From Planctomycetota bacterium (GTDB lineage: Bacteria; Planctomycetota; UBA1135; UBA2386), in contig JBKAGP010000001.1 of the NCBI GenBank assembly GCA_046290465.1, forward strand, positions 6,496,001 through 6,560,000: a stretch of DNA of 64,000 bases. Reading direction: 5' to 3'. Under the pieces are notes generated by a model. It saw only the letters and a list, made by a program, of their open reading frames with translations. It was not told the DNA's origin and did no database searches. How positions within the stretch are numbered: the first letter of the stretch is position 1; each line of letters starts with the position of its first letter. The position numbers and the translations under genes are program-made. Shown here piece after piece: positions 1 through 64,000 of this stretch.

Positions 1-9976: not shown

Positions 9977-12481
9977 CTACCAGTCTCCGAAGGTGTCGTC
10001 GTCGGCCGGCGGCGGGGGCGGCGGCGCGCTCGGGCTGCCGTCGCTGCCCGGCGGCGGCGGCGGCCGGTAGTCGTCGCCCTTGTCGTTGACGCGCGGGCCT
10101 CGGCGCTTGGGCCGGCCCTTGCCCTCGACGATGCTGCCGAAGGTCGGCACGCGCTTGGGATCGAGTTCGACGTCGAATGCCGACAGGTCCTGCGCGATCG
10201 GTTCGATCACTTCGACCTTGCCGCGGCGATCGCGGTAGCGCGGCACGACGCCGACGTCGCTGCGCACGCCGCCACGCGACTTCTTGCCGCGCTTGTTGCG
10301 GTCGCCCTTGCGGCCGTCCTTGCGTCCGTCGCCCTTGCGCCCGTCACCCCTGCGCCCATCGCCCTTGCGACCGTCGCGGCCCTGGCCATCTCGCTTCTTG
10401 TCGTCGCCCTTGCGGTCGTCGCGGCGCGAGCCGGCCTTCTGGTCGGCCTTCTTGGCCTTGACCTTGGAGCGACGGCGCTTGGGGCCGTGCTCGTCTGTCT
10501 CGTCGGCCTCGGCCCCGTCGGCCCCGTCGGCACCGTCGGCACCGTCGGTCGATCGGGCTTCGGCGGCGTCGCCGTCCTCGTGCTCGTCCTTGCTCCGGCC
10601 ACGACCGCGACCACGGCGGCCGCGGCGGCGCCGACGCTTGCGCGGCTCGCCGTCCTCGTCCTCGTCGTCATCCTTCTCGTCGTCGTCGAACGTGACGTCC
10701 TCCATCGTGACGTCAATGAAGGTGACCTCTTCGGAGGCTTCGTGTTCGTCCTCTTCGTCGGCGCGCTCGTCGCGCGGGAACGTCTCGTCGTCGCTGTCGT
10801 CGCTGTCGTCGTCGTCGCGGCCGCTGCGGGCGACCATCGGGTCGCCGTGCGGCGCCGGTTCGTCGCTGGCCGGGAACGTGACGTCACTGAGGTCCTCGTC
10901 CGTCGCCGCAGCAACCTTCTTGCTGCTGCGCTTGCGGCGGCGCGGCTTCTTCTTCTCTGCGACCTCGGCCTCGCCGGTAGCCGCTTCGGCGTCGTCGCGC
11001 TCGGCCGGTTCGGACTCGGCGCGGTCGTTCACGGCCGAATCGCCCGCGGCGGAATCTTCCTCGGCGGAATCGTCCTCGGCGGTGGCAGCTTCCTCGCGCT
11101 CGCCGTCGTTCCGTTCGCTGTCGTCGCGCTCGTCCTCGTCGGCCCTGCGGCGGCGGCGCCGGCGGCGACGCTTCTTGCGCGGCGCGTCGTCGTCCTCGTC
11201 GGCCGAACGTGCGCTGCCGGACAGCCGGCTCGCGCCCCGGTCCGTGCCGGCCAGCTCGTGCCACTGCTCGACCACGGCCAGGTCGACGTCGCCGTCCTGC
11301 GCGCGGGTGCGCAGTTCGAACAGCAGCAGGGCCTCCTCGAAGTAGGGGCTGCGCACGAACGCGTCGATGCGGAAGCGACGCTTGTTCTCGGCCTGTTCGA
11401 AGCGGTGCTGCACGCCGCAGATCCGCTTCAGGCAGCCGCTGTCGCGGCGCGGCAGGCGCAGGTCGACGGCGAGCGAACCGAGCAGGTCCTCGGCGACCGA
11501 CGACGCGCTGCGGGTCGGCTGGTTCTGGCGTTCGGCGGCGACCGCGTGGTACATCAGCACCGCGAGCAGCACGCCGTTGGGCGGCGGCTCGGCGCCGTTG
11601 GGCTGCGCCTGCACGAACTGGTCGAGCGCCTCGAGCAGCGCCCAGAACGACGCGCGATGCTCGTCGTCGGCGTTCTCGAGGAAGCGGCCGACGACCGGCA
11701 CGAGGTACTGGATCGCGTCGACGTCGCGCAGCAGCTGAAAACTGTCGAGCGCGTGGCCGCTGCGCAGCAGGCGCAGGATCTCCTCGAGCACCCGCGGCGG
11801 TGCGGCGCGCACGAGGTCCTCGGAGGTCTCGGCCATCGCGGCGAGCGTCTGCTCCTCGACCTCGAAGCCGAGGCGGCCCGCGAACTTCGCCGCGCGCAGG
11901 ATGCGCACCGGGTCCTCGCGGAAGCGCACGACCGGATCGCCGATCGTGCGGATCACGCGGGCCTCGATGTCGGCGAGGCCGTTGACGTGGTCGACGATCT
12001 TGTCCTCGGTGGGATCGAGGAACAGTGCGTTGATCGTGAAGTCGCGCCGCAGCGCGTCCTCCTCGGCGGTGCCGAACTCGTTGTCGCGCGTGATCAGCAG
12101 GTCGTCGCCGTCACTACTGTTGGCCTCGCCTTCCTGCGGGTTGCGACGGAACGTCGAGCACTCGAGGATCTTGGTGTTGCCGTGGAAGTGCAGGTGGGCC
12201 AGCTTGAAGCGGCGGCCGATGATGCGGCAGTTGCGGGGGAACGTTCGCTTGACCTGCGGCGGGCGTGCCTCGGTCGCGATGTCGTAGTCCTTCGGCGCGC
12301 GGTCCAGCAAAAGGTCGCGCACGCAACCGCCGACGAGATATGCCTCGTACCCCTTGTCGATGAGGCGCGTCACCGCGCGGACGGCGTCGACGTCCAGAAC
12401 GGACAGGTCGTGGCCGGTAGGGGATAGGATCGTGGGTTCGATCTTCGTCAGTCCTGGTTGGATAACCGTTATGGAAGACAA
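9977..12481 (-). CDS. pcnB: Poly(A) polymerase I with long disordered C-terminal tail
   Basis: VGGCVRDLL, KDYDIAT, PAP signature IIGRRFKLAHL, RRDFTINAL, EDPVRILRA. Exact start uncertain. Confidence 0.92.
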   Translation of the reverse strand: MSSITVIQPGLTKIEPTILSPTGHDLSVLDVDAVRAVTRLIDKGYEAYLVGGCVRDLLLDRAPKDYDIATEARPPQVKRTFPRNCRIIGRRFKLAHLHFHGNTKILECSTFRRNPQEGEANSSDGDDLLITRDNEFGTAEEDALRRDFTINALFLDPTEDKIVDHVNGLADIEARVIRTIGDPVVRFREDPVRILRAAKFAGRLGFEVEEQTLAAMAETSEDLVRAAPPRVLEEILRLLRSGHALDSFQLLRDVDAIQYLVPVVGRFLENADDEHRASFWALLEALDQFVQAQPNGAEPPPNGVLLAVLMYHAVAAERQNQPTRSASSVAEDLLGSLAVDLRLPRRDSGCLKRICGVQHRFEQAENKRRFRIDAFVRSPYFEEALLLFELRTRAQDGDVDLAVVEQWHELAGTDRGASRLSGSARSADEDDDAPRKKRRRRRRRRRADEDERDDSERNDGEREEAATAEDDSAEEDSAAGDSAVNDRAESEPAERDDAEAATGEAEVAEKKKPRRRKRSSKKVAAATDEDLSDVTFPASDEPAPHGDPMVARSGRDDDDSDDSDDETFPRDERADEEDEHEASEEVTFIDVTMEDVTFDDDEKDDDEDEDGEPRKRRRRRGRRGRGRGRSKDEHEDGDAAEARSTDGADGADGADGAEADETDEHGPKRRRSKVKAKKADQKAGSRRDDRKGDDKKRDGQGRDGRKGDGRRGDGRKGDGRKDGRKGDRNKRGKKSRGGVRSDVGVVPRYRDRRGKVEVIEPIAQDLSAFDVELDPKRVPTFGSIVEGKGRPKRRGPRVNDKGDDYRPPPPPGSDGSPSAPPPPPPADDDTFGDW

Positions 12482-12556
12482 TGGTTTACCAACGCCCCGC
12501 GGGCCCGGGCAAGGCGTTTCTGCGCGCCGTCTCGCGGCGGCGGCCGCTGCCGTGGC

Positions 12557-13237
12557 TCAGGCCTGCAGGCCGCCGTCGACCGTCAGCACCTGGCCGGTGA
12601 CGTAGCTGGCTTCTGCCGAAAGGAGATAGCGCACCATCGCGGTGACGTCGTCGGGGTGGCCGACGCGGCCGGCCGGGACCCGCGGCAGCATGCGCGCCTG
12701 CGACTCGCGGTGGCTGTGGTCGTGGTCGATCAGGCCCGGGGAGATCACGTTTACGGTGACGCCGGATGCCGCGACCTCGAGGGCGAGCGAACGGGCCAGC
12801 TGGATCACGGCGGCCTTGGCGGCGAAGTAGACCGGTGCGCGCAGCATCGCCTTCTGCCGGTCGGCGCCGGCTGCGGCGAACAGGATCACCCGGCCGCGCT
12901 TCGCCTCGACCATCGCCGGCACGACGGTCTGGATGGTCTGGAAGACCGTGTCGACGTTGCTCTGGAACAGGTAGCGGTAGCTGTGCTCGCTGGTCTCGAG
13001 CAGCGGCTGTTCGCTGAAGTCGCCGATCGTGTGCACCAGCGCGTACGGCGCGCCATGCTCGAGGCGGAACCGTTCGAACGCGTCGCGCACCGACGCCTCG
13101 TCGGACGCGTCGACGCCGCTCTTGCGGGTCCAGATGGTGCAGCGGTCGGCGAACTCGGCGGCGACGGCGCGGCCGATGCCCTGGCCGCCGCCGACGACCA
13201 GGACGCGGCCGTCGGGGATGGTGGGGGCGTCGCTCAC
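12557..13237 (-). CDS. Short-chain dehydrogenase/reductase
   Basis: GGGQGIG, YFAAK, VTVNVISPG, YVTGQVLTVDGG. GTG start overlaps the permease stop. Confidence 0.9.
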   Translation of the reverse strand: MSDAPTIPDGRVLVVGGGQGIGRAVAAEFADRCTIWTRKSGVDASDEASVRDAFERFRLEHGAPYALVHTIGDFSEQPLLETSEHSYRYLFQSNVDTVFQTIQTVVPAMVEAKRGRVILFAAAGADRQKAMLRAPVYFAAKAAVIQLARSLALEVAASGVTVNVISPGLIDHDHSHRESQARMLPRVPAGRVGHPDDVTAMVRYLLSAEASYVTGQVLTVDGGLQA

Positions 13238-14718
13238 GACTTCCACAGCCAGCCGACGATCTCCTTGAGCTTCGGCGGGTTGCCGGTCATCAGCACGCCC
13301 ACGCGGAAGACCTTGCCGGCGGCTTTGAACGTCAGCCAGATCGTCACGACCAGCAGCACCGACGTCACGATGTACTCCCACGTCTCCGGCGGACCGGCGG
13401 CGCGGTTCATCATCGTGAACGGTGTGTAGATCGGGATGAAGCTGAGCACCCTGGCGACGGTGCCGTTGGGCTCCTGCGTGATGAACACCATCGCGATCAG
13501 CGGCACCATCAGCAGCATGATCACCGGCTGCTGCAGGTTCTGCGCTTCCTTCAGCGTATTGCAGACCGAGCCGATCGCGACCAGCACGGCCGCGTAGAGC
13601 AGGTAGCCGCCCAGAAAGTAGAGCACGAACGAAGTCAGGTAGCCGGTGTTGCTGATCGCTGCGATGAGGAAGCTCAGCGAGCCGCCGCCTTCCCCGAGTA
13701 CCTGCGGCGCGATCCACGATGCCAGCAGCGCGAACATCACCCACGTGCCGATGATCGTCATGCCAGTGAAGGCGATGCCGTAGATCTTGCCGTGCATCAG
13801 CTGCGCCGGGCTGACCGACGACAGCAGCACCTCGATGATGCGGTTGCTCTTCTCTTCGACGGTGTTGGTCAGCAGCAGGTTGGCGATCGAGAAGATCGCG
13901 ATCCAGAGGCCGTAGACGAAGCCGATCGGCGCCCACTGGTTGGCGGTGTCCTCGTCCTCGACGTCCTTGGATTCGCCGGTCTCGTCGACCTTCTCCTTCT
14001 CGAACTCGACCTGCTCCTGGATGCGCTTGGCGGTCGCCGCGTCGATGTTGGCGTCCTTGATACGGTCCTTCTGGATCAGCGTGGTCAGCGTGCTCTCGTA
14101 GCTGGAGCGCAGCTTGCTGTCGGTCAGGTTGTTGGAGACGTAGCGGAAGCCGTCGAGGCTCTTCAGCGGGTCTGGGCCGAGCACGAAGTAGGCGAACAGC
14201 TTGCCGTCGGCGACCATCTTGCCGAGCGCCTTGCGCTGCTCTTGCTGGCTCTTGTCCTCGAGGTCGAGGTCGTCGAGCGAGACGTATTTGTATCTGGCGC
14301 TGCGGCCAATGCCTTCGTAGCGCGCCAGCTTCTCGGGCGGCTGCGACTGCATCCATTCGTACATGGCGTACATCTGCTCGCCGGTCGGCGGCTTGTCCGG
14401 CTCCATGTCTGAGAGCAGCTTGCGAAGCTCGGGGTCGGTGTCCTCCGAGTTGGCCGCAGCCATCAGGTCCATGCTCAGCGCGAACATGGCCTGCACGTCC
14501 CCGTTGCGGAACGCACGTTCGGCGCGCTTGCCGAGGTCCTGGTCGCCCAGGTCGACAACAGCGTACTGCTGCACCTCCTTGAACTTCTGCAGGAGGATGC
14601 CGATGCCCATCGACGCGGCGATCAGGACCGGCACGATGAAGATGCCGATCCAGAACGTCTTGGTGCGGATGTTCTCGACGTATTCGCGCTTGGCGACGAG
14701 CAGGGTCTTGTTGGCCAT
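13234..14718 (-). CDS. ABC-2 type exporter permease (NatB-like)
   Basis: N-terminal TM, large loop, VEEKSNRIIEVLLSSV motif, multiple C-terminal TMs. Confidence 0.9.
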   Translation of the reverse strand: MANKTLLVAKREYVENIRTKTFWIGIFIVPVLIAASMGIGILLQKFKEVQQYAVVDLGDQDLGKRAERAFRNGDVQAMFALSMDLMAAANSEDTDPELRKLLSDMEPDKPPTGEQMYAMYEWMQSQPPEKLARYEGIGRSARYKYVSLDDLDLEDKSQQEQRKALGKMVADGKLFAYFVLGPDPLKSLDGFRYVSNNLTDSKLRSSYESTLTTLIQKDRIKDANIDAATAKRIQEQVEFEKEKVDETGESKDVEDEDTANQWAPIGFVYGLWIAIFSIANLLLTNTVEEKSNRIIEVLLSSVSPAQLMHGKIYGIAFTGMTIIGTWVMFALLASWIAPQVLGEGGGSLSFLIAAISNTGYLTSFVLYFLGGYLLYAAVLVAIGSVCNTLKEAQNLQQPVIMLLMVPLIAMVFITQEPNGTVARVLSFIPIYTPFTMMNRAAGPPETWEYIVTSVLLVVTIWLTFKAAGKVFRVGVLMTGNPPKLKEIVGWLWKS

Positions 14719-15650
14719 CAGTTCGCCTCCCCGGCTGCGGCTGCGAGCGCGGCGTCGCGCTCCTCGACGGTGCGCACAAACACCTCGTGCAGCGACGGTT
14801 CGCGGATGTCGAAGCTGCGGATCGTCAGGTGCTCGACCAGCCAGCGCAGCGCCTCCTGCGGATCCTGGCCCTCCTGGAGGTAGAGCTCGGCCGCCTTGTT
14901 GTCGTCGTTGACGCGGTCGAGCCCGGGCAGTTGCTTCAGCACCGAGCCGTCACCGTCGTACTCGATCCGGATGCCCTGGTCGCGGCCCTCCTTGATCTGT
15001 GCGACTGTGCCCTCGAACGCGAGCTGGCCCTTGTGGATCATCATCATCTCGTCGCAGAGCTTCTCGGCCTGCTCCATGACGTGCGTCGAGAAGATGACCG
15101 TGCGGCCGTCGCGCTTCATGTCGAGGATCGTGTCCCGCATCACGTCCCGGTTGACCGGGTCCAACCCACTGAACGGCTCGTCGAGGATCACCAGGTCCGG
15201 GTCGTGGATGATGGTGCCGAGGATCTGGACCTTCTGGCCCATGCCCTTGGACATCGCCTCGCACTTTTTGTCGAGCCAGTCGCCGAGCCCGTATTGCGTC
15301 AGCAGCTCCTTGGCCTTGAGGTTGGCCGTGGAGGGGTCCATGCCCTTGAGCTTGCCGAAGTAGGCGACGATCTCCGCCGTCTTCATCTTCTTGTAGAGGC
15401 CCTTCTCCTCCGGCAGGTAGCCGAGGCGGTCCTTCACTTCGGCGGCGTCGGAATGGCCGAGCACCCGGATGGTGCCCTGGTCCTGGTGGAAGATGCTCAT
15501 CACCATGCGGATGGTGGTCGTCTTGCCGGCGCCGTTCTGCCCGAGGAACCCGTAGATGCAGCCCTTGGGAACCGTGAGGGACAGGTTGTCGACAGCCGTG
15601 AATTGACCGAACCGCTTGGTGACGCCTTCGAGTTTGAGCGCGTGATCCAT
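14718..15650 (-). CDS. ABC transporter ATP-binding protein
   Basis: GQNGAGKTT, MSKGMGQK, ILDEPFSGLD, STH. Confidence 0.95.
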   Translation of the reverse strand: MDHALKLEGVTKRFGQFTAVDNLSLTVPKGCIYGFLGQNGAGKTTTIRMVMSIFHQDQGTIRVLGHSDAAEVKDRLGYLPEEKGLYKKMKTAEIVAYFGKLKGMDPSTANLKAKELLTQYGLGDWLDKKCEAMSKGMGQKVQILGTIIHDPDLVILDEPFSGLDPVNRDVMRDTILDMKRDGRTVIFSTHVMEQAEKLCDEMMMIHKGQLAFEGTVAQIKEGRDQGIRIEYDGDGSVLKQLPGLDRVNDDNKAAELYLQEGQDPQEALRWLVEHLTIRSFDIREPSLHEVFVRTVEERDAALAAAAGEAN

Positions 15651-15733
15651 GTGGCGAGGCGGCAGGTGGCCGCAGGGCGCAGAAGATTGTCACCGTGCCC
15701 TCGTCAGGGCAAGCCCGGCCACCGGACGAACGC

Positions 15734-16216
15734 CTACTCGCCGTCGTCGCCGAGGAACGCGCCGTTGGTGAACACGAAGTCGTCCTCCTCGACGCGGTCG
15801 TGGCACTTCGAGCAGAACCGGTCCGGTCCGGCGCCACCGGTGCCGACCGCCCAGTGCCAGGTGTCGGCGCCGGTGCCTTCCTGCACCTTGATCATCACCG
15901 TCAGTTCGGGGGCCTGGTCCCGCCGCCAGTCGCGTTCGTCGGCGAACTGCTCCTTCACGACGACCGTGCCGACCGGGTAGGCATACGGGCCGTCCGACAG
16001 CAGCATCTGCTTGCCGACGTCGTTGACCCAGACGTTGCGGTAGCCGTCGGCGGCCTCGTGCACGCCGTCGAGGTCGCCGTTCGGGTCGCCGTGCAGGCCC
16101 TTCACGACCGAGGTCCACGAGCGGTAGTCCTGCCAGCGTGGGTCGGGCTGGCCCTGGAACAGGGTGCAGGAAGTGACGGCGGCGGCGAGAAGGACGGCGA
16201 GGGAGGACGTGCGCAT
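15734..16216 (-). CDS. Cytochrome P460-family lipoprotein
   Basis: Lipobox VTSC, DYRSW, YPVGTVVVKE, C-terminal CSKCH followed by DFVF. Confidence 0.8.
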   Translation of the reverse strand: MRTSSLAVLLAAAVTSCTLFQGQPDPRWQDYRSWTSVVKGLHGDPNGDLDGVHEAADGYRNVWVNDVGKQMLLSDGPYAYPVGTVVVKEQFADERDWRRDQAPELTVMIKVQEGTGADTWHWAVGTGGAGPDRFCSKCHDRVEEDDFVFTNGAFLGDDGE

Positions 16217-16351
16217 GGGATGGCTCGGCGCCGTTCTACGCGCCGGCCGGGTCAGGTTCCCGCGGACGAACTTGTCGGGCGGCCGGCCGGTCTTTCGTTG
16301 ATGTGGTCGCGTTCGTCTGCAACCCTCGACGATCGGAGACAGGAGCATCGG

Positions 16352-16843
16352 ATGAGACAGACTGCGTTGGCCTTGGCGTTGTTCGTGTTGGCGGCCTGTG
16401 GCGCGAAGCCGCCGCACCAGTTGCCGACGATGAAGCAGGCGTGTGCGTTCCCCGGCACCGAGGCCGGGCTGCGCGCGTTCATGCGGCAGTTCGTGACGGT
16501 GCCCGATCGCGGTGGCCTGACCAACGGCATGCGCGCCGTCGCCGCGGACTATGACGCGGTGTTCGAGCCGGCGGCCGCGGCCCGGCTCGAGACCGCGCTC
16601 GAGCAGCGTTGGCACGATGGGCTCGCGTTCGCGCCGGACATCCCGGAGGAGCGCGCCGTGATCACCATCGAGAAGCTCGCGCGCGACGATGCCCGCCTGG
16701 TGGGGGTGGTCCGCGACGGTGTCGATCTCTACTGCGTGACGTTCGAGGACCGCGGTTCGCCGTCCGAGGCGATGAAGCTGCAGGTGGTCGCACGGGTCGG
16801 CTCGTGCTGGCGCCTGTTCCTCAACCCGTGGGATCACTTGTAG
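16352..16843 (+). CDS. Hypothetical lipoprotein
   Basis: AGGAG RBS, lipobox LAAC. Confidence 0.65.
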   Translation: MRQTALALALFVLAACGAKPPHQLPTMKQACAFPGTEAGLRAFMRQFVTVPDRGGLTNGMRAVAADYDAVFEPAAAARLETALEQRWHDGLAFAPDIPEERAVITIEKLARDDARLVGVVRDGVDLYCVTFEDRGSPSEAMKLQVVARVGSCWRLFLNPWDHL

Positions 16844-16963
16844 TCCCTGCGTCCCAGTCCACCGGTCCTCGTGCACGGGTCTTGGTGCACTGGTCCGGGC
16901 GCGGCATTCCTGGTGCGGCCGTAGCCGTCCCCGACCGTCCCTCGTTCCAACTGGAGGCCCTGC

Positions 16964-17593
16964 ATGCCACCGTCAACCATCGTCTCTCCCGCCTACGACC
17001 GCGTCCGCAGCAAGCTGGACACCGGCGACATCGTGCTGTTCCAGGGCCGCGGCTTCGTCAGCCACATGATCCGGCTGGGCACCAGCAGCCGCTGGTCGCA
17101 CGTCGGCATGGTCGTCAAGCAGGACGAGTGGGGCACGCTGATGTTGTGGGAGTCGCAGGGCATCCAGAACCTGACCGACGTGCTGACCGGCACCGCGCGC
17201 AACGGCGTCAAGCTGGTGGTGCTGAGCGATCGCGTCAAGACGTTCGACGGCGAGGTGTCGGTGCGGCGGCTGACCGGCTTCGAGCGCGACGCGGCGATGA
17301 AGCGCAAGCTGCGCGCGTTCCGCAACGAGGTGCGCGGCCGCCCGTTCGAGAAGAGCGTGCTGACGCAGATCAAGGCGGCGCTCGACGACGGCATCGGCCT
17401 CGGTCACAACGAGGAGGACCTGTCGAGCCTGTTCTGCAGCGAACTGATCGCCGAGACCTACCAGCGGCTCGGCCTGCTCGGCGACGAGCTGCCGTCGGCC
17501 GAGTACGTGCCGGCCGACTTCTCGAGCGAGCGCGAGGCGCGGCTGCACCTGCTGGGGAACGCCAGGCTGGGCAAGGAGCAGAAGCTGAAGTGA
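16964..17593 (+). CDS. Permuted papain-like NlpC/P60 (YiiX/YebB-like) cysteine hydrolase
   Basis: GDIVLF, WSHVGMV (His before Cys), FCSELIAETY, PADF. Confidence 0.85.
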   Translation: MPPSTIVSPAYDRVRSKLDTGDIVLFQGRGFVSHMIRLGTSSRWSHVGMVVKQDEWGTLMLWESQGIQNLTDVLTGTARNGVKLVVLSDRVKTFDGEVSVRRLTGFERDAAMKRKLRAFRNEVRGRPFEKSVLTQIKAALDDGIGLGHNEEDLSSLFCSELIAETYQRLGLLGDELPSAEYVPADFSSEREARLHLLGNARLGKEQKLK

Positions 17594-17621
17594 CGGCGGC
17601 CTGACGTCAACGCGCAAACGC

Positions 17622-17699
17622 GCAACCACCGCATACGGAACCGGGTCATCCTGCGCCGCGAAGCGGCGCAGGATGAACCCGGTTCGGTGCGGTGGTTGC
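17622..17699. terminator. Long imperfect inverted repeat between convergent genes
   Basis: GCAACCACCGCA..GAACCGGG.TCATCCTGCGCCGC-gaa-GCGGCGCAGGATGA.CCCGGTTC..TGCGGTGGTTGC. Confidence 0.6.
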
Positions 17700-17732
17700 C
17701 GGGCGGGTGGTGCCCGGCGTGGTCTCGGGGGC

Positions 17733-19010
17733 CTAGTTCCAGGTGACGCGGCGCAGGTTGGTGCGGCCCAGATAGCTGAGGTCGTTGCCGAACGCGACGC
17801 CGACGATGTCCCAGGTCTGGCCGAAGAAGGTGGCCATGCCGAGCGCCGGGATCGCCAGCGGCTGCGGATCGGCGCTGCCCGACCACGCCAGCGGGTTGCC
17901 CGGCGTCGGCGTCAGGTTGAACAGCACGAACGTCAGCGCGTCCGGCTGCAGACCGAAGAACGGGCCGGTGTCGACCGGCAGCTGCGTCGAGGCGCTCATC
18001 AGCAGGAAGCCGAAGCCGGTCCCGTTCGGCGTGTTGTCGACCTCGAAGTAGGCGCCGAGCGGAGCGACCGCCTCGGCCCGCAGGCGGAACGGCTCGGTGG
18101 TTCCGCCGACCACCGCGCAGCCGCGCGAGTAGCCGTTGCCGTTGGGGTAGGTGATCGAGCCGTTGGCCGTCGCGGCGATGCCGCCGGGCGGGATGGTCGC
18201 GACGTTCGGCAGCACGTGGGTCGCGTAGTACTCACTGAGCAGGATGTCGCCGTTGTGGTCGAAGGCGGCGCTGCGGATCGTGCCCGGGCTCGATGGCGTG
18301 CCGAGCGTGCCGTAGTAGTACTGCGGCGCCGACGAGAACTGCAGGTCGACGCGGCCGGCGCTGCCGCCGGTCACGAACACCAGCTGCTGGCTCGGGCCGT
18401 CGACCAGCAGCTCGACCAGCGAGCCGAGCCCGCTCTGCACCAGCTGCGCGTTGCCGTTGCCGGACGCGAGCCGGAACACCCGGCCGTCGTTGGTGCCGAC
18501 GTAGAGGTCGCCGGTGGTCGGCGAGACCGCGAGGCACGTCGACTTGTTGCTCCACGGCTGCGTGCCGGTGGTGATCGCCGTGGCGATGCCGGTGTCGACG
18601 TCGACGCGGTGCAGCTGGTAGTAGCTGCTGAGCAGCACGATCTCCGAGCCGGAGGCGTCCCAGGTCATCGCGACCGGCGACGCGAACTGGCCGGCCGGCG
18701 CGACGACCGACGACACCGTGCTGGTCGCGGAGGTGAACTCGATGCGGATCAGCTGGCCGTTGGTGGCGCCGCCGACCGTCGAGCTGCAGACGAACGAATC
18801 GGGCTCGCTCGGATCCCAGAGGATGTTCGCGATCCCGATCGGCGCGGCGAACGACGTCGACGACGCGCCGCTGGCGCTCAGCACGCCGACGTAGCTGTTG
18901 CCGGCCGTGACGACCTGGCCGGCCTGGAAGAACTGCGGAGTCTGCGCGTCGGCGATCGACGACAGGGTGAGGGTTGCCAGCAGTGGCAGGACGAGTTGGT
19001 TGGTGTTCAT
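17733..19010 (-). CDS. Secreted beta-propeller-like protein with C-terminal beta domain
   Basis: Signal peptide (ADA-Q), blade-like repeats (LAVSPTTGDLYVG, AAFDHNGDILL). Confidence 0.75.
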   Translation of the reverse strand: MNTNQLVLPLLATLTLSSIADAQTPQFFQAGQVVTAGNSYVGVLSASGASSTSFAAPIGIANILWDPSEPDSFVCSSTVGGATNGQLIRIEFTSATSTVSSVVAPAGQFASPVAMTWDASGSEIVLLSSYYQLHRVDVDTGIATAITTGTQPWSNKSTCLAVSPTTGDLYVGTNDGRVFRLASGNGNAQLVQSGLGSLVELLVDGPSQQLVFVTGGSAGRVDLQFSSAPQYYYGTLGTPSSPGTIRSAAFDHNGDILLSEYYATHVLPNVATIPPGGIAATANGSITYPNGNGYSRGCAVVGGTTEPFRLRAEAVAPLGAYFEVDNTPNGTGFGFLLMSASTQLPVDTGPFFGLQPDALTFVLFNLTPTPGNPLAWSGSADPQPLAIPALGMATFFGQTWDIVGVAFGNDLSYLGRTNLRRVTWN

Positions 19011-19059
19011 GCTCTCTTTCGTGGTGGTGCGACCGGCGACGTGCCGGCGCTGCCGCGGA

Positions 19060-19087
19060 GAGCGGGACCCGCTGCGGATCGGTTACG
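19060..19087 (-). promoter_or_regulatory. Putative ECF promoter CGTAACCG-N13-CCCGCTC
   Basis: One of three identically spaced copies; about 50 nt upstream of ATG 19010. Confidence 0.65.
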
Positions 19088-19140
19088 AGCTGGGCGAAAA
19101 CGTCGGCGATCGAACCGGCGCACCCGGGCAGGTGCCGCGA

Positions 19141-20520
19141 TCAGCGTCGCTCGGCCGCGACCAGCTCGAACCAGGCGGCCGCCAGCGCGGCGTCGGCGCG
19201 CGCCGACTCGCCCGCGTCGTGCGCGTGGATCGCCGTGCGCAGCGCGGTGAGCAGCGGGGCCCATGCGCCTGGCGCGGCGCCGCTGGCCGACGAAGCGGCG
19301 GCGAGGCCGCGGCGCAGGCGATCGCGGTCGGGCGCGCGACCGTCGGCCGGGGGCGGTGCCAGCAGCGACAGGTGCAGCGGCAGCCGTTCGTGCTGGCCGA
19401 ACTCGTCCAGCACCGCGGCGATCCGGTGCGGCGCGAACGACGCGTCGGGCCCGTCGGCGGCGTCGTCGGTCCAGACCGTGCGGCAGGCGCGGATCCAGAA
19501 CCAGTAGGCGCGGGCGCGGTCGCGTTCCGCCGAGCCGGCGTCGGCGGCGGCGATGCGGGTGTCGATCCGCTGCAGTTCGTCCTGGAACGTGCGCGCGTCG
19601 CGCACCGGTGGGGGATACGGGCAGCGATCCGGCCAGCCGGCCGTCGACCCCGGCCAACGCCAGAGCACCGCGATGGCGGCGGTGGCCAGCAGCAGCGCGA
19701 GCGCCAGCAGCCAGCGGCCGCGTCGGTTGGTTGCGGCGGTTGCCGGGCCGGCAGCCGATCCCGGCGGCCGATCGTTCGCCGTTGGGGCCGCCGCCGCCGC
19801 CGCGACGCCGCGGTCGCGCAGCCGGCTGCGGTCGTCGTCGGCCGTCGGGGCCGCCCCGCGGTGGCCGAGCAGGTGCAGGAGCTGCTGCAGGCCGAGATCG
19901 ACCAGCGTCAGGCGCCGGCCGGCATCGCGGCCGCTGACCACCAGGTGTTCGTCGTCGATGGCGCCGTGCGCGAGGCCGAGCTGGTGGGCCCGCGCGATCG
20001 CGTCGGCCAGCTTCCCGAGGTCGCTGCGCAGCCGCGGCGGCGCCGCGCCCAGGTCGTCTTCCGCAGCCAGTGGGCGGCCCGGCACCCAGTCGCGCGCGAA
20101 CCAGTGCTGGCCCGCATCGTCGCGGCCGATCGCGCGGAAGCGCGCCACGCCGCGCGCGTCGATCCGTTCGAGCGTCGCGACCAGGTCCCCGAGCCGCCGT
20201 ACAAGCTCCGGATCGGCGCTCGGGGCCGATTCGATCACGTGCAGGGCGACCGGGCAGCCGTCGCGTTCGTCGTCGGCCAGCAGGGTGCGCCCCCAGGCTC
20301 GTCGCTGCACCGTCGTGCGGGCGCGGAACGGGCCGAACACGTGGCCCGACGGCGGTGGCTCTCGGTCGCCGACGTCGACGTCGGCGCAGATCTCGAGGAT
20401 CCCGTGTCGGTGGTCCGGATGTCGGCGCAGCAGCTCCTGCAGCCGAACGGCCTGCTCGCCGGCGTCCTCGAGGTCGAGGATCTCGAGGGCGGCCTCTTCG
20501 ATGGGGTCGGGAAGGGTCAC
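19141..20520 (-). CDS. Membrane-anchored Ser/Thr pseudokinase
   Basis: Kinase-like N-lobe with VALH for VAIK, HGAIDDEH for HRDLKPxN and DLG for DFG. C-lobe truncated, then TM and helical domain. GTG start inferred. Confidence 0.65.
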   Translation of the reverse strand: MTLPDPIEEAALEILDLEDAGEQAVRLQELLRRHPDHRHGILEICADVDVGDREPPPSGHVFGPFRARTTVQRRAWGRTLLADDERDGCPVALHVIESAPSADPELVRRLGDLVATLERIDARGVARFRAIGRDDAGQHWFARDWVPGRPLAAEDDLGAAPPRLRSDLGKLADAIARAHQLGLAHGAIDDEHLVVSGRDAGRRLTLVDLGLQQLLHLLGHRGAAPTADDDRSRLRDRGVAAAAAAPTANDRPPGSAAGPATAATNRRGRWLLALALLLATAAIAVLWRWPGSTAGWPDRCPYPPPVRDARTFQDELQRIDTRIAAADAGSAERDRARAYWFWIRACRTVWTDDAADGPDASFAPHRIAAVLDEFGQHERLPLHLSLLAPPPADGRAPDRDRLRRGLAAASSASGAAPGAWAPLLTALRTAIHAHDAGESARADAALAAAWFELVAAERR

Positions 20521-20638
20521 GTCCAGGAACGAACTTGCAGCCGTGCACGGGCAGCGCGGGCCGCCATCCTCCGCCGCCGCGACTTGGATGTCACGTGCGG
20601 TTCGGCTAACACCCTGGCTGCAGGATCTGCGAGGATCC

Positions 20639-20666
20639 TGTAACCGCGCGCGGGGAGAGTCCGCTC
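20639..20666 (+). promoter_or_regulatory. Putative ECF promoter TGTAACCG-N13-TCCGCTC
   Basis: Repeated motif immediately upstream of ATG 20676/20688. Confidence 0.65.
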
Positions 20667-20675
20667 CTGCTGCTG

Positions 20676-23492
20676 ATGGGAACCACCATGCCAGAATTGC
20701 ACCGTCTATCGTTGGCCGCAGCCGCCCCGGTGGCGCTCGCGGCGTTCCTGCTGCCGGCTTCGGCCGGTTGCCAGCAAGAGGCGCCGGACCAGGTCCGGGC
20801 GGCCCTGGTCGAGGCCTGCCAGGGCCGGAGCACCGCGGCGAACGTCGTGGTGTTCCCGATCCAGTTGATGGAGACCGACGGTCCCTATCTGCGCTTCGGC
20901 CGCGCCGGCGACAAGGTCGCGGACTGGGTCGCCAAGGGCCTGCGCTCGGCCAAGGTCGACGGTGGCGCGCCACGGGTGATGGTCGGTGGCCGGCTCGCGG
21001 CGTCGCTGCGCAAGGCCAACCGTCCGCCGGAGGCCTACGACCCCGAGTTCGCGCTCGACCACGCGGCGCTGGTCGGCGCCACCCACGCGGTGGTCGGCGA
21101 ACTGTACTGGGAGTCGCGGCGGCTGCGCCTGGAGCTGCGCCTGTTCGACGTGGTCGACGGTGAAGGCGTCGAGATCGGCCAGTACGACCAGGACCTCGGC
21201 GGCCCTGCGGCCTGGCCCGGCCGCTTCGGCGGCAAGCTGGTCACGGCGATGGAGTCGGGCTCGCGCACGCCGTGGGCTGCCGGCGGGGTCGATCCCGATC
21301 CCGACGTCGAACTGCAGGCGATCGGCGAGGCGGTCGGGGCACGGATCCGCGACGCGGCCGGTGCTGCCTGGAGCCGGGGCCGGGTCGTGCTGGTCGCGGC
21401 GGACCAGCAGGGCCAGACGTCGCAACTGACCGGCGACGTGCTCACGGCGGTGCGGGCGGTGCTGGCCGACGCGGGCGTCGAGACCGTCGCGTCGGACGGC
21501 CTGGCGCGTTCGCTGCAGGCCGACCGTAACCGCTCCCTGTGGCACTGGGGCTCGGCGATGTTGTCCGGCGACCGGCAGGCGGTCGCGGCCGGCCTCGGCG
21601 AGGCCGGCTTGCAGCACGCGCTGTGGCTGCAGGTGCGCGACCGCGGCAACGGCACGTTCTCGCTGTCGGCGACGCGGGTCGATGCCGACGGCCGCACCAG
21701 TACGATCCCTTGCGGGACGTTCGGCCGGGTGCCGGCGCTCGGCGCGTTGATGGCGCGGCGCCATGCCGCGCAGCGCGCGCCGCTCAGCACCTTCGAGGCC
21801 GACCCGCGTTCGGAGCTGTTCCTGGCGGTCGATCAGGCCGCCCGCAAGCTGGCCGACGCCAACCGGTCGCGCCTGCAGCCCGGTGACGCGCTCGGGCTCG
21901 GGGGTCTGCGGCTCGGCTCGCAGCGCAAGTTCGACGACCTGCTCGACAGCTTCCGCGAACAGGTCGATCGCTGGCGTGCGGACCTCGAGCGCGAACACGC
22001 GTCGGCCGAGCCGGTCGAACGGCGCCGGCTGGTGCTCGACTCGGAGGCCAAGCTGCAGTTCGGCGACCGGCTCTACCGTTCGTTGCGCCAGGCCGAGGGT
22101 GCGCTGGCGCAGATGGAGCACGCGCGGCTGGCGATCACGGCGTCGACCAGCGATCTCGAGGACCTGCGTTCGCGGCTGCGGGATTCGCTGGCGGCGGCCG
22201 GGCTGCCGTTCGCCGGCGGCGACGAGGAGATCGAGAAGGTGCTGGCGCAGCACCGCGCGATGCAGGACGTCGCGATGCTGCTGCGCGAGCCGATGCCGCT
22301 GCCGTCGGTCAGCGGGCCGCGCTTCATGATCGACGCGCGGGTCCGCGACGAGGGCAAGGGCCGCGGTGTGGTGGTGACGGCGTGCCTGCTCGACATGCAC
22401 ACCGGCCGGCCGACGCCGCCGGTCGAGGTGGCGACGCTGCCGGCGTGCCGTGACGGCATCCTGAAGATCGTTGGCGACATCGCGGCGAGCCAGCTGGCCG
22501 TCGAGGTGCCGAAGCCGGATCCGCGGCTGCTGGTCGACGTCGAGGAGGCCAAGGTCGCACCCGAGCCGGTGCTCGCCAGCGGCGAGCAGACCGAGACCGA
22601 GGCCGAGACCGAGCAGCCCGCGTCGGACGAGACCGAGCAAGCACCGCCAAAGCCTCGACCGGTGCGCAACCTCGAGCGCTTCCTCGAGGCGCGCGTCGGC
22701 AACGTCGTGATGCAGTTCCAGCGCGGCGAGCGGGACTTCGTGCACCACCGGGCCGGCACCTGCTTCGCGATCCGTCTGCCCGACGGACGCGGCGTGCTGG
22801 TCACCAACCGCCACGTGGTGACCGGTCGCGACGAGAAGACCGGCAAGATCGTGCTCGCGACCGAGACCCAGACGTTCGGCTTCCCCAAGTCGATCTGGGT
22901 GCACTTCCCGACCGCCGACGGCGGCACCGAGAACTTCGAGGCCAGGGTGCTCGGCTGGTCGCCGCGCTGTGACCTGGCGGTGCTCGAGGACCGGCGGCGC
23001 GATCCGGTGTTTTTCGAGATGGCGCCGGCCGACTCGGTGCAGCTCGGGGATCCGCTGCTGGTCGCCGGCTACCCGGGCAAGTCGCACGAAGCGCGCGGTC
23101 TGCAGGACGTCGTGGTCGTGCGCGACGACAACGGCACGCCGCGGATCGGAGCCGACGGCCGGGCCGTCACCAAGGCCTCGGACCTGATCTTCAGCGGCGG
23201 CGCCGGCGACGTCAAAGGGCTGGTCGACATCTTCGTGACCCGCGGCGCGTTCAACTCGTTCGGCCGTCCCAAGCGCGGCGAGTTCCTCGGCCGCAGCGCC
23301 GCGTTCGACGCCAGCGCGTTCCACGGCAACAGCGGCGGTCCGGTGATGACCCGCGACCTCAAGGTGTTCGTGGTGCTGAACAGCGGGCGGTTCACGGCCG
23401 AGGTCGGCGAGAGCAACCCGCTCAACCTCGGCCTGGTGCTCGAGGACCACCTCGAGGAGCTCGTGCGCCTGGCCGGCCAGGAGGGCAAGTGA
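20676..23492 (+). CDS. Lipoprotein with CsgG/FlgO/TolB-N-like domains and C-terminal trypsin-like serine protease
   Basis: Lipobox SAGC. Triad motifs TNRHVV, DLAVL, GNSGGPV. Repeated 'VVGELY..LELRLFDVVDG'-type segments. Confidence 0.8.
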   Translation: MGTTMPELHRLSLAAAAPVALAAFLLPASAGCQQEAPDQVRAALVEACQGRSTAANVVVFPIQLMETDGPYLRFGRAGDKVADWVAKGLRSAKVDGGAPRVMVGGRLAASLRKANRPPEAYDPEFALDHAALVGATHAVVGELYWESRRLRLELRLFDVVDGEGVEIGQYDQDLGGPAAWPGRFGGKLVTAMESGSRTPWAAGGVDPDPDVELQAIGEAVGARIRDAAGAAWSRGRVVLVAADQQGQTSQLTGDVLTAVRAVLADAGVETVASDGLARSLQADRNRSLWHWGSAMLSGDRQAVAAGLGEAGLQHALWLQVRDRGNGTFSLSATRVDADGRTSTIPCGTFGRVPALGALMARRHAAQRAPLSTFEADPRSELFLAVDQAARKLADANRSRLQPGDALGLGGLRLGSQRKFDDLLDSFREQVDRWRADLEREHASAEPVERRRLVLDSEAKLQFGDRLYRSLRQAEGALAQMEHARLAITASTSDLEDLRSRLRDSLAAAGLPFAGGDEEIEKVLAQHRAMQDVAMLLREPMPLPSVSGPRFMIDARVRDEGKGRGVVVTACLLDMHTGRPTPPVEVATLPACRDGILKIVGDIAASQLAVEVPKPDPRLLVDVEEAKVAPEPVLASGEQTETEAETEQPASDETEQAPPKPRPVRNLERFLEARVGNVVMQFQRGERDFVHHRAGTCFAIRLPDGRGVLVTNRHVVTGRDEKTGKIVLATETQTFGFPKSIWVHFPTADGGTENFEARVLGWSPRCDLAVLEDRRRDPVFFEMAPADSVQLGDPLLVAGYPGKSHEARGLQDVVVVRDDNGTPRIGADGRAVTKASDLIFSGGAGDVKGLVDIFVTRGAFNSFGRPKRGEFLGRSAAFDASAFHGNSGGPVMTRDLKVFVVLNSGRFTAEVGESNPLNLGLVLEDHLEELVRLAGQEGK

Positions 23493-25417
23493 GCGACTTC
23501 CGCAGCGACCTGCCGCGGCAGATCGGCCGCTACCTGATCGACGAACGGATCGGCACCGGCGGCATGTCGGTCGTCTACAAGGCGCGCGATCCCAAGCTCG
23601 ACAAGAAGGTCGCGCTGAAGCAGCTGCTGCCGGAGTTCGCCAACGACCCCGACAAGCTGCGGCGGTTCATCGATGAGGTGCGCCGGATCGCCCGCCTCGA
23701 CGACCACGAGTCGATCCTGAAGGTGTTCGATTACGGCGAGGCCGAGGGCGGCCCGTACATCACGATGCAGCTGCTGGTCGGGGGCGACCTCGCGACGCAG
23801 CTCGACGAGGGCGCACCGCTGTCGTCCGAACGGGTGCGCAGCATCGTCGCGGCGATCGGCGGCGCGCTCGAGTACGCGCACCGGCACGGCGTCGTGCACT
23901 GCGACGTCAAGCCGAGCAACATCCTGATCGACCGGCTCGGCAAGCCGTTCCTGGCCGACTTCGGCATCTCGCGGGTGATCAACGACCTGCTCGCCGGCGA
24001 CGAACAGATGCCGAGCATCTACACGCCCAAGTACGCGAGCCCCGAGCAGGTCCGCGGCCTGCAGCCCGACGAGCGCAGCGACATCTACTCGCTGGCGGTG
24101 GTCGTCTACGAGATGTGCGCCGGGGTGTCGCCGTACGGCGACCGGCCGAGCCTCAGCGCGCTGTGCGACGCGATCGTCGGCGAGCCGCCCGCGCCGCCCA
24201 GCCGGCACAACCCGTCGGTTCCGGCCGCGCTCGACGCCGCGCTGCTGGCGGCGCTGGCCAAGGATCCGGAGGGGCGGCCGCAGGACGTCGGCGCGTTCGT
24301 GCGCAGCGTGATGGCGGCGCTCGACGCGGCGCCGACTCCGGCGAGCGAGCGCACCACCCAGGTCAGTCCGGGGCCGTTGCCGCAGCAGCCGGCGGCGCCG
24401 CGCGGCGGCGGCGGCGGGCTGCTCGTCGCCGTGCTGCTGCTGGCGATGGTCGGTGGTGGGGTCTGGTGGTTCTGGCCGCCGCTGGACGACGGCGACGGGC
24501 AGCAAAGCGCCGAGTCCGACTGGACGCAGGGTGAGCCAACCGAGGACGACGCGAACGCCAGCGATGGCACCAGCCGCAGGGACGGCGTGCCGGCCGACGC
24601 CAGCGTGCAGCTGCGCGTGCCGCCGGTGCCGCCCGGCGAGCAGCGGCTGGCGCGCATCCTGCTCGACACGACCGGCAGCCAGCCCGAGGTCGCCGCCGAG
24701 GCGCTGCGGCAGGTGCGGCAGATGGCCGCCGAACTGTCCGCGCTGCCGCGCTACGGCGTGGTCTCGGTGGCGGTGGCGCCACAGGCAGTCGGCGACGACG
24801 ACCTGTCGCGCCACGTCGCGCTCGCGGGCGCCGACGCGATGCTGCTGGTGCGGCTCAACGGCCGCGCCGACCCGAAGGTGCTGCCCGGCGTGACCCGCTA
24901 CCGGCTCGAGCTGTCGGCCTGCGAACTGCTCGTCGCCGGACTCGATCCGCGCGCGGCGCCGGCGCGCACGGCACCGGTCGCGGCGGGCCCGCCGGCGGCG
25001 CTGTTGGCCAACTCGGCCGCGGCGGCGGCGCAGGTCGGCCTCCAGGCGGTGCTGCCGAAGGCGACGACGTTCGCCCGCGAGTTGCTGCAGCAACTCGCCG
25101 ACGCCAAGGACCGCCCGTACCTGGTCACGTTCGACGCGGACGGGGCGCAGGCCCAGCGCCTCGAAGCGCTGTGCGAGCGCCTGCGGCGGGGCGAGGCCAC
25201 CGAGGTCGAACTGCTGGCGACCGCTCCCGACTGGCGCGTGCTGGTCCGGTCCGAGCAGGCTCCGGCGGCGTTCGTCGCCTCGTTGGTCGACGCGGTCGCC
25301 GCCGAGTTTCCGGCGCTGCGCGACCGGGTCCCGGCGGCCGGCTCCGACGAGTCCGGCAGCTACGTGGTCGCCTTCGAGAACCACTCGCGCAACCTGACGG
25401 TGCGCCTGGTGCCGTGA
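23489..25417 (+). CDS. Membrane Ser/Thr protein kinase with extracytoplasmic domain
   Basis: GTGGMS, VALK, HCDVKPSN, DFG, YASPEQ, DIYSL, then TM LLVAVLLLAMVGGGVWWFW. Confidence 0.93.
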   Translation: MSDFRSDLPRQIGRYLIDERIGTGGMSVVYKARDPKLDKKVALKQLLPEFANDPDKLRRFIDEVRRIARLDDHESILKVFDYGEAEGGPYITMQLLVGGDLATQLDEGAPLSSERVRSIVAAIGGALEYAHRHGVVHCDVKPSNILIDRLGKPFLADFGISRVINDLLAGDEQMPSIYTPKYASPEQVRGLQPDERSDIYSLAVVVYEMCAGVSPYGDRPSLSALCDAIVGEPPAPPSRHNPSVPAALDAALLAALAKDPEGRPQDVGAFVRSVMAALDAAPTPASERTTQVSPGPLPQQPAAPRGGGGGLLVAVLLLAMVGGGVWWFWPPLDDGDGQQSAESDWTQGEPTEDDANASDGTSRRDGVPADASVQLRVPPVPPGEQRLARILLDTTGSQPEVAAEALRQVRQMAAELSALPRYGVVSVAVAPQAVGDDDLSRHVALAGADAMLLVRLNGRADPKVLPGVTRYRLELSACELLVAGLDPRAAPARTAPVAAGPPAALLANSAAAAAQVGLQAVLPKATTFARELLQQLADAKDRPYLVTFDADGAQAQRLEALCERLRRGEATEVELLATAPDWRVLVRSEQAPAAFVASLVDAVAAEFPALRDRVPAAGSDESGSYVVAFENHSRNLTVRLVP

Positions 25418-25450
25418 AGGTGTCGGCCGCCGTGCCCGTTCTTCCGTTCT

Positions 25451-25478
25451 TGTAACCGTCTGCCCGCGCCCTCCGCTC
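25451..25478 (+). promoter_or_regulatory. Putative ECF promoter TGTAACCG-N13-TCCGCTC
   Basis: Repeated motif about 46 nt upstream of ATG 25525. Confidence 0.65.
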
Positions 25479-25524
25479 TCCCGGGCGCGAACCGCATTCC
25501 TACCACCACACGTTCGATCCGATC

Positions 25525-26118
25525 ATGAAGCACCCGATCCGTCTCGCTGTCCTGTTCCTCGCCGCTGGCCTCACGACGTCGTGCGCGTCGGCGCCGGTCC
25601 GTGACATCAACTACTACTGCACGGCCGAGGTGTTCGAAGGCCTGATGCAGGATGCTTGGGCGAAGTGGCGCACCAAGGGCGGTGTCGACAAGGCGCTCGC
25701 GAACAACGAGCTGGCCAACGAGAACCTGCGCGTCACGATGACCAACTGGGACAACCACGTCACCGGGCTCAACGTCGCCAGCCTCGACAGCGAACTGCGG
25801 GCCGCGGTGTCCCAGGAGGATCGCTGCCTCTACATCGACCGCGCCGCGATGCTGATCCTGTTGGAGCGCGCCAAGGCGGACGGTGCCCGCGTCGATCCGT
25901 CGCGCCCGGAGCAGATCTTCCTGCCGCAGGTGCGGGACATCTACCAGGCGGCGCTGCGCAAGCAGGGGCAGAACATCCACTTCGCGGCCCGCGGCACGCT
26001 GACCAAGCAGCGCGACGTGCTGATGTTCGAGATGTCGGTGCTCAACGTCGACACCGGCCTGACCCAGTCGGTGATCGCGCGGCAGACGATCCCGGACCTG
26101 CCGGACGAACTCTACTAG
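25525..26118 (+). CDS. LpoB/CsgG-like lipoprotein
   Basis: Lipobox TTSC, LpoB-like pattern (FEMSVLNVDTG), next to a COG3014-like gene. Confidence 0.65.
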   Translation: MKHPIRLAVLFLAAGLTTSCASAPVRDINYYCTAEVFEGLMQDAWAKWRTKGGVDKALANNELANENLRVTMTNWDNHVTGLNVASLDSELRAAVSQEDRCLYIDRAAMLILLERAKADGARVDPSRPEQIFLPQVRDIYQAALRKQGQNIHFAARGTLTKQRDVLMFEMSVLNVDTGLTQSVIARQTIPDLPDELY

Positions 26119-26158
26119 TCCCGTCCGGCGAAGCGACCCGTCGACCAGGGCTCCTCAC

Positions 26159-26210
26159 GACCCGATCCCCACCCGACCCGATCCCCACCCGACCCGATCC
26201 CCACACGACC
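26159..26210 (+). repeat. 16-bp tandem repeat x3
   Basis: GACCCGATCCCCACCC x2, then GACCCGATCCCCACAC + GACC, just before ATG 26214. Confidence 0.9.
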
Positions 26211-26213
26211 GTC

Positions 26214-26768
26214 ATGATCCGTTCTTGCACCCTGCTGTTGTTCGCGCTGTGCATCGGCTTCGCCGGCTGCGCCTCGTCCCCGACCTACGACGGCCGTCCC
26301 GACAGCCTCGCCGAGGCGGGGGACCAGTTGATGCAGCAGGCGTGGGCGGCGTGGCGCACCAGCGGTGGCCTGCGCGAGGCGGTCGACGCGACCGAGCTGG
26401 ACCGGCAGGTCCGGATCGCGGTCGTCGACTGGCGCATCGACGGCGGTGCCGACCTGTCCCGCGACGAGCTGCAGCGGGAGCTGCGGCATCAGGTCGCGTC
26501 GACGCCGCGCTGTCGCTACGTCGCCCCCGAAGAGGTTCGCGCGCTGGTGCGCGAACTCGACCACGAGGCCGAGGCCGCGAGCGCGGCCGGCGCCCGCGCC
26601 TGGCAGCTGTTGTCGCAGCCGCCCGCGACGTCGCCGTCGACCCCGCGCATCGACATGGTGGCGCGCGCGACGATCCGGCGACGCGGCGAACGGCTCGTCG
26701 CCGACCTCGAGATCGTCGACGCGCGTTCGCGACGGCAGTTCTCGGTGCGCGGCGAAGTGCTCTACTAG
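26214..26768 (+). CDS. LpoB/CsgG-like lipoprotein, paralog of the upstream gene
   Basis: Lipobox FAGC. Shares LMQxAWAxWRTxGG, ELR..V, RCxY and terminal LY with 25525-26118. Confidence 0.65.
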   Translation: MIRSCTLLLFALCIGFAGCASSPTYDGRPDSLAEAGDQLMQQAWAAWRTSGGLREAVDATELDRQVRIAVVDWRIDGGADLSRDELQRELRHQVASTPRCRYVAPEEVRALVRELDHEAEAASAAGARAWQLLSQPPATSPSTPRIDMVARATIRRRGERLVADLEIVDARSRRQFSVRGEVLY

Positions 26769-26814
26769 TCTCCCCTACATACGTTTCGACCTCCCCCCGA
26801 AGCAGGTGAACCTG

Positions 26815-28353
26815 ATGAAGACGTTGCATTCGATCCCCCTGGCGCTGCTGGCGCTGGCCGCGGCGTGCTCGGCCCCCGGCGCCGACGTGCGGCTGCAGAA
26901 CAGCTACCTCGTCGGCGACTTCGACGGCGCCGAGGCGGTGGTGCGCGACGCCGGTTACGGCGACAGCGCCGAGCTCGAGTCGAGCCACTTCCTCGACGCG
27001 ATGAACCGCGGCATGATCCGCCTCGCCGAAGCCGACGGTACCGCCGCGTGCGAGCAGATGAGCCACGGTCAGCTCTACCTGAAGTCGCTGCTGCTGACGC
27101 CCAGGGGCTTGGCGGGCACGGCCACCGAGGCGGGGATCTCGATGCTCGGCGACGACTATGCGCTCGAATACACCGTGCTGCCCTACGAGGTCACGATCGC
27201 CGAGTCGATGCTGGCCCTGGCTCATGTCGCGAGTTCGACGGCCGCGACGCGCAAGGAGCACTTCGACCAGGCGCGCAACTACTCGCGCGACGCGTCGAGC
27301 CGTTCGATCGCGGAGTGGTCGACGGCCTACTTCGGTGAGGAGACCGCCGGCACGCTCGGCGACGGCTTCCGCGTCGACCACACCCACACCGGGCTGGCGC
27401 ACTTCATCTACGCGAGCTGCCTCGAGCACGTCGACGGCGCCCAGGCCGCGAAGCTGTTCGAGGAGGCGGCCAAGATCGAGGACCTGCCCGGGATCCGGGC
27501 GCACGCCGAGAAGGGCGCGCCGGCACCCGGCACGCAGCCGGTCTGGGTCTACGTCGTCGATGGCCCGGGGGTGGTGCGCGTTCGCGAGGACCTGAAGGCC
27601 GGCCGCGACGTGCAGACGCTGGTGCGCTACTTCTACACCCTGCAGCGGCCAGGCCAGAACCCGATCGTCGACCTGGTGCCGACGATGACGTTCCCGGTGC
27701 CGGCGCTCGCCGAGATCGAGAATGGCGTGCAGCAGGTGATGGTCGCGGTCGACGGCGGCCAGCCGACCGCGGTGCCGCTGATCGCCGACATCGCGCGCAC
27801 GGCGCAGTCGACGTTCGACATCGATCGCGACGTGCGGATCGCCCGCCAGATCGTGCGCCGCATGATCCGCGAAGGCGGGCGGGCCGTGGTCAAGAACAAC
27901 GGCAACTCGTTCTGGGATTGGCTGGCGGGCCTGTTCAACCAGGGCGCGACGGCGCTCGAACGGGCCGACCTGCGCGCCTGGCAGACGATGCCGGCGGGCG
28001 TGCGCGCGGTCCGGCTCGACCTGCCGGCCGGCCGCCACCGCGTCGACCTGGACGTGCGCGGCTCCGCCGGTGCGATGAAGATCGCCAGCGCCTCGGTGCC
28101 GGTGAAGCTCGCCGACCGGCCAGCACCGTCCGGCACGTCGATCGACATCGAGGTGCCCGAGGGTGGGGTGCCGGCGTTCGTCGTCGCGGTGGTGCCGTCC
28201 GCCGCGTGCGTCGGCACGCCGTCGACCAACCACGCCGCGGCGGCCGTCGAGGCCGCACCTGTCGATCCGCAGGCCGACCCGCAGTCGAACCCCGAGGCCG
28301 CGCCGCAGCCGCAACCCCGATCCAGGCGAGCCGATGCCTCCCGTTCCCGGTGA
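26815..28353 (+). CDS. COG3014-like helical lipoprotein
   Basis: Lipobox AAAC, LPYE, and ERADLRAWQTMP motif followed by LPAGRH. Confidence 0.7.
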   Translation: MKTLHSIPLALLALAAACSAPGADVRLQNSYLVGDFDGAEAVVRDAGYGDSAELESSHFLDAMNRGMIRLAEADGTAACEQMSHGQLYLKSLLLTPRGLAGTATEAGISMLGDDYALEYTVLPYEVTIAESMLALAHVASSTAATRKEHFDQARNYSRDASSRSIAEWSTAYFGEETAGTLGDGFRVDHTHTGLAHFIYASCLEHVDGAQAAKLFEEAAKIEDLPGIRAHAEKGAPAPGTQPVWVYVVDGPGVVRVREDLKAGRDVQTLVRYFYTLQRPGQNPIVDLVPTMTFPVPALAEIENGVQQVMVAVDGGQPTAVPLIADIARTAQSTFDIDRDVRIARQIVRRMIREGGRAVVKNNGNSFWDWLAGLFNQGATALERADLRAWQTMPAGVRAVRLDLPAGRHRVDLDVRGSAGAMKIASASVPVKLADRPAPSGTSIDIEVPEGGVPAFVVAVVPSAACVGTPSTNHAAAAVEAAPVDPQADPQSNPEAAPQPQPRSRRADASRSR

Positions 28354-28990
28354 TCCGGCGCCCGAGCGCGACGACGACAGCACGCTGTTCATCGCGCAGC
28401 GCGTGCAGGAGGGGCGGCAGCAGGCGTGGTCGCGGCTCGCGGCCAAGATCGACGAGTTCCTCGGGCGGACCCGCAACGTCCGCCAGCTGCCGTCCGCCTA
28501 CGAGCCCGACGACTACGTGCAGGAGGTGCTGCTGAAGTTGACCGTCGAGATCCCGCGCATGGAGCTGCGCTCCCGCAAGGAGTTCTGGGCGTTCGTCCGG
28601 CGCGTCGCCGACAACGTGCTGCGCGACCTGCAGCGGCTGGTGTTGGCCGACAAGCGCGGCGGCGGCCGCGAACGCCTGCTCGACACGGCCAATCCGCACG
28701 GCATGGACCTGCAGGATCCGGCCAGCTGGTCGGCGAGTGCGGAGTTCCGCGGCCGCGAGATCGAGCAGCTCGAGGAGGAGTGCGTCGGCGCGCTCGGCCG
28801 CGACGAGGCGCGGCAGGTCTACCTGCTGCGCCGCCGTCAGGGGCTCAGCTACGAGCAGATCGCCGAGAAGGTCGGACGCAACAAGCCCGGCACGGTCAAG
28901 GTCATCTACAAGCGGTCGCGCGACGTCGTGATCGCCCGCCTGCGCGACCGGCTCGACGGCTACGCGACCGGGCTGGCGAACCTCGACTGA
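28334..28990 (+). CDS. ECF RNA polymerase sigma factor
   Basis: Region 2 (AWSRL...DDYVQEV...[11 protein letters not shown]) and region 4 ([17 protein letters not shown]). Confidence 0.88.
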
Positions 28991-29001
28991 ACGCGTCGGG
29001 T

Positions 29002-30255
29002 TCAGTTCTCCAGCAGCCGCCGCGGCGCGAACATCGGCAGCGCCGGGTGCTCGCTGCTGCCGTCGACGATCATCTCGGCGAGGCTGCGACCGGCGAGGAA
29101 CGCGAACGACAGGCCGTAGCCGTTGAACGCCAGCAGCGCGAACTCGCCGGGCTGGCCCGGCAGCGCGCCGCACAGCGGCAGGCCGTCCGGCGAGCCGGCC
29201 ATGATGCCGGTCCACACGTGCGGGAACGGCACGTCGCGCAGCGCCGGGAAGTGCTCGTGCGCATACTGCAGCAGGTTGTCGGTGATCTGCCGGTTGTGGC
29301 CGGAGTCGTCGACCAGGTCGTGCTCTTCACCCGGGACCGACCAGCGCATGCCGCCGATCACGAAGCGGCCGCGGTGCATGCGGAAGTACTCGTAGCAGAA
29401 GTTGCTCGACATCGCGTAGTCGGGGAAGCGACCCGCGATCTCGTCGGGCAGCGCATCGGTCGCCAGGATCTGGCCGCGATACGCGAACACCGTGCGGGCC
29501 AGCAGCCCGGTGCGGTCGAGCTGGGGCGAAAGCGACGACGTGCAGTGCACGACGATCTGGCACGGCAGGCTGCGGCCGTCGTCGAGCTGCACGGTGAAGT
29601 CGCCGGCCTCGCCGTCGATCGCCCGCACCGCGCAACCCTCGGCGATCCGGGCGCCGGCGTCGCGGGCGCGCTGCGCCAGCCCGCGCACCATCGCCGCGGG
29701 CTGCACGATCGCTTCCTCGGCGAGGAACAGGCCGCCGTGGAAGCCGCGTGCCAGCGGCAGCCGTTCGGCGACCCGGTCGGCCGGGACCAGTTCGTGTTCG
29801 CGGCCCTCGTCGGCCAGCAGGCCCGCGGCCTGCTGCAGTTCGCGCCACTCGTGCGCCGTCTCGGCGAGCCGCAGCCCGCCCTGCTGACGCAGGTCGCAGG
29901 CGATGTCGGCGTCGCGCAGTTCCTGCAGCATCACGTCGTGGTTGCGCTGCAGGAAGTCCCACAGCAGCGGTGCGCGCTCGCCGCCGAACTGGCCGTGGAT
30001 GCGGTTGTAGTGCTCGCCGAGGCCGAGCAGCAGCTGGCCGTCGTTGCGGCCGGATGCGCGGCCGGCGACCTCGCCGGCCTCGAGCACGACGACGTCGATG
30101 CCGGCGCGGGCGAGGTGCAGCGCGGTCGAGACACCGGCGATGCCGCCGCCGATCACCGCGACGGTCGCGCGTTCGGGAACCGGTTCGCGAGGAAGGGCCG
30201 CTGCTTCGCGCAGCCAGGCACTCGTCGTTGCGGGTGGGTGGGCCACGGCGAACAT
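29002..30255 (-). CDS. FAD-dependent amine/amino-acid oxidoreductase (DAO/PuuB-like)
   Basis: [31 protein letters not shown]. Confidence 0.9.
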
Positions 30256-30462
30256 GGTGCGGGCGCGACGACGCCGTGCAAGCGATCCCCCCGCGGCGGC
30301 GACCGGGCGGTGCGAATCTACGCCACTCGGCGTAGGCGAGCGGCAGGGGGCGGCGGAGGGGGCGGCGGGCGGCGACCGCGCAGCGGGGCGGACGTCGTCG
30401 GGTGGCTCGCGGGGGCCGCGTTGGCGGCTACCGGGCCGGTCGCAACCGGAACGGGGCGCCGG

Positions 30463-30603
30463 TCAGCCCTTCATGATCGCCAGGAGGAACAGCATGCCGA
30501 TGCCCAGCAGGGTCAGGGCGACGGACGTGCGGTTCAGGCCGGCAGCGGAGGTGGTGGTGGTTCCTTCTCGCATTGGCTCGGGGTGGTGGGTGGTCGTCTC
30601 CAT
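30463..30603 (-). CDS. Small single-TM hypothetical protein
   Basis: METTTHH...[19 protein letters not shown]. Fills an otherwise empty gap; start uncertain (could extend to 30675). Confidence 0.4.
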
Positions 30604-30812
30604 CGCAGTCGTGCCGTTGGTGGTGGTGGGTGCGGGCTGGTCGGCCCTGGCATGACTCCGCGGAGACCGTGTCATCGTTTAGTCCGACACCGATCGGGGG
30701 TTGCAGGTGTCGGAGCGGGTCGGGCAGAAAAGTTCGGATGGGTGGTGGGGGCTACTACGGGGCAAGGACGAAAGCGCTCCGCGCGGCACGCGGACTTTGA
30801 AAGTGCTTTTCA

Positions 30813-30919
30813 CCAGGGCTCCGCTAGAGTGTTCGGCCAATTCTCCAACGACGAGGGCGGGCCACGACCGCCCGCGGGAGCGAACTTGCGCCCTCGCGTA
30901 ACGAGAACACTAGCCCTGG
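30813..30919 (+). ncRNA. Candidate structured 5' leader of metK
   Basis: Three nested perfect helices: CCAGGGCT/AGCCCTGG, AGTGTTC/GAACACT, CGAGGGCG/CGCCCTCG. Confidence 0.5.
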
Positions 30920-30927
30920 ACCGTCAC

Positions 30928-32088
30928 ATGAGCAAGGAACTGCGTCTCTTCACCAGCGAATCCGTCTCCGAAGGCCACCCGGACAAGGTCTGCGACCAGA
31001 TCTCGGACGCCGTGCTGGACGCCATCCTCGCCCAGGACCCGAACGCCCGCGTTGCCTGCGAGACGATGGTCTCGCGCGGCTTCGCCGTGCTCGCCGGTGA
31101 GATCTCCACGACGGCCTACGTCGACTTCCAGGAGACCGCCCGCAACGTCATCAAGGAGATCGGCTACGACGATCCCGAAGTCGGCTTCGACTCCAACTCC
31201 TGCGCGGTGTTGACGTCGATCCAAGCGCAGTCGGCCGACATCGCGCTCGGCGTCGACGAGGCGACCTCGGCGAGCAAGGAGCAGGGCGCTGGCGACCAGG
31301 GCATGATGTTCGGCTACGCGTGCAACGAGACGGACGCGCTGATGCCGTTCCCGATCCACTACAGCCACCGGATCCTCGAAAAGCTCGCCGAGGTCCGCAA
31401 GAACGGCAAGTACGCGTTCCTGCGCCCGGACAGCAAGAGCCAGCTGACGGTCGAATACGACGCCGACGGCAAGCCCAAGCACGTCAACACGGTCGTCATC
31501 TCGCACCAGCACACTGCCGACGTGTCGACCGAAGAGCTCGCCGCGGCCCTCAAGCAGACCTGCCTCGAGGTGCTGCCGGCCGAGATGGTCAACGCCGACA
31601 CCCGCTGGTTCCTGAACCCGACCGGCCGCTTCGTCGAGGGCGGCCCGAAGGCGGACGCCGGCCTGACCGGTCGCAAGATCATCGTCGACACCTACGGCGG
31701 CATGGGCCGCCACGGCGGCGGCGCGTTCTCGGGCAAGGACCCGAGCAAGGTCGACCGTTCGGCTGCCTACGCCAGCCGCTGGGTCGCCAAGAACGTCGTC
31801 GCCGCTGGCTACGCCGACCGCTGCGAGGTCCAGGTGGCCTACGCGATCGGCATCGCCGAGCCGGTCAGCATCCGCTGCGATCTGTTCGGCACCGGCAAGG
31901 TCGACGAGGACAAGCTGACCGCGGCGATCCGCGAGGTCTTCGACCTGCGCCCGGCCGGCATCATCCGCGACCTGGAGCTGAAGCGTCCGTGCTTCCGCGC
32001 GACCGCCGCCTACGGCCACTTCGGCCGCCCGGACTTCGCCTGGGAGCGGACCAACCGCGTCGAAGCGCTGCAGAAGCTGCTCGGCTGA
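30928..32088 (+). CDS. metK: S-adenosylmethionine synthetase
   Basis: [28 protein letters not shown]. Confidence 0.98.
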
Positions 32089-32352
32089 TCGCCCGAGCTC
32101 CTGCCGACGCGGACCCGGCCGATCGAGCCGGGATCCGGACCCGGGCCGCACCTGCCGGCCCCAGCCCCCTCGTCCAGGCGACCGGATTTTGCCGGCGAGG
32201 GCCTGACGGAACGGGGATTGCTCCGGTCCGGTCCATCGTCCCTTCCGCGAGTCGGTTTCTGGCTCGAAGTTGGTTTCGCAGCGGCGGTTCCCGACTAGGA
32301 ACCGATAGCTTGGAAGTCGTCCGGTCGGGACCGGCACACACTCCTCGGCGAG

Positions 32353-33462
32353 GTGGACATGCAAGAGCAAGAAGTCGAAGTCTCCTTCTGTGACCTGTGC
32401 GGCACTTCGGTGCCCGCCGGTGACATCGAGTCCAAGCAGGCGATCGTGCACCAGGGCAAGACGGTCGGCAGCTGCTGCCTGTCGACGCTGCGTGGAGCGG
32501 TCCCGCCGCCCGTTCCGCCCGTCGCCGAAGCGCCGAAGCCGGCGGCCACGCCGGTCGAGAAGGCCGCGACCGCGGGCGACGGCAACCGGCTGATGACCGT
32601 CGCGATCGTGCTGCTCGCCGCGCTCGCCGGCGGCGTCATCTTCCTCGACAGCCGGATCTCGCGGATCGAGGACGCCTGGACCCAGGCCCAGAGCGACAAT
32701 GAGACCCGCCAGAAGGCCGACAGCGAGGCGCTGCTCGGCGTCGGGCTCAAGCTCGACGGCGTCGCCAACCGCGCCGACGTGCAGTCGCTGCGCGACAAGC
32801 ACGCCGAACTCGCCACCGAGCTGGCCGGGCTCGAGGCCGCGGCCGGCAAGCGCCAGGCCGTGATCGAGCAGGAACTCGACGGGCTGCGCCGCGCCGTGCG
32901 CACGGCCGAGGACAAGATCGTCGACTACCGGCCGCTGTTCGAGGACCTGCGGCAGCGCCACACCCGCGCGATCGCGGCGATCGAAGGCATGCGCGACCGC
33001 GTCGCGGCGGTGCCCGCGTCGGTCGCCCCGACCGAGGAGCCGGTCGACCCGACGCCGAGCGTGCCGACCAGCGACCTGCCCGCGGACCTGGCCGAGCAGG
33101 TCAAGAACCTGGCCGCTGCCGATCCGGCGGTGCGCTTCGAGGCGGTCGACGTGCTCGTCGAGAGCAAGAACCTCAAGGTGCTGCCGCACCTGCTGCCGCT
33201 CGCCAAGGACCCGGACGCATTCGTGCGCCGGTTGACCGTCGAGGGGCTGCGCGAGTTCCAGAAGGCAGAGGCGATCGATGCGCTGGTCGACGCGCTGCGC
33301 GACGAGGACGAGAACGTCTGCGACACCGCCTGGCGTTCGCTGCGCGACATCTCGGGCCAGAAGTTCCCGTTCGATGCGTCGGCCAACAAGGAGTCGCGCG
33401 CCCGCGCGGCGCAGAAGTGGGCCGACTGGTGGGCGAAGGCCCGCGATACGTTCGGTTCGTAG
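32353..33462 (+). CDS. Zn-ribbon / TM / coiled-coil / HEAT-repeat protein
   Basis: CDLC...CC, single TM, coiled coil, HEAT repeats (DPAVRFEAV, DPDAFVRR). Confidence 0.75.
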   Translation: MDMQEQEVEVSFCDLCGTSVPAGDIESKQAIVHQGKTVGSCCLSTLRGAVPPPVPPVAEAPKPAATPVEKAATAGDGNRLMTVAIVLLAALAGGVIFLDSRISRIEDAWTQAQSDNETRQKADSEALLGVGLKLDGVANRADVQSLRDKHAELATELAGLEAAAGKRQAVIEQELDGLRRAVRTAEDKIVDYRPLFEDLRQRHTRAIAAIEGMRDRVAAVPASVAPTEEPVDPTPSVPTSDLPADLAEQVKNLAAADPAVRFEAVDVLVESKNLKVLPHLLPLAKDPDAFVRRLTVEGLREFQKAEAIDALVDALRDEDENVCDTAWRSLRDISGQKFPFDASANKESRARAAQKWADWWAKARDTFGS

Positions 33463-33599
33463 CGGCGCCGCTCGCGGCTGCCGAATCGGTTTGTCCGCCT
33501 TGTCGACACTCGCGGTGGGAATCCGCGGGGCGCCTGCTACAAGTTCCCGGGACGACCTGCGCTGTGTGAGCAGCCGGGGACGTCTCCTAGGAACACAGC

Positions 33600-35039
33600 A
33601 TGACCTGGCACAACCGCACGAAGATCGTCGCGACCATCGGTCCCGCCTCGCACACCGAAGAGACCATCGAGGAACTGATCCGCGTCGGCGTCGACGTCTT
33701 CCGGATCAACTGCGCGCACGCGAGCCACGATTCGATCCGCAAGATCGTCAAGCGCATCCGCAAGATCGCCAAGCGGCTCGACGCCGCCATCGGCATCCTG
33801 GCCGACCTGCAGGGGCCGAAGATCCGCGTCGGCAAGCTGAAGAACGCCGAGCCGCTCTACCTCAAGCGCGGCATGAAGGTCGTGATCGACTGCACGCCGG
33901 ACGTCATCGGCGAAGCGAAGGAAGACGGCTCGGTCTTGATCGGCACCGGCTACGAGCGGCTCGCCAAGGACGTCGGCCGCGGCGAACGCATCCTGCTCGA
34001 CGACGGCAACCTCGAGGTCAAGGTGCAGCAGGTCGACGGTCCGCGCATCACCACGAAGGTGGTCTACGGCGGCATGCTGATCCAGTCCAAGGGCATCAAC
34101 CTGCCGGGCACCAAGGTCTCGGCGAGCTGCCTGTCGAAGAAGGACCTCGCGGACCTGAGCGTCGCGATCGAGGCCGAGGTCGACTTCGTCGCGCTGTCGT
34201 TCGTGCGCATGGCCTCCGACGTCGAGGAACTGCGCAAGCACATCCACAAGCGCAAGGGCGACGTGCGCATCATCTCGAAGATCGAACGTCCCGAGGCGGT
34301 CAAGAACCTCGAGTCGATCCTGGCGGTGACCGACGCGGTGATGGTCGCGCGCGGCGACATGGGCGTCGAGCTGGGCCCGGAGGTCGTGCCGCAGGTGCAG
34401 AAGCGCATCATCGAGCTGTGCAACCAGGCGCGGAAGCCGGTGATCACCGCGACCCAGATGCTCGAGACGATGATCGCCAACCCGCGTCCGACCCGCGCCG
34501 AGGCCAGCGACGTCGCCAACGCGATCTACGACGGCACCTCGGCGGTGATGCTGTCCGGCGAGACGGCCTCCGGGAAGTACCCGGTCCGCACGGTGCGCAC
34601 GATGGAGAAGATCGTGCGTTCGGCCGAGCAGGAGGCCTACGTGTCGATGAGCGACCGGCGCCGCCGGCTGCGCGACCACATCTCGCCGTCGGAGGCGACC
34701 GTGCGCGCCGCCGCGTTCGCGGCCTACAACACCGGCGCCAAGCTGATCGCGTGCTACACCGAGACCGGCTCGACGGCGCTGCAGCTGGCCGGCGAGCGGC
34801 CGCCGACGCACGTGATCGGCTTCACCCCGTCGCAGCGCACGGTCCAGAAGCTGGCGCTGGTCTGGGGCGTGATCCCGCGCAAGGTCCGCGCGGGCCGGAC
34901 CAGCCACGCGCTGACGCTCGACGGCGACCGGATCATGCGCGAGCAGGGCATGGTCAAGCCGGGCGACCGGGTCGTGCAGATCGCCGGGACGGTGCGCCAG
35001 GCGGGCCTGACCAACACGATGAGCATCCGCACGATGTAG
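33600..35039 (+). CDS. pyk: Pyruvate kinase
   Basis: TKIVATIGP, DLQGPKIR, MVARGDMGVE, TATQMLE, MLSGETA. Confidence 0.98.
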   Translation: MTWHNRTKIVATIGPASHTEETIEELIRVGVDVFRINCAHASHDSIRKIVKRIRKIAKRLDAAIGILADLQGPKIRVGKLKNAEPLYLKRGMKVVIDCTPDVIGEAKEDGSVLIGTGYERLAKDVGRGERILLDDGNLEVKVQQVDGPRITTKVVYGGMLIQSKGINLPGTKVSASCLSKKDLADLSVAIEAEVDFVALSFVRMASDVEELRKHIHKRKGDVRIISKIERPEAVKNLESILAVTDAVMVARGDMGVELGPEVVPQVQKRIIELCNQARKPVITATQMLETMIANPRPTRAEASDVANAIYDGTSAVMLSGETASGKYPVRTVRTMEKIVRSAEQEAYVSMSDRRRRLRDHISPSEATVRAAAFAAYNTGAKLIACYTETGSTALQLAGERPPTHVIGFTPSQRTVQKLALVWGVIPRKVRAGRTSHALTLDGDRIMREQGMVKPGDRVVQIAGTVRQAGLTNTMSIRTM

Positions 35040-35132
35040 GTGCGGCCGGCGGGCCCGATCCGCCAGCAGCGGCCCCGCCGCGGCCGGAATCCGGGGATCG
35101 CGGCCAAGGGCACGGCGGGCGCCGGTTCGGCG

Positions 35133-35160
35133 TTGACACGGCCGAGGATCTCGGTAGTCT
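35133..35160 (+). promoter_or_regulatory. Sigma70-type promoter of rplM-rpsI
   Basis: TTGACA-N16-TAGTCT upstream of rplM. Confidence 0.7.
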
Positions 35161-35221
35161 GTTCGCCCCTTTCCGGTGTCTCCAGCCCCGGCTGGCGGCT
35201 CCTTCGTCGACGTATCTGATC

Positions 35222-35659
35222 ATGACCAAGACCACTTTCGCCACCGTCGAAGCGAACCACGAAGCCATGAACACGTGGCGCGTGATCGACGCTACCGGCA
35301 AGACCCTCGGCCGTATGGCCACCGAGATTGCGACGATCCTGATGGGCAAGCACCGTCCGGACTACACGCCGCACATCCTGGTGGGCGAGGGCGTGATCGT
35401 GACCAACGCCGACAAGATCAAGCTGACCGGCAACAAGGCCAACACGCGCGTCTACACGTTCTACACCGGCCACCCGGGTGGCCTGCGCGAGAAGGTGCTG
35501 GGCGAGTACATGGAGTCGGCTCCGGAAGAGGTCGTGCGCCTCGCCGTGCGCCGCATGCTGCCGAAGAACCGTCTGGCTCGGCGCATGATCGCCCGCCTGA
35601 AGGTCTACCGCGGCGAGGCCCACCCGCACGCCGCGCAGAAGCCGGCCGCCCACAGCTAA
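35222..35659 (+). CDS. rplM: 50S ribosomal protein L13
   Basis: WRVIDATGKTLGR, LMGKHRPDYTPH, RRMLPKN, HPHAAQ. Confidence 0.97.
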   Translation: MTKTTFATVEANHEAMNTWRVIDATGKTLGRMATEIATILMGKHRPDYTPHILVGEGVIVTNADKIKLTGNKANTRVYTFYTGHPGGLREKVLGEYMESAPEEVVRLAVRRMLPKNRLARRMIARLKVYRGEAHPHAAQKPAAHS

Positions 35660-35686
35660 CCCGTCGACCCAAGCAGGAATACCACC

Positions 35687-36085
35687 GTGGCAGTAGTCAA
35701 CCCGTACATCTGGGGCACCGGTCGCCGCAAGACGTCGACGGCGCGCGTGCGCATCAAGCCGGGCACCGGCAAGTTCATCGTCAACGGCAAGGAGGTCGAC
35801 GCCTTCTTCGTCACCGAGGACACCCGTCGTTCGGCGATGGAGCCGCTGAAGGTGACCGAGACCCGCAACAACTACGACGTGTGGGTCAACGTCGACGGCG
35901 GTGGCGTCACCGGTCAGGCCGGCGCGACCAGCCTCGGCATCGCGCGCGCGCTGCGCACCGAGAACGAGAACTTCGAAGGCCTTCTGCGTGAGCACGGCCT
36001 GCTGACCCGCGACAGCCGCGAGGTCGAGCGCAAGAAGTACGGCCGCCACAAGGCGCGTCGTTCGACGCAGTTCTCGAAGCGCTAG
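35687..36085 (+). CDS. rpsI: 30S ribosomal protein S9
   Basis: GTGRRKTSTARV...ERKKYG...QFSKR. Confidence 0.98.
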   Translation: MAVVNPYIWGTGRRKTSTARVRIKPGTGKFIVNGKEVDAFFVTEDTRRSAMEPLKVTETRNNYDVWVNVDGGGVTGQAGATSLGIARALRTENENFEGLLREHGLLTRDSREVERKKYGRHKARRSTQFSKR

Positions 36086-36093
36086 GAACTCGG

Positions 36094-36197
36094 CGCGCTG
36101 GAACGACCCCAGCGCGCTGCAACCCCGCTCGCTGGAACCCCCGCGCTGGAATCCCCGCGCTGGAATCCCCGCGCTGGGAACGCCGCGCCGGGAACCC
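36094..36197 (+). repeat. Degenerate ~14-bp tandem repeat (~7 copies)
   Basis: Variants of CGCGCTGGAATCCC just after the rpsI stop. Confidence 0.8.
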
Positions 36198-36327
36198 TGT
36201 TCGCACCGATCGCGCGCGCCTCTGGCCGCGGCGACGGGCGCACGCTCGGCATGGAGCCGGCCGACGGAACGGGATACGCTGGCGGCGCCCCCACTCCGCG
36301 CACGGCGCGGCTGCGACCCTCTCGAAG

Positions 36328-37095
36328 ATGGCTGGCCACTCCCATTCCGCGAACATCCGGTTCCGCAAGGACCGCGTCGACGCGAAGCGCGCGAAGACGT
36401 TCTCGAAGCTGTCCCGCATGATCACCGTCGCCGCCAAGGAGGGCGGCGGGGAACCCGACGCCAACGCCAAGCTGCGGCTGGCGCTCGACAAGGCGCGGGT
36501 GCTGAGCATGCCGAAGGAAGGCATCGAGCGCGCGATCAAGAAGGGCACCGGCGAAGGCACGATCGGCAACTTCGAGGAGATCGTCTACGAGGGCTACGGC
36601 CCGGGCGGCGTCGCCGTGATGATGGAGATCCTGACCGACAACCGGAACCGCTCGGCGGCCGACGTGCGGATGATCATGGAGAAGTGCGGCGGCAACCTCG
36701 GCCAGAACGGCGCGGTCAACTGGATGTTCGACCGCCGCGGTCGCTGGGTCGTGCCGAAGGCGCGGGACGACGGCGACGACTGGACCGAGGAGGCGCTGCT
36801 CGAGGTCGTGCTCGAGTCGGGTGCCGACGACCTCGGCGACGACGGCGACGTGTTCGTCGTGCTGAGTGCGCCCAACGCGTTTGGCGAGGTCAACGCGGCG
36901 CTGTCGGCGGCGAACGTGCAGTTTCGCGAGGCCGGCCTCGCGAGCGTGCCGACGCAGCGCACCGAGGTCACCGATCCCGACGTCGGCAAGAAGCTGATGA
37001 AGATGATCGACGGCCTCGAGGACAACGACGACGTGCAGGAGATCTTCACCAACGAAGCGTTCTCCGACGACGTCCTGAAGGCTCTGGAGGGCTGA
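36328..37095 (+). CDS. yebC: YebC/PmpR-family protein
   Basis: MAGHS, YEGYGPGGVA, TDNRNR, EDNDDVQ. Confidence 0.96.
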   Translation: MAGHSHSANIRFRKDRVDAKRAKTFSKLSRMITVAAKEGGGEPDANAKLRLALDKARVLSMPKEGIERAIKKGTGEGTIGNFEEIVYEGYGPGGVAVMMEILTDNRNRSAADVRMIMEKCGGNLGQNGAVNWMFDRRGRWVVPKARDDGDDWTEEALLEVVLESGADDLGDDGDVFVVLSAPNAFGEVNAALSAANVQFREAGLASVPTQRTEVTDPDVGKKLMKMIDGLEDNDDVQEIFTNEAFSDDVLKALEG

Positions 37096-37097
37096 GT

Positions 37098-38045
37098 TTG
37101 GCGGATACGAAGCGGTGGTTCTGGGTCGGCACGAGGCCCGAGGTTCGCGACGCGTTGGTCGAGGTGTTGGGCGGTCCGCCGCAGGACGGCGCGCTCGACG
37201 TCGCTGCGGGCGACCTCGTCGTGGTCGACCCCACGGCCGACGGCGAAGCCCAGGCGCAGTTGCCGTTCGGGCACGCCTACAGCGGCGTGCGCGCGCTCAA
37301 GCAGCAGCGCGGGGTCGCCGTCTACGTGTTGGTCGACGAGGCCGACGCGCTGGGCGTGCAGCTGGCGCGGTTCGCGCTGGCCGACGGTGTGCTGACGTTC
37401 CGCGAGGACGGTTCGATCGGCACCGACGAGCTGCGCACCGGCGGGCGCACGCCGCGACGCCCGTCGGTCGACGACCTGCTGGCGCGGCTGCAGAAGGAGG
37501 CCGGCGAAGGTGGCCAGGAGAGCAGCCTGCAGCGCCTGATGCGCTTCGAGCGCGAGGACTCCCTGCTGACCAAGCTGCAGGACCCGGAGACCGGCCTGTT
37601 CGACGGTCCGTACGCGACCCTGAAGCTCGACGAGGAGTGGAAGCGTTCGCACCGCTTCCACCAGCCGCTGTCGCTGCTGTTGCTCGACCTCGGCTTCGCA
37701 CCGGACTTGACCGACGTCGACCGGCGCGCGGCGCTGGCCGAGGCGGCCGGCGTGTTCCTCAACGAGTGCCGCGACATCGACGTGCTGGCCCGGTTCTCGC
37801 CCGAGGTGTTCTTGTTCTTGCTGCCGGGCACCGGCGCCGAGGGCGCCCAGGTGCTCGCCGACCGCATCGTCGGTTCGCTGACGGAGCGCCTGCAGGGGCT
37901 GGTCTCGGCACGTCCGGCGGGGGGGCTCGCCTCGGTGCCATCGGCGGAGATCTCCGATCGCAAGCGCTTCGTGGCCGTCGCCGAGGCCTGCCTGGAGCGG
38001 GCCCAGGCAGGGGGCACTGGCGGAGTTTGCAGCTCCTGGCAATAG
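37098..38045 (+). CDS. Degenerate GGDEF-domain protein
   Basis: DPETGLF...LSLLLLDL...RDIDVLARFSPEVFLFLLP (GGDEF replaced by SPEVF). TTG start 2 nt after the yebC stop. Confidence 0.8.
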   Translation: MADTKRWFWVGTRPEVRDALVEVLGGPPQDGALDVAAGDLVVVDPTADGEAQAQLPFGHAYSGVRALKQQRGVAVYVLVDEADALGVQLARFALADGVLTFREDGSIGTDELRTGGRTPRRPSVDDLLARLQKEAGEGGQESSLQRLMRFEREDSLLTKLQDPETGLFDGPYATLKLDEEWKRSHRFHQPLSLLLLDLGFAPDLTDVDRRAALAEAAGVFLNECRDIDVLARFSPEVFLFLLPGTGAEGAQVLADRIVGSLTERLQGLVSARPAGGLASVPSAEISDRKRFVAVAEACLERAQAGGTGGVCSSWQ

Positions 38046-38062
38046 TCGGAAGGGAGGCCGTA
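38041..38062 (+). promoter_or_regulatory. Putative ECF promoter AATAGTCG-N10-CGTA
   Basis: Repeated motif upstream of ATG 38113; overlaps the upstream stop codon. Confidence 0.4.
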
Positions 38063-38112
38063 GGCCCGTGCTGGCTCGTCGCGCCCGGTGCGCGGGCCCG
38101 CCATCCGTTGCC

Positions 38113-40797
38113 ATGTTCGACCGCTTCATCCGCCTGGCCAGGGCCAAGAAGGCCCTGCGAGAACAGCGCTACTTCGACGCCCTCCAACAGGCCTCGGACC
38201 CGCTGATCGAAGACGATCGGCGTTCCGAGGCCATCCGTGCCGAGGCGACGCAGCAGCTGATCCGGCGGGCGGAGGCCCGTCTCGAAGGCGGCGACGTCTC
38301 GACCGCGCTGGTCGAGGCGAAGCGCCTGCGCCAGGTCACCAGCGGCGAAGCCGTCGACGATCTGGTGCGGCGGTGCGACCGTGCCGGTGAGCAGCGGGAG
38401 CAGGCTTCGGCCGAGCGGCGCACGACCCGGGCCGAGTTCCGGCGGCTCGTCGACGCCGGCCAGCTCGCGAAGGCCGACGCGCTGCTGGCGACCCAGGCGG
38501 CCGGCGCCGACGGCCTCGCCGAGATGCACGAGCACCTGGCCCAGCGTCGTCGCCAGGCGACCGACCTGCTGGCGGCCGCCGTCAAGGAGGCCGAACGCGG
38601 CCACGGCATGGCCGGCCTCGAGACCTACCGGCAGGCGGTCGCGATCGACGACGCGCCGCTCGAAGCCGCCCGCGCGTCGGCCCTGCGCAAGCTCGCGCAA
38701 GGCTGCGTCGACGAGATCGAGGCCGCGGGCAAGGTCGCGCGCGCCGACGTCGACCAGCTGGTCGCGGCGCTGGCCGCCTTCGACAAGGCCTGCCGGCGCC
38801 TGCCCGGACTGCGCGACGAACGCGCCATGGCCGGGCTGCAGGCCCGCCTGGTCGAAGCCGTCGACCGCCACCTGAAGAAGCTCGACGCGTTCGCTCCGGC
38901 CGCGGCGCTCGGTCGCGCCGCCGCCGCGGCGGGCGTCGAACTCGGGGACGACGGGGACCGGGCCGTGGCTGCGCTGGTAGCCCTCGACGGCGACGGCAAG
39001 CCCGAATCCCGCGTCGCGGCGCTCGCACAGCTGGAGGACGCCGCGGGCCGCGCCGGCTACGGCAAGCTGGCGCGCAAGGCCCACGCGGGCCTCGCGGACA
39101 ACGCGGCGGGCGAGCACCAGCTGACCGCGGCGCGCGAACTGCTCGAAGCCGGCCAGCTCGATGCGGCCCGGCAGCGGTTCGTCGCGTTCCTCGACGAGCA
39201 CCCGATGCACGAGGGCGTGCGCAAGGAACTCGAACTGCTCGACGAGAGCATGGCCGACCTCGATCGCCGGCTCGCCGACGTGCGCATGGCGCTGCGTTCG
39301 GGCCGCCTGCGCGAGGCGTGCACGGCGGCGATGTCGCTGGTCGGCACCGAGCGCATCGCCGGCGAGGCGCAGCAGATCCTGGCCGAGGCGCGCAGCCGCA
39401 TGAAGCTCGTCGACAAGGGGCTCGACGAGGTGCGGGTGTCGCTGCACGGCCGCGCGGCGGCCACGACCGAGGGCGTGCGCCACTGCCTGAAGCGGCTCGA
39501 AGAACTGCAGAAGGTGCAGGTCGACCACGTCGAGCTGCCGAAGCTGATCGCCGCGGTGCAGGCCGAGATCGACGCGCTGGAGCAGTGCGAGACGGCCGCC
39601 AGGGCGCTTGAGAACGGCAACCTGGACGCGGTCGCCAAGGCGGTCCCCGAACTGGTCGCCGTGCGCGGGGAGCTGCTCGGCGTCGAACGCATCGACGCCA
39701 AGCTATGCCTGATCGGCGACGGCATCCTGCAGCACGGCGAACGCGCGCTCGGCGACGGCCGGCTGGCCCAGGTGCAGCGCTGCGGCGGCCTGCTGCGGCA
39801 GCTCGAAGCGGTGCGCGCGGACTTCGTCAGCCGTGCCGACGCGTGGCGCAGCCAGCACGACGAGCGCGAAGCGCGCGTCGCCGAGTTGCTGCAGCAGGCC
39901 AAGGCGGCGCTCAAGGAGCGCGACCTCGCCGAGGCCGAGCGCTGCGTCGAGCAGGCGCGGCAGCAGTGGCGGGAGTCGGCCGAGGCGCAGGCCTTTGCCC
40001 ACCAGCTCAGCAAGCTGCGCAAGCAGACCCACACCCTCGAACAGGTGGCCGCGATGACGGAGGAGAAGGACTTCCTCGGTGCGCACCAGAAGCTCGCCGC
40101 GATGCCGAACGTGCCCCCGATGCTGCGCACCCGCGTGTTCGACATGAAGCAGGACCTCGCCAAGGCCCAGGGCCTGGAGGGGGCGTTCCTGCTGCGCGTC
40201 GACGAGGGCGGCGAACAGCTGGTGATGCGCGGGGAGAGCGTCTCGGTCGGCAACGTCCGCCAGGGCAGCGCCGACCTGCCGGTGCTGGCCAACCTGGCCG
40301 GTCGCCACGCCTCGATCCGTCGCAGCATGTCGTTCCACGGCGGCATGGAGGACACCGTGGTCGCCGAGCAGGGCGAGGTGCACATCGGCCGTCGCAAGGT
40401 CGACAAGCACGTGCTGAAGTCCGGCGACCTGGTGCGCTTCGGGCCGGCCCTCGGCGCGGTCTACCAGCGCCCGACCTCGCGGTCGCTGACCAGCAAGCTG
40501 ACCCTGCAGAGCGGCTTCCAGGTGGCCGGCACCGACCGGGTGCTGCTGATGAAGGACCGCGGCCGCGACGGCCGCATCCTGATCGGCCCCGGGCGCGACG
40601 TGCACGTGACCGTGTCGCGGGCGACCGGCGAGGTCGAGCTGTTTGCGAACAACAGCGGCCAGATGCGGATCTACTGCGAGGCCGGCGGTTCGATCGACGG
40701 CACCGTGTTCAAGGGCGAGCACCCGGTTGCGGCCGGGCAGATCGTCGAGGCCTGCGGCATCACGTTCCTGCTGTTGCCCTGGCAGCCGGTTCCGTAG
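38113..40797 (+). CDS. Large helical-repeat protein with C-terminal FHA-like beta domains
   Basis: TPR-like helices, then SVGN...LAGRHASI...LKSGDLVRFG and ILIGPG...HV. Confidence 0.75.
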   Translation: MFDRFIRLARAKKALREQRYFDALQQASDPLIEDDRRSEAIRAEATQQLIRRAEARLEGGDVSTALVEAKRLRQVTSGEAVDDLVRRCDRAGEQREQASAERRTTRAEFRRLVDAGQLAKADALLATQAAGADGLAEMHEHLAQRRRQATDLLAAAVKEAERGHGMAGLETYRQAVAIDDAPLEAARASALRKLAQGCVDEIEAAGKVARADVDQLVAALAAFDKACRRLPGLRDERAMAGLQARLVEAVDRHLKKLDAFAPAAALGRAAAAAGVELGDDGDRAVAALVALDGDGKPESRVAALAQLEDAAGRAGYGKLARKAHAGLADNAAGEHQLTAARELLEAGQLDAARQRFVAFLDEHPMHEGVRKELELLDESMADLDRRLADVRMALRSGRLREACTAAMSLVGTERIAGEAQQILAEARSRMKLVDKGLDEVRVSLHGRAAATTEGVRHCLKRLEELQKVQVDHVELPKLIAAVQAEIDALEQCETAARALENGNLDAVAKAVPELVAVRGELLGVERIDAKLCLIGDGILQHGERALGDGRLAQVQRCGGLLRQLEAVRADFVSRADAWRSQHDEREARVAELLQQAKAALKERDLAEAERCVEQARQQWRESAEAQAFAHQLSKLRKQTHTLEQVAAMTEEKDFLGAHQKLAAMPNVPPMLRTRVFDMKQDLAKAQGLEGAFLLRVDEGGEQLVMRGESVSVGNVRQGSADLPVLANLAGRHASIRRSMSFHGGMEDTVVAEQGEVHIGRRKVDKHVLKSGDLVRFGPALGAVYQRPTSRSLTSKLTLQSGFQVAGTDRVLLMKDRGRDGRILIGPGRDVHVTVSRATGEVELFANNSGQMRIYCEAGGSIDGTVFKGEHPVAAGQIVEACGITFLLLPWQPVP

Positions 40798-40904
40798 CTG
40801 CCGTTCGCTGGCCGAAGGCTCCGTCGCGGCCGGTCTGGGCCGTTGTCCGCAGGCGCTCGCGACGGTCGCACACCCCCCGGGAGATCCTCCCACAGCAAAT
40901 CCGG

Positions 40905-40927
40905 AATAGTCGCGCTTCGGGCCCGAA
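40905..40927 (+). promoter_or_regulatory. Putative ECF promoter AATAGTCG-N11-CGAA
   Basis: Repeated motif upstream of AAGGAGG RBS and ATG 40953. Confidence 0.55.
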
Positions 40928-40952
40928 ACCCCGCCCGTCCAAGGAGGTGCCC

Positions 40953-41537
40953 ATGCTCGCTTTGCTGTTGTCGACCTGCATCGTCTGCCCCGCTGCCCAA
41001 CAGGAGCCCCAGTTCTCCATGGCGGCGGCCGTTGCGGTGCGCGGCGACACCGAGTTGAGTCCGGCCCAGGCCCTCGCCTCGGCCGAGGCCCGCGTCGACG
41101 AGCACGTGCGCACCGTCTGGAAGGAGCGCGCCGAACGGGCCGCCGAACGCTACCGCCCGTTCTGGATGCCGGCGATGCTGACCGACACCGCGCTCGAGCG
41201 CTGGCTCGCCGACCTGCCGGTCAAACGGCTGGTCGCGCGGGTCGACCGCGAGGACAAGGAGCGCGTGCACGAGTTCGGCAACAGCTACCAGACCACGCTG
41301 TGGATCGCCGAGAAGCCGGCCCTGGTCGAGCGCGGCGAGCGGCGCCTGCGCGCCGAACTGCACCGCCTCGAGCGGACCACGGCGGTCAAGGCCGGCGGCG
41401 TCGCCGCGGGCTGGGTCGTGCTGGCCCTGTTGCTGGCATGGCTCGATCGCCTCTCCCGCGGCTACATGACCGGCCGCCTGCGCGCCATCGGCCTGCTCGG
41501 CGGCGTCCTGGTGCCCGCAGCCCTGTTCCTGGTGTAG
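40953..41537 (+). CDS. Exported protein with two C-terminal TM helices
   Basis: Strong RBS, signal peptide, LDRLSRGYMTGRLR between the TMs. Confidence 0.75.
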   Translation: MLALLLSTCIVCPAAQQEPQFSMAAAVAVRGDTELSPAQALASAEARVDEHVRTVWKERAERAAERYRPFWMPAMLTDTALERWLADLPVKRLVARVDREDKERVHEFGNSYQTTLWIAEKPALVERGERRLRAELHRLERTTAVKAGGVAAGWVVLALLLAWLDRLSRGYMTGRLRAIGLLGGVLVPAALFLV

Positions 41538-41543
41538 CATCGC

Positions 41544-42920
41544 ATGCAACCCATGGAGGCCCCTCGCATCGACTCCGAGTCCAAGAGCCCCGTCATCCGG
41601 GTGGACTGGGAGGCGTTCTATCGGAACTACCGCAAGCCCGGCTACCTGTCGGGCTTCGAGATCGTCAACAAGCTCGGCGGCGGCATGTTCGGCCTCGTCT
41701 TCAAGGCGAGGAAGGAGTCGATCGGCAAGGACTACGCCGTCAAGTTCTTGAAGGTCGACGACGACACCGTGCGCGACGCGGTGATGCGCGAGATCGACAA
41801 CGTCGGCTTCTTCGCGCAGATCGACCACCCGAACCTCGTGTCGATCGAGGACAAGGGCACGATCGACGGCATCCCGTACCTCGTCATGAGCTACGCCGGC
41901 GAGGACACGCTGCAGAAGCGCCTGCAGGCGGGGGACCTCGATCGCGAAGGCGCGCTGCACGTGTTCGTGCAGGCCGCGCGCGGCGTGCAGGCGCTGCACG
42001 ACCACTCGCTGGTGCACTTCGACCTGAAGCCGGCCAACATCTTCCTCAAGGGCGACGTCGCCCGCGTCGGCGACTACGGCCTCAGCAAGCTGGTCTCGGC
42101 GTCGCGCAACTCGCTCAGCTTCGGCCGCGGCACGCCCTACTACATGGCGCCCGAGATGCTGCAGCGCCGCGGCGATGCGCGCAGCGACGTCTACTCGCTC
42201 GGCATCATCCTATACGAATGCCTCTACGGCGAGGTGCCGTTCCGCGGCGACTCCGAGTGGGAGGTGCTGCGCAAGCACGAGACCGCGCCGGTGGCGTTTC
42301 CGCCGACCGCGCTGCGTGAGGATCGCGAAGTGATCCTGCGCTGCCTGCAGAAGCGTCCCGAGGACCGCTTCCAGTCGGCGGCCGACCTGCTGCGCGCGCT
42401 GTCCGCGCCGGTCGCGCTCGGCGAGAGCATGATGATCGGCGCCGACATGGTGCCGCCGCCGATGGAGCCGGTGCCGTTGGAGTCCGCGCAGTTGGAGCCG
42501 CTGCCGGCCGTGGCGCCGCCGCCGTTGCCGATCGTCGACGAGCCCGCGGCGCCGCCCCCGATCCCCGGGGCCGATGCGATTCCGCAACCGAGCCAGGCGC
42601 CGCTGCCCAACCCGGTCGACGGTCCCGCCGGGGCCGAGAGTCCGCGCGGCATGCCGTGGCAGCAGGAAGAGGTCGAACGTCCGCGCGGGGTCGTCGCGTT
42701 CTTCGTGCGCGCGATGTTCGCGCTGATCGACGCGGCGGTGCGCCTCGCGATGCTGCCGGTGCGCGCCGTCAGCGCGTTCGCCAGCCACGGGGTCGTCTGG
42801 CTGTTGCGGCTGCCGTTCCGCCTGTTCGGCTTCCTGGTGCAGGTGGTCGGCATGGTGCTGGTCGTCGCGATCATCGTGCTGATCATCGTGACGCTGTTCT
42901 CGCTGCTGGCTGCCGCCTGA
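41544..42920 (+). CDS. Ser/Thr protein kinase with Pro-rich linker and C-terminal membrane anchor
   Basis: GGGMFGLV, AVK, HFDLKPAN, DYG, GTPYYMAPE, DVYSLG. Confidence 0.95.
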   Translation: MQPMEAPRIDSESKSPVIRVDWEAFYRNYRKPGYLSGFEIVNKLGGGMFGLVFKARKESIGKDYAVKFLKVDDDTVRDAVMREIDNVGFFAQIDHPNLVSIEDKGTIDGIPYLVMSYAGEDTLQKRLQAGDLDREGALHVFVQAARGVQALHDHSLVHFDLKPANIFLKGDVARVGDYGLSKLVSASRNSLSFGRGTPYYMAPEMLQRRGDARSDVYSLGIILYECLYGEVPFRGDSEWEVLRKHETAPVAFPPTALREDREVILRCLQKRPEDRFQSAADLLRALSAPVALGESMMIGADMVPPPMEPVPLESAQLEPLPAVAPPPLPIVDEPAAPPPIPGADAIPQPSQAPLPNPVDGPAGAESPRGMPWQQEEVERPRGVVAFFVRAMFALIDAAVRLAMLPVRAVSAFASHGVVWLLRLPFRLFGFLVQVVGMVLVVAIIVLIIVTLFSLLAAA

Positions 42921-42971
42921 CGGGCATCGGACGGGCAGCGGGCGCGCCGGCCTGCTATGATGGTCGCGCCA

Positions 42972-43625
42972 ATGACCGAAACACTGCACGACATCGGCAC
43001 GCTCCAGGCAATGGACGAGGCCGCCTGGGCCGGCCTGCAGGAGGACTACTACCGGCGCATCTACTTCTACGTGAAGCGCTACGTAGGCGACCACCAGACG
43101 GCCGAGGACCTGACCCAGGACGTGTTCCTCGGCGCGGTGCGCGGCATCGCCGGGTTCGATCCGATCTACACGCTCGACCAGTTCCTGTTCGGGATCGCGA
43201 AGAACCGCGTCATCGACCACTACCGCAAGCACAAGCTGACGCTGATCCCGTCGAAGGCGGACGGCGACAGCGACAAGAGCCAGGTGTGGCTCGAGAACCT
43301 CGCGCCGGACACCTCGCCGTTGCCGAAGGAGCGGGTGGTCAAGGCCGAGGACGAAGGTCGCCAACGGCAGATCCTGGCGCAGATCCTGAAGGAGCACGTC
43401 GGCGAACTGTGGTCGGCCGGCGAGTTCCAGAAGCTGATGGTGCTCGAGTTCCTGTTCGTGATGGGCGGGCGCAACAAGGACGCCGCGGCGCGCTTCGGCA
43501 TCGCCGACGAGAAGTCCGTCGCCGGCATCAAGTTCCGGGCGGTCGAGCGCCTGCGCGGCATGGCTCGTCAGCGCGATCCGAACCACTCCCTGTTCATCGG
43601 ACTCTGGCAACCGGGGGCGCGATGA
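42972..43625 (+). CDS. ECF RNA polymerase sigma factor
   Basis: AWAGL...AEDLTQDVF...LFGIAKNRVIDHYRK, followed by a region-4-like HTH. Confidence 0.88.
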   Translation: MTETLHDIGTLQAMDEAAWAGLQEDYYRRIYFYVKRYVGDHQTAEDLTQDVFLGAVRGIAGFDPIYTLDQFLFGIAKNRVIDHYRKHKLTLIPSKADGDSDKSQVWLENLAPDTSPLPKERVVKAEDEGRQRQILAQILKEHVGELWSAGEFQKLMVLEFLFVMGGRNKDAAARFGIADEKSVAGIKFRAVERLRGMARQRDPNHSLFIGLWQPGAR

Positions 43626-43951
43626 GCGGCACCGAAGACAACCAGCAGCCGAGCGACGAGCAGAACGAGCTCGACGCCAAGCTGTCGTTCACGGTCGCGT
43701 CCGTCTGGCGCGCCGAGCGGATCTCGTGCCCGCACCCGCACGTGCTGCAGAGCTTCCTGCAGGGCAGCCTCGACGGCGGCGCCCGCGACTTCGTCGAGTT
43801 CCACCTGCAGGACAGCGAGTGTCCGTACTGCAACGCGACGATCGACGACCTGAAGGCCCGCGACGACGAGGCCAAGCAGCCGGTGCTGACGGACATGAAG
43901 GACCGCCTGCTGCGCTCGACGGTCGCCGAACTCGGCAAGAGCAAGGGCTGA
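43622..43951 (+). CDS. Small Zn-binding (ZAS-like) anti-sigma candidate
   Basis: CP...HLQDSECPYC, coupled to the ECF by an ATGA overlap; soluble. Confidence 0.7.
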   Translation: MSGTEDNQQPSDEQNELDAKLSFTVASVWRAERISCPHPHVLQSFLQGSLDGGARDFVEFHLQDSECPYCNATIDDLKARDDEAKQPVLTDMKDRLLRSTVAELGKSKG

Positions 43952-44029
43952 GTCGCCGGGCGCCCGGGCGTGGTGCCCGAACCGGGGTGGCCAGGCACCC
44001 CGCGCCCGATTTTCCGGGAATGCGCGCCA

Positions 44030-44052
44030 AATAGTCGTCGGCCGGTCGCGAA
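44030..44052 (+). promoter_or_regulatory. Putative ECF promoter AATAGTCG-N11-CGAA
   Basis: Repeated motif upstream of AAAGGA RBS and ATG 44110. Confidence 0.55.
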
Positions 44053-44109
44053 GGCAGGACATCGGAGCCAGCGTGCTCCTGGCCTTCCTACCAAAAAGGA
44101 AACGACGAC

Positions 44110-44943
44110 ATGATTCGCAAGACCTTCAAGACGCTGCTGATCGGCAGCGTGGTGCTCGGTGGGGCAGGCTTCCTGTTCCTGGGCACGGACTTCCCCAGTT
44201 ACGTCAGCACGGTTGCCACCTCGGTGCGTGAGAACGTCGCCGGCCAGATCCCGGTCGAGATCGAGCTCCGCCGTGCTGAGGACCTGATCCGCCAGATCGA
44301 CCCGCAGATCGACACCTGCAAGCGAGACCTGGCCCGCGCCGAGGTCGAACTCGAAGACCTGCAGAACTCCGTCGTGCACCTCGAGAAGGTGGTCACGGCC
44401 GAGGAGAAGAAGCTCAAGATCGGCGCCGCGCTGCTGCGTGAGGAGACCGACACCGGTGTCCGCCTGGCCGCCGACTACGGCGCCCGCCGCCGCGTCAGCG
44501 CCGACCTCAGCCGCACCAAGGACAGCTACGTCAACAACATGGCGATCCTGAAGACCAAGCGCGCCCTGATCGAGCGTCAGACCCGCGCGGTGGGCGCCGC
44601 CAAGGACCGCCTGGCGGCGGTGCGCTACGAGCGCACGGCGCTGCAGGACCAGGTCCGGGCGCTCAAGACGCAGAAGATGCAGGTCGAGGCGATGGCCGCG
44701 TCCAGCAGCCGCTTCGATCTCGACAGCACCGCGCTGAGCCAGGCCAAGGAGGTCATCACCAAGGTCCGCAAGCGCCTCGACGTCGCCCAGCGCATGCTCG
44801 AGAACGACATGGCCTTCCAGGGTGACCCGGTCGGCGAGGTCGTCGACGAGCGCAACATGCTCAAGGAGATCGACGAGCTGTTCGACGAAGGGCAGCCGGC
44901 CGAGGCCGCGTCGCTGACGATCGAACTGCCGGTCACGCGCTGA
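44110..44943 (+). CDS. N-anchored long coiled-coil protein (PspA/IM30-like architecture)
   Basis: Hydrophobic N-terminus followed by continuous heptad helices. Confidence 0.7.
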
Positions 44944-44974
44944 TCGCGCGCCCGAAGCAGAGCCACCGCCCCCA

Positions 44975-45024
44975 GAACGAGCAAGGCCCGCAGCATCCCC
45001 GGATGCTGCGGGCCTTGCTCGTTC
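44975..45024 (+). terminator. 24-bp perfect inverted repeat
   Basis: GAACGAGCAAGGCCCGCAGCATCC-cc-GGATGCTGCGGGCCTTGCTCGTTC. Confidence 0.7.
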
Positions 45025-45191
45025 GGTCGTGGGGGAGCGGTGGCGACCGGCGCCCCTTGCCGTCCAAGTCGCTGTCGGGGCGGTCCCTACACCGGTCCAC
45101 GTCGGCCGCTCCGAGCCTGGCGCCGGCGAATCTGGTGGATGCGCATTCGACTCCGCGCGCGGCCGTCGCTACCGTCTTTGCCCCCGAAGCC

Positions 45192-46352
<1,161 letters not shown>

Positions 46353-46381
46353 ACCACGAGATACCCAAAGGAGCACAACCC

Positions 46382-47263
46382 ATGAGCGTTCTCGTCAACG
46401 GCGAAACCAAGATCCTCTGCCAGGGCTTCACCGGCTCGGCAGGCCTCTTCCACAGCAAGAACTCGCTGGCCTACGGCACCAAGCTGGTTGCCGGCGTGAC
46501 CCCCGGCAAGGGCGGCCAGACCATCGAAGGCGTGCCGGTGTTCGACACCGTCGCCGAGGCCAAGGAGGCCACCGGCGCCACGGTCTCGATGATCTACGTG
46601 CCGGCCCCGTTCACCGCCGACGCGATCTGCGAGTCGGTCGACGCCGGCATGGACCTCGCGGTCACCATCACCGAGGGCGTGCCGGTCGCCGACATGGCGT
46701 TCGTCAAGGAGTTCGCCAAGGGCAGCGACACGCTGCTGCTCGGCCCGAACTGCCCCGGCATCATCACGCCGGAGACCGACGACAGCGGCTGCAAGATCGG
46801 CATCATGCCGGCCTACATCCACAAGCCGGGCAAGGTCGGCATCGTGTCCCGCTCGGGCACGCTGACCTACGAGGCCGTGTGGCAGGTCACCAGCAACGGC
46901 ATGGGCCAGTCGACCTGCATCGGCATCGGCGGCGACCCGATCAAGGGCCTCGACTTCATCGAGTGCCTCAAGCTGTTCCAGGACGACGCAGGCACCGACG
47001 GCATCATCATGATCGGTGAGATCGGCGGCACCGCCGAAGAAGAGGCCTGCGAGTTCCTCAAGGACTACGTCAAGAAGCCGGTCGTCGGCTTCATCGCCGG
47101 CGCGACCGCGCCTCCCGGCAAGCGCATGGGCCACGCCGGCGCGATCATCAGCGGCGGCAAGGGCACCGCGGCCGACAAGAAGGCGGCGATGAAGGCCGCG
47201 GGCGTGCACGTCTGCGACACCCCGTCGGTGCTCGGCGAGACCATGAAGAAGGTGCTGGGCTAG
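46382..47263 (+). CDS. sucD: Succinyl-CoA synthetase alpha subunit
   Basis: [27 protein letters not shown]. Confidence 0.98.
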
Positions 47264-47273
47264 GAACACCGCG

Positions 47274-47747
47274 GTGAACCAGAACGCAGCCAAGATCGAC
47301 AACTGGTTCCGCCAGGTCACGCCGCTGTTCCTGTTGGGACTGCTGGTGCTGGTCCTGGTCGAGCCGGTGTTGCCGTACGGCGACTGGCTGCGTCACCACC
47401 TCGGCGAGGACGTGGTCCTCAAGGCCGCGGTCGCGTTCCTGATCCTCTACGTGCTGTTGCTGTGGGGCGAGGCGCTGCGGCTGCAGGGCCTTCTGACCGG
47501 CTTGCTGCAGGCGTTCCAGACCTTCGACCGCGACCGCGCCGCGGAGGCCTCTGCGCCGCCGAGGGGCAAGGGCGCGAACAACCCCAAGGCGCGCATCGAG
47601 GCCGCGAAGCTGCTGATCGCGGCGATGCGGTCGGACGATGCGGCCATCGTCGAGACCAGCCACCACAACCTGGTGCGGCTGGTCGGCCAGGATCTCGGCA
47701 AGGACCCCGATCGCTGGCAGCAGTGGCTGGCGCAGCAGGAGACTTGA
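47274..47747 (+). CDS. Hypothetical 2-TM protein
   Basis: Two hydrophobic helices and a HEAT-like end (LVGQDLGKDPDRWQQW). Confidence 0.7.
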   Translation: MNQNAAKIDNWFRQVTPLFLLGLLVLVLVEPVLPYGDWLRHHLGEDVVLKAAVAFLILYVLLLWGEALRLQGLLTGLLQAFQTFDRDRAAEASAPPRGKGANNPKARIEAAKLLIAAMRSDDAAIVETSHHNLVRLVGQDLGKDPDRWQQWLAQQET

Positions 47748-47848
47748 TCCTGCGGCGGCCTCGGCGCAACTTGCCGAAAGTCGTCTGCGCCACTGGCGTT
47801 GGTCCACTTACGGCGCGATGATGTCGCGCCCTCAAAGGTAGCTCACGA

Positions 47849-48100
47849 ATGATCGCATTTGGCATCCCCGGTGGCTGGGAGTGGATCATCATCCTCGCGG
47901 TGGTGCTGGTTCTCTTCGGGCACAGAATCCCTGGCATGGCCCGCTCGCTCGGGTCGGGCATCACCGAGTTCAAGCGCGGTCTCAAGGATGGCGACGAGAA
48001 CGACAAGTCCGGCGCCGGCAAGGGCCAGTCGGGCGACCGCAAGGACCAGCCTGGCGACCAGCTCCGCCCGGACGGCGACCCCAAGGACGGTTCGGCGTAG
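47849..48100 (+). CDS. tatA: Twin-arginine translocase TatA/E
   Basis: GGWEWIIILAVVLVLFG...ARSLGSGITEFKRG. Confidence 0.92.
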   Translation: MIAFGIPGGWEWIIILAVVLVLFGHRIPGMARSLGSGITEFKRGLKDGDENDKSGAGKGQSGDRKDQPGDQLRPDGDPKDGSA

Positions 48101-49107
48101 TGACGCAGACCAAGCCGCTGCACGACGTCGTCTCGCTGGTGCAGGAGCCGCTCGATCGGCTCAACCGCGAGCTGCTCGAGGATCTCGCTCCCGGGCACCC
48201 CGAGATGCGTCCGCTGATCGAGCACGTCGGCGGCTTCCGCGGCAAGCAGCTGCGCCCGGTGCTGACGTTCTTGTCGGCGATGGCGATCCGGGGCGCCAAC
48301 CACAGCGGCGGCATCGGCACCGATGTCATCACGGTCGCCAAGGTGGTCGAACTGCTGCACACCGCGACGCTGGTGCACGACGACGTGCTCGACAGCGCCA
48401 GCGTGCGTCGGCGCATCGAGACGATCAACCACCTGAGCGGCGTCGAGACCGCGGTGCTGCTCGGCGACTACATCTACGCCAAGGCGTTCCACATGGCCGT
48501 GCAGCTGCCCGATCCGACGGCGGCGCGCTGGCTCGCGGAGACCGTGCGCGTCATCTGCCAGGGTGAGATCACGCAGATCCTGCACCGCTTCGACTACCAG
48601 TGGAGCGAGGCTCGCTACTTCACGGTGATCGCCGAGAAGACCGCCAGCCTGTATGCGGCGGCTTGCCGCCTCGGCGGCTGCTACAGCACCGAGGAGTCCG
48701 GCAGCACCAGCGAAGGCCGGCTGCGCGCGCTCGAGGAGTACGGCCTCGAGCTCGGCATCGCGTTCCAGATTGTCGACGACTGCCTCGACCTCGACGGTGA
48801 CGAAGCGGTGGTCGGCAAGTCGCTCGGCACCGATCTCAGCAAGGGCAAGATCACGCTGCCGATGCTCTACCTGCTGCGCTCCGAAGGCCAGGCAGAGCGC
48901 TTCCGCGAACTGCTCGGCACCACCGAGGCCGAGGGCCTGCGCCGCCTGCGCGCCGAGTTCCCGCTCGAGCACGCGATCGCCTACGCGATGGAGGAGGCGC
49001 AGCGACGGATCGCCAAGGCGCAGGCGTGCCTGTCGCAGCTGCCGCCCGGCCCGGCTCGGGACGCGCTGCACAGGCTCGCGGGCTTCGTGTTGACGCGCCG
49101 CGTCTGA
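48100..49107 (+). CDS. Long-chain trans-polyprenyl diphosphate synthase (IspB/HepT-like)
   Basis: GKQLRP, HDDVLD..RR, KTA, FQIVDDCLD. Confidence 0.93.
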   Translation: MTQTKPLHDVVSLVQEPLDRLNRELLEDLAPGHPEMRPLIEHVGGFRGKQLRPVLTFLSAMAIRGANHSGGIGTDVITVAKVVELLHTATLVHDDVLDSASVRRRIETINHLSGVETAVLLGDYIYAKAFHMAVQLPDPTAARWLAETVRVICQGEITQILHRFDYQWSEARYFTVIAEKTASLYAAACRLGGCYSTEESGSTSEGRLRALEEYGLELGIAFQIVDDCLDLDGDEAVVGKSLGTDLSKGKITLPMLYLLRSEGQAERFRELLGTTEAEGLRRLRAEFPLEHAIAYAMEEAQRRIAKAQACLSQLPPGPARDALHRLAGFVLTRRV

Positions 49108-49297
49108 GCGGTCGTTGGCGATGGCGCCGGTCCCGGATCGAAACCGGGACCGTCATCCGCTTGTCATCCGCCCGGAATCGGGCGATGGGGCTTCGGTCCG
49201 CAATTCGCAGCCCGCGCATCGGTTTCCGTTGCGGAGTTTCCCCTGGCGCTGGACAGTCGTGGTTGGCCAGCGCCGGTATCCTGGCTGCCTCGATCGC

Positions 49298-50443
49298 ATG
49301 AAGAACCCTGCCGCACTCGTCCTGCTCACGATGCTCTGTGCCTGCGGAGGCTCGACCGAGGTCGAGTTCGGTCCGCCGCGCGATGTGCCCAAGGACAAGC
49401 GGCCGATGGTCTGGGATGCGGCGATGCGCGACCGCCTCGGCGTGCCGTCGATGTCGGCTCCCGGCGGTGGCCAGCAGGGTGGCTCGCAGGCTGGCCAGCA
49501 GGCAGGCCAGCAGGCTGGCTCGCAGGCTGGCACTGCACTGGTCGCCAACACGCCCGCCGGCTGGGAGGAACTGCCCGCCAACCCGCAGCGGTTCCGCAAC
49601 GCGGTCTGGCGGGTCGCCGGGCAGACCGACACCGACTGCTACCTGACCATCGGCGTCGGCGGCGGCGTCGCGTTCAACCTGCAGCGCTGGTACGTGCAGC
49701 AGTTCGGCAAGCAGCAGGTGCCGGCGGTCGAGCAGCTGCCGGAGATCGACTTCTGCAACCGCAAGGGCAGGCTGGTCGAGCTCGAAGGCGCCATGGGCCA
49801 GAAGCAGGACTGGGCGGCGCTGATCGCGTTCTTCCACGAAGGCAGCCAGGTCACGTCGCTGAAGTTCACCGGTCCGAAGGCGGTCGTGGCGGCCGAACGG
49901 GACGCGTTCCTGGGCCTGGCGAAGTCGATCCGCCTCGGCAGCGGCGGCGGCGCGCGCCAGGCGCCGCCGATCGACCCGAACCAGCCGATGCCGGACGGCC
50001 ACGTGCCGATCGACCAGCAGCCCGGTGCCAAGGCGCCGTTCACGGCGGTGACGCCCGAGGGCTGGGTGGCCAAGCAGAACTCGCGCCGCGTGCTGCACCA
50101 CACCTTCGGTCGCAACAGCGAACTCTACGTCAGCCAGCTCGGCGGCACGCTGCGGCAGACGCTCGACATCTGGCGGTTCGAACTGCAGCTCGATGCGATG
50201 AGCGAGCAGGAGTATGCCGCGCTGCCGAAGACGATGTTCCTCGGCGACGACGCGGTGCTGATGGACCTGACCGGCAATTGGCGCGGCATGACCGGCGCGC
50301 AGATCGAGGATGCCCGGGTGCTGGTGGCGGCGCGCGTCGACGGCAACACGATCACGTTCTGCAAGCTGGTCGGCCCGAAGGACGAGGTCGACGCCCAGCG
50401 CGACGCGTTCGTGCGGTTCTGCGGCACGGTGAGGAAGCAATGA
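49298..50443 (+). CDS. Lipoprotein with internally duplicated domain, first gene of the cyt c maturation operon
   Basis: Lipobox LCAC. Two repeats (TPxGW...GG...xW...KxxGPK..V.A.RDAF), with linker MPDGHVPI. Confidence 0.75.
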   Translation: MKNPAALVLLTMLCACGGSTEVEFGPPRDVPKDKRPMVWDAAMRDRLGVPSMSAPGGGQQGGSQAGQQAGQQAGSQAGTALVANTPAGWEELPANPQRFRNAVWRVAGQTDTDCYLTIGVGGGVAFNLQRWYVQQFGKQQVPAVEQLPEIDFCNRKGRLVELEGAMGQKQDWAALIAFFHEGSQVTSLKFTGPKAVVAAERDAFLGLAKSIRLGSGGGARQAPPIDPNQPMPDGHVPIDQQPGAKAPFTAVTPEGWVAKQNSRRVLHHTFGRNSELYVSQLGGTLRQTLDIWRFELQLDAMSEQEYAALPKTMFLGDDAVLMDLTGNWRGMTGAQIEDARVLVAARVDGNTITFCKLVGPKDEVDAQRDAFVRFCGTVRKQ

Positions 50444-51885
50444 GCGACGTCGACACCCGGAATACAGGCGGCCAGGAAGCAGGCAGCCAGAAGGCAGGAA
50501 GCCAGAACGCAGGCAGCCCGAACGCAGGCAGTCAGAACGCCGATGGCCAGCACCAGGGCAGCGCGTCCGCTTCGACCCGGAGCAAGCCGAAGTCGCCGGT
50601 CGGACCCGGCCGGTGGCTGCTGCAGGCGCTCGGCTCGATGAGGCTCGCGGTCGTGCTGCTGGTGCTGCTCGGCCTGCTGACCTGGCTCGGCACGCTGGCG
50701 CAGATCGAGGACGGCCTGTGGAAGGCGCAGAAGAAGTACTTCGAGTCGTGGTTCCTGATCGCGGACCTCGAGCTCGGCTGGTGGGGCAAGCCGTTGTTCG
50801 GCGGCGACTCCGGCAAGGGCCTGGTGCTGCGCATCCCGCTGCCGGGCGCCTACCCGGTGATGGCGCTGCTGTTCGTCAACCTGCTGGTCGGCGGCCTGAT
50901 GCGGCTCAAGTGGAGCATGCGCAACCTCGGCGTGCTGATCGTGCACGTAGGCATCGCGCTGCTGCTGGTCGCGGGCTTCGTCAAGATGGAGCTGTCCTAC
51001 GCCGGTGGCCTGGCGCTCTACGAGCAGCCGCCCGACGGCGCCGGCGTCAGCTCGAGGCTCTACGAGTCGTCGACGTTCGTCAGCTTCCACGACTACGAAC
51101 TCGCGCTGCTGAAGGACAACGGCGACTCGATCGAGGAGCGCGTCGTCGCCGAGGAGGACCTGCTCGCGGCGAAGAACGGTCGCGTCACGCTGCGCGCGGA
51201 CGACCTGCCGTTCGTGGTGCAGGTGCACCACTGGATGGAGCGCTGTGATCCGCTGCCGAAGGGGCCGATGGTCAAGACGCTCGCGCCGGTCCTCGAGGAC
51301 GCCCAGGGCGGCGTGTTCCTGCGCGAGCAGAAGCCGCTGCCCGAGCGCGGCCAGAACATCGCCGGCTGCTACGTCGACGTGATCGCCAAGGACGGCACCC
51401 GCCACAAGGGCATCGTCTACGGCGCCGAGTTGCGGCCGTTCGAGAAGCGCCGCTTCCCGTTCACGTTCGAGGTCGACGGCCAGCGCTGGGGCCTCGACCT
51501 GCGGCGCGTCGTCTACGACCTGCCGTTCCACGTGCGCCTGAAGAGCTTCGTCAAGAAGGACCACCCGGGCACGCTGACCGCCGCCGACTACCGCAGCTTC
51601 GTGACGATCCCCGAAGAGGGCGATCGCGAGGTGCAGATCTACATGAACACCCCGCTCCGCAAGGACGGCTTCGTGATGTACCAGACGAGCTGGGGGCCGC
51701 AGATCAACGGCCGGCCCAACGGCGGCCCGCCGTGGTTCTCGGTGTTCGAGATCGCCGAGAACCCGTCCGACAAGTGGCCCGAGTACTCGTGCTGGGTGAT
51801 CGCGCTGGGGCTGCTGCTGCACTTCTCGATGAAGCTCGGCAAGTTCCTCGGATCGTCGACCCGCCGCACCCTGGTGGAAGGATGA
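50440..51885 (+). CDS. Cytochrome c biogenesis system II ResB/CcsB-like protein
   Basis: LGSMRLAVVLL...GTL, VHVG, LPFHVRLKSF...HPGT, IYMNTPL..DG...YQTS. Confidence 0.85.
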   Translation: MSDVDTRNTGGQEAGSQKAGSQNAGSPNAGSQNADGQHQGSASASTRSKPKSPVGPGRWLLQALGSMRLAVVLLVLLGLLTWLGTLAQIEDGLWKAQKKYFESWFLIADLELGWWGKPLFGGDSGKGLVLRIPLPGAYPVMALLFVNLLVGGLMRLKWSMRNLGVLIVHVGIALLLVAGFVKMELSYAGGLALYEQPPDGAGVSSRLYESSTFVSFHDYELALLKDNGDSIEERVVAEEDLLAAKNGRVTLRADDLPFVVQVHHWMERCDPLPKGPMVKTLAPVLEDAQGGVFLREQKPLPERGQNIAGCYVDVIAKDGTRHKGIVYGAELRPFEKRRFPFTFEVDGQRWGLDLRRVVYDLPFHVRLKSFVKKDHPGTLTAADYRSFVTIPEEGDREVQIYMNTPLRKDGFVMYQTSWGPQINGRPNGGPPWFSVFEIAENPSDKWPEYSCWVIALGLLLHFSMKLGKFLGSSTRRTLVEG

Positions 51886-53897
51886 GCAAGCAGATGATCA
51901 TGTGCACGACGCGTCGGTTGTCGTTCGGGCTGCTCGGCCTGTTCGCGTTCCTGGCTTCCTGCAGCCGGCCGGTGCCGGAACTCGACGGCCCGCCCGAGCG
52001 CACCATGCCGTGGAGCGACGACGTGGTCGAGCAGGTCGCCTCGGCCCCGGTGCAGTCCGAAGGTCGCGTCAAGCCGCTGTCGGTGCTGGCCGCGTTCACG
52101 CTCTACGACGTGCACGGCCGTCGGGACCTCAAGTACGGCTATACGACCGCGGAAGGCACGCTGCAAAAGGTCACGCTGGAGCCGACCGAATGGCTGCTCG
52201 ACGTCTGGTGCTACCCGCGCCAGGCCGCCCGCTACCCGCTGTTCCGGATCGAGAACGTCGCGGTCATGGACGCGCTCGGCTTCGCCAACGACGGCCAGCG
52301 GCAGGACTTCGAGTACCTGAGCTACGCGCAGGTCTACGAGGTCGTCGACACGCTGCAGGAGCTGGCCAAGAAGTACGGCGCCGTCGAGCAGCGCAACCGC
52401 AACGCGGTCCAGGAGCACATCCTGCAGCTGTGGGGCGACTTCCTGAAGTACGACCGGCTGCAGCGCCAGCTCGGCGCGCTGCACTACTCGATCCCGCTCC
52501 AGGAGCCGGAGCTGCAGCAGGTCTTCGGCGGCGAGCGCGCCGACGTCGGCGCGATCGCGCGGCACGCGGCGGGCTTCCGGAAGCTGCTGGCGGCGCAGGA
52601 TCCGCAGATGACCAGCGCGCCCAAGGGGCTGCTCGACGTCGCCGAGTTCGTCGGCAAGGCGATCACCAACGACGACGACGGCGCCGGCCTGATCGCGCCG
52701 CTCGACGGCGACGAGAAGACCTGGATGACGCTCGGCAGCAGCCTCGAGAAGGTCATCAAGGGGGCCGGTGGTCCGGTCGTCGAGGTGCTGGCCAACCTGC
52801 AGCGTGCGGTCACCGCCGAGGCGCTGGCCAACAAGGAGGAGGCGCTGGTCGCCTACCGCGATGCCGCGGTCTCCGCCGCTGCGCCCAACGAGCTGTACGA
52901 TCACGACAAGGTCGAGCTCGAGACCTACTACTACCGCGCGTCGTGGCACTACCAGTCGATCCACTGGTTCCTGTTCGCGTTCGTGCTGGCGGCGGTGTCG
53001 TGGCTGATGCCGCGCAACAGGTGGGTGTGGGGTGCCAGCCTCGGCGTGACCGCGCTGGCGCTCGGCATGCTCGGCTTCGACGTGCTGCTGCGCTGCCTGA
53101 TCACCGAGCGGCCGCCGATCAAGAACCTCTACGACACGTTCCTGTTCATCGCGGCGGTCGGCGTCGCGCTGGCGATCGTCGTCGAGATCGTGCTGCCGCG
53201 ACGGATCGCGCTGGCGGCCGCACCGTTCCTCGGCGCGCTGCTGGTGATGTTCGCGCGCATGTTCGAGGTCGCCGACGGCTCGGACACGATGAACCCGCTG
53301 GTCGCCGTGCTCGACAGCAACTTCTGGCTGGCGACGCACGTCACGACGATCAACATCGGCTACGCCGCCGGCATCGTCGCCGCGGTGCTGGCCAACATCT
53401 GGATCGCGATGCGCGTGCTGCGCATCAGCCACCCGGCGGATCCGCCGGCCAAGGCGCTGGTGCGGATGATCTACGGCGTGACCTGCTTCGGCCTGGCCTT
53501 CGCCGTGGTCGGCACGATCCTCGGCGGCGTCTGGGCCAACGACTCGTGGGGCCGCTTCTGGGGCTGGGACCCGAAGGAGAACGGCGCGCTGATGATCTGC
53601 CTGGCGCAGATCGCGCTGCTGCACGCGCGCTTCAGCGGCTGGGTGCGCGACTTCGGCTTCGTCGTCTGGTCGGCGATCACCGGCGCCGTGGTGGTGTTCT
53701 CGTGGTTCCACGTCAACCTGCTCGGCATCGGCCTGCACAGCTACGGCTTCTCGTCGGGCCTGCGCGACGCGGTCTGGACCAGCTACCTGGTCCAGATCGG
53801 CTTTGTTGCGGTCGGTGCCGTCGACGTGCTGCTGCGCCCCAACCCGGCGCGCAGCAAGGTTGGCGACCACGAGCCCCCGGCCGTGCCGGTCACCTGA
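51882..53897 (+). CDS. ccsA: Cytochrome c biogenesis system II CcsA/ResC
   Basis: WLATHV, WANDSWGRFWGWDPKE, GLHSYG. Confidence 0.93.
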   Translation: MSKQMIMCTTRRLSFGLLGLFAFLASCSRPVPELDGPPERTMPWSDDVVEQVASAPVQSEGRVKPLSVLAAFTLYDVHGRRDLKYGYTTAEGTLQKVTLEPTEWLLDVWCYPRQAARYPLFRIENVAVMDALGFANDGQRQDFEYLSYAQVYEVVDTLQELAKKYGAVEQRNRNAVQEHILQLWGDFLKYDRLQRQLGALHYSIPLQEPELQQVFGGERADVGAIARHAAGFRKLLAAQDPQMTSAPKGLLDVAEFVGKAITNDDDGAGLIAPLDGDEKTWMTLGSSLEKVIKGAGGPVVEVLANLQRAVTAEALANKEEALVAYRDAAVSAAAPNELYDHDKVELETYYYRASWHYQSIHWFLFAFVLAAVSWLMPRNRWVWGASLGVTALALGMLGFDVLLRCLITERPPIKNLYDTFLFIAAVGVALAIVVEIVLPRRIALAAAPFLGALLVMFARMFEVADGSDTMNPLVAVLDSNFWLATHVTTINIGYAAGIVAAVLANIWIAMRVLRISHPADPPAKALVRMIYGVTCFGLAFAVVGTILGGVWANDSWGRFWGWDPKENGALMICLAQIALLHARFSGWVRDFGFVVWSAITGAVVVFSWFHVNLLGIGLHSYGFSSGLRDAVWTSYLVQIGFVAVGAVDVLLRPNPARSKVGDHEPPAVPVT

Positions 53898-53926
53898 GCC
53901 GCGGCGGCCGCATCGCCGGAGCGCGC

Positions 53927-53970
53927 CGGCTCCGTCATGTGGCGGCTCCGTGATGTGGCGGCTCCGTGAT
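53927..53970 (+). repeat. 16-bp tandem repeat (~2.7 copies) between convergent genes
   Basis: CGGCTCCGT(C/G)ATGTGG. Confidence 0.8.
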
Positions 53971-53978
53971 CGCAGGGA

Positions 53979-55499
53979 TCAGGGCCGCGCGACCGACCCG
54001 CCGTCCTTGCGGGTCGGGAACTGCGCGTCGCAGATCGCGAGGTGTTCGCGCAGCAGCGCGCGCAGACGGACGACGTCGTCGGGGCGCTCGCTGCTGAGAT
54101 CCCGGCTCTCGCCGACGTCGGCGACCACGTCGTAGAGCTCGGCCCGGCCCGCGTCGTAGAACCAGATCAGCTTCAGGTCGCGGTGGCGGACCGCGCTGTA
54201 GGGCTCGATGCCCGGGCCGGTCACGCCCCAGTAGTGCGGGCTGTGGAAGAACAGCGGGTGGGGGATCTGCGGCTTGCCTTCGAGCGCCCGCGCGAAGCTG
54301 CGGCCATCGGGGCAGCTCGGGTCGACGTCGACCAGGTCGCACAGCGTCGGCATCACGTCCTCGAGCTGCACCGGCAGCGCCTCGACGGCGTCGGCGGCCA
54401 CGTGGCCGGGCCAGCGCACCGCCATCGGCACGCGCACACCGCCTTCGTAGGCCGAGCCCTTGCCGCTCTGCAGCGGTGCGTTGTGGGTGTGCTTGTCGCC
54501 GCCGCGCGCGTGCGCGCTGAGGCCGCCGTTGTCGCTGGTGAACATCACGATCGTGTCGTCGCCGAGACCGGTCTCGTCGAGCCATGCGAGCACCCGGCCG
54601 AGCGAGTGGTCGACGCCGCGCACCAGCGCCGCGTAGCGGGCCTCGGGTTCGGACAGGCCGCGTTCGCGGTAGCTGCCGACGAACCGTTCGTCGGGGTTCA
54701 GCGGCGTGTGCACCGCGTAGTGCGACAGGTACAGGAAGAACGGCTCGCCGTTGGCCTGCGCCGCCGACGCCGCCTGGATCGCCTCGTCGGTCAGCACGTC
54801 GGTCAGGAACCGGTCGCTGCCGTGGTAGAACTCGAGCCCGGGCACCTGCCAGGTCTTGTCGTTCGGGTTGCGCAGGAAGCCGCGGCTCGCGAGGTAGCTC
54901 GACGGCGCGCCGGCGGCATGGCCGGCGACGTTGACGTCGAAGCCGAGGTTGGTCGGGTCCGCGCCCGGGGTGCCGATCGCGCCGAAGTGCGCCTTGCCGA
55001 CCAGGATCGTCCGGTAGCCGGCGTCGCCGAGTCGCTGCGCCAGCGTCTCGGCGCAGTACGCCTCGGGCGTCTGCTCGCGATCGCTCAGGCCGCTGCGGTT
55101 CCACGCCGGCCGCAGCAGGTCCTTGCGCTGCGGGTCGGTGTAGTCGCCGTCGGCGCGCAGCGTCCAGTGGCTGACGCGGTGCCGCGCGACCGCCGCGCCC
55201 GTCATCAGGCTGACGCGCGACGGCGTGCAGACCTGGTGCGCGTAGGCGTTGGGGAACTTGGTGCCCTCGCGGCACAGCCGCTCGACGTTGGGCGTCTCGT
55301 AGCGATCGTTCCACCGCGTGCGCTCGCGCCAGAACGGCTCGCTGACGTCCTGCCAACCGAGGTCGTCGACGAAGAACAGCACGATGTTCGGTCGCGGCTT
55401 CGGTTCGGGGGCCGGCTGCGGCCGCCGCAGCGGCGGCAGCTCGCAGGCCGCGACCAGCAGCGAGCAGGCGCCGAGGCCGAGCAGCGTGCGGCGGCGCAC
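53979..55499 (-). CDS. Cys-type sulfatase (lipoprotein)
   Basis: PNIVLFFVDDLG, CTPSR, GKAH, HYAVHTP, SDNG, YEGGVRVP. Confidence 0.95.
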   Translation of the reverse strand: MRRRTLLGLGACSLLVAACELPPLRRPQPAPEPKPRPNIVLFFVDDLGWQDVSEPFWRERTRWNDRYETPNVERLCREGTKFPNAYAHQVCTPSRVSLMTGAAVARHRVSHWTLRADGDYTDPQRKDLLRPAWNRSGLSDREQTPEAYCAETLAQRLGDAGYRTILVGKAHFGAIGTPGADPTNLGFDVNVAGHAAGAPSSYLASRGFLRNPNDKTWQVPGLEFYHGSDRFLTDVLTDEAIQAASAAQANGEPFFLYLSHYAVHTPLNPDERFVGSYRERGLSEPEARYAALVRGVDHSLGRVLAWLDETGLGDDTIVMFTSDNGGLSAHARGGDKHTHNAPLQSGKGSAYEGGVRVPMAVRWPGHVAADAVEALPVQLEDVMPTLCDLVDVDPSCPDGRSFARALEGKPQIPHPLFFHSPHYWGVTGPGIEPYSAVRHRDLKLIWFYDAGRAELYDVVADVGESRDLSSERPDDVVRLRALLREHLAICDAQFPTRKDGGSVARP

Positions 55500-55500
55500 G

Positions 55501-56343
55501 CTAGACCTCCGCGCCGGCGGCGCGCAGCGTGTTGCGCAGCAGCATCGCGACCGTGACCGGGCCGACGCCGCCCGGCACCGGCGTCAGGAAGCCGGCGACC
55601 TCGTTGGCCGACGCGAAGTCGACGTCGCCGACGATCTTGCCGTCCGGTCCCTGGTTGATGCCGACGTCGATGACGCACGAACCGGGCTTCAGCATGTCGC
55701 CGTGCACCAGGCCCGGCTTGCCGACCGCGACCACGACGATGTCGGCGCGGCGGGTGTGTTCGACCAGGTTGCGGGTGCCGATGTGGCACACGGTCACCGT
55801 CGACAGATGGTGCAACAGCAGCACGGCGATGGGCTTGCCGACGATCTCGCTGTGGCCGACGACGACCGTCTCGGCGCCGCGCAGGTCCATGCCGGTCTCG
55901 ACGATCAGCTGCTGGGCCGCCGCCGCGGTGCACGGCGGCAGCAGCGGCTCCTTGTAGAGGATCGTGCCCATGTTGGTCGGGTGCATGCCCTCGACGTCCT
56001 TGTCCGGCGCGATCGCCATCTGCACGTGGCGGCCGTCGATGCCCGGTGGCAGCGGCCGCTGCACCAGCATGCCGGAGACGTCGTCGCGGGCGTTGAGATC
56101 CTCGATCCGCTGCAGCAGCTGGGCCTCGTCGGTCTCGATCGGCAGGTTCACGACCTCCATGTCGATGCCGACTTCTGCAGCAGCGCGCCGCTGGTTGCGG
56201 ACATGTACAGCAGCCGCCGGGTTCTGGCCGACCTCGAGCGAGATCAGCCGCACCGGGCGATCGCCGAGGGTGTCGCGGGCCTCGCGCAGGCGTTCGCGCA
56301 TGCGCTTGGCGACGTTTCGTCCGTCGAGGAGTTGGGCGGGCAC
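55501..56343 (-). CDS. folD: Methylene-THF dehydrogenase/cyclohydrolase family
   Basis: KDVEGMHP, PCT, GHSEIVGKP, IDVGIN, TPVPGGVGPVT. Confidence 0.95.
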   Translation of the reverse strand: MPAQLLDGRNVAKRMRERLREARDTLGDRPVRLISLEVGQNPAAAVHVRNQRRAAAEVGIDMEVVNLPIETDEAQLLQRIEDLNARDDVSGMLVQRPLPPGIDGRHVQMAIAPDKDVEGMHPTNMGTILYKEPLLPPCTAAAAQQLIVETGMDLRGAETVVVGHSEIVGKPIAVLLLHHLSTVTVCHIGTRNLVEHTRRADIVVVAVGKPGLVHGDMLKPGSCVIDVGINQGPDGKIVGDVDFASANEVAGFLTPVPGGVGPVTVAMLLRNTLRAAGAEV

Positions 56344-56413
56344 TGGCTACGTCTCCGGTTGGGGTCTTGCCGAAAAGACTACCGGAGGTGCAGCCCGCAC
56401 CCAACGGTGAGAC

Positions 56414-57265
56414 ATGAGCTACGACGGCCCCCGATTCCCCAGCCCGACCCCCGCGATCCGGCACCTGCTGATCGCCAACGCGATCGTGTTCGCGGCCAAC
56501 GCGATCCTGCTCGGCCGGCTGAGCTCGCACGTCGAAGGCGGCGGCGGCCACTGGTTGGCGTTCTCGTGGGGGCTCGCGCTCGATGGCTACGGCCTCGGTG
56601 TGCTGCGCCTGGTCAGCTACCAGTTCACGCACAGCTTCGCCGACCCGTGGCACTTCCTCGGCAACATGATGGTGCTGTTCTTCATGGGCACGATCGCCGA
56701 GCCGCGCCTGGGCTACCGCGGCACGCTCAAGCTGTACCTGATCGGCGGTGCCGCAGGCGCGCTGCTGCACCTCGCGCTGGCATCGGTCCAGGGCTACGCC
56801 GACGTGCCGTTGGTCGGCGCCAGCGGCGCCTGCTACGCGTTCCTCGTCTACGCCGCCTGCCGGATGCCGAACGCGCTGGTGTTCAACCTGTTCCCGCTGT
56901 GGATCCTGGCGGCCGTGCTGGTGTTCATCGGCGCCTGTGCGACGTTCGTCGAGTTCGCGACCGGCTACGGCTCCGGCGTCTCGCACAGCGCCCACCTCGG
57001 CGGTGCCGCGATCGGCTTCCTGGCGTTCCGCAAGAACCTGTTCGTCGACTGGGCAGACCACGCCGGCGGCCAACGGCGAGGGCTGCTGGCCGGCATGCTC
57101 GACAACCTGCGGCGACGGCAGGACCGCGCCCGCGCCGACGCCGCCCAGCAGCAGGAGCACCGGCTCGACGACATCCTCGCCAAGGTCAAGCAGGACGGCA
57201 TCGGGTCGCTGAGCAGCCACGAACGACGCTTCCTCGACAAGGTCAGCAAGCAGAAGCAGGACTGA
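56414..57265 (+). CDS. Rhomboid intramembrane serine protease
   Basis: FTH, HFLGNM, GASG, HSAHLGG; C-terminal LDDILAKV...SLS..E..FL. Confidence 0.92.
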   Translation: MSYDGPRFPSPTPAIRHLLIANAIVFAANAILLGRLSSHVEGGGGHWLAFSWGLALDGYGLGVLRLVSYQFTHSFADPWHFLGNMMVLFFMGTIAEPRLGYRGTLKLYLIGGAAGALLHLALASVQGYADVPLVGASGACYAFLVYAACRMPNALVFNLFPLWILAAVLVFIGACATFVEFATGYGSGVSHSAHLGGAAIGFLAFRKNLFVDWADHAGGQRRGLLAGMLDNLRRRQDRARADAAQQQEHRLDDILAKVKQDGIGSLSSHERRFLDKVSKQKQD

Positions 57266-57419
57266 ACGCCGCCGCGGGCCGTTGTTGCTTCGTCGGCGTA
57301 ACGATTGCGGCGAGCAGCGCCGGCAAATGTCCGGATCGCCGCGGCCGGGCACCGTTCGGGTGGTGCACTGGGACGTCTCGGCTCGGTAGGATGGGGGCGT
57401 AACCCCTCTCCCGACTGAG

Positions 57420-59537
57420 ATGCGCAACCTCACGATCCTCGTTGTCTCCGTTCTGTTCGTGCTGACATCCGCGCTGCGTGCGCAGGAGATGTCCGAGGCG
57501 GACTTCCAAAAGGCCTGGAAACAGGGCGTCGACCTCGAGGACGAGAAGGTCATGGACCGCGCGGTCAAGCAGGGCTCGCGCCACGTCATCCAGCACTTCG
57601 AGAGCCTGGCGCTGCAGGCGCGCAGCGGCACCGATGCGGTGGCCGAGCGGCAGTGCGAGCTGCTGATGGCCTCCTGGAAGCGCAACTTCGAGAACACCGA
57701 CACCCTCGAGAAGGTGCAGCGCTGGGCCGACGGCGCGACCACGCAGCTCTACAACAAGCTGCAGCAGATCCGCACCACCTCGGGCCGCCTGTGGAACGAC
57801 TACACCTCCAAGGTCGCGACCGGCACGATCAAGAAGGACTACCAGTCGTGCATGGAGGACTACCAGAAGCTCGCGCGCGCGGCCGAGAGCATCGGCCACT
57901 ACTACGAGGCGAGCGAGCTGTGGGGCCTGGCCAGCGTCGTCGGCAGCAAGATGCCGGAGAAGACCCTCGAGGACCGGGAGGCGGTGGTGTTCGCGATCGA
58001 GCAGCAGCTGCTCAACCGCGACAACTGGGGCTACACGTTCGACACCCACTACGCGCGCAACAAGGGCTTCGTCGAGTCGGAGATCGAGGCGATCAAGGAG
58101 GCCCGCAAGAAGGCCGACAAGCGCAAGGACGAGGGCTACGACGCCAACGCCAAGGGCATCGATGCGCTGGTCATGCCCAACGCGCCGGCGAAGAAGTACG
58201 AGCTGAAGTTCGCGCCGCTGAAGGACTGGTCGAAGGACCTCGACTACGGCCCGCGCGGCGGACCGGTGCCGGCGTTCTGGTGGCTGGACTCGCTGCGGGA
58301 GAACGGCTCGAGCCAGCAGATGGGCTGGTTCACGGCGCAGCCGATGTACCTGATCCGCCGCGGCACCAACAAGTTCGCGGTGCACTTCAAGCCGACCGAC
58401 GAGAAGGACGCGGTCGAGATCAGCGCCAACTCGCGCGCCAAGCCGAGCACGTTCTACCTCGACGCCGAGCAGAAGCGGCCGTACTCGATGTTCTTCTGGG
58501 TCGGCACCGACCAGGAGGCGACCGGCATCACCAAGCTCAACTACGCGCCGACGTCGAAGTTCGTCAACGTCTACTACCGCAGCGCGTCGAGCTGGAAGAC
58601 CACGATCGAGAAGGAGTCGATCACCTACTACGACGACGACGCGTCGGGCACGCCCGGCAACGGCGAGCCGTTCAAGGGTGAGCTGAAGTCGCACCTGGTC
58701 GGGGACCCCAACGGCGACGGCGTGCTGGTGCCGCTGTTCGACTCGATGGAGGTCGGCAAGGGCGACCGGGTGCCGTACTCGAAGTTCCTCAAGCTGGCCG
58801 ACGGCTGGCACTACCAGGAGATCGCCACCGGCTTCGACGTGTCGGTGCGCAAGCTCAACCCGGAGTACGTCAAGTCGGGCAACGTCAAGCTGTCGTGGAA
58901 GGGCTCGAAGTCGGCCAGGCCCGACCAGATCGTGATCCAGGGCAAGGGTGACTACGCCGGTGCGATCTTCGAGATCGCCGGCGGCAAGCCGGTCGAGGTG
59001 CCTGCCGGGGAATACCGCGTCATCTGGGGCCGCATCGTCAACGGCAAGGGCGCGCGCGTGCAGACCGCGCAGCTCTACCCGAGCGCCGACAGCGAGTCGT
59101 TCCTGGTCAAGGCCGGCGAGACCTTCACGCTCGAGATGGGCGAGCCGTTCGTGCTCGACTTCGAGCGCAAGGGCGACCAGACCGCGACGATCGACGCGCT
59201 GTCGATCTGCGTCAAGGAGAAGAGCGGCTGCCGGATCGTCGGCGTGCACGGCACGTCCTTGGACTGCGAGGTGCTGGCGTCGAAGACCGGCACGTCCAAG
59301 GGCGCCAAGTCGGTCGGCTCGTTCGTGCCGTTCACCAACGACCAGCTGATCGTCAAGGCGACCGAACAGTACCGCAACCTGGGCTTCCTGGTGGCGTGTT
59401 CGCCGATGCCCAAGGGCTACAAGGAGGGCGAACTGGTGCTCGAGATGAAGCTGCCCGAGGACGGCATGAAGCTCGGCCTGGCCGTCAAGAAGGGCAAGCA
59501 CAAGTTCTTCGGCAAGCTCGGTACGGTCTGGAAGTAG
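57420..59537 (+). CDS. Secreted hypothetical protein (helical N-half, beta-rich C-half)
   Basis: Signal peptide ALRA-Q, strong codon bias. Confidence 0.8.
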   Translation: MRNLTILVVSVLFVLTSALRAQEMSEADFQKAWKQGVDLEDEKVMDRAVKQGSRHVIQHFESLALQARSGTDAVAERQCELLMASWKRNFENTDTLEKVQRWADGATTQLYNKLQQIRTTSGRLWNDYTSKVATGTIKKDYQSCMEDYQKLARAAESIGHYYEASELWGLASVVGSKMPEKTLEDREAVVFAIEQQLLNRDNWGYTFDTHYARNKGFVESEIEAIKEARKKADKRKDEGYDANAKGIDALVMPNAPAKKYELKFAPLKDWSKDLDYGPRGGPVPAFWWLDSLRENGSSQQMGWFTAQPMYLIRRGTNKFAVHFKPTDEKDAVEISANSRAKPSTFYLDAEQKRPYSMFFWVGTDQEATGITKLNYAPTSKFVNVYYRSASSWKTTIEKESITYYDDDASGTPGNGEPFKGELKSHLVGDPNGDGVLVPLFDSMEVGKGDRVPYSKFLKLADGWHYQEIATGFDVSVRKLNPEYVKSGNVKLSWKGSKSARPDQIVIQGKGDYAGAIFEIAGGKPVEVPAGEYRVIWGRIVNGKGARVQTAQLYPSADSESFLVKAGETFTLEMGEPFVLDFERKGDQTATIDALSICVKEKSGCRIVGVHGTSLDCEVLASKTGTSKGAKSVGSFVPFTNDQLIVKATEQYRNLGFLVACSPMPKGYKEGELVLEMKLPEDGMKLGLAVKKGKHKFFGKLGTVWK

Positions 59538-59572
59538 CGTCCGCGGCCGCGGCGGCTACACTCCGCGGCGAC

Positions 59573-64000: not shown

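Follow-up and report, generated by a model that had tools for sequence, protein, structure and literature searches.

An 11-kb block of eight genes in the window (the whole 64-kb stretch of DNA analyzed here) contains three identical bipartite motifs that occur nowhere else in the genome, and these motifs are likely to be ECF-type promoters (-35 GTAACC, -10 CGCTC) read by G, the divergent ECF sigma factor encoded in the block. The motif-preceded units are A; C-D, consisting of a lipoprotein and a Hanks-type kinase; and E-E2-F-G, consisting of three lipoproteins and the sigma factor. The block is a real, self-contained and probably autoregulated ECF regulon. If G reads the motif, the block would switch on its own sigma factor together with a membrane kinase and a group of proteins of the cell envelope.

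The motif GTAACCG-N14-CCGCTC (equivalent to YGTAACCG-N13-YCCGCTC) was matched exactly three times in the window. P_A (19060..19087, minus strand; CGTAACCG-N13-CCCGCTC) was located 49 nt upstream of the ATG of A, P_C (20639..20666, plus strand; TGTAACCG-N13-TCCGCTC) was located 9 nt from the ATG at 20676 and 21 nt from the ATG at 20688 of C, and P_E (25451..25478, plus strand; TGTAACCG-N13-TCCGCTC) was located 46 nt upstream of the ATG of E, with all distances counted from the last base of the motif. The matches to GTAACCG-N14-CCGCTC spanned 19060-19086 (-), 20640-20666 (+), and 25452-25478 (+). The ATG at 20688 is more likely to be the start of C than that at 20676 because the 93%-identical protein of a relative (P0005) begins at the matching residue. 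All three copies were intergenic and each was oriented toward a start codon, and alignment of the three regions revealed no likeness outside the two boxes, the spacers and flanks being unrelated. These results bear out a preliminary description of this DNA, which had reported three start-facing copies with equal spacing and unrelated spacers.

The genome-wide scan proposed in that description was performed on 6,594,045 bp (70.2% GC). The three sites in the window were the sole matches (3/3), and the Y-extended motif likewise occurred three times. Counted on both strands, GTAACCG was present 134 times and CCGCTC 7,080 times; 0.07 joint occurrences at one fixed spacing were expected genome-wide and three were observed. 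The spacer lengths found between the two boxes were 14 nt (three pairs) and 12, 13, 32, and 43 nt (one pair each). In 100 dinucleotide shuffles of the window, the mean number of exact matches was 0.01, and none of the shuffles reached three. The exact motif lies above background (3 versus 0.07), with every copy before a gene start. The degenerate motif allowing up to three mismatches was found 44 times in the window versus 39.2 +/- 6.6 expected, which is background.

ECF promoters are bipartite, with AAC in the -35 box and CG in the -10 box, approximately 16-17 nt apart. The motif has this layout, GTAACCG-N14-CCGCTC being AAC-N17-CG upstream of and facing genes. A search of 17500-30500 gave no sigma-70-type promoter, and a terminator scan returned none versus 3.3 expected, a result that is uninformative in such GC-rich DNA. 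The -35 hexamer is identical to that of the Caulobacter SigF (ECF16) promoter, GTAACC...CGTA, as given in the available part of the PMC7826278 supplement. The two systems differ in the -10 box and the sigma group, and ECF16 is paired with the DUF1109 anti-sigma factor NrsF and with no kinase.

A (17733..19010, minus strand; GC3 0.97) encodes an exported, beta-propeller-like protein of 425 aa without a Pfam or NCBIfam family. Its structure neighbors in the Atlas were WD40, YVTN, PD40, and lactonase propellers at a TM of ~0.5 (best feature match 0.95), which fits the earlier beta-propeller call. A long hairpin at 17600..17735, 3' of A and between convergent genes (-88.3 kcal/mol, z -7.8; 0 of 200 shuffles equally stable), is likely to be the end of the A unit. 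The preliminary description had called the beta-propeller gene divergent, which is imprecise: A is not directly divergent from C, as the 459-aa gene B (19141..20520, minus strand; GC3 0.90) lies between them. Its gene list was also incomplete, in that B and the lipoprotein E2 were omitted and the location of the kinase and the sigma factor in separate units went unnoticed. B had no motif copy upstream, and no significant hairpin was present 3' of it (z 0.27).

C (20676..23492, plus strand) encodes a lipoprotein of approximately 934-938 aa, whose translation contains a signal peptide with a cysteine box and a C-terminal trypsin-like peptidase domain (PF13365, 44.7 bits versus a cut-off of 27.6). 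The third unit begins with E (25525..26118, plus strand), a 197-aa lipoprotein, followed by its 184-aa lipoprotein paralogue E2 (26214..26768, plus strand; BLASTP E 6e-15). Sequence comparison of E with the PDB gave no match, and its sequence family comprised only 4 proteins among 1.84 billion representatives. E may have an LpoB/TolB-N/CsgG-like fold, with moderate support from modeling (AF2, 6 sequences; pLDDT 68.3): Foldseek placed the C-terminal domain of LpoB first (4q6z_A, E 5.5e-4, prob 1.00), although the TM was 0.35/0.46, and TolB, CsgG, PelC, and GNA1162 followed at E 0.02-0.06. F (26815..28353, plus strand) encodes a 512-aa lipoprotein without a Pfam family that resembles COG3014-family/TPR-like lipoproteins (Atlas features 0.96, structure TM 0.72).

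G (28334..28990, plus strand) shares 20 nt with the 3' end of F and encodes a divergent ECF sigma factor of 218 aa. It is the last gene of the unit beginning at 25525, as previously described, and is followed by a convergent FAD oxidoreductase gene. Region 4 matched PF08281 with 27.9 bits (cut-off 25.7; residues 158-196), and the protein passed PF07638 (ECF sigma factor) with 23.0 bits (cut-off 21.1). The scores for region 2 (PF04542, 21.5 bits) and TIGR02937 (38.9 bits) fell below the cut-offs of 24 and 42.9, and TIGR02984, the nearest proxy for the planctomycete kinase-linked groups ECF59/61/62/217, gave 42.5 bits versus a cut-off of 183.75. In the PDB, residues 14-195 matched the ECF sigma factor 9isn_F (E 3.1e-5). 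The sigma-2.2 region reads EPDD, which is acidic, and ESDD in the 96%-identical relative.

Comparison with the one diverged relative gave protein identities of 96% for G (region 4 identical), 93% for C, 80% for E, and 77% for B, G being the best conserved block protein and this being the one relative of B. In a genome of the same genus, all that is left of the block is a remnant in which the 3' part of A is fused with the 3' half of G, which makes A and G the opposite ends of one unit. A search of 300 further genomes from the order gave no match to C. A word-indexed protein search with G returned only G itself, and the genome-contig and metagenome-contig collections yielded no orthologue, just 15 spurious sigma-4 matches (Streptomyces) and 1 further spurious match. 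In contigs ~98% identical to the window (four runs, 18950-25600), P_A and P_C were unchanged among the 40 of 190 variants listed, a divergence of ~2% having almost no power to test constraint on these two copies. The motif was absent from 28 paralogous ECF loci (27-39% identity to G) taken from 40 relatives and the genome itself. These paralogues were rejected as a source of a family-level promoter, as they belong to a different, sigma-54-like-driven family.

The preliminary description had proposed that the motif is the promoter of the ECF at 28334, which would regulate its own synthesis. We regard autoregulation by G as the best reading because the motif has ECF geometry, is unique to the locus and precedes three units, and because the block's single sigma gene closes one of these units. 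The geometry, the uniqueness and the arrangement of the units agree with the proposal; for the sigma-motif link itself, we infer from exclusivity and position only that G is most likely the reader, an assignment made by adjacency in a genome with 124 sigma-70/ECF matches. G is the sole one of these 124 located downstream of a motif copy, and it is separated from P_E by 2.9 kb and three genes (gaps of 95 and 46 nt). According to the available parts of PMC3817407, ECF sigma factors usually autoregulate via a conserved upstream promoter. As in the autoregulated ECFs described there (Staron 2009/Rhodius 2013), AAC and CG elements are found ~16-17 nt apart, a copy is located upstream of the sigma-holding operon, and the promoter is informative enough to be private to one sigma factor. 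Unlike in those systems, the block has no co-transcribed anti-sigma factor, the sigma gene stands fourth in its unit, and the motif was derived from three copies in one genome rather than from conservation across orthologues.

RNA polymerase bearing G would start transcription ~6-8 nt past each CCGCTC. G would thereby raise its own synthesis through P_E, constituting positive feedback, and would also raise kinase D and the envelope proteins.

It is unlikely that the motifs are ECF-type promoters read by a sigma factor encoded elsewhere, with G as the target in a sigma-sigma cascade. The genome has 124 sigma-70/ECF matches, one of which is found in the window itself (43023-43556, 14 kb downstream). 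The available text of PMC3817407 discusses cascades where an ECF that does not autoregulate is transcribed by another ECF, and the PMC7826278 supplement, in the part available, reports no conserved upstream motifs for planctomycete ECF groups linked to kinases. However, the motif has no other genomic copy and hence precedes no other sigma gene; relatives lack the block as a whole, as would fit a self-contained set of sigma factor and promoters; and no protein of the block is better conserved than G. Two conserved boxes at a fixed gap could also constitute a bipartite operator for a DNA-binding regulator other than a sigma factor. We consider this quite improbable, as the boxes differ from each other and thus are not repeats, whether direct or inverted, their AAC/CG content and their spacing of 16-17 nt agree with the -35/-10 geometry of ECF promoters, and all three copies share the same orientation relative to the gene that they precede. 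Furthermore, Pfam and NCBIfam revealed no other DNA-binding protein in the block, and no sigma-70-type promoter was found for such an operator to control. Chance co-occurrence, or survival of the copies as remnants of duplicated or mobile sequence, is extremely improbable: GC-rich genomes yield many partial matches, the motif with up to three mismatches is at background frequency, and an 11-nt screen gave a few triples elsewhere in the genome by chance, but the exact 13-nt form occurs three times within 6.4 kb with 0.07 expected genome-wide, the unrelated spacers and flanks show that the copies are not duplications, and all three are intergenic and face starts.

Regarding the input to autoregulation by G, we propose that a signal may enter via D, via the membrane pseudokinase B, which lacks the motif, or via both, because the block has no recognizable anti-sigma domain. 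D (23489..25417, plus strand) encodes a 642-aa Hanks-type Ser/Thr kinase with a transmembrane segment at 303-330 and, C-terminally, an outer domain. The start of the gene overlaps the C stop codon, and AGGAGG is located 6 nt upstream of its GTG. The kinase domain matched PF00069 with 141 bits and all catalytic motifs were present (VALK41, HCD137 in HCDVK, DFG157, and SPE184); D is a predicted active Hanks-type Ser/Thr kinase. B encodes a membrane protein with a cytoplasmic kinase-like domain, a transmembrane segment at 267-290 and an outer domain. It had no Pfam family but was related to the kinase domain of D by BLASTP (E 3e-5). VALH, HGA (in HGAID), and DLG replace VALK, HCD (in HCDVK), and DFG, and SPE is absent; B is a predicted catalytically dead kinase homologue that has lost the catalytic Lys and Asp.

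Kinase-linked ECFs include ECF43 (EcfP/PknT of Vibrio parahaemolyticus and EcfK/PknS of Xanthomonas citri) and the planctomycete groups ECF59, ECF61, ECF62, and ECF217, as described in the available parts of PMC8999054, PMC13147305, and PMC7826278. As in these groups, G has no recognizable anti-sigma factor and a one-TM Hanks kinase nearby, it matches PF07638, and the top-scoring NCBIfam model is that of a sigma subfamily specific to Planctomycetaceae. ECF43 is defined in the accessible text of PMC8999054 and PMC13147305 by replacement of the sigma-2.2 DAED with uncharged S/T. G retains the acidic EPDD at this position and lacks the S/T, and an ECF43-type phosphorylation-dependent sigma factor was therefore rejected; phosphorylation at sigma-2.2 is not predicted to be needed for core polymerase binding by G, unlike in ECF43. 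Nor does the locus have the +1 kinase arrangement of ECF43: D is located four genes upstream (position -4) in another unit, and a second, dead kinase homologue is present. The available part of the PMC7826278 supplement lists no conserved promoter motif for ECF61, ECF62, and ECF267 and only a conserved TC in the -35 region for ECF59; the clear motif in the block of G, unlike these, thus has no precedent in the family within that classification.

One tentative idea, which we consider doubtful, is that B holds G in the resting state in an anti-sigma role, with D, whose synthesis G would induce, acting to release the sigma factor or to reinforce it. A predicted complex of B(1-262) with G scored 0.36 versus 0.05 for the best control and was rated weak, with at least 24% of contacts common to the runs and a partner pLDDT of at least 60. 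Of 78 solved complexes, 51 attained the mark used for complex prediction, as did 2 of 108 mismatched pairs; at a score of 0.60 or under, it was attained by just 5 of the 78 solved complexes and by all 4 passing mismatches (of 180). A literature search found no paper linking a pseudokinase to ECF sigma control. If the idea is true, a kinase/pseudokinase pair would replace the anti-sigma factor in an ECF switch with an acidic sigma-2.2.

To our knowledge, no mechanism has been characterized for kinase-linked ECF sigma factors other than those of ECF43. If the assignment to G is correct, the locus provides a ready sigma-promoter pair, with three identical promoters private to one sigma factor amid 124 sigma-family matches, together with two candidate regulators, the predicted active kinase D and the dead kinase B; it would make kinase control of an acidic-patch sigma factor testable by a simple reporter set. 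Such a natural, tightly insulated ECF/promoter pair is of the kind used for orthogonal circuits. The biology is another instance of a known design, an ordinary bacterial switch, and introduces no new principle. Genomic Island 6 of Streptomyces coelicolor (SCO3450) is likewise a self-contained ECF regulon; according to the part of bioRxiv 10.1101/247056 available, it contains ~26 genes, most of which serve small-molecule metabolism, has two anti-sigma factors, and has been induced experimentally, whereas the block of G comprises 8 genes for envelope proteins and has kinases in place of anti-sigma factors.

We also screened the surroundings (+/-12 kb) of 123 sigma loci for at least three genome-unique copies of a 6mer-N14-18-5mer, and contiguous AAC-type boxes were found at the locus of G only; the other triples were discarded as coding repeats or bare 11-nt coincidences. 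A search for exact 12-nt triples in genome positions 5794000-5808000 gave no clear common motif. With up to one mismatch and spacers of 13-15 nt, 20 other near-matches to the motif were detected in the genome, most of them intragenic. The near-match at 7445-7472 before purL, in the window, was rejected as part of a hairpin. Near-matches at genome positions 5567448(+) and 6575301(-) precede ORFs.

The sequence GTAACCG-N14-CCGCTC matched the window exactly three times, at 19060-19086 (minus strand), 20640-20666 (plus strand), and 25452-25478 (plus strand); in 100 dinucleotide shuffles of the window, the mean was 0.01 and 0/100 reached three. With the flanking pyrimidines included, the sites read CGTAACCG-N13-CCCGCTC, TGTAACCG-N13-TCCGCTC, and TGTAACCG-N13-TCCGCTC, respectively, just as a preliminary description of this region had written them, with one fixed spacing. 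Alignment of the three regions, designated P_A, P_C, and P_E after the genes that follow them, showed identity confined to the two boxes, bearing out the earlier claim of unrelated spacers; the flanks were unrelated as well. The genome-wide scan named there as a check returned the same three sites as the only exact matches across the genome, a single contig of 6,594,045 bp with 70.2% GC; all lie within one block of about 11 kb. Because GTAACCG and CCGCTC occur 134 and 7,080 times on both strands of the genome, 0.07 joint occurrences were expected at one fixed spacing. The two boxes were paired three times at a spacer of 14 and once each at spacers of 12, 13, 32, and 43. When up to three mismatches were allowed, 44 matches were found in the window versus 39.2 +/- 6.6 expected, which is background; the signal therefore consists of the three perfect copies and nothing else. 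The sequence GGAACCG-N15-CCGCTC at 7445-7472 (minus strand), 38 nt before purL, was rejected as a chance near-match, and sits in an inverted repeat (GGGAACCGG...CCGGTTCCC). One-mismatch versions at genome positions 5567448-5567475 (plus strand, spacer 15) and 6575301-6575326 (minus strand, spacer 13) are followed by long ORFs after 73 and 35 nt, respectively, and are possible weak extra targets.

Reading frames in the GC-rich block were picked by third-position GC. Two genes lie on the minus strand, A (17733-19010, 425 aa, exported protein) and B (19141-20520, 459 aa, membrane pseudokinase). The plus strand carries C (20676-23492, 934-938 aa, lipoprotein with a trypsin-like domain), D (23489-25417, 642 aa, Hanks kinase), E (25525-26118, 197 aa, lipoprotein), E2 (26214-26768, 184 aa, lipoprotein and paralogue of E), F (26815-28353, 512 aa, lipoprotein), and G (28334-28990, 218 aa, ECF sigma factor). 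All three copies of the motif are intergenic, between A and B, B and C, and D and E, each oriented toward the next start codon. The gap to the start is 49 nt for A and 46 nt for E. C has two candidate starts, the first in-frame ATG after 9 nt and the ATG at 20688 after 21 nt; the latter is more likely, as its residue is where the 93%-identical relative P0005 begins. C and D overlap at the stop of the former and the start of the latter, which has AGGAGG 6 nt upstream; the last 20 nt of F are shared with G. The E-E2 and E2-F gaps are 95 nt and 46 nt; the former contains a tandem repeat at 26158-26210 (16-nt unit CGACCCGATCCCCACC, 3.3 copies, 97% match). An unusually long, near-perfect hairpin at 17600-17735 (-88 kcal/mol, z -7.8) follows A and separates it from a convergent C92-family peptidase gene. 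No stable hairpin was found after B (z 0.27), so read-through from B may also reach A. The preliminary gene list had overlooked B and E2; since B lies between them, A is not directly divergent from C as had been proposed, and the likeness of A to a beta-propeller was upheld by its neighbours in the ESM Atlas (structure TM about 0.5, features 0.95).

G matched PF08281 and PF07638 above their cut-offs and PF04542 and TIGR02937 just under theirs; its best NCBIfam model, TIGR02984 (a Planctomycetaceae-specific subfamily), scored far under the cut-off. These profiles identify G as a predicted divergent ECF sigma factor. D matched PF00069 with 141 bits and contains VALK, HCDVK, DFG, SPE, and one membrane helix; it is a complete Hanks kinase. 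B, which also has one membrane helix, aligned to D over the kinase domain (E 3e-5); His replaces the catalytic Lys, HCD and DFG are changed to HGA and DLG, respectively, and SPE is missing, which marks B as a predicted pseudokinase. The trypsin-like domain of C is C-terminal (PF13365), and F resembled COG3014-family/TPR-like lipoproteins (features 0.96, TM 0.72). E and E2 are paralogous (E-value 6e-15). A model of E (six sequences, pLDDT 68) gave the LpoB C-terminal domain 4q6z_A as its top match (E 5.5e-4, TM 0.35/0.46), with TolB, CsgG, PelC, and GNA1162 further down the list, lending moderate support to a predicted LpoB/CsgG-like lipoprotein fold for E and E2. Thus, the predicted targets are all envelope proteins, except the kinase and the sigma factor itself. 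Pfam and NCBIfam profile searches of the block's proteins revealed no match to an anti-sigma family.

ECF promoters usually have the layout AAC-N17-CG, which is also that of the motif, and no sigma-70-type promoter was found across 17500-30500. The sigma-70/ECF model TIGR02937 matches the 6.6-Mb genome 124 times; besides G, these matches include one in the window at 43023-43556 and others just beyond both window ends. As no copy of the motif exists outside the block, G is the only one of the 124 with the motif anywhere upstream. Of the 124 loci, 123 were screened at +/-12 kb for any genome-unique 6mer-N14-18-5mer present three or more times; the remaining row, a second part of a frame already included, was omitted. 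Contiguous AAC-type boxes were found at the locus of G only, and the remaining matches were coding repeats or bare 11-nt coincidences. According to PMC3817407, ECF sigma factors usually have their own operon transcribed from a conserved promoter. The best available reading is that the motif is a putative promoter that would be read by G, a link that rests on exclusivity, geometry, and position. The preliminary observation was thus confirmed, and its interpretation appears to be the best available, with detail needing correction.

Once active, G would switch on the three putative promoters, including that of its own unit (autoregulation). Because D lies behind one motif copy, an active G would increase the levels of both D and itself, amounting to double positive feedback. 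B alone in the block has no copy of the motif, as would be expected for a component needed beforehand. Complex prediction for B(1-262) with G gave 0.36 versus 0.05 for the best control and was rated weak; at least 24% of contacts agreed between runs, with partner pLDDT of at least 60. The mark used was reached by 51/78 solved complexes and 2/108 mismatched pairs; at 0.60 or below, only 5/78 solved complexes reached it, as did all 4 passing mismatches (of 180). That the pseudokinase holds the sigma factor is kept as a reading of low probability. A literature search found no paper tying pseudokinases to ECF control.

Protein search provided one diverged relative set, compared as proteins only (P0003, P0005, P0006, and P0011), with identities of 96% for G (region 4 identical), 93% for C, 80% for E, and 77% for B. 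G is the best conserved of these four; judged by these values, B is the fastest-evolving part and divergence across the block is very uneven. None of 300 other genomes of the order had a match to C, and scans of two contig collections for orthologues of G gave spurious matches only. Among the variants listed for contigs about 98% identical (four runs), none fell inside P_A or P_C, the nearest being a change at 19090 and a 1-nt deletion at 20637, although 2% divergence says little. In 40 relatives, no close orthologue of G was found apart from a remnant in the same-genus genome G009 (C263, 4633-5443), in which a homologue of A (47-65% identity), represented by its 3' part, runs straight into the 3' half of a homologue of G (69%); no sequence separates them, and the flanks are non-syntenic, in a different neighbourhood. 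The junction may be what a deletion of the whole block left behind, or else an assembly join; from it, A and G were taken as the two ends of one unit.

On this reading, the locus would operate as an autoregulated ECF switch, and its context groups it with kinase-linked ECF sigma factors. ECF43 members, as described in section 3.4 of PMC8999054 and in PMC13147305, carry S/T in place of the acidic DAED patch of sigma-2.2 and have a kinase at +1. In contrast, sigma-2.2 of G is acidic (EPDD; ESDD in a relative), and kinase D lies four genes upstream in a separate unit; on both features, G is not an ECF43 member. According to PMC8999054, the kinase-linked groups other than ECF43 retain a DAED-like motif, may have a different mode of action, and include none that has been characterised. 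For ECF59, the PMC7826278 supplement gives only a conserved TC in the -35, and for ECF61, ECF62, and ECF267 it reports that no promoter motif is conserved; the -35 box quoted there for Caulobacter SigF, GTAACC, is also the putative -35 hexamer of the motif. Genomic Island 6 of Streptomyces coelicolor (10.1101/247056) offers a precedent for a strain-specific block with a sigma factor and contiguous regulon. The locus is chiefly valuable as a clean system in which to test kinase-linked ECF sigma factors that retain an acidic sigma-2.2.

A different element, GGCATG[AT]TG..., typically TGGCATGATGTATGCTT, was seen at 9/28 loci whose kinase-family ECF genes are paralogous to G (27-39% identity), namely L003, L007-L012, L014, and L030 in the genus, and in the own genome near 2585650. 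It lies approximately 50-60 nt before the sigma start (approximately 160 nt in L012); a tenth match, in L024, is placed elsewhere. Its GG-N10-GC spacing resembles that of a sigma-54 -24/-12 promoter, in which case the paralogous ECF family would be under sigma-54 control.
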